This document shows, piece after piece, positions 1-64,000 of a DNA stretch of 64,000 nt (positions are counted from its first letter, which is position 1; every line of letters starts with the position of its first letter). Under the pieces are notes generated by a model. It did no database searches. It had not been told where the DNA came from and was given only the letters and a program-made list of their open reading frames with translations. The DNA is from Octopus vulgaris (lineage: Eukaryota), in assembly GCA_951406725.2 (NCBI GenBank), contig OX597814.1, forward strand, positions 58,342,001 through 58,406,000. Direction: 5' to 3'. A program made the position numbers and the translations under genes.

Positions 1-140
1 TGGTTGCCCATTTATTGCTGACTGGACTGAAATGTTTTTGCTCAAGAACACAAAGCACACTTTATCTGGGAATCGAAACCATGGTCTTGTAATCAGGAGT
101 GCAATCAGGAGTGCAATGCCCTAACCACAAGGCGATGCAC
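1..140 (-). mobile_element. tRNA-derived SINE, 5' head (runs off window edge)
   Basis: Reverse complement reads gccttgtggttagggcattgcac...gtttcgattcccag...tgtgttcttgagcaa, giving A-box and B-box-like motifs. Similar to the heads at 19110-19210 and 54211-54305. Contains a 12-bp tandem duplication (aatcaggagtgc). Confidence 0.7.
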
Positions 141-170
141 GTGACTTCACTGACTTAATAAGAAATGCGG

Positions 171-171
<1 letters not shown>

Positions 172-223
<52 letters not shown>

Positions 224-362
224 TACATATAGATATACATTCATATATATATACATATACATATACATACATGCACATATATATATGTATGTATGTATGT
301 ATATATATGTGTGTGTGTAATACATATATATTACATATATTGCGATATATGTATGTATATAA
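172..362. repeat. (TA)n/(TACA)n/(TG)n compound microsatellite
   Basis: Directly visible; explains ORF 171..386. Confidence 0.95.
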
Positions 363-2321
363 GTGCTTTTTTACTGACATGCTCACGATTTTAAGATAGA
401 ATATAATGAAAATTTTAAAAAATAATGTGCACAGAAATCAATAGAGAAAAGGACATGGATCAATATTATCTACAGTACTGTATAATGTACCTGACATCGT
501 TGACTTGGACCACATGTTGAAAACGTGCTCTAGTGTGCAAACATATTTGACTTAAATATAAGAAAACTGATAAAGTAGAATGAAAACATTTATGGACTAT
601 TGGGGGTTGGGAAGCTTACAAAATTCTATACCTCAAGTATAGTTACAAACTTCTCTCTGCTTATCTTCATCAAAGCAAAGTATGTACCAACGCGCCTATC
701 ACAAATTATAATATAACATGTGTTTCTGAAAAGGAAATGTAAGTACATAATTCATATAATACAAACAGTAACGATATCTAGATGTATAAACATATTTCCG
801 AATAGTCTTTAGGTGGGAAGAGTAAATGTTTCTGTAAATGATGTTGCAAAGAAAATATTTTCTTCACGCCCTTACCTTGCATTGTGTAACTGCTCAGTTA
901 CGGCATACAATGAAAATGAAATGTTGCAGGCACGTACATACATATTTCATTGAAAACAAGAAAATATCATTGCTCATAGTTTATTATTTCTAGTAGAGTA
1001 AAAACAAACTCCGTGTGGCTTTCTATAAATTGCTGAATGATATTTATATATTTGATTATCAGTTTCTGTAATGTGTCTGATTTGTTACGTAAACTGAAAT
1101 TGGATATGATCAGGAAACGAAGGGTGTTTTCTTTTGAAATACTCTATAATAAAAGAAACATCAAAAATAAAAGATTTCTTTTGAATCCTTTATTTATTTA
1201 TTAGTATTTATTCGCTCAGAACATTTAAGGGCATAACCAGAGGAAGGTACCCACAGAAGTTGTTTTCTTATAAATTTGTGAAAATAAATGTTTATTAATG
1301 AAAGTGTCTGCAAATACGTTTTAGATGGCGCAGATTACGATTATATCAATATTTGCGGTGAAAAACGTTTTCAGAGAGGATGATCGGATATTTCACGCGC
1401 CGAAATATTATTTCCTTTCAGCATTCAGAAAAATGATATTTTTTAATGAAATGATCTCCAAATAACTTTCACGTGGTCTCAATTGCGGTTAATGAAAGGA
1501 AGACGGATATTTCATGCACCCTGAATTTGTTTACTCATTGTTTTGATAATTTAACATTTAAGCCAAAATAATTTCTTTGACATGCATGTGATCTCTGTTA
1601 TTTTAACAGACTATACAAACATCTTTGTGTTTTTTTTATAACAGAACATTTAAGATTGCGATTGATAACGAAAGAAATGCGATTTCAATAATGAGTGACA
1701 GCTTTGTACCGACCTTTGTACAAATATTTCAGAGGATTTGCAGGAGAAGGTGGAATATTATTTTTTTTCGATTTAATTATAATAAAAGTATAAAAACGCA
1801 TGAGGAAAATAAAGTCCTCATACTTGAAATATCGCCCTCCCAATTCATTTGTCGCTCCGAACTATGATATAGTCGAAATCTGCGCTATTCGAGAGTTATT
1901 TGTAGGAAACATAATTTGAAAGTATTCACTTCCCTGAAAGTTATGTGGCGATAAAATCGTTCTTAGGGTAGGGTATATGTGTAGGTATGTCAAATTAAAT
2001 TAAATTAAAGCTAGTTTTGTTCAGTTTTCTATGTCTTTAACAACACCCGGTAAATGCGAAACGATACTGGAATCAACATGAATGGATTCATGCTAGATTA
2101 AACCTACAATTATATAGCATGTAGCGTTATAATTACTTAGGCAACATTTCCAAAAGGATAAATAAACGTTAAATTAACTAGCAGTAAACTGAAATTGAAT
2201 ACGATTTCGGAATGAAGCTTGTTCTTGAAATACTTTAGGATAAAAGAAGCATAAAAAGTGTATTTTAACCCCAAATATATATTAAAACTGGAATTTATAA
2301 AAAAATTCTCTACAGTTTATA

Positions 2322-2740
2322 GGCGCAGGAGTGGCTGTGTGGTAAGTAGCTTGCTAACCAACCACATGATTCCGGGTTCAGTCCACTGCGTGGCATCTTG
2401 GGCAAGTGTCTTCTGCTATAGCCCCGGGCCGACCAATGCCTTGTGAGTGGATTTGGTAGACGGAAACTGAAAGAAGCCTGTCGTATATATGTATATGTAT
2501 ATATGTATGTGTGTGTGCTTGTGTGCCTGTGTTTGTTCCCCTAGCATTGCTTGACAATCGATGCTGGTGTGTTTACGTCTCCGTCACCTAGCGGTTCGGC
2601 AAAATAGACCGATAGAATAAGTACTGGGCTTACAAAAAAGAATAAGTCCCGGGGTCAAGTTGCTCGACTAAAGGCGGTGCTCCAGCATGGCCACAGTCAA
2701 ATGACTGAAACAAGTAAAAGAGAAAAAGAGAGAAAGAGAG
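2322..2740 (+). mobile_element. Full-length tRNA-related SINE with internal (TA/TG)n and an L2-like 3' end
   Basis: Head ggcgcaggagtggctgtgtggtaag...gggttcagtcc, then ttgggcaagtgtctt, an internal microsatellite, a 3' block ggcggtgctccagcatggccacagtcaaatgactgaaacaagtaaaag and a GA-rich tail. A decayed antisense copy lies at 25083-25305. Confidence 0.85.
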
Positions 2741-3954
2741 TTTAGTCATTAATAATTGGTTTTATAATTGTAAAAGTTACATGATTACAGTTAATTTAAA
2801 AAGCAATTATGTTCATTATGGTATATGTTCGGGTGATGAAAGTGTTTGTGAATAATGAAAACGACAGAGCTTTGAATAAAATATTTGCTTTCTGAGTTCA
2901 AATCACGCCGAGATCAGATTTCTCTTTTCTACTTTCTGGGTCTATGGATGAAATCCACTTGCATTGAGAATCGTTGTTCTGCTTCTTTTTTGCCTACATC
3001 TATGACTCTCTCAAATTCATGAAGAAACCCCCCTATTAAGGGCTGATATGGAAACGGATGGTCTACGTAAGATCTGATGATTGCCCATCAAGCTGCACGT
3101 TTGGACAAGGATCCTATAACCACGTTACTTATTGAGTGCAACACGAATATTATTTTGTTTATGTTATTCTATACTCTAATTTTGTAACATTGATGTAGAA
3201 AATATCAGCGGCCTTACTTCCTGGAACCTACTTCCTATTTGGTATGAACAGTTTTTCGTTTAGTCGGTTTTTTATTTTCAATAGTATTGATTTAACCATC
3301 GTTGTTGTAACATTATCAACTCTAATGCACAAAAACTACATTTTACAACGAGTCCGTTTATTTTGCTAGACTGTAGGCCAAGTTTTAAGTGGGATTTTGA
3401 GTAGCATTTATCAATAGATCGTGTGGCTTCCTAGAGAGTACTCTTAGTCGTCTGGAGATCTTAGTGATTTCGGAAATGTCAACGAACTTCCAGTCATGGA
3501 ACATCAATGGATGCACATATAATATTAAATCTATGAGTACATGGATATATTTTTATTTTTACGAACAATTTTCATATATTGTTAGTAATAAAAGTTAATC
3601 TGAGTAGAGTTATTTTATTAATACTAAGGTTGCTAAAGTATAATCCGTTTTCTATAGCTACCTTAATGTATGCGTACATTCAATGAATAGATCTATATCT
3701 TGATTCCTTACATGAAGATTTGTGTTCATAAATTCATGTATTCAGTGCAAATATTAGCTGCATAAACTTAATATGGTTCCTGGAAATGAAGTCTACAGAG
3801 TCTGCTGACGTATTTATATGCATACGTCCATATACATGCATACGTAAATATAGACATAGAGTCACTAATTAACACACATATAAATACGTACGTGCACATG
3901 CAGGAATATATACTGCGTTCATAATTTATACATATATAGAATATATTGAACATT

Positions 3955-4124
3955 TCTACCTACCTACCTACCTACCTACCTACCTACTTACATACATACA
4001 TACATATCTGTCTATCTATCTATCTATCTTATCAATCTATCTATCTCTCAACATCTGTCTCTCTCTCCCTCTCTCTTTCTCCACACACACACACACACAC
4101 ATATATATACATACATATATATAT

Positions 4125-4160
<36 letters not shown>
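3955..4160. repeat. Compound (CTAC)n/(TATC)n/(CT)n/(CA)n/(TA)n microsatellite
   Basis: Directly visible. Confidence 0.95.
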
Positions 4161-4163
<3 letters not shown>

Positions 4164-4587
4164 TATAATAGCTGAATACATAGGTGCATGTTTACATACA
4201 GTGGGGTATTGAGAAGCACTATCACACACGCATACACACAAAGACACAAACTCACTTGCAAGGGGCATATACATGGATGAAGATATCTCTATATACGTTT
4301 ATATATATTAGTTGGTATTATCTACGTCGACGTGATAATTACACAGCAGGTAACTGTCTAATCATGGGGTGTTGATTAAATATACACATAACCCTGTCGT
4401 CACATTTAATGAAATGAGTATATTGATTTTCATGTAGCAATTTCAAATTAGAATCTAAACGTATTGTAGCTGTGTTAACATTTCTTGTATAATCAGCAAT
4501 GTGTGTAGCAATAAACCATTCAGTTCCATTTGATGTATCTGGAAAATACTTTACTCTGGATATGTTGTATATATAAATAATACACAT

Positions 4588-4624
<37 letters not shown>

Positions 4625-4647
4625 AATACATGTGTATATATATATAA

Positions 4648-4704
<57 letters not shown>

Positions 4705-5045
4705 TATATGTATACGTTCTCTTGCACCACCCATGCTGGCGTTTGGAAAAAAACTTTTATTATTCATGATTGTGTTTCTGTACACCGTATGATTTCCAAT
4801 TATCCTTTGCTTGTTTAAGTTTGTACTGTTTTCAAACAAAAGTTTTATTTTTATTTTGGCATTAATTACAATAGCATTTCAATAGCACATATATGCGTTC
4901 AATCATTTCTGTGGTTATATAGCTTATTGGAAGCGTAATTTAATGTTAGGAAATTCACTACATATTTTCTAATATATAAACAAATATCTGATTACGTATC
5001 AAGATCCCTACCTTAGTGCATAACCCGGCCTTTCTCTCATTCTAT

Positions 5046-5091
<46 letters not shown>

Positions 5092-5137
5092 AACACACAT
5101 ATATGTAATATTGTACATGCATGCAGACATACAAATG

Positions 5138-5224
<87 letters not shown>

Positions 5225-5230
5225 ATACTG
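5046..5230. repeat. (CA)n and (TA)n microsatellite
   Basis: Directly visible. Confidence 0.95.
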
Positions 5231-5239
5231 TATGGATGA

Positions 5240-5730
5240 TGGAAGCACTCCGTCGGTAACGACGATGAGGGTTCCGGTTGATCCGAATAAACGGAAAGCC
5301 TGCTCGTGAAATTAACGTGTAAGTGACTGAGCACTCCACAGACACGTGCACCCTTAACGTAGTTCTCGGGGATATTCAGCGTGACACAGAGAGTGACAAG
5401 GCCGGCCCCTTGAAATACAGGTACAACAGAAACAAGAAGTAAGAGTGAAAGAGAGGATCACCACAACGGAGGCTCGTGGAGCTTTTAGGTGACACTCACA
5501 AGTACAGCAGGGATCGATCCTATGACCATCCCCTACCGGAGCCTCGTAGGAGCTTTTAGGTGTTTTATGAATTCAAGTAACGAAGATTGAACACTTGCAT
5601 TCAACGTGTCGCCCGGTCTGGGAATCGAAATCCGTTGCGAAAAAACAAAACCAGAGGCGGAGACCGAACGAGGCTTCGCTGCCAAACTCTGTTCTGTTTT
5701 TGTTTAACCACTGGGCCTATTGCGCCTCCC
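5240..5730 (-). mobile_element. tRNA(Arg)-like-headed SINE (octopus OR/OK-like), 5' half scrambled
   Basis: Collinear with the copy at 41910-42243 (cactccgt.ggt.acgacga...cgtgaaattaacgtgtaagtg...cccggtctgg.aatcgaaa...aaccactgggcc). Confidence 0.8.
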
Positions 5731-5912
5731 GATATCGAATTCTGTATATATGTATAGAAAATGTATATATATATATATTTATATCACTATATATGTATGT
5801 CAATTATCCGTACGCATGGTTGCAACACCATATATATACCTCCAATCGTGCTATATATATTTTGCTAGGTATCGGTTAAACTTTTGATTAATCTGCAACA
5901 AGATTATCATCT

Positions 5913-5968
<56 letters not shown>

Positions 5969-6277
5969 TTTTACTATGTTCGTACACAAGCTTCCCATAT
6001 GTCTTTATTTCTTTCTTACTTTTTAATTTTTATTTTTTAAATATTTATCATGTTTTCCTTTTACCTTTTTTCCTATTAAATTGTGTGAATGTATACGTGT
6101 ATGAGTATATGTATATACATATTTTCATAAATATATGTGTGTGCGTGTGAATGTATGTGCATGTGTATATATATGCATATGAGTGTAAGACTGTGGTGCA
6201 TAAGTGCGACTTTCATGCACACACACCCTTCCTTTATACGGATATGCATATATTTGCATATGTGCGAGTTTAGGTGT

Positions 6278-6312
<35 letters not shown>

Positions 6313-6659
6313 ACATAAGAAAATAAAGAAGGAAATGCACACCCTTTACTCACTTTTAAAATAATTTTTAATATATCTTATATTGTCTTTGTTAACCGGT
6401 TTGCGTTCAATATTCATGATATTAGGATTTATTTAAATACGTATTTTCTTAAGAAGAATTTTTTTGTCCATGTTGTCTGTGAAAGATCTAAGGAGAGGTA
6501 ATTGGTTACCGTTATTATTGTGGGCAGAGGTCAGTAGGGGCGGAGGAACATATATGTATATACACAAAACTAGAGCAGCTTGGAAAATATGTACAGTGAT
6601 GGGTAAGTAATCTTGAATTAATATATTTAACGTGATCACAGTTCATTATATATGAAGTA

Positions 6660-7190
6660 TCACTCCGAAAATATGGTTATATTGTTCATTTTACATAAGT
6701 GAAAGCAGGAAAATATACCAGAATGACTGTTTTATCATTTGGAAGGAGACCATTGACAAACGTTTGGACTTCAAATAACACTAGATAATATAAATTGTAA
6801 CATTCAATTCACAATGGAATATAGCAAAGAACAGCTCCCACTTTATTATGATAAAAAGCAACAACCAAATTATAACTGACCTCTATCATAAACCAATGAA
6901 CTCGGAACAATATATCCTCTTTAGCTCATGCCGCCTGAAACATCAAAATAAATATCCCCTTCAATTTAGCAAAAATATTTGCACAATAGTGTCTGATACA
7001 ACTACTAGGGACCACCGTCTTCAAGACTTCAAATCAACACCAACTGAAAGACAATATCTACCCTCACTTATAGACGATGGAATTTAGTGTGCCAAGAAAT
7101 TAGTCATAAAAATACTGAAGACAACAAGGCATAACACCACACCACATCTCAAAACACTACTGTGCATATCAACCCACATTCCTAGACACA
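6660..7190 (+). pseudogene. Penelope-like element RT fragment (palm and thumb), decayed
   Basis: Broken frames give (D)DCFIIW, IQFTMEYSKEQLP, ITDLYHKP.NSEQYILFSSC and ICTIVSD, typical of the C-terminal half of a PLE RT. Confidence 0.8.
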
Positions 7191-7383
7191 ATGAATGAAT
7201 GAATTATCCTTTGTTTACCGTTAACATGGAAAATTCAATAAACAGTTACCAGGGTAGCAAAATTCACGCAAGTAACAAGGATGTAGCGACCTATTCAAAG
7301 GTAGAAACTCCGGGTTAATGTGTAATTTGTATAGTATAAGTAAATAAATGGAGTTGAACGCAGATGCTATTCAAATTCTTTTA

Positions 7384-7468
7384 CTTGCGACATATGTTTA
7401 GAAGACAACATTGGTTTTATTCAAAAGGAATAAACCGTGGAAAAAATGGAGTCTTCTCATCAGGAAAG
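7384..7468 (-). ncRNA. Type I hammerhead ribozyme remnant (PLE-associated)
   Basis: Minus strand: CUUUC-CUGAUGA-GAAGAC...GUCUUC-UAAA-CAUAUGUC-GCAAG. The sister copy at 52069-52091 has the canonical GUCUUC-GAAA-CAUAUGUC-GAAAG. Confidence 0.75.
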
Positions 7469-7741
7469 AAAGAGAACCTATCTCAACAACAAAGCATTAT
7501 AAAAAATTTGATAACTGCATAAATGATAAACAGAACATTAAGTATATAAAAAAAAAACCGTTAGTAGATTCGACGTCAAAGGCAGATCCTAGGAAGAGAA
7601 GGGGTAAAGAAATAATAAGTAGAGAACAAATAAAGAGGGATATTTTGATTGAAAAAATGTTCAAAGGCATGAAATTAGATTCCCCTATTGAAGTAAAGTG
7701 CAATTTGAACTAAATGTTCAAACTATAAAGACTGGTAAAAA

Positions 7742-8131
7742 TCACTTATATGAGCTAAAGGTATGTGTCTGCCAGTGCTTACATTTGTAAGATCGCTCTA
7801 TAAGTGTGTTAGCAAGGCCATTCTTAGAGAAGAGAATATGGAAGATTTCAGAGTTGCAAATGTTACAAAATCCTTTGCCTTTATCATAAGGGAAAGATAT
7901 GGACAGGATGAACCAATCTAACTTAAAATCCTTATTGTTGTCTTTAAGATACCAAACCAATTTACTTAACCCTGTGCTATAACGTTTCCTGCTATCTCTA
8001 AATGAAGAATAATGATTGGAATTTCCCTTAGATAACTGGGAAGATGATGCGCCAATGTAGAAGTAGACATCTGCACCGCAAGAAATTTTACATTGGTATA
8101 TAGAATTCTTAATCTTAGAATTATTAGACAT
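7742..8131 (-). pseudogene. GIY-YIG endonuclease domain of a Penelope-like element (5'-truncated)
   Basis: SIYQCKISC...FYIGAS...NHYSSFR...STGLSKLVWYLK...W.I...PY...CNICNSE...CKH matches the C-terminal PLE endonuclease pattern. Confidence 0.85.
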
Positions 8132-8224
8132 AAATTTAATTCTGTTGGGGTTAGGGATAGCAGTAAACGTTATAGCACAGGGTTAAGTAATTTGGTTTGG
8201 TATCTTAAAGACAATAATAATGAT

Positions 8225-8370
8225 TTTGGCAGAATTGTTAGAATGCAGGGCAAAACGCTTAGCGGAATTTTGTCCATTCTGAAGTTCTGAATTCAAATTC
8301 CACAGAGGCCTGCTATGCTTTCCATCGTTTCCGGTTCGATGAAATAAGTAACAGTTGAGTACAGGAGACG
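8225..8370 (+). mobile_element. Decayed SINE, same family as 8562-8792
   Basis: tggcagaattgttag...cttagcggaattt...ttcaaattcc...tttccatcgtttccggttcgatgaaataagtaacag. Confidence 0.65.
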
Positions 8371-8561
8371 AAATTGCTGGCTTTGGGAATTAGTAACGAT
8401 AGTACACCCCTTCCACGTGACGAACGTATAACGTAGACTCGGGTGAAATTCCTCTCTCCCATTTATCATATATACGTGCATGCGACCGTAGCAGGGAACA
8501 ACTAGCCGTTGACCGCTTGTTGGATCCCGTTATCTGGGGGCAGTCCACATTCATTACGTCT

Positions 8562-8792
8562 GCGAGTATGTGGCAGAAACGTTAGCACGCCGGGCGAAAT
8601 GCGTACCCGTATTTCGTCTGCCGTTACGTTCCGAGTTCAAATTCCGCCGAGGTTGACTTTGCCTTTCATCCATTCGGGGTCTATAAATTAAGTACCAGTT
8701 ACGCACTGGGGTCGGTATAATCGACTTAATCCGTTTGTCTGTCCTTGTTTGTCCTGTCTGTGTTTAGCCCCTTGTGGGTAGTAAAAAATAGG
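8562..8792 (+). mobile_element. tRNA-derived SINE with conserved central domain (Meta/Nin-like) and a Tx1-like 3' tail
   Basis: Head tggcagaaacgttagc...gagttcaaattcc; core gcctttcatccattcggggtctataaattaagtaccag; tail tctgtgtttagccccttgtgggtagtaaaaaa resembles the end of the LINE at 38176-38210. The core-domain name is from memory and tentative. Confidence 0.85.
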
Positions 8793-9345
8793 TATGTGGA
8801 AAATACATTTTCCATCTCGTGTGTGATACAAGATGCAAAGAACGAAGGGGATTTAAATGTTGCGTGGTTTGATCTGCCTTGATCTTATGGTTCTGTACCA
8901 CACAAATTGTTTGATGGAAGCAATGGACTTTTTTCAAAAACTGAAAGAAATTAAGAATCTAATAAGGAGCTACTAAAACAATTTCAAATTACAGTTCATT
9001 GCAGAAAATTTCACAACAGATTGGCATCATCTTGAATTTGGAATTGCTGCATCTTGCATAATATCAATGATTTAGTTGGAGCTTGTTATGGAGATGCTTC
9101 TTAGATCAGAAAGATTATTCAGAAGAAATAGCTCAAGTTATAATTATCTAAGAAGGAATTAATGGATGACTTAATAATACTAAAAAGAAATCAAATGGAT
9201 ATGCAAATAGTTCTGGATAGATGAGATGAACTAACTACTTGGTTAAGAATGTGGTTTAAAGCAAATTGGTAATGCAGTCTTTCATTTGTCAAAGGTCAGA
9301 AGATGCAAGTGGAATTTAAAATAGTAGAAGAAACGATGCCAAAGT
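8793..9345 (+). pseudogene. RLE-type LINE (Hero/R2-group) RT fragment, decayed
   Basis: Broken frames give IQDAK...DLNVAWFDL..SYGSVPHKL, AMDFF, FTTDWHHLEFGIAASC.IS, MDDL and W.RM.FK. Confidence 0.7.
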
Positions 9346-10195
9346 TTAAAGTTTAGCATATCATTAAATGTTCTCTTAACCATTATCATGCTGTTGTGTC
9401 TTTTTACGTCTGGCTCTATTGGTTCTATTCAATTTCTCTATATTGCAACAGCCGTATGATGCGGTACCAAAGAGCCATTCTCGTCACCTCACATCACCCA
9501 GCCTTTATAAATGGAATAACCTAGTTCCTATAAGTAAAGAGAAGTACGTGAAATACCAGAGTACGTACTTGACAGCCATCTTGTTGATTGCTGTGCAACT
9601 ACTGCCTTTGTGTGGAACACGTCTGTTTTGCCGTATTGTGGCTGTGTTGTTCGACGTCTTCCCTCTTGTGTGATGGGGGCACATCGTGCTAGTTCCGTTC
9701 GTTGTAGTCTGTGAGTTTGTGAAGTTTTGTATTCAAAATTGGATTTAGCTGTTATTTGCTATTGATCAAGGCTTTTCTGCTCTCCTCCCTTAACAGAGGT
9801 GGGTGGGATGGCCAGATTTTTCTGCATAGTAGCCATAGTGATAGAAATAGTATGGAGAACACGGGTGAAAGATATCGCGACAGGTTCCTTTATTTGTAGC
9901 TGAAGTCTGGTTAATTATTTTAACTATCACTTCAGGAGTAAAATCAGGCTGGAAAAGACATACCTGTCGCACAGTATGTTCCCAAAATGATAGCTAAATG
10001 TTGAAAGAAATTTGAGAATGGATGGAACCGGCTGAGTCTAGCCATCCGACCAGGAAAAAAGGGAATGTAGGTTAATGGTGGTAGGCTTATTAGCCCAGGC
10101 AACTTACACATTCTTAATCGAATTTCATTTATTAAAAAGAATAATTTAACATCATATATTTGTAAACATTAACGGTTAAGACACGATAGAATTTA

Positions 10196-10256
10196 TGTTT
10201 GTCTGTCCTTTTACCGTCCCCTCTGTGTTCTGCCCTGTGTGGCAAATAAGGAAAAA
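10196..10256 (+). mobile_element. Isolated 3' terminus of a Tx1-like LINE or of the Tx1-tailed SINE
   Basis: tttgtctgtccttttaccgtcccctctgtgttctgccctgtgtggcaaataaggaaaaa aligns with both 8735-8790 and 38165-38210. Confidence 0.6.
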
Positions 10257-11389
10257 GTACTTAGTTGGTGGTCAGAGATAGTTATGTCTTTACTGGTTTT
10301 ACTAAGTATACTGTATACGGAATTCGGCGTTATAACAATCCAACATCGAAAGGATCAAAATTTGAAACCAATATTTTCTTGCATGTTTTCTAAATATAGG
10401 TTTTGATTATAAAGATATTTCAAATATTAGGCCTTCTTTCTCATAATGTGCTGGGATTTAATCACCATAAATGGCTTTTCAAATACTTTCATAATAGCGC
10501 TGTATTCCACATTATTGTATAATCATATCTATCACCAAGGGACATGCTTCCAATCAATTAGACTATCAGTAATTTCTAATTCATTACATAATTCTCTTTG
10601 CAAAACAGAAAACCAAGACCGCAAAATATAACAAAACATCATGTCAGTAATATTTTTGTGTCGTCTGTTTTCTATCTTTCCTTTTACTTTTTTTAAATTT
10701 TGGCTCCCTGTCAGTTTTACACCCAACTAATGTTTCTTTCCCGAGATGGGAACACCTTTCCCATCCTGTTTCTTTAATTTAAAGGAAGTAGGAGGGAAAC
10801 ATCTATAAATTCACTTCAATTAAGATAGAAATGGACCCTTGGCTCTAAGGAATTTTGACGTTATATAATTGGTGCTAATAAAGGAAAAAAAGAAAAGAAA
10901 ACGATTTCGATATACATACTTAGAAGACAGTTAAAACAAATATCTATGTAGTTCTCAAAACACCACACTCTAAAGGTTTATACAAAGCCACTATATTCCT
11001 AAGAGAACACATATGCACAACATAAAAAAAATAAAAACAATAGTTGTCTTTATTATAGATTAAGTCAGTTAAGTAATTCGATTGTCAGTGAAGTACTTGA
11101 GGAAGAATATAATATAAGGTAATCCATATCATTACCGGTTGTGTGCATATCTTACTCTGACTTACACAAGAGAATAAAAATGCTAACTTATTAAGAACTT
11201 CCTGGATACACTACGAACTTAAAACTTTGTTTTTAGTAATTCTCAAATTAGCAGAGCACGAATATAATGCATCAGTTTAGCCAGCGCAGGCCACCAACGA
11301 CACTAAATTGAACATGAATATAAACCTAGCATGATCATTTTATCTCCAGAATCCAAATAGCTATGGTAACATACATATATATGGTATTT

Positions 11390-11950
11390 AGAGGAATAAC
11401 AGACACACTGCGACTGAATGCATATTATCTCCTTCCGCTCTGACCGATAGCACAGCTGATATACAGATCTGAAAATACAGGGTGGAGGAAAAATAGGGAG
11501 CATAATTAGACTGCAAAACTGCATATCATCCGATAAAGGAATACATGTCAGAGTACAGATGTAAGGATAGATTTGAGAGAAATACTTAAGATCACAAAGG
11601 ATTTTATTCCATATTTCAATCTTCGGTTTAAGCGTCAATACTATCACCAATTAATACCATCATTACTGAAAAACCACTATAATCCAATCCAACATCACTA
11701 CTAGTCAAAACCACCCTGTCAATATTGTTCCAATAAAATGTGGTAACAGCTAAACGTTTTTATATAACACAACTGCTAATTACTATCAACAACTAAGTAT
11801 AGGTAAAGAGAGAAAATAATAGGAACAATTGTACATTAATGAATGAGAGAGACAAAAGCTACATAAATATAAATTTACAAAAAGACGTTATGAATAAAAC
11901 AGCGTCAGCCATAAGAGACCATTCGTCAGGTATGAAAAGCTGTTGGACTT
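11390..11950 (+). pseudogene. Possible APE endonuclease relic of a CR1/L2-type LINE
   Basis: Only FRSDR...K.QGGG (about 11430-11490) and a distant DH-like motif are recognisable; heavily decayed. Confidence 0.3.
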
Positions 11951-12607
11951 CAGTACCTACCAATTATAGCAGAGAATTAGGGTAAAAGAAAATATAAATC
12001 AGATCAATGCCAACAGTATTAAATGAACAGTAATAATATCCGAAGATAGATTAACTAAATGAAAAATTGTTAAGACAATTAGGTCAATGTTTTACAAGTA
12101 AACTAGAATCGATGTAAGACCAGAGTATAACACACAAGTGAAAGAAAAGTTATACTATAGACGTATTAGATTAATATTCAAAACTGGATTCTATACAAAG
12201 AATAGTTAATAATTATCAACACACCCTTCCCCGTTTTAGTCTTAATATTCTCAAAGGAAAGTGCGTAGAATTAGTAAATCTAATTTAGAAAATATAAAAC
12301 AAATAATAACAGTGTTTATATTGAACTATTTAAAATGCAGTAAATAAAGTTTATTACATTTACAAGAAGAAAAGTTGTGGAGAAAAGTTATGAGCCGAAT
12401 ATTGTTGGGAAATATCTATTGTAAGCATTTATATAATTGTTCAAGCTTTGTGATACACTAAAGAATAAAGTAAACTAATATAAATATCAAAATAGTTATA
12501 AATGAAGTTCATAGAAATGGTTATACAAACATAGAATCTTAACATTTCAGCAACACATACTCACACGCATGCATGTATGCATATCTATTTCGCTATGCAC
12601 ACAGGCG

Positions 12608-12682
<75 letters not shown>

Positions 12683-12685
<3 letters not shown>

Positions 12686-12947
12686 GAGATGAATATGGTA
12701 CTTAAGTTGAGGCAACAGAATTTAGTATGCTACAATCCATACAATTTCAAACTAAGGTGATTAAAATCAAAATAAGCAACAAGGATATCCAGAGGTAATG
12801 CAGTACGATCGTTTCATGCAACTCCATTTAATTGAACAATGCAATCATTACATCAATCTAAAATGCAGAGCAATCTTCGGCTGCACAAAGACAGCATCTA
12901 ATTAAACTAGAACAGGTGGATACATCACTATAATTATACCCAAAATC

Positions 12948-12952
<5 letters not shown>
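12683..12952. repeat. (TA)n-embedded dispersed repeat; single-arm copy of the 14739-15625 fold-back
   Basis: Aligns over ~270 bp with 14739-15000 (gatgaatatggtac.taagttgaggcaacagaatttag...taagcaacaaggatatccagagg...). (TA)n lies on both sides. Confidence 0.9.
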
Positions 12953-12982
<30 letters not shown>

Positions 12983-14636
12983 GAGAGAGGGAGTGATGAG
13001 AGAGAGGAGAGAAAGAAAGAAAGAACGAAAGAGAGAAAGGAAGAAAGAGATATAAACTAAATTGAAATGTGACCTAAATGCCTGATATGCAGCAAGTTAA
13101 TCAATCACGGAAGGAATTGAATTCAGATCTTAATATTTCGGCCCTCCTGCCTTTAAATAATTACAATAATTCTGATATTCACTCATAGTGTCTAGTTCTG
13201 AATCGAAAAATGTTAAGTGCGTAAACCTCCCCATATTGTTCCCATGCCCACTTTATTAGAGCCTTTATGACACCTGTCCACTTAGGAACCATTCAAATAA
13301 ATTTGCCCTAAATTAAATTGTTGATTGAAGACTAAAATAATACAGAAACTGTATTGGGCTGTCAAAGTAGAAAAATAACGAAAAGATATGCAAAGAAACG
13401 AAATTGGAAACTACGTTTCCAATATGTTAAGTCTCATATTAGGTTGAAAAAAGAAAAAAAAAACATTTATTATTTATGTCTGCTACCTGAAAATCGGGAC
13501 GAGACAGTAATTGTAGGTAAATGACCTAAATGATCTCAACCTTTATCCTATAGCTACAACATATTGACGATGGTCGATTGGATATTGATTGCTTTCTTAA
13601 ATCGTAATAAGCATTCCGAAGCCTGTTTCATTTATTTCATCCTCAATATTGGATACTTACATTATTATTAGATAGTGTACGGTAGTCATTATTGCTATTA
13701 GACGACCAAAGATATCACGTGTCTAAAAAATCAATATATCAAAACGATTTAGTTAAAAGCTTGGACCGTGTTTATACTGAAGATTTGAAATGATCTATCT
13801 TTAAATTATACGCTAAACACTTATGAAAATTGAATTGCAAAAATACGATGAACAGCAGAGGTTACTGATTGCTATTGGGAAAGCGGGTCCCGAGTACTCT
13901 TTGTGAAAATGTATTTACTTGAAATCTGCAGTCTATTCAGTCGTCTTCTTCATCTTATTTTATTCATTCTCATGAATAAAATAAAAAAATACTCTCATAG
14001 GGTTCGTGTTAAAATTCGCACGTTTAAGCAATTAAAGAGAATACCAAAGTTATAGAATCGAAGTAATACACGAACTATATAACCATCATATAATTATTTT
14101 GTAATATAGTAACAACATTCGTGGTGTGACCTTTGATAAGATATTTATGTCTCTTGGGAGTAGTATGATTATGAATTTATTCATAAATTTTTCTAGACAA
14201 ACTTCTATTTGATTGTGAACAACTTTATTTGAGAAATCATTCAATGTAACATACTATGTAAACAGTCTATATAAACATAAATAGATCTAGTTCCTAGGTC
14301 AGAAATACATTACTGGCTTTATAAATTGTGCATTCAATTCTCTTCCTAATTTGTTTCTTTGAGCAGCAACACTTAAGAGCATTTATTGCTATAGGTATTT
14401 TCGATTTCAGTAATTTCTGTGAAGTTGAACCATAATAGAAGTACTGATAGTGCTACTCTGCATTCATTCATTTCTATCCTCTTACTCCAGATAAAGTCGA
14501 TTAGAACAGTCGGACAAACGGTCAGCAAAACTTGATATAAATCTAGTGACGTTAATTTGAGAAATATTTCTTTTTCTTAAAGGGCCAGGAAGTAATCTGT
14601 AGTACGAAGGGGCAAGTTAACAGCTTTCGATAGTTG

Positions 14637-14727
<91 letters not shown>

Positions 14728-14738
14728 GGAGAGAGAGA

Positions 14739-15624
14739 TTAAGATGAATATGGTACCTAAGTTGAGGCAACAGAATTTAGCACGGTATTATCCATACAAT
14801 TTCATAGTAAGTGATAAAAATCACGATAAGCAACAAGGATATCCAGAGGTAGTACAGTACGATTGTTTCATGCAACTCCATTTAATTTAACAATGCAATC
14901 ATTACGTCAATTTAAATGCAGAGCAAACCCCATGCACAAAGACATAAATTTAATTAAGTTAAAACAAATGGACACATTAGTATAATTATACCTAAAATCT
15001 ACAAGAAGTTAAAGAGATAGAAAAAGAACATGCTACCTTCACTCCAGCATAGAAGATTCTTCTTTCGCCCTTTTGAAGCCTAGCCAGACTCATGGGCCCG
15101 GTTTCCCGGTTTCTGTGGCGTATGTGTTCCCCCAGCTGGACGGGACGCCAGTCCATCGGAGAGTTACTCAATAAAGAGAGAGAGAGAGAAACTTGTGGCG
15201 AAAGATACAAAGGGGGGCGCCACCACCCCTGCCGGAACCTCGTGGAGCTTTTAGGTGTTTTCGCTCGATAAAAACGCACAACACCCGATCTGGGAATGGA
15301 AACCGCGATCCTACAACCGCGAGTCCGCTGTCCTAACCACTGGGCCATTTCGCCTCCAGCATAGAAGCTACCAAGACCTTAGTAGCTTCAATGCTACAGG
15401 GAAGGCAGCATATTCTTTGTCTATCTCCTTAACTTGTTGAAGATTTTGGGCATAATTATACTGTGTCCATCTATTTTAATTTAATTTAATTCAATTCTAT
15501 GTCTTTGTGCATGAGGATTGCTCTGCATTTAAATTGATGAAACGATTGCATTGTTAAATAAAATGGAGCTGCATGAAACGATCGTTCTCCATTACCTCTG
15601 GATATCCTTGTTGCTTATTTTGAT

Positions 15625-15625
<1 letters not shown>
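14739..15625. mobile_element. Fold-back (long inverted repeat) element between (TA)n/(GA)n tracts, interrupted near its apex by a SINE
   Basis: 14820-15055 is the imperfect reverse complement of 15382-15625. Confidence 0.85.
15056..15357 (-). mobile_element. tRNA(Arg)-like-headed SINE with V-domain-like 3' part and TSD
   Basis: Minus-strand head ggaggcgaaatggcccagtggttaggacagcggactcgcgg; body gatggactggcgtcccgtccag. Direct repeat ctccagcatagaag at 15042-15055 and 15354-15367. Confidence 0.9.
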
Positions 15626-15745
<120 letters not shown>

Positions 15746-15825
15746 CTGCTGTTCTCTATCTACATAATCCCGCGTACCAAAGACATTCCCTTAAAGATAC
15801 TTTTTTCATTATTTTATATATAAAT

Positions 15826-16450
15826 CAGTGTTTCTCAACCATATTTTTTACTTATGGACCCCTTTCATTACTTTTTTATTCTGGTGGACCCCCATGGACA
15901 TTTGATTTTAAGAACTAGTTTTATAGATACTTCTTGCATACTTCTTGTTATATTTGCTACGCATTGACTTTGTTCTTCTTTACGGATTATGGCTGTTGTT
16001 GCTTAGTGAGTGGGATTGACTCAGTTGCCAGAGTTTAAGGTGGCCCATCCGCAACTACGATACTAGATACTTTTATTTTACTAAAAGTATTCTTTTCAAC
16101 AGTCTACAAACACAGCCAGGGTGAAATAATTAATGCTTTCTTCCAGGAGTGAATTAAAGATTCTCAAACTTGAGGGGATAGGCCCCTTAGATACTAACAT
16201 GGGCTCCCATATATGGATTCTAATGGCGCAGGGGCCACTTGCCATCGGGCAAGCTGCCGTCCTGGCCAGTCCGCCACTGATGACCTATATAAAACATTAG
16301 AGGAACAGATTTTGCTGTTTCTTGCAATAAATAACTCTAAAGCATAATTTACCTTGATCCTTAACATATTATTGTGGATCTCCAATTTATTATTTTGCTT
16401 ATATTATATAGATCCCCAGGGGCAATATGGTCTCTGGGTGTGAAACACTG
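15826..16450. mobile_element. Non-autonomous hAT (Charlie-like) DNA transposon, probably with a nested fragment at about 16020-16280
   Basis: Termini cagtgtttctcaacc and gggtgtgaaacactg are imperfect TIRs, with subterminal ggacccc motifs. The 8-bp flanks atataaat/ctgtaaaa are only partly alike. Internal ccagtccgccactg resembles another TIR. Confidence 0.65.
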
Positions 16451-17084
16451 CTGTAAAATTTATTGTCGTTTTATAGGAGTAGTAATTTGTTAGCGGGATA
16501 TTCGCCTGATATTTCTACCAGAAGCTCCATTGGCGAAATATTATCTTTGAGTGGTATCCAGGATACCTGTACACGTGTTATGATAATGATTTCAAAAGTA
16601 AGCATGAACATCACCACATTATATTTTCTTTGTTTCTGAAATCAATAGATCTGATAAAGTCGAAGAGACAGCACAGTTTTTGCTTAATTATATTTGTTTA
16701 TTTGTTTTTTTCACATGCTTGGGCAATAATAATTTTATTAGTTTCTTGGAAATTATTTTATAGTTTATACATTCACACCTTCTATGATAATTATTTTCGC
16801 ACATATTTAATGACCAGACAAAATATCAAACTAATTAGATCTTTTACTTTTTTTAATTTTAGATTTTCATTTTTATAATAATTAAAATTTTATCGGTCTT
16901 TCCAAACAATAACCATGTTTCACTAACGATGTCTCACTAACCATGTTTCTCTAACAGTTGGCTGCTTCAAATGAAAGAGTGTTTTATTACACATCATATT
17001 TGATTGGATTGTGGTAGAAAAGTTGGATTTTCTGATAATTATGCCATTTCAGTATCAACAGTTGTTATTGTAGTGGATGTTGTT

Positions 17085-17312
17085 ATTACTTTCACAGTTG
17101 CTATTTGCAAAGTAATTATAGATCTACGTCATCCTTAATCGATATGCCCTATATTCATAGGCGTCAAACTGTGACAATCGCGTCTTCCACCTCCGTGTAA
17201 ATAACTCATTATAATTTACAAAATTTATGAAACGATGGTTGTGATTTCAAGGAGAATATGATAAACACTTCTGGCAGACCATGCAACTACGTAGTGGCTC
17301 CTTTGTTGAATC
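17085..17312. repeat. Old dispersed repeat (family also at about 27313-27513, 46428-46600, 61846-62045)
   Basis: Shared degenerate blocks: tt(a/g)atcga...cctat..tca.aggc.t and gtgattt.aaggaga.t...ttct.gcag...gtag.ggctcc. High divergence. Confidence 0.4.
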
Positions 17313-18877
17313 ACAATATCATAAGCGATGTGGCAGTGACATGCTATAAGCGATGGTAGATTGAGAGATTAACCAAGTATTAAGATTCGATTGATATTAT
17401 TTTTTAATTACTTTCATTCACTTGAATAAGGAAATCGATTCCTGTTGTGTTTGTTGAATGAAAACTCAGAATATTTGACTAACTGAACTGAGAAAATATT
17501 TCTAATGCTGCAATATAATCGATTAAACTATTTTGGATATGACGATTATTTGCATGTTTATTCTTAATTCGTTCAACCAGGTTTGAAAGCAAAATAGGCC
17601 GATCGCTGAAGTTTACCTGATAGGAGAACTTACTTTTCCGACCAGGCTTATTGGCGCAAGAGATTCTGAGCCACCTGCGTTTCGATGTGTTTGTTTCCTC
17701 AGCTACATGTTCCTGGATCAAGTTACTGTGCATGTTAATTATTTCAGCAAACAAATTGTTTGTTGACCGGTGCTTTATCTGCTAAACGATAAAGTAAAGC
17801 GTACTTTGCGCTGCAGGTAGAGAGATTTGACGCGATAGTTTGCATATTTAATCTTAATACGTCCAGGCAAATTCGAACGCAAAATATGCTAATCATTGTG
17901 TGATTCATGGGACAACAACTTCTCTCTTTATGACGACAGTGTATAAGTGTTGCTATGTAAACTTTGCTTTCAATATAACAGGGTTATTAGATGTTAAAAA
18001 TGTTAAAATCATGAGAATGTCGAGTAAATGGGTAATACTTTTGGTAATCTACGTCGTGAATTGAATTCAAGCCTTACCGAGTCATACATTTCTCGTTCTT
18101 TCTCCCGAGGCCATGAATGAAATATCAATCAAGTACTCTTGTCGATTTCTCCCTCTTACTTTATTTCAGTCACTCACATACACTCAGTCTCACTGTCTCT
18201 CTTTCTTTTTCTCTCCCTATCTTTTCCTTTCTCTCTCTTTCTCTCACTTTCATTTCCCGATCAACAATATTTCTCTGACGAACACGATAAACAGAATATT
18301 CTTCTACCAAGAAATGCAACTTTATCGGAGAAATTATTGTAGAGGACCATTATATTTTTCATTCCTTGCTAGTAATATTTTAGTGTTAAAAGACGAACTA
18401 TGCTATCTAAAAGCCAATAAACATTTCCATAGCTATCAAAGATTGTAAATGTGAGTGGAGATGCACTGATAAGCGGACGGACTTGCAGCAAGGAGACATA
18501 TTTTAAAATATATATATATCGGTTAATTATTGAAAGACTCAGAATACTTTTTGAAAATATTTTCGAATGTACTAACAATATACAGAGATAAAATTAAATA
18601 TAAAATTTAATCTAGCTGTGGGGGCTAAATGAGCTCGTTCACCACACCCGTCCCCCAAGTTTAGTTTTAATCTAGAGTTAGATACTTTTATCATTATCTT
18701 ATAAATGGCTGATGTTTGTTAAGCTTAAACTGATTAGATGTACTTCATATATATCTTTTAAATTTGCTTACGGTAAACGTTTTAATAAGCAAATTCCATC
18801 TCTCCTCAAACTGAAAAACTGATGAACAACCTTAATCGATTTTCGAACCTTATTAGATTCTCATACGAGGCGTCCAC

Positions 18878-19205
18878 GATGATGATAATGTTGATGATGA
18901 TCATGATGCTGCTGATGATGATGACGGACTCTCACGTCGAAGACAGCGTATGAGTGTTCCACATATGTCGAACGACCTGCATAAAAGATTTGTTTATTGT
19001 AATCAAATGTTCGTGCCGCATTCACTCAATGTCTCCATTAAACCGACGTTGTCTGAACAGGTGCACGGTGTACCACGTGTCAGGTTTCGAAGTGATGGCA
19101 GAGTGATGTGGGATGAAGTGTCTTGCTCAAGAATACAAGGCACCACACATTATAGCAATGAAAACCATGATCTCGTGATCGTGAGTCCAACATTCTAACC
19201 ACTAA

Positions 19206-19210
<5 letters not shown>
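18878..19210 (-). mobile_element. tRNA-derived SINE with (CAT)n tail
   Basis: Minus-strand head atggcttagtggttagaatgttggactcacgatcacgag...tgtattcttgagcaagacacttc; (GAT)n run at 18878-18925 on the plus strand. Confidence 0.75.
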
Positions 19211-19280
<70 letters not shown>

Positions 19281-19649
19281 GTATATGGATATGTATATAT
19301 ATATATATACATGTATGGATGCATCTATGTGTGTACCTGTGTCTGTATGTATATATTATGTAATCTATGTATACATATTCACACATATATATGTGTTTGT
19401 CTGTGCAAGTAGCTATACGTATAAATTTCTACATGTATTCGTGAGCGCATGTATCTAACTATGCATGCATGTTCACGTGTATACCTTTATGTATACATGC
19501 AGTCGTACACACTGATATAGCTATGGATTGAAATGCACATATGAATCGCATTTTATGCTGAAGTGCCTGAATTCTTTACATATTTTAACAGTACCTTTGA
19601 AAAAGAAAGTAGCTGTAATACTTTCATTTAATGTGTTTATTCTAATTTA

Positions 19650-21480
19650 ATAAGACTTATCTTGTCAAGATTGGTAGTAAGTGTTCCATCACGTTACCAT
19701 GTGCTCCAATAGTTATAGTTAGAAATTTTGAGATATAATTGAGAAACTGCAGATTTCTCGACAGATCGGCATATACCCTTTCAATTATCTTAATCTTTAT
19801 GCCAATAACATCGCTAATTCTGTTGACATCTGCTGGGCAACGGATTCCAGTAGCCATGCAGGATTTCGTTTAACTGTCTGAGATCATTAAATCTCCTCAT
19901 GCATACTGTATTTACAAGTCTTTACATGACAAGTTCCACTAGCATTCTTGCAGATTATGTGAAACTTTGCTAAAGACATCACACTAGTGTATGTAATTAT
20001 AAAATTTTCTCGCTGGGGCACCATATCTCATATGCAGTAGTATTATTATTTTCAAACAGCTACTTTCAAGATTGGTGATACTACTGTCCGAATGCCATAG
20101 CTTATGCATGGGCTGTGACATAAAAGAGTTTTCTGCAGTTTTCTCCCTATAGTGCAACATGTGTTTTGTTATTACCTTTTCATTATAGAAAAATCTATCT
20201 CCTTCAAATAGGGATTAATAACACAATTTTTAGTCCAAGATAGACTTAACTGGTTACCCAGATTGCATCATAACTTTGAAGCATTCTTGGAATATACGAA
20301 TGTAGGCAGCTTTCGCTTTATGCATAGAGTAACTCTTTTGCTATTGGAGATGATTTCTGCTATTTTCTAAATGTTTATCTATGGTCATCATGTAGAGAAT
20401 ACATTTTGAGAGACTCCTTTCTAACCATGATGATGTGATCTGTCTCCAATATGCAGATTTCCTACATGACTGAACATCAATATTTCGTGCTTAGTATATG
20501 GGATATTAAAATATGTCAATGCTTAACAAGCCTGTCAGTTAACGCTTAAATTAGAGGAAGTCTACTGATGCCATGAAAATGTCTCATATAGATTAACAGT
20601 TTGGGTTTCTATCATCACAACTCCGGACTCATCAAGCATCCATGCATGTAGTCGAAATGTTGCCCCGAACATAATTATAGCAAACACATTGTGAGCTAGT
20701 GATTGCTATATGTGGAAAGTTCAAAGAACTGTAATTTCTTTATACCGATATTATAATCCCTGGTTGTAGTTTTCCATCGTGTTACGACTACGTAATAAAT
20801 TTTATCCTGCCGCTCTCTAGATATTTTGAAATTGTATTTTGGCAAGGATTTCCTTCATACTATTCATAATCTTGGCTCATACTTCCAGAGCTTCCACAAG
20901 TAAGTAATGGGTTTAGCTGCTGTTTCTGTCTTCTAGTGAGTCAATCGCATAAAATTCAGATTCCCTTAACAAAGAGAGTTACTAACTGCCTCCTTGAAAC
21001 AAATCGATGCGATACAGTATCGCTCACTGCAGTTAACTCTGGAACGGTAGTCCTAGTGGATATCAAGTTGGTTATGAATTTGATAATGGCATTAAAAAGT
21101 TTTGAATATCGAAGGCTTTTTAGTATAATCAAATGGGGAAAAAATCAAATGTTTTCCTTTGATACCACTGTACTCCAGACATCAAGGTTTTGTTAATTTT
21201 CCAGATACACCTTTCTTCCACCTGCTTGTTCAGCTACTTCTCACAGTGATGTTGGAGAAATATAGTCAGACAGGCTGTATCCCTTTTTACATGAGTTTAT
21301 GATATGCAATAGGGTGGTAGGTTTTCGTCTACTGAAGAGCATTTTTGGGGGTATGTGTATTCTTTCTACTGGCGTGAGCAAGAGTGGTTTGCTTACATTT
21401 CTATAGCGAACTTACCAGTAAAGATGAAAAGAAGGTTAGATTTTGGTTCTAGTGTTCCACAATCAAGTCTCTTTCTGGTG
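19650..21480 (-). pseudogene. Highly decayed LINE RT, possibly R4/Dong-like
   Basis: Scattered minus-strand remnants resembling PIT..LWK, YKK..D..PH, a DD motif and SYG.G...; no open frame. Confidence 0.35.
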
Positions 21481-23029
21481 CTTTCCTATCGAAAATATTT
21501 TGAATCACAATTTCAAGGACTTCACCATTGATGTTTTGCTAAATTTTTTGCACTCAACATATAGATTAATCTCCCCTACCTCACACCACCTTTTTCCTAG
21601 AATCACCCTGCATTTCCCGTGAAGGAATCTCTGTAGCATTTATTCATTACCCCCTCATGTCTATGTAAATTGCTGATTAGTTTTCATTGAGCGTCTTGCT
21701 AATTATTTTTCTTTTAGCTGCTTTCTTCTGATAACGAGATTTTCTTTATCAGCTTCTATCTAGATCCTATTTAAGGGCAATTTAAGGGCATATACTCAAA
21801 TTTTCTCTTCTTACTGTCATCATATATAGATTCTATTTTAATTTTCAATCTGTTTATAAGAAGTGAAGTTATTTTGTTGTTAATATGTGGTGATCACTGT
21901 TAAGTGAATTAGACTTCAGTATAATCTGTATCTAGTTTTAAAACCGTATATATGAAGTGATAAAAATTATCTTGCTATAACATTAGAAATAAATAACTTA
22001 TTTTTGTGATTCTATTTTAAATTATTCCCTACGTTATTTACAATGTTGAAGCTTTAAACGAGTCTTCTGGTTTACCTAATTATTTGAATACGGGTTATAA
22101 CGCATGCTTTACTCTATTCTATTTCAAATTTGTCACGAATTTCTGAGCGAAACGTATGTTCCTATTAAGAACTGTTTAAACTCAGAATTTAATTTAAAAA
22201 TAAGAAAAAATAAAAGCAGTAAAATGTGGACGACAAAAATGTAGTCGTTGGAGTGAGAATATGAAGATTCTGACACGGATAAAAATCTTAGAATTTTTTG
22301 TGAACTCTTTACTTGAAATTTTATTTTGCAAATATCACGAATTGGTAACTACCATATGCACTTACAGAGTCAAATATAATTATTTTATCTTTAACCCTCT
22401 CACACGGATTCATTTATATTCTAAAACTTGATTTTTAAATTCAAGCTTAATCCCAGTCCACAAAAGCAATCAATACAACTTCCCAATTTTTCTTCGATAT
22501 TATTAGAAAAATATATTCAAACAATATTCTAAAAATAATACGGTCGATATGGCAAGACTTAACAGCAAAATACCTAAAAGTTTTCATACATCGTAATTTT
22601 CAAATATTTTCTATATTATCATAATTTGTTGCCAATACTGTACTAGCACGTGAGTAAGTGACAATAAACATAGAGCTGTTCACACACGGAGTATTGAAAG
22701 TGACACAAGATGTCACAGAACATTAAAAAAATAATTGGAAATTCTAAAGCGATGATTTGTTTAATTTTTACTTATTGTCTGATTTCTTTATCGTGAAATC
22801 GTACTCGCTTAGTATAGCTATCTATCACATCTATAGTATAATACTTAATCGAAATACTCCACAATTCAGGCCAACCTGCACACATATATACGTATATTTA
22901 AACATATATAAGTATGCATATCCATACATACATATATACTTATATATGCATGCATACACATAGACATACAGACACATACACATATACATTTGTGTGTATG
23001 TATGTGTGTATATACAGATATAATATATG

Positions 23030-23084
<55 letters not shown>

Positions 23085-24599
23085 GTATGTATGTATGTAT
23101 ATATATATATATATATATTATATGTATGTATGTATGTTTGTATGTATGTATATATAGACAGTTATTGCATTCACATTTCGGGTTTTATTGCTAATATGTT
23201 TAATTCTCACCGTTGTGTATTCATGAGAGAAAAGAACGTGGCGCTGATATTTGTGCTCTTTTGTTTCATCTGCTATATATGTTTCAGTATTCGGCAACAC
23301 ATGATGTCACATTATAGATGCAATCCATAGATGCACTTCATAGAGGTAGCATACAGATCTTAGCGCAAATAATCGAGAACTACATATCACAAACATGCAG
23401 CAACCAAATTTGAATACGATATTAGAGGGGGGAAATAGAGAGGATATCTAGGTTAAGAACTACCAATAGGGATCGGATTTGAGAATAATTGGGGTGAATT
23501 GTTGACAAGATTTAGGGGACAGGTCACACTTACATGATATTTTGATTACGGAGAAAAGCGAGCGAGTAGATAATAATTTGAGTTCCATTTTGGATGCAAT
23601 AAACATACAGCATTAAGGTTCATGGCGTCAGTATTGATAGACGTGTCCGGAATCATATCCATATACACATACAAACAAGAGTACAAATATTCATTAACAG
23701 GTTCGCGTCCTCACCCACTCATGTAAAGACACACAAGTAAACAGACTAGTATATACATATATACATGCACACATATCTACCTATCTGTCAATCTATCTAT
23801 CTATCTATCTCTCATATACACACATATATTCACACAAGCATACACACAAAATAGATGTGCAGTATATATATAATGCAATAAGATATTATAATAATACATT
23901 AATATATTAAGATATATTAAATACATCATAATATAGGTGACAGCAGCAATTAAAACCAAAACGCTAAAATTAATAAATGATGGTGCAAAATAGCGCATGC
24001 AATTACTAGCAATGAGAGCTAAAATGTTAACTCATACAGCCACACAAAGCCACTAACCTCATGAACTATCCGGCACGGTGAGCAGCAAGCCACAACATCT
24101 TTCGTTGGCGAGATAAGCTCATGGAAAGGAGTAATTTGGTAAAATTTTATCATGTGATTTCGAAATGTGATCAATATGGTCTTATTTCTCGTCAGAGGTT
24201 TCGACAATTACTCTGGATTAATATACGTGTGTATGCACACATACACATATACATATTCATGTACGTTCCCAACACACACGTACATAATGAAATACAAAAT
24301 TATTATCTATATTTGTGGTTGTGGTGGCCGCGATCTCACCTTACTAACTCCCGCTCCCCCACCCTCTATTTTTGTACCTCGCAACTCTTTGAATCTTATT
24401 ACTGAATGTATGTGATACGTATTTCTCGTTGATCTGTTTGTGGATGTGTTAGTTTATGAATGCTACTCTAACAAGCTGCATCTACAGCTTAAATCTATTC
24501 AGTGACGTGCTGCATTACCGAATATTAAAACACATGTAACAGATGAAATGAAGGAGTACAGAATTCAAGCACATAGTGTTTCCACTCATTATTTATGCA

Positions 24600-24711
24600 T
24601 ACGATGGATCCCTGGAAAGTTTTGGGCTTTAGTTAAAAGAAAACAAATGAGTATTATTTAATTACGATTTTAATCAACATATTCCCTTCTCAGACTCATA
24701 CACTTATTGCC
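24600..24711 (-). mobile_element. mariner 3' end fragment (last codons of transposase plus TIR)
   Basis: Minus strand encodes NKCMSLRREYVD* (cf. mariner KC..L.G.YVE*). The end tacgatggatccctggaaagttt resembles a TA-CGAGGG...GAAAAGTT mariner TIR. Confidence 0.65.
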
Positions 24712-25082
24712 TAATACATATATACATGTATACATATGTATTAGGCATTTAATCATTCGAAATATTAAACCGTTAACAGTGAAATGGAGCATTATTTCAG
24801 AGTATTTTCATGCCTTCTTTTCATCACCGTTTGTGCAACCTAATGTGATATGTATGGATCAAAAGACACACATTTCGTTTCGTCTTCAAAACCGATATCT
24901 CTATTCTAACACAGAGAAAAAATACGATTGATTACGGTAGATGATGGCAGATATTAGACGGGAATAGATCACGAATTTCATCAAATAAATTCCACTCTAT
25001 GGCATTGGTCATTCAGATTCTATCATAGAATATATTTGATCAAATCACCGGAGACAGAATCGGGCCCTTCTATTCGAGATAT

Positions 25083-25305
25083 CTTTTGTCTTTTGTCGTT
25101 TGCATGTTTTGGCCATTAAACTGCAGCATTGCTGGAGTACTCACTTGAATTTTAGTCGAACGAATCGTGGCTGGTACTTATATTTTTAGCACGGTACATA
25201 TATCGATGCCTTTTTGCCGAACCGCTTGTATTACGGAGACGTAAACACACAAATGCTGGTTATCAAGCAGTGGCGGCGGAACAAATACAAACACAGGCAC
25301 ACGCA
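25083..25305 (-). mobile_element. 3' half of the SINE family seen at 2322-2740, decayed
   Basis: tttgccgaaccgct...acggagacgtaaacacac...tcaagca is the reverse complement of 2548-2603. Confidence 0.75.
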
Positions 25306-25590
25306 AAACATATTCTCTCTCTCTCTCCCCCCCTCTCTCTCTCTTGTTATTTTCTTAAGAATTCATTTTCCTCGGTGTCTTTTCTTTCAATGTTGTCTAT
25401 TGTTTAGATATAGGTGGAAGCCTATTCCACGCATAAAATTAGTTGTGATGCATCGAGTAACCAATATATCCATTAGCTGTTATCTCTCATAGGTTTATTA
25501 AGAACTATAACATATATCCTTCATTTCAAGTATAAGGTCAGAGTGAAAGTACTTGTGCTCCTTAGATATGCATGAATATATATATATATA

Positions 25591-25803
25591 ATTGAAGGTA
25601 TCCCAGATACCACCATGCTAGAGATGGCAGCCAAATCCTGACTCCAAAACTATGTGACGTCTTCAAACAGCACTAAGTGAAGAGACAAATGGACAAATAA
25701 ACTAGCAAAATATTGGATAATCTCAGACCCTGGGTTTCTGGCCATGTATAAAAATATAATTTGACTCTTCAGTGAGATAAACCATGATATAGAACATAAG
25801 TAC

Positions 25804-25888
<85 letters not shown>

Positions 25889-26063
25889 CACGGAAGAGGC
25901 AAAGTATATTTCTATACAGAGTCAGAAACCCAGGGCCTGGGATTATCTAATATTTTGCTAATTTATTTGTCTATTTGTCTCTTTACCTAATGCTATATGA
26001 ATAGTTGATGTGGTTTTGAAGTCAGGCTTTGGTTGCCATCTCTAGCATGATGATACCTTCAAT
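25591..26063. repeat. Long inverted repeat (about 175-bp arms) centred on (TA)n
   Basis: 25591-25770 is the imperfect reverse complement of 25892-26063 (e.g. ccctgggtttctg / cagaaacccaggg; tagcaaaatatt / aatattttgcta). Confidence 0.9.
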
Positions 26064-26211
26064 ACCCTCTGTTATAATATTAATGATAATTATTACCTAT
26101 AATAATTGATATGACCATTATTTTGAATAACAGACTTATCCTTATCCATACGTACACACACACATACACATACATACACACACACATACACACACGCACA
26201 CACACATATAT

Positions 26212-26409
26212 ATGTCGAAAACACTTGACCGAAACCCGCAGGGGAAAAGGAAGCGCGGACGCCCGAAGCAGACGTGGAAGCAGAGCATTTTGGACGAGCT
26301 CAGGACCACCGGCCTGATATGGGAAGCAGCAAAGAAACACGCCAATGACTGCAAACAGTTGAAAACAGCAGTTGAGGACCTACGCTGCATAAGGGGCAAA
26401 AAGGATTAA
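26212..26409 (+). pseudogene. 3' end of an RTE-type LINE ORF
   Basis: NPQGKRKRGRPKQTW...GLIWEAAKKHAND...KTAVEDL is the typical RTE C-terminus; microsatellites flank both sides. Confidence 0.85.
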
Positions 26410-26448
<39 letters not shown>

Positions 26449-26894
26449 CATACATACATATGGACACTCACGCAGATATACGGACTTGTCCTACTACTTA
26501 AATTCACAAGCACTTGGACAGATGAACATACTCATCGATATAAATAGACTTGTTTAGGAAATATCAGTTAAAACGTATTCCGGCGTCCAATTCCACGGTC
26601 CACTTTGAGTTCTAGATCCAACGTAGGGGAGGTTCCAGGTATGGTGTCATCGACATGAGAGAGTCAAAATGTATTCATTATCAAACAAATATTAAACGTC
26701 AAAGTTTGTTTATTCACTTGAAAAAGAAGTCTTATTTTTTTTTCATGATATAAATGATTTGTTGATCGATCAATAAAACGCGTCTGAAGCAGTTGTAGTG
26801 AACTACAACCCACTTCTATTCTTGTGTGTCTGTGTCTATATATATATATATATATACGTGTGTGTGTGTGTGTGTGTGTGTAACTACACACGTA

Positions 26895-27062
26895 CTGTTG
26901 GCGATTCCTTTTTCTTCTTTGTACTTTTGCCTGTCTCCTTCCCGACGAAGAGTTATGCTCAAAACGTCAAGCTATCTGTTTTCAACTATCGTCAAGCTGA
27001 TACATTTCTTGTGCACGTCCTCCTGTTGTCCGTTAATTTTAATTGTTTATTTGAATTGACTG
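26895..27062 (+). mobile_element. Probable Penelope-type terminal segment with degenerate hammerhead-like motif
   Basis: CCGACGA-AGAG-TTAT-GCTC-AAAAC-GTC at 26942-26968, followed by a pyrimidine-rich tail ending in (TA)n. Confidence 0.45.
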
Positions 27063-27079
27063 TATATATATATGTGTGT

Positions 27080-27220
27080 GGCGAGCTGGCAGAGTCGTTA
27101 GCGCGCTGAACGAAGTACTTAGCGGTATTTCGTCTCATCAACCGGGATGATGTTATCGATTTAATCCCGCTGTCCCTGTTTGTCTTCTATATGTTTAGCT
27201 CCCTGTGCGCAAGAAAAAAA
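27080..27220 (+). mobile_element. Internally deleted SINE (8562 family, Tx1-like tail)
   Basis: Head ggcgagctggcagagtcgttagc...ttagcggtatttcgtc joined to the tail tgtttgtcttctatatgtttagctccctgtgcgcaagaaaaaaa. Confidence 0.75.
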
Positions 27221-29890
27221 TATTTGTGTGTGCGCGCGCGCGTGTGTAGACGTATGTATGTGTGTGTGTGAGTGTGTGCGTGTGTATGTACCTGCATATT
27301 AGTTATAACTCTTGTTGATTAGCTCCAAGTCAGCTCAAATTTCAATGAGTAGAACCCCGTTAAAGGCTTTTAGTCACGATCAATGTTTTTCCCCCTTTTT
27401 TAATGATATCTAATATCACATAACTTATGTGTCTTTATTAAGGCTGTGGCGGGTGATTCGAGAATAAAATTGACAGCTATGCTAGCAACTCATGCATACA
27501 AGCAGAAACTCCTTATGTGTTTCCGGTGTAACTGAATTAGTTATTCATGTTTACGTACATGAATTAGTCTATGCATCATTGAACTCGTGTGTGGCTCTGT
27601 CTCTGTCTTTTACACACACACACACATACACACACTCACACACACACACGCACACACACACACACAAGGTTATTGCCAGCCGCAAATATGCTAAGGGAAT
27701 ATTCGAACACGTAAGAAAGCCATTAAGTATTTTGTCATGTAGAATATTTTTCGGTGTAGAAATGTGGTGTGTATACACCAAAATCATCTCATAGCTCCAA
27801 CTACCAAGACTCTGAGAGGCAAGCATGTCGGTTATTCTATCTTCAATCGCAGAAACTGGACAGGATGCACCGCGAGCTCATAAAAGAGATTATCTCCCTT
27901 ATGATATTCCCGTCATCGTATAATGACTGGGAGTGCTAATCAACGGCTCATCGCAAACAAATTATTGGATAGTAGCGCTAAGCACTGATGTGTATAAATA
28001 CAAATTTATATTCAGTTCAAATGTGTTTGGGGCATATTCGAAGCATTAAGAAAGCTATTTATTGTATTTTGTAATAGAAAAGATTTCTGGCTGTAGACAA
28101 GTGGTTTTTAAAAAACAGCTCGCTGTGCCAACAACCCAGACTGTGAGTTGCAAGCATTTCGAAGAGGCACTAATCAATGGTTACTTAGATGTGGTAGCAT
28201 TTTGAAGATATTCTACTCGTAAAATCTATTTGGATTTCAGTCCATTTGGTGAGAATGTTATTTTCTACAAGATTTAGAAACATAAAAATGTAAGTTTGTA
28301 ATATATTTTCGCACAAGCAATTGAAGATTTAAATGGTTTGGGAAACTTAAAGTGTGCAGATCACATAAATATTTTCACACCTTCCGAGAATGATGGCAGA
28401 AAGGAAAATTCTCATCTTATTGAAGACGTTACACAAACACTTCGAACTTATTAGACTCCAATAAATGCATAAAAGTAGCAAATAGCAGCGTTAAGCTGAA
28501 TAACTGATTACGACCACCACTGAAAAAGAGGAGCATTCTCTCCGATGGCTTACCACATTAATTCCATCTATCAGATTTAATCTATAATCCTTCGATTGAC
28601 ATGAAGCCAGGGTAAATGGCACTTTTCAATGGCGTCGTGCCAGTGATTGCAAAGAAACCTATTTTCGCAAAGCGAAATTTTTACTTCTTCAGATAATTAA
28701 ATTTATCACTCAACTTGAGTGAAACTTAAAGGTATTACCTAAAAAAAATTATTCCTTAATTGATTACATTTTATATCAAGCAATAAAAAATTCAGCTGTA
28801 CAATTTGTTCTCGTAAATATGCTAAACATTCTGTATAAAACAATAGAATTTATATTATTTCCGTCAAACAGTCATTAACATAAATGACGGGCACTGGAAG
28901 TAAAGAAGCTCAAGAAATAAAAAGGCACTGGTCTCCTCTCTCTCACGAAAATAAATAAATAAATAAAATGACAAAAAAAAATCCTAACAAACTACCTCGT
29001 TCCACAGTGGGCCTCTGATCTGAAGCTGACTAAAGGGTATTTAGTTTGAAATTTATATCGGATATTGCAGGAAGGCACATAGTGTTCTTGGGATTATAAT
29101 AGACTTCCCATATTTTTATTAGTGAATTGTGATATCTTATTTATTTGCTTATGGACGCTACGATAATGAACGTGATAAAATCTTTTTGCATGGTAGTATC
29201 ACACACTGTTTATTCAGTTACGTGAGGATGCACCCCATTGAAAAAAGATCTAAATATGATTAATATTAGTAAAGCTGAGTTCATGCAGAACTTAAAGTGC
29301 TTTAGCATACACTAATACACATGCTTAAAAAACTATCAAAATATCTAATACACCTACAACATCACATGGGATTATGAATAGAATGCATGCAAACGTTTTT
29401 AATTAAGATGAAGTTTTTTAGTAAGTATACTCTTTGGTACACAAGTATCGTTTGTGTAATGATGAATTACAAATTAACTTAACACCTAAATTCGACATCT
29501 CATATGACACCTCCGACACAGTACTTCTATAATATTTGTGACTGAGATTACTATGCCATATCAAAAACAATGTCGTTAAATTGATGTTGACGTTTTCTTT
29601 ATTTTATTCATAATTATGAATAAGAACTGAGATTTATTTGTACGATTTCGTGTATTCATATGAACACACACACGCGCGCATGCATACATACATCTGTTTG
29701 TGAGTATGTGCATAAAGTGGGGTGTGATAAACATAGATCATGAGGATGACAGAGAACAGATGCTAGTACTTGTAAGTACATGAATAATGTGTGCCGTTGC
29801 AAACGTGTCTTTCGTGAGTGCATGTGTGAGATCTCAGTTAATAAATATATGTTAAATCTATCTATCTATCTATTTTTCTATCCATGTATC

Positions 29891-29967
<77 letters not shown>

Positions 29968-29981
29968 GTATATATATACAC

Positions 29982-30027
<46 letters not shown>

Positions 30028-30033
<6 letters not shown>

Positions 30034-30132
30034 ATTCACAAAAAAAAAAGACAAAAGACAAAGACAGGTGGTGTAGACAACAAAGAAATGTATTACTATA
30101 ACGGTCGGGAAGTGAAAATGAATGTATGTAAA

Positions 30133-30194
<62 letters not shown>

Positions 30195-30243
30195 CATACA
30201 TATATTTACATACTTACATTTATTTTCACTTCCCGACCGTTAA
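30028..30243. repeat. Short (TA)n-embedded element with an inverted duplication around a (TA)n tract
   Basis: taacggtcgggaagtgaaaat (30099-30119) and attttcacttcccgaccgtta (30222-30242) are exact reverse complements. Confidence 0.85.
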
Positions 30244-30315
30244 ATAATATTTATTTGTTATATATATATATATATATAACAAAATAATAAATAAAACAAC
30301 AATAATAATAAAATA

Positions 30316-30347
<32 letters not shown>

Positions 30348-30444
30348 ATATATATAAATAAGGATAATATGTTATTTATATACCGATCTTATCAGGTGGC
30401 CAGTATGGGAATAAAAACCTTCAAAGGTAACAATTATTATAAAA

Positions 30445-30600
30445 AATATAATTTAGGATTCATAGGAGATACCACCACGCTGGAAATAGCAGCCAAATTT
30501 TGCCTCTAAAACCACATTAAATGTTCGTAGTTTTAGAATCAAGTTTTGGGTACTATTTCCAGCGTGGTGGTATGCCTTAGATACATTAAATTATAATTTT
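30445..30600. repeat. Hairpin or palindromic element (about 68-bp arms, 17-bp spacer), related to 25591-26063
   Basis: ataccaccacgctggaaatag (30469-30489) and ctatttccagcgtggtggtat (30553-30573) form a perfect 21-bp inverted core. Confidence 0.9.
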
Positions 30601-31264
30601 AAATATACATGTATATATAAATAATCTCTGCTTGCAACTACATATGTGGGTGTGGATGAAATCTGGATATTAGCAATCACCAAAACATCTTATTTATCTG
30701 AGCTAAAATTATTAATGTGTTTATCTCACATGAGATATCGAGATGTTTTTCTGTGTATTAAGACAAAGAAATTAGAAATATTTCCTTTATTCAAAACAAT
30801 AGAGAGGATATAGTGAATTCTTTGATGAACACTTAGTTTCTATACATGCACAACATCAGGTGTGAAAGAGAGACGGAACATATGCTCATTACATGAACTT
30901 GTGTTTGTGTGTGGGTCTTGTGGCAATGCGTGCTTACGTATGAGCCTTTCGGCAGTGTCCGTTCCGATAATCCCAGCTGAAAAATATACTTCAATAGCAG
31001 CATCACATAAATTCAACGTACTTGAATATGATTATTATTTATTTATTTCTAACTACATTACAGAAGTTGTAAGATAAAACAGTAAATATTTAATTTGAAT
31101 TAATGTATTAAAAACATTGTCTCATCACATTCACAAATTCCTTGATATTGCTAGTTGCTTAACGAGTATTTTATTTTGCAGTAATATTTCAATAAACAGA
31201 TTTATACCCAAGTTCTTTCCGATTTTTTGCTTTATATGGCGCCAGTTTGCTTTATACGGCAATG

Positions 31265-31297
31265 TATCTATCAATCTATCTATCAATCTATCTATCA

Positions 31298-31345
<48 letters not shown>
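31265..31345. repeat. (TATC)n microsatellite, left part of interrupted array
   Basis: Directly visible. Confidence 0.95.
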
Positions 31346-32322
<977 letters not shown>

Positions 32323-32646
32323 TGACGGATGTGATGTCGTTTCAGCTCCGAAGGTAATCATTTATTTTGACTATTTATAGGCCAATTTTTGTGTAGATTT
32401 TTGCAAATAAGGTGTGTAAGGCAACCAACTTTCATTTGAGTGCTTTTACAAGGGAGGAATTCGCCCCTAGGGGCAGTTTCGACCCCATTTCATTTCTATT
32501 ATTTTCTTCTCGACATTAGAAAATGTCTAGAAATTTTATTGTTGAACGCTGGTCGCGTTCTTTTATGGAACAAAATTTTCCTAGTCTGGAAACGACAGAG
32601 AAAAAAGAACGTTCGCACGGAAAATGCCAACGTGAAATTCGGTGAG

Positions 32647-34071
32647 ATGAACGCTGCAACCACGTGCGTTAACAGCCCTGTCACCACCGCCACCACCACC
32701 ACTAACAACAGCAACCACGAGACAACAACTGCTACCACCACCACCTCCACAACCACCACTACCACGACCAACATAAATGATAAAAATAAAACTGAAATGA
32801 AAACTATTGACAAAAACAACAGCAACAACAAGAACAACAATAAAAATGAACTATCTAATAGTGAAGATGCCAATACAAAAAAGTCAACAACAGTAAATTT
32901 CGCAGATATTCTTCGCCAGAAAAAGGAGATTGTTACATTCACAAATGAAGAGCTCATAGAAACAAGAGCTCTCTTTACAACCCGTGGACAAGATTTAGTC
33001 CTGCATACACCTCAACATATAAAACAAGAAATTGAAAATAAGACAATTGTATATAAAATTATTAGAAAAAACAAAAAACCAAATGAACAGATTACAAAAA
33101 CTGATGTGGAGAAATGTTTAAAAAACATAATGAAAGAAAAAGAGTATATAAACTGGGGTCCCCAGTTTAACACAGTAGTGGTCCGCTTCTCTAACCAGGA
33201 AGTGGCAAAAGCTCACTCTACTGAGTCTCTGGGAAATGATGAAATCATCATGGTCCCTTATTATAAAAACCAGAGGGTGAGTAGAATTACTATCAGAAAT
33301 GTACCCCCCGATATGCCGAACAAATGGATAACAGGGGCAATCTGTTACCACTTGAAAAAGATCAATATTCTAGAAACAGCCGTGTACCTAAACGACAATT
33401 GGGGTGGAAAAACAGTAGTAGTGACCATCCAGATTGAGGGGGCCTCTATCGAGAGCCTACCCGACAAGATATACTTGGAGAATGGGCAATGCCTATATGT
33501 TATGGCAGAAGGCAAAAAGCCTAGATGCTACAAATGTGGCAGCCCCGAACATTTGATTGCCAAGTGCGATCTGGTACAGAAAAAACAAGAAAGAACAATT
33601 CAGAAAACAAATAAAATCCCTTTGTTGCCAACACCAACACCAACACACTCAATTATGGAACAACGCCAAGAAAAACAACAAACCAGCAGACAAACCCCAA
33701 CAACATCACCAAGAAAAACAGTACCAACACAATCACCGTTGACTTCACAACCAATTAAACCTGTTGAATTAACAAAAAATAGACCCACGCCCACACCCAG
33801 GACGACAATTAAAAAGACAGAAAACACTGACGAGAAGACAAATGCTACCCCTAACACCACAACAACACAAACACCGCACAAAACATCAACAATTTATACA
33901 AGCATACATAGTGATCCTGTTCTTTTTCCTCTACCCCATACTGATACGTCGGACGAAGAAAGTTCGACGGAATGGCAAATAGCCACAGGGGTAAAAGAAA
34001 AAGATCCAAAAAATCCACCAAACAAGGAATTAAAGCAGGGAGATATCTCACTCAGGACAACATTCCCCTAG
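32647..34071 (+). CDS. ORF1 (gag-like nucleic-acid-binding protein), main frame
   Basis: First in-frame ATG at 32647; the track opens at GTG 32440. Has an RRM-like region, the zinc knuckle CYKCGSPEHLIAKC and Thr/Asn/Pro-rich low-complexity segments. Confidence 0.8.
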   Translation: MNAATTCVNSPVTTATTTTNNSNHETTTATTTTSTTTTTTTNINDKNKTEMKTIDKNNSNNKNNNKNELSNSEDANTKKSTTVNFADILRQKKEIVTFTNEELIETRALFTTRGQDLVLHTPQHIKQEIENKTIVYKIIRKNKKPNEQITKTDVEKCLKNIMKEKEYINWGPQFNTVVVRFSNQEVAKAHSTESLGNDEIIMVPYYKNQRVSRITIRNVPPDMPNKWITGAICYHLKKINILETAVYLNDNWGGKTVVVTIQIEGASIESLPDKIYLENGQCLYVMAEGKKPRCYKCGSPEHLIAKCDLVQKKQERTIQKTNKIPLLPTPTPTHSIMEQRQEKQQTSRQTPTTSPRKTVPTQSPLTSQPIKPVELTKNRPTPTPRTTIKKTENTDEKTNATPNTTTTQTPHKTSTIYTSIHSDPVLFPLPHTDTSDEESSTEWQIATGVKEKDPKNPPNKELKQGDISLRTTFP

Positions 34072-34403
34072 ACAATCAAAAAAGTAATGAACCCGTAAAA
34101 CCACACACACAACTAACTGCAATAGACACAGACAATAAAGAATTAATGGACTACATCAAATCTAACATGGTCGTCTGTGAAGATGATTTTAAGACAAACA
34201 ATCATCCGCACACCACACCACCGAAACACATCAGAATTTTACACATAACACAAGCACAACACCACATACTGAAAACATTATTTCCGAATGCGGTAGGCGG
34301 GTATCAACGATACCTGTCGAAAAAACTATACAAACACCTCATCAAAAACGATACAAATGAAGAAGAAGAAGAAAAAAATGAAACTTTTAAAATGAGTAAG
34401 TGA
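33972..34403 (+). CDS. ORF1 C-terminal continuation in the -1 frame
   Basis: Joining at gggg 33988-33991 gives EWQIATG-GKRKRSKK and one ~585-aa ORF1 ending 57 bp before ORF2. Confidence 0.65.
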   Translation: MANSHRGKRKRSKKSTKQGIKAGRYLTQDNIPLDNQKSNEPVKPHTQLTAIDTDNKELMDYIKSNMVVCEDDFKTNNHPHTTPPKHIRILHITQAQHHILKTLFPNAVGGYQRYLSKKLYKHLIKNDTNEEEEEKNETFKMSK

Positions 34404-34460
34404 CCTCACTTCTTGCCTCTTGTCTCTTCTAATATAGTGTGTAAAACACAATTTTCGTAA

Positions 34461-37400
34461 ATGTCAAGTATGCTTAAATTAGGTTGTGTGAATGCGCGTG
34501 GCTTGGCGTCGGCTTGGAAGCAAGGTTACCTTCTAAACGACATCAAGTCACTGGACGTGGATATAGTAGCTATCAGCGAAACCAGACTCAGTAAGCCGCG
34601 GGCCCTCGAGTCCATGTTTGGCAATCAATTTGACATTTATTTTTCTCCCTGTCTGCCGAACATGGGTGGTAGAGGTACTGCGGTGCTTTTTCGAAAGAGT
34701 CTAAAGGTAAAAGTAAGAGCAATATTCCTAGACCCGGAGGGTAGGCTCGTTGTCTTGGACGTGGATGGCAGAAATGGGTGTGCATTCCGTCTGATGGCAG
34801 TTTATGCACCGTCCTTAACGGGTCGGGCGGATTTCTTCAGACGTCTAGAGGTTTTCCTGGGTACGTCTAGACCTTTACTGTTAGTAGGGGATTGGAACGC
34901 TACCTTGGACACGCATCTAGATTATGTGGGAAGGGATAGGAATAGAAGGGGGTGTAAGAGCCTCAAAGACCTGCTCAGACGTTTCCATTTGTCTGACAGG
35001 TTCCGACTCGACCATCCGAACGTGCCAACGTGGACTTGGACAAACCGCGTCGGATCGTCGAGATCTTATCTAGATAGAATTCTATGCAGGACAGCGGATA
35101 GGGATAGTGTAGGTTGTCCACAATTTAAAATAGTCAGCTACACAGATCACAAATTTGTTACGTGTACGCTCGACTTAGATAAAACACATAGGCAGGGTCC
35201 CGGTTACTGGAAACTGAACACGTCGCTGTTAGCGCGACAGGTTTACAGGAACCGGATTAGCGAGTTAATTAAGAGGGCGCTGACGGGAGCGGTCGTTAAC
35301 AACCGCTGGTGGTACGCCCTGAAAATGGCAATAAAATCGGAATCAATTAGGTTTAGCAAGGAATTAGCGATAGAACGAAATAGAGTAGAGGGAGACTTAG
35401 TTAAGAAACTAGAAGAGGCACTTACCACTGGCAGCGCAACCAACGTGCTAGCTGCGAGGATGGCCCTCGACCAACACCTCAACGCCAAGCACGAAGGTTG
35501 CGTCGTCAGAGCTAAAATGCGTGCCTTAAGGAACGAAGGGATTGAAGCTGCGCGAGAGGCCCGGGTAGCGGAGGCGCAGCGTGGCAACAGATCAACCATT
35601 CGGTCTCTAATAGATCAACAGGGATGCAGTTTACTCGAACCCGAAAGGATGTGTGAGGCCTTTCAACAGCACTTTGCTCGACTGTTTGGTGCGAGTGGTG
35701 GGTCGGAACGAGGGATGGATTTCAGTGCCTACCTGACCGACCTGCCGCGGCTCTCGGCAAGAGAGGCGGAGTGTTGTGAAAGTCCCATCACAGCCGCTGA
35801 CGTGTGGGATGCGATGGCGGGCTGCGCGAGGGATAAGTCGCCTGGATTGGATGGTTTACCCTACGAGCTGTATTGTCGAATGCCAGACTTGTTTGGCGAC
35901 CTCTTGGCATCAGTCTACTGCAACTGGCAACAGAACGGGAGAATCCCCGGTTTCGTGAGCCGAGGTGCAGTGACGTTGCTGAAGAAAGACTCAAACAAGG
36001 GGAATTTTATAGATAATTTCAGGCCCATCACTCTGCTCAACGCAGATTTGAAAATTTTGGCCAAAGTAATAGCCGAGAGGTTGGCGCTTGTCATTGGTAA
36101 ACTGGTCGACAGGGCGCAAACATGCGCCGTTCCGGGCAGAACCATACATGACAACCTCCATCTGATGCGCTACATTGTGGGCAGGGTAGTTAAGGATCCT
36201 GGCATGGGTGGGGCGCTGATAAATTTGGATCAGTCTAAAGCCTTCGATAGGGTCGACCATCGGTACTTGGCGGCCGTCCTCAGGGCGGCTGGCTTCGGTC
36301 CCGTCTTCCGCGGTTGGATCGCTGCCTTGTATAGCGGCATCCGATCGGTGATTCGGGTGAACGGTCACCTGTCTAAACCGTTTGACATCACGCGTTCGGT
36401 CCGTCAGGGGTGTCCCCTGTCGGCGCTTCTGTATGTATTGACTCTCGAGCCGCTACTGCGGAAGCTGGCGACACTGAGGGGCATCCCACGGGAACTGGGT
36501 TGCGGGACGAGCGTGTCGGCATATGCGGACGATGTCACCGTCATAGTGTCGAGCTACCAGCACATCGAGCTGGTCGGCGAGACACTAAGAAAATATGAAA
36601 CGGTGACGGGAGCAAAGATTAACCCGGAAAAGTCAGTGGGTTTGCTACTCGGCACCTGGAGAAGCAAGCCCATGCCGTCCGACTGCGGCTCAGTAGTGGG
36701 ACGCTGGACGGACGGACCGGTTAAATTGCTCGGGGTCTGGTTCAGTCCGGACCTCCAAATGGATAAGAACTGGGACGAGATCACGAGTAGAGTGGTCGCT
36801 CTCAGCCAAAAATGGGCCGAGAGAAAGCTGTCTCTAAAAGGCCGGGTGGAGGTGGCGAACGCGTACATCGCATCCGTCATCGATTACCGCCTGACCGTCG
36901 TACCTTGTCCCGACGCCACCATCACCAAACTGGAACGCATACTCTTCCGCTTCCTGTGGAAGGGTGGCGTTCCGATGGTGAGGAAGTCCATTTGCTGTCA
37001 ACATCCGTTGAATGGAGGACTGGGCATGCCGTGGTTGATGATGCGCAGGCATGCGCTGAGACTGCGACATCTCTGGAAATTCATCGACGACGGTGAACAG
37101 GTGTGGGCGCCGTTTGTGAGGCGCGACTTCCCGCAGCTCGTCTCACTGACCGAACTGCAAACGTGGATCAAAAAGAGACCGAAACTGGGCGATTGGCACC
37201 GAGAGTGTCGCCAAGCTCTACAGCAGCTCTGCCGACCGGGGTCAAACTTGTGCAACTTCCAAACGACTAAAGCGTTCTATAGAGGACTAGTGGAGGGGAG
37301 GTCCGACGACACACTCGGGGCAAACCTGGGCGTCGACGAGGAATTCCTAACCCGCCTGTTCAGGACGACGTTCGGGCCGGGGCCTATGGATAACTTCCAG

Positions 37401-37910
37401 AAATCCCTGGCTTGGCAGTGCTATCGAGACGCACTACCTGTTCGAGAGAAGAGCTACAGACACGGTTCGAAAACCATCACCGGACCGACCTGCCCGAGAT
37501 GCGGTCAGAGCGACGAAACCGTTCTGCACGCACTCGTGCAGTGTCCAGATATTTCAGAGCTGTGGTCCTTCGTCGAACAGCTGTTGTCACGTGTAGGTCA
37601 GGCTCGCCTATCGGCCGAGTCTATTGTGAATATTGTTCCACCACCTTCCTTTAAACGGGAAGGGAAAACGGTTTTCGTTACGCTGATGGCTATGGCGAAA
37701 GAATGTGTGTGGTGGACGCGTTTGAAAGGACTGCAAACAAACACCTTCCTCTCTGGTCAGTCTCTCGTCAACTTTTTCAAGTATCACTTGAAAAGGAGGA
37801 TGAGAATAGAGAGGAAGGCTTTGTCGAACGAATGTTTTAATAAAAAGTGGGTAAAAGTGGCAAAAATGGTCAGTATGAAAGACGACACTATTTTAAGCAT
37901 AAATCTGTAA
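34461..37910 (+). CDS. ORF2: APE endonuclease, reverse transcriptase and C-terminal zinc-binding domain (1149 aa, intact)
   Basis: EN motifs NARGL, ISET, VYAP, GDWN, YLDRI, TDH; PGYWKLN linker; RT motifs KSPGLDG, FRPITLLN, DQSKAFDRV, VRQGCPLS, YADD; C-terminal CPRC...ETVLHALVQC. Confidence 0.97.
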   Translation: MSSMLKLGCVNARGLASAWKQGYLLNDIKSLDVDIVAISETRLSKPRALESMFGNQFDIYFSPCLPNMGGRGTAVLFRKSLKVKVRAIFLDPEGRLVVLDVDGRNGCAFRLMAVYAPSLTGRADFFRRLEVFLGTSRPLLLVGDWNATLDTHLDYVGRDRNRRGCKSLKDLLRRFHLSDRFRLDHPNVPTWTWTNRVGSSRSYLDRILCRTADRDSVGCPQFKIVSYTDHKFVTCTLDLDKTHRQGPGYWKLNTSLLARQVYRNRISELIKRALTGAVVNNRWWYALKMAIKSESIRFSKELAIERNRVEGDLVKKLEEALTTGSATNVLAARMALDQHLNAKHEGCVVRAKMRALRNEGIEAAREARVAEAQRGNRSTIRSLIDQQGCSLLEPERMCEAFQQHFARLFGASGGSERGMDFSAYLTDLPRLSAREAECCESPITAADVWDAMAGCARDKSPGLDGLPYELYCRMPDLFGDLLASVYCNWQQNGRIPGFVSRGAVTLLKKDSNKGNFIDNFRPITLLNADLKILAKVIAERLALVIGKLVDRAQTCAVPGRTIHDNLHLMRYIVGRVVKDPGMGGALINLDQSKAFDRVDHRYLAAVLRAAGFGPVFRGWIAALYSGIRSVIRVNGHLSKPFDITRSVRQGCPLSALLYVLTLEPLLRKLATLRGIPRELGCGTSVSAYADDVTVIVSSYQHIELVGETLRKYETVTGAKINPEKSVGLLLGTWRSKPMPSDCGSVVGRWTDGPVKLLGVWFSPDLQMDKNWDEITSRVVALSQKWAERKLSLKGRVEVANAYIASVIDYRLTVVPCPDATITKLERILFRFLWKGGVPMVRKSICCQHPLNGGLGMPWLMMRRHALRLRHLWKFIDDGEQVWAPFVRRDFPQLVSLTELQTWIKKRPKLGDWHRECRQALQQLCRPGSNLCNFQTTKAFYRGLVEGRSDDTLGANLGVDEEFLTRLFRTTFGPGPMDNFQKSLAWQCYRDALPVREKSYRHGSKTITGPTCPRCGQSDETVLHALVQCPDISELWSFVEQLLSRVGQARLSAESIVNIVPPPSFKREGKTVFVTLMAMAKECVWWTRLKGLQTNTFLSGQSLVNFFKYHLKRRMRIERKALSNECFNKKWVKVAKMVSMKDDTILSINL

Positions 37911-38209
37911 CCAAAAGAGACAACGAGAAGTAAGGCGACTTACTCATGTGTTCGTTTTCGAATTGCCTGAGGTGACCTTGGTCTTTTTTGTAGGTTTTTC
38001 TTTCCAAGACCACACCTAAACTGTGAACCTTATATATATATATATATTGCTTTTTTATACACCACACAACCCACAGATCCCTATTGATCAAACGTTTTTT
38101 TTTTTTTTTTTCTTCTTGCCCCACCCATCCCACCTCGAAAAGAAAAATTCTACATTGTATTTCGTCCATTTTTATTCTGTGTTTAGCCCTGTGTGGCTAC
38201 AATAAAAAG

Positions 38210-38210
<1 letters not shown>

Positions 38211-38299
<89 letters not shown>

Positions 38300-38317
38300 G
38301 ACTATCTATCTACCTAC

Positions 38318-38401
<84 letters not shown>

Positions 38402-38412
38402 ATTTCTTTCTT

Positions 38413-38452
<40 letters not shown>
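38211..38452. repeat. (TATC)n microsatellite, right part of interrupted array
   Basis: Directly visible. Confidence 0.95.
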
Positions 38453-38453
<1 letters not shown>

Positions 38454-38509
38454 GTATGGATATATGTAGGTAAAAAAAGAATAAATATGTGTGCAAACGT
38501 GTGTTTATC

Positions 38510-38542
<33 letters not shown>

Positions 38543-38644
38543 TTTTTATGCATGATTTTGCGATTAAGCGAAAGCCTATTCAAACTGAGGGTAAAGTACT
38601 GTTCAGAAATTAATGTATGTAAATACACTTTGTTTATGACTTCT

Positions 38645-40277
38645 ATAGATTTATTACTGAATAGAAGAGAATCTGGGATGTGTCGAGCAATTGTTAATCA
38701 ACAAAACTGTGATGTCAGAGGTGCGAGAGCATAGGAGGAACCTAGTTTCAGTGTGACTAGACTACAAGAAAGATTTGACTCTGTTCCCCACTCATGGATG
38801 CTAGAAGCCCGTCAACGTGCTAAAGTTCCAGTGGGCATAGTCAAAGCCAAAGCTTACGTAACATAATTGTGGGCTGCCATCTTGAAATTAAACACATAGC
38901 GAGACTGTAATATCACTGATAGAATACAGTATCGCAAAGGCATTTTCCTAGGGGCCACTGGTTCACAAGGAGAAGTACCAAAAGTACACACTGATTCTTT
39001 GTGGATGAGTTGAAACGTTATGCAAAGAACATGCATAAGATGAAAACGAGCCGTCACCTAGGTACAACGTTCTCAAAGGATGTAGGTTGGGGTTTGATAA
39101 GGATAAATGTTGTTATATGGTTGTGAAAAGGGGGAAATTATAAACCAGACTTGCAACATCTCCATCAATGATTTGACTTTTTTCCCTATATCTGACGATA
39201 GGGGTGGATGAACACAAATCTTACAATGGTACCTGTAACAAAACACGTGTCCCTAAAGAATGTTACAGCCGAATAAAGAAAATTTGAACCTCAGAACTCT
39301 CTGCATTCAATAAAACAGTGGCCCACAATGTGTTTGCAGTGCCAGTACTCATACCAACATTTAGGCTACTTGAATTGACGCTTGATGAGATCCGAGCCAT
39401 TGATGTGAAAACCTGAAAAATATTCACAAACACATATAATTTCCACATAAAGAGTGACGTAGACCGCCTCTACCTAAAACGAAAACAAGGTGGCTTTTGA
39501 ATGTTGTATAATATTTTTTCGGCAACGTCTTTTAACCACCAAGTGTCAAAGTCCATCCCTTGACCAAGTTTGCATACATGAGGTTGATAACATCATAAGG
39601 CTTAGAAGGCAACTCCTTGAGCAACATGTTTGATAACCTAGAATACATGCCCAAAGAAGTCGCACTGCAACGTATCATCTGACGAAAGGATGAGATTATG
39701 CAAGCAGAAGACTATGCATGGATATATTAGTAGAAAACTCCGAGATAATAGCAACATTGATCATGATTACTATCTCCCACTTTGAAGATTATGCGTTTGC
39801 AATCCAGGAACAGGGGAATACCAATCAAGTACCTGATGCACAAAGGGGATACATATGCTGGATAAGCAGTAAAATGTGACAACTGATGCAGACTTTGTAG
39901 AGTTAATACCAAAGATTTCAGCCACATCATAAATAGTAATCGGAAAATGTAATCACGGTATTATCTACCGATGAGATATAATGTTGTAACTATGACACTA
40001 ATTTGGGATAGAGAAGAGAAACTGTGTACAGTTGTGAAAATTAGCTGCCCAGCAGATGTCAATATAAGCTGAAGATTAGAGAAAAAGAGAATACCGACGC
40101 TGAACTATTGAGAAACATGCAGTTACTCTATCCAAATTACAATATGAGGTTTATATATGTAATTATTGGGGCCTTGGGATACGTAACACACTGCCCAAAT
40201 CGAGAAAGGAGAAAGCTAATTCGAAGACTACAGATCCAATCCATCTGTAAAACTTTCCAGAGTTTTATGATTTAAAT
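38645..40277 (+). pseudogene. R4/Dong-clade LINE, 5'-truncated and decayed (RT, CCHC, RLE remnants)
   Basis: EQLLINK, HRRNL...LDYKK.FDSVPHSW, KGIF.G, AHNVFAVPVL, FH.KSDVDRLYLKR..GG, YAFAIQEQ, CRLC, SCPADVNI and IIGALG. Confidence 0.88.
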
Positions 40278-41708
40278 ATATATGGACACGTCTAGATATG
40301 CAACTATATGCGCAACATATACATACATACATACATACATGCATGCATGCATACATACAAACAAACAGAAATATTCTGTTGTTGATGTTAAAATTCCAAG
40401 GAAGGAGCCTTGGATCTAGTTTAGAAACCTTTCTGTATTGGCAAGGAATCTTGAAATAAACCTGAACAATGACATACATGCATACATACATACATACATA
40501 CATACATACATACATACTTACATACATAAACAGAAGGGGACGTGAATATAAGCGTTGTATGTTTAATCACCATTTAGCGCTCATGGCGATCGGAATCTTG
40601 AACACCGGGATGTTTTTCAGTGACAGCTATTCTAGAGCAAGAACTATCCGCTAGAGGAACGATCAAAATCTAGTGGATTTGGGAATAGAAAGAGAGACAA
40701 CTTATAAATAGTTGTCAGCTATACTTTTATATGAAAAGTTTCAAATATTATTAACATGATGAAATCAAGATTTTGCAGCTGTTTCGAATGATAGTTGGCT
40801 GGTTGATAGCATAATGTATATAATGCAAGCACGTCCAATATGGAAGTAGTATTTTCAATTGACATAAAAGGAAAACAAAATAGCGACAAGAACATCCGTT
40901 GATATCTTTGTGAAGTAATATCAGAATTTTTAGACGATCAAGAAAAACAACTATATATTGGGACTATAAATGAGATTGCTAGAAATACATAGATCAGAGG
41001 TGATAGAGAAAGATAGAAAGGTAGTTAGGTATAGTGGACAGAATATCTGCGAGGAAAGGAAAAGTAGATGAATCGACAGGAACCATAGCTATGGCGGTAG
41101 TAATACAACTGAGATATTGAGTGGCTATAATCCTAGAAAGAGCAAAGAAAAAAAAAGGGAGCGAAGGTTGTGACTGTAAGGTGTCAAAGAGGGCAAGGCT
41201 AAAGAAACTACGCAAGTCAGTAAGTGTAATTTATCCACATTCGTCACAAGAGTTATAAGCAGTGGCTATAAAGCTAAGTACTAATAGAAGTGTGGAAAGC
41301 AGACCAGCTCAAAGAAACCGCATTAATCATGGCACACCGGACTTTTGTGAGAAATTAAAATAAAACCTGTCAAATATACAAACAATTCTTGTGTACTGGA
41401 GCCCGAGTCAAGTATATGTATCTCATGTAAGGAAAGGTGAGTGGACGTAGGAGAATAACGGGAAATTACTGTTTTGTTGTGGTGAGGATAAAGAAACTAT
41501 GAAAGGCGTAAGTCGTATTTCACATGTAATATTAGTTTCAAAGTTTGGGCCAAAGTCAGCAGTTTCAAAAGAATTCGGCAATCGATTAGATGAACTCCCA
41601 GTGTTTAACGATGAGTGGACTTTATGTTCAAAATGAAATATCTATTAAATAATGTCGGTTCGTGGTTGCGAAAGATGTCGAGTGATTCTTTAAAACAAAG
41701 TTTAAAAA

Positions 41709-41820
41709 CTCACAGATAATGGGCCAAGATAAGGGAAATATTTTGGTATTTGAGAGTGCACATGTGAGTTGTTAGTGAGGTAGATAAGTTCTTTTGGAGA
41801 AAGAATTCATGCATGCACAG
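41709..41820 (-). mobile_element. Penelope GIY-YIG fragment, inverted copy of 44358-44474
   Basis: Reverse complement gcatgaattctttctccaaa...ttatctacctcactaacaactcacat...ctctcaaataccaaaatatt...cattatctgtgag. Confidence 0.75.
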
Positions 41821-41909
41821 TATGTGTGTGTGTGTGTGCGTATGTGTATATATGTATATATGTGTATGTAATACACCGTGGCATACGTATGTATATACAT
41901 ACATAACGT

Positions 41910-42243
41910 GGCACTCCGTGGGTTACGACGACAAGGGTTCAATATAATCCGATCAACGAAACACCCAGCACGTGAAATTAACGTGTAAGTGGCTGAACAC
42001 TTCACACTCCACAGACACATGTACTTTCAGTTTAATTCACGGGGAAATTCAATGTGACAAGGCTACAACATAAGCAAGAAGAAAGAGTGAGAAAAAGTTG
42101 TGGTGAAAGAGTACAGTAGGGTTCACCACCACCCGCTGGAGATTTAGGTATTTTCGCTCAATAAACACTCACAACGCCCGGTCTGGTAATCGAAACCACG
42201 ATCCTACGACCGCGAATCCGCTGCCATAACCACTGGGCCTCCA
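41910..42243 (-). mobile_element. tRNA(Arg)-like-headed SINE (same family as 5240-5730)
   Basis: Head ggaggcccagtggttatggcagcggattcgcggtcgtaggatcgtggtttcgattacc; tail cgttaatttcacg...cgtcgtaacc.acggagtgcc. Confidence 0.85.
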
Positions 42244-42263
42244 CATACACATACATACACACA

Positions 42264-42332
<69 letters not shown>

Positions 42333-42368
42333 GGCAGGTAGATATATATATATATATACATACACATA

Positions 42369-42470
42369 TCTATATATATTAGCTGAAAGTTAGTGGTGGA
42401 CTTCAGGCATTTGCTTTGTGGGGAGACGTAACTATAAGGTCCTGCGTACTACGCAGGACCTTAAACCCAG
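42369..42470 (+). mobile_element. Candidate miniature Helitron-like element
   Basis: Starts A|TCTATATATA, has a perfect 14-bp palindrome taaggtcctgcgta-c-tacgcaggacctta (42435-42463), and ends CCAG|T, one mismatch from CTAG. Confidence 0.55.
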
Positions 42471-43420
42471 TAAAGTAGTCATTATATAAAGAGAAGCTAA
42501 ATAATTAGAAGCAAAAATCACATAAAATATATCATGCGATTAATGATACGGTTGCAATATATATCTGCAATTTATATTCTCGACGCTAATGATGAGTTGT
42601 AACAGTGTTGAGGATATTTTTCTTTGCCATGTTTGGATATTAACAGGTTTACACCATTATTCAACGGATATATTTTTTTAATGACTCTTCCTAGACATCA
42701 TATTTCTTTGTAATTACTGATGCTAGAGCATAACATTAAAATAAATCTTAGTTGATTAAACAGACGCACATATGCAAGTATTAAAATACACAAGCACACA
42801 TACGTACGCGGCCGCAAATCTACGTGTTGTTGTGAGATATTGGAAGCTAGAAAGAGAGAGAGAGATGAGTGAGAGAGAAGGTTAACGAGGTGATGATCGA
42901 TTATAGCGAGACAGAGCGTACGCGTTGCCTATAATTTTGCTGTTATGGTTATTATAATTTCTATTTCATTATTATGATTAACATTTTCATTAATATTTAA
43001 TAAGGCTGCTGATATAGTAGTAGATCAAATAATGTGCAGAATTTATCTTCATCACATTACATTCTGAGTTCAAGTTTGTCTAGAATTCATACTTCTATAT
43101 CAATTATATACTAAATTGCTCCACTGAGTGTATCCTTTACCACTGTTTGGGGGTGTGCAACAATTTGAAACATTGAAACAATTAATTAATAGTAGGGTTA
43201 TATTAAATATTTGGTTATGATTCATTCTATTTTAGTTAGAATAGCAAGTATTTCGTCATGAATCTCCATCTGCCCGGAAACATTAGAATGTATTCCAGTC
43301 AATTCTAATAATTTAATTGTCCGCTTATTGAACCTCAGAAACGCCGAAATTTTCGTTTCCGGTTTTTGCATTAAGGCTTCAAGTTCATATGAGACTCGTG
43401 TTTGCGTTTATAAATATTTA

Positions 43421-43511
<91 letters not shown>

Positions 43512-44113
43512 ATACACACGACTTGTTTATTAGTATTTGTTTATATGTGCACGTGTTTTCGATCTCATACATGTTTCACCATGTAGCATTTATACACAAA
43601 TCATCTGTACCCACCGATTCGGTGTTGTGTCCCATTTTTCATTTTTCGGTATTTACACGTGAGTGTGTGTGTGTGTGTATGTGCGTGCGTGCGTGCATGT
43701 GTGTGTATCTCTATATTTAAGTCACAATATATGAACTCAAGCAATCGGTTGTACTCATAACAAAAGCTCCTTCATCATTTTACAAAACAAGGAGTATATA
43801 TAGTACGATATAACAGGCAAGGATGCACAGTCTCTAAATTCATAAATGAGGACATAATTTTGAAGGATTTTCTGCATTAGGAATTGATGCAGGCTTGTAA
43901 GTAAATTATTTATTATGAAATATAATATTATAGATCATATACATGTTTTTGTGTTACGAAATAATTTGTCACAATATTAGAATTAACGTATTGTTAAATA
44001 CATTTCACCTACATATTTCTGTCATTTTTGACATACTCAAACACACACACATGCACATATATGCATATATATGTATATATATCTTTATACTTATATATAT
44101 ATATATATATATG

Positions 44114-44156
<43 letters not shown>

Positions 44157-44240
44157 TTTATATACTTACATATAAATATAAATATATATATATACTTATA
44201 TATAAATATAAATATATATATATATACTTTTACTTATATG

Positions 44241-44282
<42 letters not shown>

Positions 44283-44357
44283 TGCATATATATATGTATA
44301 TACATACATACATACACACACACGCGCGCACACATATATATATACTGAAGTGCCGCT

Positions 44358-44900
44358 ACTGAGCACGCATGAGTTCTTTCTCCAAAGGAACTTCTAAATT
44401 ATCTACCTCACTAACAACTCACATACGTACTCTCAAATACCAAAATATTCCCTATCTTAGTTCATTATCTGTGAGGCCCCCCTGTACAACGCAAACCTCT
44501 TAGTTTCTAAATTTTGTTTGAAAGAATCACCGCCATCCTTCGCAACCACGAACCCTCATTATTTAATAGATATTCTGCTGTAATCCTTTCATGTAAACAC
44601 AAAGTCGACTCATCGTATGCCCAATATGCTAACTTCATGTCATTTCCTAAATATATGACCTTATGCTACAACGTCGCTGTACTAACAACATATCTCTTCT
44701 ACAATTACCACACCTCTATTTTGTGTTTCTTCTTATGATAACCTTTGCACATTCCTCTTATCACTACCACACCTATTATACGTTTCTCCATATGACTACC
44801 TTTGCACATTCCACTTACTCAGCATATTTCTTATTTTAAAGTTCTCCATCGTCCTTCGATTTTCTTCCTCTTCTCTTTCTAGCTCCTTTTTGTTTTCTTT
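44358..44900 (+). mobile_element. Penelope-like 3' fragment (end of GIY-YIG plus pyrimidine-rich tail)
   Basis: Broken frames give SSFSK...KLSTSLTTHIRTLK, EAP.YN, FCLKE..AIL...SLFNRYS...SCKHK. Confidence 0.7.
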
Positions 44901-45454
44901 TTGTGTAGGTTCGCTCAGCTAATATATAAATATTTATTTATTTATACATGAATATTCATCGTCTGAATTTTCAGTCTATATTTTCTCTCCATTTGCCATT
45001 TGCATGTATATGTGTATATATATATATATATATGCTGAATGCACGTGCATATACAAAGAAATACTAATGAACACGTCAGCTATCTATCTATCTATCTATC
45101 CATCTATCTATATATATATATGTTATATATAAGCGCAAGCACAATACATAAATTTGAAGGCTTAATGCGAAAAAACGGAAAAAAAAAATACCGGAGTTTA
45201 TGGGGTTGAATAAGCGGGCAACTGCCACAAATATGGCGGCCTGGAATTGCTTTGTTAGATACTATTTTCCTTAATACTTTCTCGATATTTCATATATAGA
45301 ATATGGAAATTATTTTTATATTAATATTTTTAAACGTCCCTATTTCCGTCTTCTTACTTTCGCTTCTTACGCACTTTAACATCAAATTAATATATAAAAT
45401 GTAACTTTATTATTCGTTCATAATCTAGTCGTTAAGATATCATATTTGCTGCAA

Positions 45455-45651
45455 GTGGCGAGCTTTTGCACTCCGAGAAATATGTAGCGGCATTTCGGTC
45501 GTCTTTAGATTATGACATCAAATTTCGCTGAAGTTGATTTATGTTTTTATTTTTTGCATTTCATCCGTTCGACATTGATAAAATTAGTACCTGTTGGGTA
45601 TTGGCTTCCTCCCTCGAAAGCGCTGGCCCTGTGCCAAGATCTTAAACCAAT
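45455..45651 (+). mobile_element. Decayed SINE (8562-type head and core, alternative tail)
   Basis: ggcgagct...agcggcatttcg...gcatttcatccgttcgacattgataaaattagtacc...gctggccctgtgccaagatcttaaaccaat. Confidence 0.7.
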
Positions 45652-46904
45652 GTCATATTTCATAGAGTGGTAGTTGAGTGATCATGACATATAGTTTCTA
45701 GCAGGAACTGTATTTTTGAGACATTTAAGCCCATTAATTTACCTGTTTGGCTAAAACAAATTTTCTCCCGAGAAGTGAAATGAAAGGGGTAAGAATTAGA
45801 GCAACGATATCAAGATTCGTCTCAAATTATTCGTAAATTTTCAATCATAAAATGATGAAAGTGTATGTAAGATTTGAACTTATGTTGTGCACCAAGAGAC
45901 AGAACATATACCGCAAGAAATCCTAATCAATGCCTTCAAGAAAAGTGAAATATTGCCATATCAATGTGTGTTTGTTGACTATATGATTTTGTGGCAGGTT
46001 ATTTAAATGCAACTAAAATTTTAGGAATTTAAACAAAACCGTGCTGCCTCTGTAACAAATTAAATTAGTGCTGCATTTCCCAAGCAATGCCATGCCAGAA
46101 ACCCTTCTGGTATATTTCTAAAGTCCCAGTTCCAAGAATTTCACTTGCAAAAGTTCTTAATCAGTTCACTTACTTCTTTTTGCTTGTTAATTTGTGATTG
46201 ATAGCAACGTTATACAATTTCCTGCGGCACAATGGAATTCAACTCCTTCATGCGAAGCAGTCTGCTACGTTTTCATTTTGTTTTGTATCGTGATGTACAT
46301 TACGTCTGCTTTGGACTGTTTTAGTGGTTTGCTTCATTGAATTCTGTGCTTCAATGTCTTTGAATTCATTGGATTTTGTTAATGTATTTTGCTGTGATTG
46401 TGTAGCATGTGACGTGTGATTTGCATTGCTGTTTAGCCACATATAAGCTCCGATCAAAGCGTTATAGGATCAAAAGACTTTTAGTAAATATATATCTCGG
46501 ATGACATCATGCAGTGCATCTGTTTCAAGATACTAGACCTTCATTTGAAGACGATTAGGTTATTACTTCTAATATATCTAGCGAGCTCATAGAAGCTTTA
46601 ACGTTGGGTGGTGAATTATAGTTTTTAATGGGGTGGTGGCTGTGTCGAATAAGTGCTGCATCTTAGAGTGTTTTTATAGTAAGATGGTTATTTAGAGTGT
46701 GGTACTGTGTAGAATATTAATATTTTGTTGTCGTTTACATAGCATATATACTGAGTGAGTTGTACAATTGACTATTCAATAATTTGTTTATATTATAACA
46801 TAATATGCTATGACTATAATATAACATAATATAAGATAACATAGTCAATTATTTAATGATCAAAATGCCAACCATTTGCTTCGACTTATATACATTTTGG
46901 GATA

Positions 46905-47165
<261 letters not shown>

Positions 47166-47504
47166 TAGTCATGCTATATCTTATAAAATTAATGATGCTA
47201 GATGCATCCTATGTATACATGAATTATACAAGTTATGAAGCATTTAAGAAGAAATTGCTTTACGGAATAAATGAGAGTGTTTGTCTTGTGAACGCTATTC
47301 TAATTATGTGTCAAAGAAATAGTATTAAGTATCTATATTTGTATTCGTATGTGTCCATTTCTATGTGTACATAAATATGTATATATGAATAATCATATAT
47401 TTATGTGTGTGCATATATGTATTTGTATACATGGGTACATGTTGTTTATATTTAACTGGTGCTGTCTATGTTTCGCTATGCTTATATGTGTGTTTGTGCG
47501 TGTA

Positions 47505-47548
<44 letters not shown>

Positions 47549-47690
47549 TGTACGTGTGTGTGTGTGGATACATCTATATATATTTATTTATGCGGTTATG
47601 TATTTATGCGTATATGTGCGTATATATGTATATGTATGTGTATATATATATGTGTGTGTGTGTGTGTATGTATGTATGTGTATATGTATG

Positions 47691-47739
<49 letters not shown>

Positions 47740-48299
47740 TGTTTGTGTATATGTATATATGTATACCTTTAACTTTTGCTATCTTAATCTATATAATAGT
47801 AATGAATTTCGAAAATTAATTGTTGCTTGATTAATTCCGAATTTGATTCCTGTTAATGGTTTTCTCGTAGTTACTGCTATATACAACTGTATATTAGAAT
47901 TCATCTATCTTTAAACTCTGCCTATGAAAAGACTTATACATAGGGGAATTTTTTATATATCAAAAAATTTATATAAGTCGAAGCAAATTGTGTGTCATTT
48001 TGTTGTTTTAATAATTGTTTATGTTACCTTATATTTCTGTCATATTATATTCATGTATATTATGTTATGATATAAATAAATGATTGGATTACCAATCGTA
48101 TCTCTCTATTTAATTATATCTTTGTAATTTGCCTTATACCCATATTTATATGGTATTCAATTGACGTACTAGTGAATTGGACGTTTACCACACCCCTCTC
48201 AAGGAATTATCTTCGTTAGCTTAGAATATATATATTCTCTATTTTCTCTCATTATTCATGGCGAAGTATTAGTATATTGCTTAAATCACAATGCTTGTA

Positions 48300-48359
48300 A
48301 TATATATATATGTGTAGGTGTGGACGCGCGTGTGTGTGTTTCTGTGTGTATGTGTGTGT

Positions 48360-48438
<79 letters not shown>

Positions 48439-48450
48439 TGTGTGTGTGTT
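48300..48450. repeat. (TG)n microsatellite
   Basis: Directly visible. Confidence 0.95.
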
Positions 48451-49179
48451 TTCTGTCGTTGCAGGGGATGACTAATCTGAAATACTGGCATTAGTTCTCC
48501 GATTGTAATGTTTTCATGATCTGCAATTGATGTTTTGAATGTATTTTTTCCTATTATTTTTGTAACTTTTCTATTACGTGGGTGCAGGAAACTGCCTTTG
48601 GTGTTGTTCCAGAATTTCCTGCACTTGTTGACTCTCACATTATTTTACTTTTTCCCCGCCAGGCGTTGCAGGATCTTGTGTGTTAAGCGTTTTTTTCTCT
48701 CTCCAAAAACTATTCACTATTAACACGTTTGATTCTATATTGGTTATGTTCTATCGTATCTTTTGTTTTAATCTGAAATAAAAATCATTCTCGTCATCGA
48801 GAATAACTTCTGGTTAGTATGTTATTTTTAAAAATTTTATGTACCTCTTATTTTCTTTATAGACTGATCGCTTTCCTTTTGTTTGCTTCTAAGTAATTTT
48901 TTTCTAAATGAAAGCTTCATACTTAGTTTCATATTTCCGTGTGATCAAATCTTATTCTCTTTAAGTTAGTTGTAAGTATATACTATCTATATTGGCTTTA
49001 GGACCGATATAGACAGCATTTAATTGGAAAATAAATTAACTTTCTAGTGCATCGCTCTAAGCTATTTAATTCCCTTCTTTTATAATTCGTTGAATTTTAG
49101 CTGCAGCTTACAACGGTGATGGCTAGTGAATTTCTGTCTATTATATTTCTGCCATTGATCGAATTTTTTTTATATGTAA

Positions 49180-49315
49180 CGGATGCTAGCACGCCAGCAA
49201 AAAGCTTAGCAGAATTTCTTCTGTACGCACGTTCTAAGTTCGAATTTTGCCTTGGGGATCAATAAAGCAAGTACCAGTCAACCCCTGCCTCCTTGTACTA
49301 AATTTTGAAGCCAAT
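49180..49315 (+). mobile_element. Decayed, deleted SINE (45455 type)
   Basis: tgctagcacgccagcaaaaagcttagc...gttctaagttcgaatt...ggggatcaataaagcaagtaccag...ccttgtactaaattttgaagccaat. Confidence 0.6.
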
Positions 49316-50207
49316 ATGTGTTGGTTTACTGCGTAGTAATTGTATAACATATGTATTACATATAACAATTGTATAACATATGTATAACATGGTACTGGGG
49401 CATTATCGTAGGAATTATAATTTCTCCTGTGTGGTTTGTGCTATTGTTTAGTCCATGTCTATTTGGCCCCAAGATTTCAAATTAGGTACTTTTAGAATAA
49501 CTTTTGTTGAAAAGTCTTCTAGTTCAGGTCTTTCCTGCGTAGTGTGTCTTAGCAATTTATTGTTTCCAAATATTTTTATAGGCGATTTTGCTCTTATGCC
49601 CAAATTTCAGCGAGTTGATCTAGTATAATGCTTTCAACTGTGGTCTATTAGCTTAATTTTCTTAGAGTTGCCATTTGTTTAATACGATATCTGTACACTT
49701 TTCAATAGTTTCTCTAATAGAAAATTGTACATTGTAAATAGATTATATTCATTCATGTAAGGAAGAAAATTTATGATATATAAATATAGTTTATAACTAT
49801 TGATAATTTTATTTAGTAAATGTGCTAATAAAGCAAACCTAAGCGGTAGATGATAGGAATTAAAGAATTTCTCTGAAATATTTTTCTTCCTATATGTCTT
49901 GCGTAGTTGTGTGCCATCTCTTTGCACGAAAGCGATGTATTTGCCTTCAATTTTCATATTGGATATACTTTATTCACATGTAGTTTTTCTAATGTCCAAG
50001 AGGGTGATATACATTGAAATGTATTGCAGTAAGCAATTAATAATATCTTAAGGTTTTTCAGTTCTTCATTGAGTTCCCAGTTAATCCTTTTGTATACACA
50101 ACGTCGGATTCGTTAAATTAGTTATTTTAAATAAGTACCTGATTTTTACGTACACCACTCAATCTCCAGCACTTTGCTGCGCTCCGGTAAGACGTTATGA
50201 TTAACAA

Positions 50208-50794
50208 TTGGGTTGGCAACAAAGTTCCCGCCGTGTTTTTAAATTTAAATTTAAAAAAAAACTTTGATAAAAAAACTAATTAATCGGTAATGTATTCACT
50301 CTTGTTGTTTACAACTTCTTCCCAGCGTTCAACAAGATTTTCAATAACTCGTTGGTAGAAATCACTCGATTTCGACTGGTAAAATGTATCCAACCAAGCT
50401 CTCAATTCTGCATCAGTATTGAACGAAACTTCACGCCTAGCATTTGAAAGAGATTGAAAGAGGGGAAGATCAGTTGGTGCCGAATCAGGAGAGTATGGCG
50501 GGTGTGGCAGCACTTCCCAGCTATGCGTTTGAATGGCTTTTGCGGCCTTAGAACCTTGATTAATAGCAACAAGAAGGTGGTGTCGAAAATGTATGTTATT
50601 CTTGACTTATCATTCCATTTTAATGATTTGAAAATAAACTAAAATTAACTAAATTTTAATAGAAAAGAAAAACAAAATAGATTCAAAAATCATTCAAAAA
50701 TAGCATTCTCGAAAAAAAAGTAGATTCCAAAATTTAAAAACGCAATAAATTCCGAAATTTAAAAAAAGCGGCGGGAAATTGTTTGCCAACCCAC
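50208..50794 (-). mobile_element. Internally deleted mariner transposon with both TIRs
   Basis: TIRs ttgggttggcaacaaagttcccgccg / cggcgggaaattgtttgccaaccca, with TA at 50795. N-terminal remnant HFRHHLL.A.NQGSKAAKA is fused to the C-terminal WEVLPHPPYSPDSAPTD...LVERWEEVV. Confidence 0.92.
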
Positions 50795-51956
50795 TAGATC
50801 TCTCTTTTGGAGTATCTATTATATTTCGTATTTTGCGAATCAATATTTATTCACCTCTGTTAATCATTTAGGTTGTAATTCTGATATATTTACAAGTTCA
50901 TTGACTGCTCTTCTAACAATAAGTATTCGTTAGTTATTTATAAATATATTAGATTTTTATTAATAATATTTATAAATGTTGCTTAGTAACAATGAACGTT
51001 CTGTTTCTGACAAGTCTTTATCGCGGTACTGAATCATATGGGTCAATATGGCGTTATTATTAATGTTATTGAATCAGAATTTCTCCAAATATTCTTCAAT
51101 ATCCATGAATGTTGGCGAATCATCAATTTCTTTACATATATAGTTTTCGTAAAGTCCATCTAAAAATACACGGGTATTCCTCATTTTTTATATTTGTCGC
51201 TGTTCCTCTCTGATCCGTGCCCTGTATATTTTCTGGGGAAGGTTACAACCGTGTGTGTTTTGAATCTTTTGTATCTTTTGTATCTTTTATAGATTATAGA
51301 GTTTAGGCTAAAATTTCACTTTTTTAGGCGAGTACACGATAAATAATTGCACTTACGCGTATGCGATGGTCACCATTAAAAACAAAATATAGCTCAATAA
51401 CAAAAATACTTTTCAATATCAACACACCACCACCTCCACTATTTGCCTCTCTCTCAATATAACTGTCTACCTTGTCCACCTGCTTCTATCTATCTTTCTT
51501 TTCAGCTAATTTTTTAGCCACATATTCCTTCCCAACCCGACCACACATCGTTATGACTTCTTCCTCCCTCTTTTTCTATCGTCGTCGTTTTTCTTTTGTT
51601 CTTCACCTCCAACTGATATTCAGTTGATTATATAACTATCTGGCCTAAGAGTAATAATATCAATCACCTTTCTCTACTTCTTTCTACACTCAATCTTCAT
51701 TCCTCTCCTTTCTCTCACACTTACTCCACCTCCCACACACTCTGCCTCCACCTTTGTAAGTAACTAATGTATTAACGAACAAGTTGATCATAATATATAT
51801 ATATATATATATATATACATACACACACACAAACACACAAACACACACACAAACACACACACAAAAAAAACACACACACACATACATATAAAAATATTAT
51901 ATATTTTCTCTTGCTCGTAAAATGTTCAGCTGTTCCAGCCCTCTGTCGTGTCTGTT

Positions 51957-52019
<63 letters not shown>

Positions 52020-52021
<2 letters not shown>

Positions 52022-52122
52022 TAAATAAATAAATGGAGTTGAATGAAAATGTTAATAAAATTCCTCTACTTTCGACATATGTTTCGAAGACAACATGGTT
52101 TTATTCCAAAGGAATAAACGGT
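52020..52122 (-). mobile_element. Penelope pseudo-LTR end (3' half of hammerhead), adjacent to (TA)n
   Basis: Aligns with 7341-7440 (taaataaatggagttgaa...gacatatgttt.gaagacaacat.ggttttattc.aaaggaataaac). Confidence 0.8.
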
Positions 52123-52149
52123 GTAAGCTAGTGGAAATAAGAAAAACTG

Positions 52150-52950
52150 GAAATTTACGCAATATATAATAGGTATTAGAAAATTGCGAAAAACTGAAAA
52201 CAAATTACTTCACGAAGAGCATACCGAATTGTTAAAGATATAACTAATGTGTGGTTGACTAAATGTTAAGTTACTAAACATGAAAATAGCAAAGTAGTAA
52301 GCAAAAAGAAAGGAAGTCAGTGATAAGTAAATCTTGCGCAGATTTGTATAGCTATAACCCGGAGGTGTATAGTAATGTGCAGAAACAATTAAGGAAAGAA
52401 ACTCTATTTAATAAACAGCAAGAGCCAGATAACATTTCAAATGATGCTATACAAGCAATTAGGAAACTAAACTGTAATAAATCACCTGGAACGGATAACA
52501 TAAATACAGAGCTGTTAAAGAAGGAAGGTTAATTTGTTATCGAGATTCATTGCAAAATTATATTAGTTTTCTATGTAGTACAGAACGACCCGGTAAATGG
52601 ACAGAATCGATTGTTATATCACTGCCAAAGAAAGGAAAGACGAACATTTTGAAAACAACTATGCAATTAGTTTAATTAGCCATCCTAGCAACGTTTTGCT
52701 GTCTGTTTTATTTAGTCGAATGGAACAGTCAATAACAATGATACTTAGTGAAATATAGGCTGGTTTCCAATACGATAAGTAAATACACTGGTGAGCTGAT
52801 TTGTGATATTAATATTATAGCAGAAATCTATTTGGAATACCGGTCAGATCTTTATTACAACTTCACCTATCATAAGAATGGTTTGATGATGTGAAATTGG
52901 GCACTATAGCATATTATGAGAAAACTTTACATCATGAAATTGTTAGAAGA
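52150..52950 (+). pseudogene. RTE-clade LINE RT fragment, decayed
   Basis: EPD...AIRKL..NKSPGTDNINTELLK, WTESIVISLPKKG, AISLISHPS.VLL and LSE..AGF. Confidence 0.85.
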
Positions 52951-54210
52951 ACAACAAACTACATACCTCTTCTGATAATTACTTAAAGGCGGTAAAATGA
53001 TCGTATTCGACGTAATATAGTATGATATTATTCTTTTGGTCAATGAACATCTTCCTATCAAATGTTTCTAAAAGGTTTTTGTCCTACACCTCAGTCTTTT
53101 CATGAAAAGATAAAACATATCTTGTAACCATATAATTTCCCTTTGTATAGAGACAAGATTTGTCAAATTTGGAGTGGATAAAAAGAACATCTTCACCGCC
53201 ATTCCAAATCTTAGTTCTCTGCAGGAAAGCTTGCTATTACCTATGGTTAGCACTTCTCAAACAAAAAAAAGAGGCCATGAAGGTGTTAGCTGAGCGCTTT
53301 CAAGGAATTGACTGGGAGGAAGGTGGTGGAAATTAGCTGAAAAACAGGAATGATTATTGTAGGAGAATGCTTATTTATCCGTTCACACACACCCAAACAC
53401 ACATATATAATTGTGTTTGAGTGTACTTATGTACGTGCTTGTGTGCTAAACAAACATTCTAGAGAGTAAAGCGAGATGAACTACAACTCTAATTACGCAT
53501 CTTAAATATCTTATAATATATGATAAAATATCAATCAAATACAAGTACCAGCATCACAATAGAAAATTGACAGAAGTGCATGATTTTAGTCTATATTTAA
53601 TACTCGCCCTGACTTTAACCGTTCTTTGCATCAGTTACTGTAATAAGTATATAGAAACCAAACATTAAAAATATTAGCGTCCAATAAAATCCCCAGTTTC
53701 TCTAAAATAGCTAGTACTTTAAAGTGTATCGTCCTCTTTAAAATCCCCTACTGAGATTATTACTAACAGTGTTACAGAATTCGAGTACTGCAAATTTATA
53801 TGACATTACTCTAATACAACGTCATCGGTATTAGGAATATAGAGACACTCAGGTGACTTTCGTGTTTGTATATTTCCTTTACGTCCCGTTGTATGAATCC
53901 TCTCTCGTGTTGTAGAAATATGTTCAATCTGTTTTAGGGAAGTTGCTTCACCAGACTTTATCTTTCGTTGATTTTGTCATTCGAGGACGAAACTATAACT
54001 GAATAACTGATGGAGCAGTGGATGTAGAAATACGAATCACATAGTGTTACATATGATCGTAACACTAGACATTATAGGAATGCTTGAATTAGTGTGAAAT
54101 TAGTTAAAAGAACTGAAGAATTGGACATAGGTCTGAAGGGGAGCGGAGAATAAAACTGACAAATGGATATGTTCTAAAGACGATTGGGAGATATTTAGTA
54201 GTTGATGGAG

Positions 54211-54396
54211 TGAGGGCGCGTGGCTTAGTGGTTAGGGCATTCGACTCATGATCGTAAGGTTGTGAGTTCGATTCCCGGCGACGCGTTGTGTCCTTGAGCA
54301 AGACACTTTACGTTAATTTCACGAGCAAGCTGTTCCGTTGATCGTATCAGCTGGGACCCTCGTCGTCGTAACCGGCGGAGTCTTAAAGAAAGAAGA
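54211..54396 (+). mobile_element. Short SINE (tRNA head directly fused to tail) with perfect 14-bp TSD
   Basis: TSD agtagttgatggag at 54197-54210 and 54397-54410; A box tggcttagtgg, B box gagttcgattcc. The tail is shared with the 5240 and 41910 copies. Confidence 0.92.
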
Positions 54397-56120
54397 AGTA
54401 GTTGATGGAGCTTCCAGCATACACATTTTAGTGGTTTGCTTGTAATTAAGAAGTGATATTGTGGTGGGAGTCATTGTCGTTAATATGATAATGCACGTTT
54501 CTACAAGATGTTTCGGGCATAAATGGAAATTAGTAGCGATGACATTTTGATTCTTCTGGTATTATCCGTATGTTGTACCAACTTTTTTTCGTTATGTTTC
54601 GTTATATTCTTAACCAATGACAGTTGTTCCATGTTTGATAACAATCTGTACCTGGATCGTGCAACAGAGCGAAATTGTATTTGTTGCTGCTGTTGTTTAG
54701 CTCCACTGATTAAATGCACCTATGCTAAGACAACAATCTCGATTCAATTATCTCGCATTGCGTGTCATGGGTTACGTTATTCAGTGGGTTATTCTTTAAC
54801 ACAACAGGATGCTTGTAAAGAAGACTCAGCAACCATTTCTAGCTAATTGCGTGACCACGTGCGTTCATTTATTACCTGTATTTCCACCTTTAGCTCAGGT
54901 TAACTCCCTTGATCGATATTACTAACCGTGTAGATGGAGTTCGTATCAGTTACATTAATATAAATATTCGGAGTCAGAAAGGGTCAAAATCACCATAACT
55001 CTTCCATTGATTTACAGAAAAAAGCATTTAAAATTGTTCAGCACCTATGTTTATGCTCAGCTGCATGGAACAATTATCCGAATTAGCACATTTTCTTGAT
55101 AAATCTGTCACCAATACAATAACTGGAGGTTAGTTTTCTAAATGCATCTTACACTTCAGGGAATTCTTAAAATATATCTGACATAGTATTAATTACCTAT
55201 GTGCTCGGAATATTTCTGTTTATTTTTTAGTTACGCAATGTAGAAAAGCGTAAAGTTAAAATATAATAACTTTAGGTAAATACTCTTTCAAGCAAAATAT
55301 ATTTTTTCACTCAAAGTAGCATTCATCTACCATTGTGTTAATGCTGTTTTAGTTTTGTATGCGTAAATTTTTTATTGGATTCTCGTTAAAGGTACCATAA
55401 AAGTATTCATACATATATAAAATCATAACTCCTTTATACTTGTAATTGTAAGCGATGCGGGGATGATCATTGTGCTAATCGCCTTTCATACGAATATATA
55501 AGCTTTTCCATTAGAGCTTTTATCGACTTTTTGCTGGAGCAGAGATCTCAAAATACACAAGCTAGGCAACAATCATATTCATCTATTGGCTCTCGGGATG
55601 TTTGCTTAGACTGATCATGACTAAGAACTAAATTCCGTTCGTATATATAGCTTTTAACACATATATATGTTTGCTTTTAATACATGACAGACAATTGTTT
55701 TCAAATGTATCTGAGGTTATATTAACTTTGAGTTCTGAATAATGTTTTCATAATTGTGAGACAGGCACGAGAAACCACTAATCATTTCGTAACACTTGTA
55801 AAATTTCGAAGTTAGTAAAGGTAGATGTGAATGCGAACATTCTTTAAACATTTCAATTCACCAATTCCTCTTTGTGTCCATACATTTTTGCACGCTTATG
55901 ACCATATATATACTATTTTCTATGAGTAGATGATTTTGTGTAGCTTCCTATTATTAAGAATTTCTCATTCATTTTAAGATATATGAGAAATTACGATAAA
56001 CATGTTTATAGATATTATGAGTTCCTGCTTACAAATAACCATTAAACTTCAGTGGAAACCTGTATTGGATGTTCTAAGTGCATTTCGAAGCCTAACCGGA
56101 CCGGTCATCAGAACACTTTA

Positions 56121-56127
56121 TTGTATG

Positions 56128-56161
<34 letters not shown>

Positions 56162-56290
56162 TGTATGTATGTATGTATGTATGTATGTATGTATTTATGT
56201 ATGCATGTATGTATGTATGTATGTATGTATGAATGTAAGTATTATGTATGTATGCATGTATGCATGTATGATGTACGCATATGTATATGA
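56121..56290. repeat. (TATG)n microsatellite
   Basis: Directly visible. Confidence 0.95.
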
Positions 56291-57079
56291 AGGCATGTAT
56301 AGAGAGCGTTGTTATATATGTGGGGGAAAATTAAACGTTTTAAGAAAATTTAAGCGCTTGACATTTTAATGTTAGAAAGACAATCTTATTTGCAATGAAA
56401 CAAATATGACTTTCTATATGCAAAGCAGTCTATTCATTGTCGCAGTCACTGTGGAAATTTATAGAAGTACAATAGTTTGTGTTTGTCTATCTGAGTATTC
56501 GCTTTAATGTTATTGGCCCAAAAGGTATTCGATCTGTACTTTTTACTTCAAGCATTATTCAGCACGTATTTCAGTTTTTCTAAGGCTTCGTTGAGAAATA
56601 GCAGTATTGTTTCAGGACAAGCAAATAAGCATCGATGGTGTCAGACTGAGATGAAATTACTGAAAATATAATGAGAATGACAAAAAATTTCGCCCTTCTT
56701 CAGGAGTACTTGTATCATCGGGAATAAATGCCCCATAAAAGAAAAGATTAAGGAATCTAAACGGAGTGTTTTATAAATTATCACTAGGAACCATAATTAT
56801 GCAGGAACAAACATAATCTTTATATGCAATGTCGTTCTAGGCAATAAATACAATTTGACATTTTTATGCTTGATAAGGCCTGAAAACAAACGCTTTCAGA
56901 AAACTGAATTTACAGGGTGGAGTGATATACTTTGTTATTTATAGCGCTTGACCAATATTTCATTTTATGGAACCCGAAATGAATAAAAAAACAGGTAAAG
57001 TTGAAATCGGCGAGATTTGATATTAGAACTAAAGTATTAAAAATAAATGACACAATATAATTGTCTGGAGTTCCATCCA

Positions 57080-57288
57080 TATTGGTTTCAAATTTTGGTA
57101 CAAGGCTAGCAAATGTTTTTTGAAGTTGTTTGCCTCGGACGCAGAGCTCATCTGGAACTTATTTTATTGAGCCCGAAGGGTGAAGGGCAAAGGTGACTTC
57201 GGTGGAATTTGAACTGAGAAGGTAAGAACGGACGAAATGCTGCTAAGTATTTTTCCCGGTGTGCTAACAATTCTGCTGGCTCACCGCT
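57080..57288 (-). mobile_element. SINE (8562-type head and core, alternative tail as at 45455)
   Basis: Minus strand gcggtgagccagcagaattgttagcacaccggg...cttagcagcatttcgtcc...gttcaaattccaccgaagtcacctttgcccttcacccttcggg...gccttgtaccaaaatttgaaaccaat. Confidence 0.8.
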
Positions 57289-59099
57289 TTGAACTCTACT
57301 CATAGTAAGATACGATAAGAAGATTCATGGCTAATTGTCACTATTTGTACATACATCTTTCTACCTTCAATCATTTTAAAATGTACTAATCGTACACATA
57401 ATGAAAGAATTAAAAAAAAATAAAAAAAATAACTCGTGCACCATTTGGTCTCTAGTGTATGGCAACTGGGTTATTCTTAATAAATTGGTAGTTAATTGTT
57501 CAGATAAATAGCTCTTCTTGAGTTTTAGGAATCCTTGCAGACGAGAATGGACATTTAGGGAAATTGCTTCAATCTACGAAGATTCTATAGATACCAGAAC
57601 AAAAACAACAACAGAATAATCAATGATTGTATCTCTATTATTGATTGATTGATTTATATAAATACAGCATTTTCTTCTAATACTGAGTGCTTCACAAATA
57701 GATCATTCTGTGAATATATATACATATATTATATATTTAACATGATTATCTGGAAAAGAGATGAAAGCGTTAAATAAGTAACCAAGATTCTCCTTTCTTG
57801 ATATACAATATTGGTACATTTCAGTCTGTGTATACACACACACATGTGCGCGCACACATACATAATACATATTAGCCGATCATTCGCCGTTCGAGCAGTC
57901 CTCACTGACGATGCCTAAAGCACAGTCTAAACTAGATCGTATGTGGGGATATTCGAGTCGGACATGGTGCGGCCGCCTCCCCAATAAGTATGTGTGTATA
58001 CATTTTCCGCTCTTCTTACAGTATTAAGTGTATTTTAACATGCAACAAAGTTTGTGCTTCGTCGCCTTACTCACACTTACTAGCGATTGAGTTTTTCCTT
58101 TATGGTATCACTTTGCGCCTGGCTGTTTATATAGATTTTTACACATACGTGCGTACGCAGTTGCAGTTGCAGTTCCGTTTTCCAAGGAATGAGTTGTGTA
58201 GAATTAGTAATAGAAAGCTGGTCTTGTACATGATGTTTCAGGTAAAATAATATCCCATCATCAGAGAATTCGTATGTTGTTATTTAAAATGGATAGTGTA
58301 CACATATTAATTCCATGTGTTGTTCATTCAAAAGGATCTTGTAGCATAAATGAATTTTGGGAATTCTACTGGTAAGGGGAATTAGATATTGAGAAAAATG
58401 AATAGATAAGAATATTAGTAGGAAGAAAGAAGTATGCATGGGAGATATTGGTGTTGGTCAAAGGAATAAAGAAAGTAGTATTCTTAATAGAGGTAGGGTA
58501 GGAAAAAGAAAAAGAGAAAAAAGAAAAAAGGAGTGCTGGATGCTGGTCAAGATATTATAAGAGGTGGGGAGGGAGAGCTATCAATAGATAAAAAGAATAG
58601 GAGATGGATACAAGGAAGATATAAGAAGCTAAAAAGGAGTATTTGTGAGAAGCTGGAGGAGAGAGGAGAGATTTGAAAAAGCACTAATGTGAGATTGATA
58701 CAGAATGTGATACAGGGGGAAGGGGATTACTAAATGTGAGTAGTAAACCTCGAGCTTGATGGGAAGGAGTGAAATAAGAAGGAAGAGTGCTAGAAATTAA
58801 GGGTGAATGTAGAGATTTAATGGTAGGTGTTTCTAAGAAATCAGAGGGTGTATTACCTAAGGTAAAAGAGGACAATTATAGTGGCAACTGAAAACTATAA
58901 TGAGGGAAAGGAAAATATGTATATATATACACACATATATATGCAAACGCGCACACACATGCATATATATGTATATATACGCACATGGATATAGGCCCGC
59001 ATACTCTCACACAGACACATACAAAAACACACACACATATATACATATATATGTATACCCTTACACACACACATATGAAACAATTAAAGGGTAAATAAT

Positions 59100-59680
59100 T
59101 AAATAATTTTAAAAATTAAGAAATTAAAATGTCAAATAAGGTTGTTCGATGTTACCTAGGAGTATTCGGTATATGTAATGTGTAGTTTATTTGCATTTGG
59201 ATCTGTGGTAAAATTTGAAGGTGTGAAAAAAGTGGTGGTAGCATGTAGCTGGGGCCTCATTATAATTATTTAGTAATAGTGAAGAATTATGTTTTAATAT
59301 ATGGCATGACCCTTTCAGGCATAACTTGCATTCTGTGATTTGACACTGGTAATGGAAGTTCTGAATTGATTAAGGACCATCATATGTTATATCCTATTTT
59401 GAAGAAGATGTATTTGACTGGCGAGGATTGCGGATTTACTGTGATTCTCTTGTCTAAAAGAATTAAGATTTGCAGAGTCTCTCTCTTTGAAGTTTATGGT
59501 GTACCCTATATATATGCTTGTGGAATTGTCTGGCGTGTTGAGGACGGTGCATTTGTAAATTACATTAAACATTCTGCAAAGGGCTTGTAGAAGGCATATA
59601 GTCCCATGGCAGCAGTGACATAGTTAGAGATAGGGGTAGATTGGGCTATGTTGTTGTTGTTATTGTTGTTGTTGTTGTTG

Positions 59681-59723
<43 letters not shown>

Positions 59724-59807
59724 CATTATTATTATTATCATTATTATCATTATTATTATTATTAATATTATTATTATTAATATTGTTATTATTATTATTA
59801 TTATTAA

Positions 59808-59865
<58 letters not shown>

Positions 59866-61130
59866 TCTATCGTTGTTATTATTTATCCTATCTGTATTTG
59901 TGGTGGAGGTCACGGTGCTAGTAATCTGGTTAGAGTTGGTAGGATTGGTTGGGCCTTCCTTATAGTTTAAAGTATTGGGATCGATGTTGGAGCGATGTGT
60001 GTCTTGGGCGCTAGTGTATTCAGAATAGTTTTGGTGTATATTTTGAAACTAGAGAGAAAGTTTTCGTCTATTAGAGGCCGTTATAATAGACTGTAAATTG
60101 GGCGAAGAAGAGTAGGATAACCTAAATTTGGATCTATTAAAGATAGATTAATATTTATGTTGACGAAGGAAGTTAGAGTCTAATATATTGAAAAAAGGAT
60201 TTGGCTAAGTTCTTAACATTTAATGAGAAGAGAAGTGTATACCACAGAATTGAGCGTCCACCGCTTTTTTGCTTGGCTGCTTGGGGTGGGGCATTATAGA
60301 GCCCTTTATTGTTAGCTGCTTTTGATTTTGACCTAATGTTATATGTTTGTGGGGTCTAAGCTGTCGGAATCTGTGTTCTTCCTGGGTTCTAGTATAGTGT
60401 CTGTTATGATTAGGATGGTTAGCATGTCGTGGTGATATGACGTGGGATATATATTGTTTGAGCCTAGTATTAGAGATGTATTTTATTTGATGGGAGAAGC
60501 CGCTGGCAGCGAGCGCCTGGTTGAATTATTGAATATTTCTTCAGTGTCTAAGAAGTCAGCTATACGTACTGAAATGCCCTTAACTATATTATCGAGGGGT
60601 GACTTGTGGTGACTGGTGTTAATGTTTAAATACTTATGTTACTGGTTGAGTTTAAGATATGGGGATTATCGGGAAGTTTCTAAGTTCAAAGTAACGCCGA
60701 AAAAAATAGCTGTTTGCGAGAGTTTTCAAAAGTAATAGTTAGATGGATGTTAGAGAAGAATTTGTATAGATCTTTCCTAATTCATCCTAAAACGGATTTA
60801 TTTCCGCCCTTGGTGACTAGCAAAGCGTCATCTCTGTACAGACCTCCCTTGATATTAGGGAATTATGTTCGGAACTGATGGAGTAAGTATAGACCAATGA
60901 AGTCCGTAACCTGAGCAGAGTCAGATGATCCGATAGTAATGTCGAAGAAGTTGCTATAGTTATTGTTAGTGTTATATGGGTTGCCCGGCACCAGGGCATT
61001 TCCTCGGAAGAAATGAGCGTTTTTCAGGAGTTAAGAATTATATTAATGGGGTTAGATTAGCTATATTTTTAGCTAGAAGAAAGGCTGTGTCTATTAGTTT
61101 AGTGGAAGTAAATGAGTAGTAATTATTTAT
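59100..61130 (-). mobile_element. Decayed Penelope-like element (RT, thumb, linker, GIY-YIG), possibly Hydra-type clade
   Basis: Minus strand gives FDITIGSSDSAQVTDFIGLYLL and GGLYRDDALL (about 60820-60950), ILWY..LFSLNVK...SIFNRSKFRLSYSSSPNL (about 60095-60255), CHC...C.L...CRMFNVIYKCTV...YIGYT and CKLCLK. Clade assignment is from memory. Confidence 0.88.
59649..59885. repeat. (TTG)n/(TTA)n trinucleotide repeat within the PLE linker
   Basis: Directly visible; reads as poly-Asn on the element strand. Confidence 0.95.
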
Positions 61131-61219
61131 ATCAAATTGTAGGAATGAAGAAGAATGTTTGTTATTCAAGATATGAAACCATGTTATGACTTCCCTTGTA
61201 CAGGATCATACATATATAC

Positions 61220-61254
<35 letters not shown>

Positions 61255-61518
61255 AATATGTGCAGGTATATAAGTATGAAGATACATATACACGCGCACG
61301 ATCAAACACAGATACACACACATTTATTGAACATGTAGTGTGTATAATGTGTTTCTATATAAAAAGTGTTGTTCTTTAACCAGTGATCAGTCAGTGATCT
61401 AGTAAGTCTACGATCTAATACATTGCAAGTTTGTTTCTTGGTGTAATGAATCCATCATCACTTAATCCGACTTAGACATTTTTATAACGTAAATTCTAAA
61501 AAAAATTAGCTGTTGTTT

Positions 61519-61780
61519 CTATGAGACCAAATGGTGGAAAAGCACGCTGATTTTACTCTTGTAGACAATGTTCCGGAAGTATATGCTTATGTGGGTTGGG
61601 ACCGTAATCGAGGTTCTGCTTAAATTCTTTAGGGAACTATGGAAATGCGAATCGGTTGAGAACCTGGGACCAGGAAAATAATTGACGGATAAATAAATGA
61701 GTTTAGAACAAATTTTGTGATTGGTATACTTATAGAAAAGGGGATGGATTGTTTGTGACAAACACTTTGGTAAGAGAGTT
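61519..61780 (-). pseudogene. Probable Penelope thumb/linker fragment
   Basis: IHPLFYK...I..KLIYL.VNYFP...HFH loosely parallels the 60095-60255 motif. Confidence 0.4.
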
Positions 61781-61845
61781 AATATCTTTTAGAGTAACAG
61801 AAGTGACAAAGAACACCCCATGGTGATGTGCAGATGTTATTGTTG

Positions 61846-62045
61846 TTGTTGTTGGTCGCCCCGGGCCAACCCTCATCGAGCAGGTTTATGGTCAACAACA
61901 TTCTAACTGTAACTAAGAATATTTTTCGGATAAATTTTACTGTATTTTCTTTTTCTTTTTCATTTTGCATGGAGTATGAAGCGATATGAAAGAGATTTGT
62001 CTCCTATATCTAGCAAGTCGGGGAACTAACAGGCCCTTGCTGGTG
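61846..62045. repeat. Old dispersed repeat (17085/27313/46428 family)
   Basis: (TTG)n then gccccgggccaaccctcatcgagcaggtttatggtcaa...gagatttgtctcctatatctagcaagtcg. Confidence 0.5.
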
Positions 62046-62444
62046 AAGATTTGAGAATAACATATGTCAGTAGAAATTATAGTATTGATCGTGGGGGAAT
62101 AAACTGCAAATAACATGGTCAGTGTTGATTTCAGAATGCAAAAAAGTTGTAAACTAAACTCTAACAGATGGCTAAGTAGAAATTCTACTTTGTCTGCCAG
62201 ACGCCCATTTAGAATTATAGTTATTATACCTAAAATTGCTATAATGTATTATGTGTTGATTCAAGTGTAGTTTTGTATTTAAACGATGGCGAAAGTATTT
62301 ACCTATCTATCTGGTTAGCTGTCACCATATTTTCAGTAAGCCCTATTGCTTCTTTTCATATCTAGTAAACAACAAATAAGCCATAGTATCCCCCCTCCAT
62401 TTCTCTTTCTCTCAGTACCTCATAACACACACATGCGGGGAGGC

Positions 62445-62588
62445 GCGCACACGCACACACACGCGCACACGCACACACACGCGCACACGCACACACACGC
62501 GCACACGCACACACACGCGCACACGCACACACACGCGCACACGCACACACACGCGCACACGCACACACACGCGCACACGCACACACAC
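62445..62588. repeat. 18-bp minisatellite, 8 perfect copies of gcgcacacgcacacacac
   Basis: Counted directly; strictly alternating purine-pyrimidine. Confidence 0.95.
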
Positions 62589-62593
62589 GCGCG

Positions 62594-62629
<36 letters not shown>

Positions 62630-63059
62630 AATGAGGAACAAAGATATACAGGTGTACATCTTTGTTACACGTGTAGATATTTGTTACTAATATATTCTGT
62701 TCACCTTACTAGGAATCTGAATTTCGGAAATGCAATAGAATGTACCTTTAGAAAAGTATTTGTTGGAATTACCAAGAGCGGATATCTTCACTTAGCTGGG
62801 TTGCGTTGTCTGCACACACGGCAGGAATATCAGGTACACACACCCTGCACGGAATCTTGATATTCAATATCTAATTAATATTGCTTGTGTGTGCGGATTA
62901 TACCGAGCTAGCAAGGTACTTCAATTTAAGTACCAAATTATATATATATATTTATATATATATATGGTAGAAAAGAATAGAAAGTCTTTCGTACACTATC
63001 ACATATTGGAAAAATGCATAGAAATGGCTTTTCTGATAATTTTTCCCCTTTAATAATTA

Positions 63060-63760
63060 ATAATTTAAATGCACATCGGACTCGAATTCGGTTTTAGGAA
63101 ATATACTTAACTAGAGATAACAGAGCCCATGAAAAAGTGCAAAAGATTGCTTGGGGAATCTCCAGACGTCAAATTGTATTTTGAATTAATTTGTTACTAA
63201 TGTCACAGTGATGACTAGGATACGACCAGTCATGTGCTTTGGGATGGTAATGGCGAAAACCTAGGATAACTTGACCAAAGTGATTGCGTTCATATAAAAA
63301 AAGGAGTAATCGTTTAATGCGTTGATATGTGGAATAGTAATATGAAATAGGTGGAATGCCGTAGTTTGGTGCGTAAGAATGCCAATATAGTAGAGTGGTA
63401 CCCGGGGAGAAAGGAAATGAATGTTTGTGCATATGAAAATTGAATACCAAGTGAATTCGAAACTAAGGGTGTCGCAACTGGTGACATGAATTACTGGATT
63501 GGATAGCCACTTTCTGTGAATTGTTGGAGCATTTGATGCATTCGGGAATTAAAACCGGTCTCATTGCTACCGAGGTGGCGAATTATGATATAATTGTAGA
63601 TGAAATGAGCTATGCGTGGGTCTTATTTTGCACATACATAGCTAGAGCAGTATGTTGATTATTTCAAAAGGTATCGGAAAATTAGCAAGAGTGATAGAAA
63701 AAGGTAAATTTAAAATCCATAGCAGGGTGGAAATACAGATATACTCACATCAACTGACAC
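63060..63760 (-). pseudogene. Possible heavily decayed Penelope RT fragment
   Basis: DFKF.FFYHS (cf. FDI..FYPS) near 63700 and a C/T/A-rich minus-strand composition like the other PLE relics; weak. Confidence 0.3.
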
Positions 63761-64000
63761 ATAATCCTTCCAGACTGGAAAAAAAGCTTCGGTTTTAAAG
63801 CAATCTAGTTTTGTACACTTTTTATTCATTTAACACGTAGTTTTCACAGTAAACGTGACTATACGAGAAATTTCGATTCTCTTCAAATATTCTTTATTTT
63901 ATTTTTTTTAGTGGAGATTCACGATTTGAAATGTTGAATTCTTCTCACATTCTTCATCACACCATAAAATTAATTACTGTGCATTCCTGCTTTGTTGTCT

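Follow-up and report, generated by a model that had tools for sequence, protein, structure and literature searches.

Within the L1 clade, 3′ tails shared between a SINE and a LINE have been described in maize and sorghum, where ZmSINE2 and ZmSINE3 are paired with LINE1-1_ZM, and in Chlamydomonas, where SINEX-3_CR is paired with L1-1_CR (PMC3472496; PMC3747384). Of the 58 pairs that Ohshima lists in the accessible portions of these papers, three involve an L1-tail SINE, none of them from an animal, and the tables hold no Tx1 or octopus entry (PMC3747384). On Ohshima's proposal the L1 group began with stringent 3′ recognition, from which the poly(A) recognition of mammalian elements derives by relaxation; the supporting pairs in those portions come from plants and an alga. 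The crocodilian SINEU, which carries poly(A), has been tied to Tx1-Mar because both use the same target, and in the available part of that study no LINE matched the 3′ half of SINEU-1 (PMC4494074). For UnaSINE/UnaL2 and for ZfL2-1/ZfL2-2, the accessible text reports a 3′ stem-loop that is recognised by ORF2 and whose loop differs between families (PMC4176376). ORF1-only elements are represented by HAL1, or half-L1, as described in the available part of PMC5753468. The octopus tRNA-type SINEs OR1 and OR2 are named in PMC4824008 and PMC4758252, and neither the available sections of these two papers nor Ohshima's table names a partner LINE for them. No Tx1 tail pair is named in the accessible portions of PMC13282606, PMC8967140, PMC4758252, PMC10294476, PMC5786205, PMC7245038, PMC3531059, PMC4176376, PMC5753468 or PMC4824008. 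In searches of open-access papers we found no animal case of a SINE sharing its tail with a Tx1 element; subscription papers or Repbase could hold one.

The window analyzed here is a stretch of 64,000 nucleotides of Octopus vulgaris (contig OX597814.1, positions 58,342,001 to 58,406,000). Following up an earlier note on this DNA, we found that a 231-bp SINE, four ORF2-bearing L1/Tx1-like groups (A to D) and an ORF1-only family (E) have a 3′ tail of about 55 nt in common.

The shared 3′ tail

Copies of the SINE in the window have the following features.

8571 to 8790, plus strand: SINE copy, 5′ end short by about 11 nt (the full unit is 231 bp)
8571 to 8582, plus strand: A-box-like motif, part of a likely Pol III internal promoter, from comparison of the sequence with the A-box consensus
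8633 to 8645, plus strand: B-box-like motif, read off the sequence, 1 nt longer than the consensus
8730 to 8790, plus strand: SINE tail common to the Tx1-like LINEs and the half-Tx1 family
8767 to 8779, plus strand: predicted hairpin in the SINE tail, 4 bp with a 5-nt loop
8566 to 8573, plus strand: left copy of the target-site duplication, 8 bp, overlapping the SINE start
8792 to 8799, plus strand: right copy of the target-site duplication
27080 to 27222, plus strand: second SINE copy, diverged and internally deleted

The 14-nt identity between SINE and LINE from which the earlier note started is present at two places in the window and no others, 8757-8770 (the note had 8756) and 38176-38189. 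To place the tails on a common scale we took as reference a majority sequence built from a sample of 79 SINE tails. The last 70 nt of the intact LINE in the window (family A) matched it at 21 of 24 nt with a score of 33, where shuffles averaged 14.0 ± 2.3 with a maximum of 25 and 99.5% of 5000 random genomic 70-mers scored 26 or less. The related LINE tails scored higher (A2, 51; B, 55; C, 55), and 0/2000 shuffles reached the score of A or of any of these, which places the similarity far above chance. Family B has 26 consecutive nucleotides identical to the SINE tail, and the group C end in the window scores 55 over 59 columns, above the intact family A LINE. Closest to the SINE is the tail of family E, which scored 58-78 in 29/29 copies and for one pair is identical at 50 of 55 nt. 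An upstream gtcc.ttt block that had been described as similar between the two elements is strong in sister families; in the window LINE it is weak and falls outside the local alignment. The LINE groups are diverged in ORF2, yet the tail stays at the same terminal place. LINE tails contain AATAAA, and the tail is low in complexity, being rich in T, G and C. There is no poly(A) on the SINE, A or B ends, so these elements do not match the relaxed, poly(A)-type L1 pattern.

Among the other LINE clades compared, none matched the SINE tail, in line with the earlier proposal. The end of the RTE element in the window scored 12, a value equalled or exceeded by 828/2000 shuffles, and the 0.5-2 kb that follow six RT remnants of other clades gave best scores of 14-24, a comparison that excludes abundant rivals in the sample but not rare ones.

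Aligning 33 tails, with representatives that we picked ourselves, gave three blocks, the first rich in T, G and C, the second rich in C, and the third a 4-bp stem whose loop is 5 or 6 nt long, followed by an A-rich end. Among 31 distinct tails, 106/124 stem positions could pair, compared with 94.1 ± 2.8 after shuffling (0/20000 as high), and with Watson-Crick pairs only the count was 96 vs 84.2 (8/20000); the stem was chosen by eye, loop length was set by best pairing in data and control alike, and one row was shifted by hand by one column. The 6-nt-loop register has 17 double-sided changes, a number reached in 0/500 shuffles, and the 5-nt-loop register taken alone has no covariation. Single-strand folding detected no significant stability (z-scores -0.75 to +0.59). 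Given these unremarkable folding energies and the kinship among tails that inflates such controls, the analysis supports, and does not prove, a small conserved hairpin with compensatory changes in the shared tails. The consensus alignment called for by the earlier note therefore yields a shared tail of about 55 nt with a predicted 4-bp stem-loop.

Tx1-like LINEs and an ORF1-only family

Two of the LINE groups are represented in the window.

32323 to 38209, plus strand: Tx1-like LINE of family A, both ORFs open, within an (ATCT)n array; the 5′ end (32323) was taken from where the array stops
32647 to 34071, plus strand: ORF1, 474 aa from the first Met, one CCHC zinc knuckle, no Pfam match
34461 to 37910, plus strand: ORF2, 1149 aa, with AP endonuclease, reverse transcriptase and zinc finger (Pfam)
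38150 to 38209, plus strand: family A tail, hairpin at 38184-38199, no poly(A) at the end
38212 to 38451, plus strand: (ATCT)n target array, 3′ side (the 5′ side is 32221-32320)
9784 to 10256, plus strand: second Tx1-like LINE, group C, decayed and 5′-truncated, with ORF2 C-terminus, 3′ UTR and tail

The family A element has the traits of the L1 group: two ORFs, an ORF2 combining AP endonuclease, RT and zinc finger, and human L1 ORF2p as its best solved-structure match (E 2e-59, vs E 1e-21 for R2). All 30 fetched family A ends pass straight into (ATCT)n, also without poly(A). The top copies are 0.3% from their own majority, and family A divergence is put at under 1.5%, from top matches that are biased toward young copies. 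It is common for such (ATCT)n arrays to contain a number of Tx1-like ends, from different subfamilies, all stacked in the same orientation. Just upstream of the family A LINE, the same array contains a 5′-truncated LINE remnant (31340-32220) whose open frame spans 337 aa and whose end is (TGA)n; we take this remnant to be RTE-like, and its end is unlike the SINE tail.

The second LINE bears on another suggestion, that further relatives lie at 27185-27220 and 10221-10256. The former indeed falls within the diverged SINE copy at 27080-27222. The latter belongs to a LINE: residues 1061-1128 of the ORF2 match 9784-9987 (tblastn, E 3e-10), which makes 10221-10256 the end of the group C element and not a SINE. 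The group C copy carries the hairpin at 10231-10244. In some loci, the 5′ part of an ORF1-bearing element lies directly after a group C tail, a hint that this group may aim at related retroelements.

Following the tail genome-wide uncovered more ATCT-targeting subfamilies as well as groups B, C, D and E. Family B has an ORF2 about 60% identical to that of family A and uninterrupted in 4/14 full-length copies. Its ends (24/24) lie at one base in the head of a different SINE and run directly into target DNA without poly(A), with a duplication of about 16 bp (by eye); top copies are 0.3-0.4% from the majority, once more among top matches biased toward young elements. Group D is older and decayed, with a weaker hairpin (2-3 of 4 positions paired) and most of its ends lie in trinucleotide repeats, namely (ATT)n, (ATC)n or (TTC)n. 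Overall, ORF2 identity to family A in the related groups is about 40-63%.

Family E is a half-Tx1 element. No ORF2 was found in 18/18 loci, and ORF1 reaches the tail in 14 of them. With 3303 first-look candidates it is multi-copy and 5′-truncated, comprises several subfamilies, and is in places stacked head to tail. Its copies have no common target, part of them have duplications, and the top copies are 3% diverged. The presence of ORF1, the absence of ORF2, the multiple truncated copies and the duplications are all HAL1-like, and E is a second non-autonomous passenger with the same tail.

In an RT tree of 31 rows, from which one remnant without a match was left out, groups A to D cluster in a single clade (support 97/99) that also takes in two database proteins, of which one is from Argonauta. 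Among named proteins, the nearest relatives of the ORF2 belong to Argonauta hians and to a cuttlefish; no protein named Tx1 was among the database matches listed, and a search of metagenome contigs found no relatives. Because the tree holds no named Tx1 reference, we apply the label Tx1 on grounds of architecture and of a preference for certain targets, the latter seen for A in (ATCT)n, for B at its site in another SINE and for D in trinucleotide repeats. Membership in the Tx1 clade proper is therefore putative. The CCHC knuckle of ORF1 is a Tx1 trait. These LINEs also match the architecture and targets given for Tx1 in the accessible part of Kojima 2015 (PMC4494074).

Copies of the SINE and its probable driver

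Abundant tRNA-derived SINEs were reportedly described in octopus by Ohshima and Okada in 1994, and the 231-bp SINE may be one of them. It has SINE2-type traits, being short, non-coding, high in copy number and flanked by target-site duplications. ARAGORN made 0 tRNA calls and Rfam gave 0 matches on the window copy, a strict B-box pattern did not match at 8633-8645, and the A and B box-like motifs were recognised by eye; they would serve a putative Pol III transcript. Also by eye, the SINE bore no likeness to BivaMeta-SINE1, a member of the MetaSINE superfamily with its 66-bp Meta domain behind the head, in the available part of the PMC4824008 supplement.

A first look at the genome returned 3601 SINE candidates, and the best 29 other copies are 94-96% identical. 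For a sample without selection we took 100 evenly spaced 10-kb stretches from six contigs of the 2.8-Gb genome. These gave 104 tail-like matches, 83 with the SINE body upstream and 21 without; the latter comprised 7 truncated SINE tails, 11 weak matches in another SINE and 3 LINE-type tails. Scaled up, the sample corresponds to about 230,000 SINE copies (154,000 by exact end pattern), and tail density in the sampled stretches is about 90 per Mb for the SINE vs 3 per Mb for LINE-type tails. Divergence from the majority in this unbiased sample (n = 79) has a median of 6% and a minimum of 2.7%, with 0/79 copies at 2% or less.

The 3′ end of the SINE is fixed. In a set of ends and junctions that mixes sampled with search-selected loci, 72/73 non-multimer ends have the same last base, none of 150 ends is followed by an A-run of at least 8, and the bases just past the end follow a G/T-G/A-T-A-T consensus. 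Target-site duplications of 9-25 bp flank 28/67 full-head copies, and the main SINE subfamily lacks AATAAA with its end point unchanged. Multimers are common, with lengths of 231 + n × 184 bp, and the junction between units falls inside the head. A single duplication encloses several of these arrays, which indicates that arrays moved as units. We had considered that multimers arise from a Tx1 family targeting the SINE head; this was dropped, given the single duplication around arrays and that no such LINE was seen. Internal tails in multimers, along with the fixed ends, are consistent with initiation set by the tail and not by the RNA end. Sequences related to the head and body of the SINE, but older and 69-77% identical to it, lie at 8227-8356, 57152-57276 (minus strand), 2890-2945, 45477-45595 and 49197-49278. 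Their BLAST matches are without the shared tail, which suggests that tails may have been exchanged inside the SINE lineage.

The earlier note had named the intact ORF2 of the window, or a relative, as the possible driver of the SINE. The suggested comparison of ages speaks against the former, since family A, at under 1.5% among its top copies, is much younger than a SINE burst at 6%. The target sites disagree as well: 0/80 sampled SINE ends continue into ATCT repeats in a sample with 51 such arrays, and genome-wide 128 SINE ends adjoin (ATCT)3 vs about 229 expected at random. As family A is much younger and its (ATCT)n target is not shared by the SINE, it is probably not the driver, and the intact LINE in the window probably did not produce the bulk of the SINE. 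A relative of its ORF2 is a plausible source. At the family B site we found 14 SINE ends, where about 16 would be expected across four registers; B's own register accounts for all 14, and the target head precedes 12 of them, which is suggestive, although short end-homology could explain it. Every ORF2-bearing family with enough copies shows target preference (A, B and D, with C tentative), and the SINE does not. Searching for an autonomous family with the SINE's exact tail, we found 2 matches to a pattern of LINE-type upstream sequence plus SINE-type hairpin, both of them SINEs. The pattern without the SINE's upstream letters gave 206 matches with 0 LINEs among the 30 examined (27 had the SINE body and 3 were tail-only without an ORF2 match), and E-type ORF1 loci, followed as a route to the driver, had an ORF2 in 0/18. 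These patterns thus returned no autonomous family bearing that tail.

We hypothesize that the SINE was copied in trans by an ORF2 of the cephalopod Tx1-like radiation that recognised the tail and its hairpin, and that the driver was an older, loosely targeting sister family, a reading to which we assign a probability of roughly 0.7. Under this model a Pol III transcript of the SINE would be bound by a Tx1-like ORF2 through tail and predicted hairpin and not through poly(A), reverse transcription would begin a fixed distance past the hairpin, and priming would occur at a loosely preferred G/T-G/A-T-A-T site. The SINE probably gained its tail by a template switch from a LINE or from family E, whose tail is closest and which is therefore one possible source. 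The duplication lengths of the SINE overlap those of B and E. We infer from these sequence features that recognition is stringent. The stringent Tx1-SINE pair originally proposed thus stands in its shared structured tail, its lack of poly(A) and the failure of any other clade compared to match; stringency and Tx1 membership proper are putative.

Alternatively, the SINE could have been driven by the families with targets of their own, A or B or a direct ancestor of either. The landing site would then be set largely by each RNA, through pairing of 3′ read-through sequence and, in some families, through a short target-complementary stretch upstream, so that the SINE would land elsewhere; we regard this as unlikely. 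Family B holds, in the 3′ UTR upstream of its tail, a 10-bp complement of its own target, and this stretch pairs better with its own flank than with 30/30 flanks from other groups. A similar complement is present in 5/8 E and 2/6 C tails (at most 2 flanks better) and absent from 6/6 A, 8/8 D and 2/2 SINE tails. Junctions of E and of the SINE each open with their own family-typical letters. Among the (ATCT)n matches listed, 94/100 SINE ends use the A-group register, but that register is also expected from the general junction consensus of the SINE. The uninterrupted ORF2 copies of B would fit this reading. B's loop is unlike the SINE's, and the top copies of A and B (0.3-0.4%, biased young) contrast with an unbiased SINE sample that has no copy under 2%. 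A further reading, which we consider unlikely, is a two-part RNA address, in which the clade-wide tail hairpin brings in the enzyme while the target is chosen by an adjoining stretch that varies and is complementary to the landing site. If true, passengers (the SINE and the ORF1-only family) would plug into the same enzymes through the tail, and a passenger that has no strong guide stretch would escape targeting and spread throughout the genome, which would account for one of the largest SINE bursts in octopus. Site choice in an AP-endonuclease LINE would then be RNA-guided.

It is less likely still that the Tx1-like tail is a relic and that an RTE, CR1 or R4 LINE accepting the SINE loosely produced the burst. 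The SINE's lack of a Tx1-like fixed target and the failure to find a matching driver would fit this, as would the recent activity of RTE, CR1 and Dong-R4 LINEs in Octopus vulgaris recorded in the available part of PMC13282606. However, the SINE tail is unlike the other-clade ends scored above (12 for the window RTE, 14-24 for the six remnants), the SINE has no short tandem-repeat tail of the kind seen on the window RTE, and its end base is fixed and its hairpin kept in the subfamilies. Convergence on, or passive retention of, a 3′-processing signal (AATAAA with upstream U/G-rich words) would draw on the AATAAA in LINE tails and on the low complexity of the tail. We judge it very improbable, because the identities to B (26 nt) and E (50/55) are beyond convergence, and because the main SINE subfamily ends at the same point without AATAAA and copies lack poly(A). 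Hardly credible at all is the reverse direction, with LINEs gaining the tail from downstream SINE copies: SINE tails are far commoner, but no SINE body lies upstream of the tail in LINE 3′ UTRs, and the divergence of tails among LINE groups is far above the 6% spread of the SINE, which makes the tail older in the LINEs.

Comparison with described SINE/LINE pairs

If a sister family of the Tx1-like LINEs copied the SINE, one of the major SINEs of octopus would have a likely source for its enzyme, and the question arises why a passenger is dispersed when the LINEs that carry it prefer particular targets. Ohshima's idea also becomes directly testable in an animal, in a Tx1-like lineage that combines a conserved tail and its compensatory variants with young copies whose frames are open and with passengers of two kinds.

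Compared with the plant and algal pairs, the octopus case is alike in that an L1-group LINE and a SINE share a 3′ end (about 45-80 nt), in that stringency is concluded from sequence, and, for the plants, in a hairpin with compensatory changes. It differs in its animal host, in a target-preferring Tx1-like lineage, in having no poly(A) or poly(T), and in a tail common to several LINE groups and an ORF1-only family. SINEU and Tx1-Mar, as far as the accessible text describes them, likewise involve a SINE proposed to be moved by Tx1-clade machinery, with Tx1 families that target microsatellites or transposons as A, D and B do; in octopus, however, the tail is shared and the target is not. The L2 pairs offer a working model for the octopus tail from another clade, one in which recognition was demonstrated by experiment where ours is deduced, and their stem-loop can be set against an octopus hairpin of only 4-5 bp. 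Finally, family E resembles HAL1 in being ORF1-only and dependent on an autonomous partner, and differs from it in its structured shared tail and its lack of poly(A).
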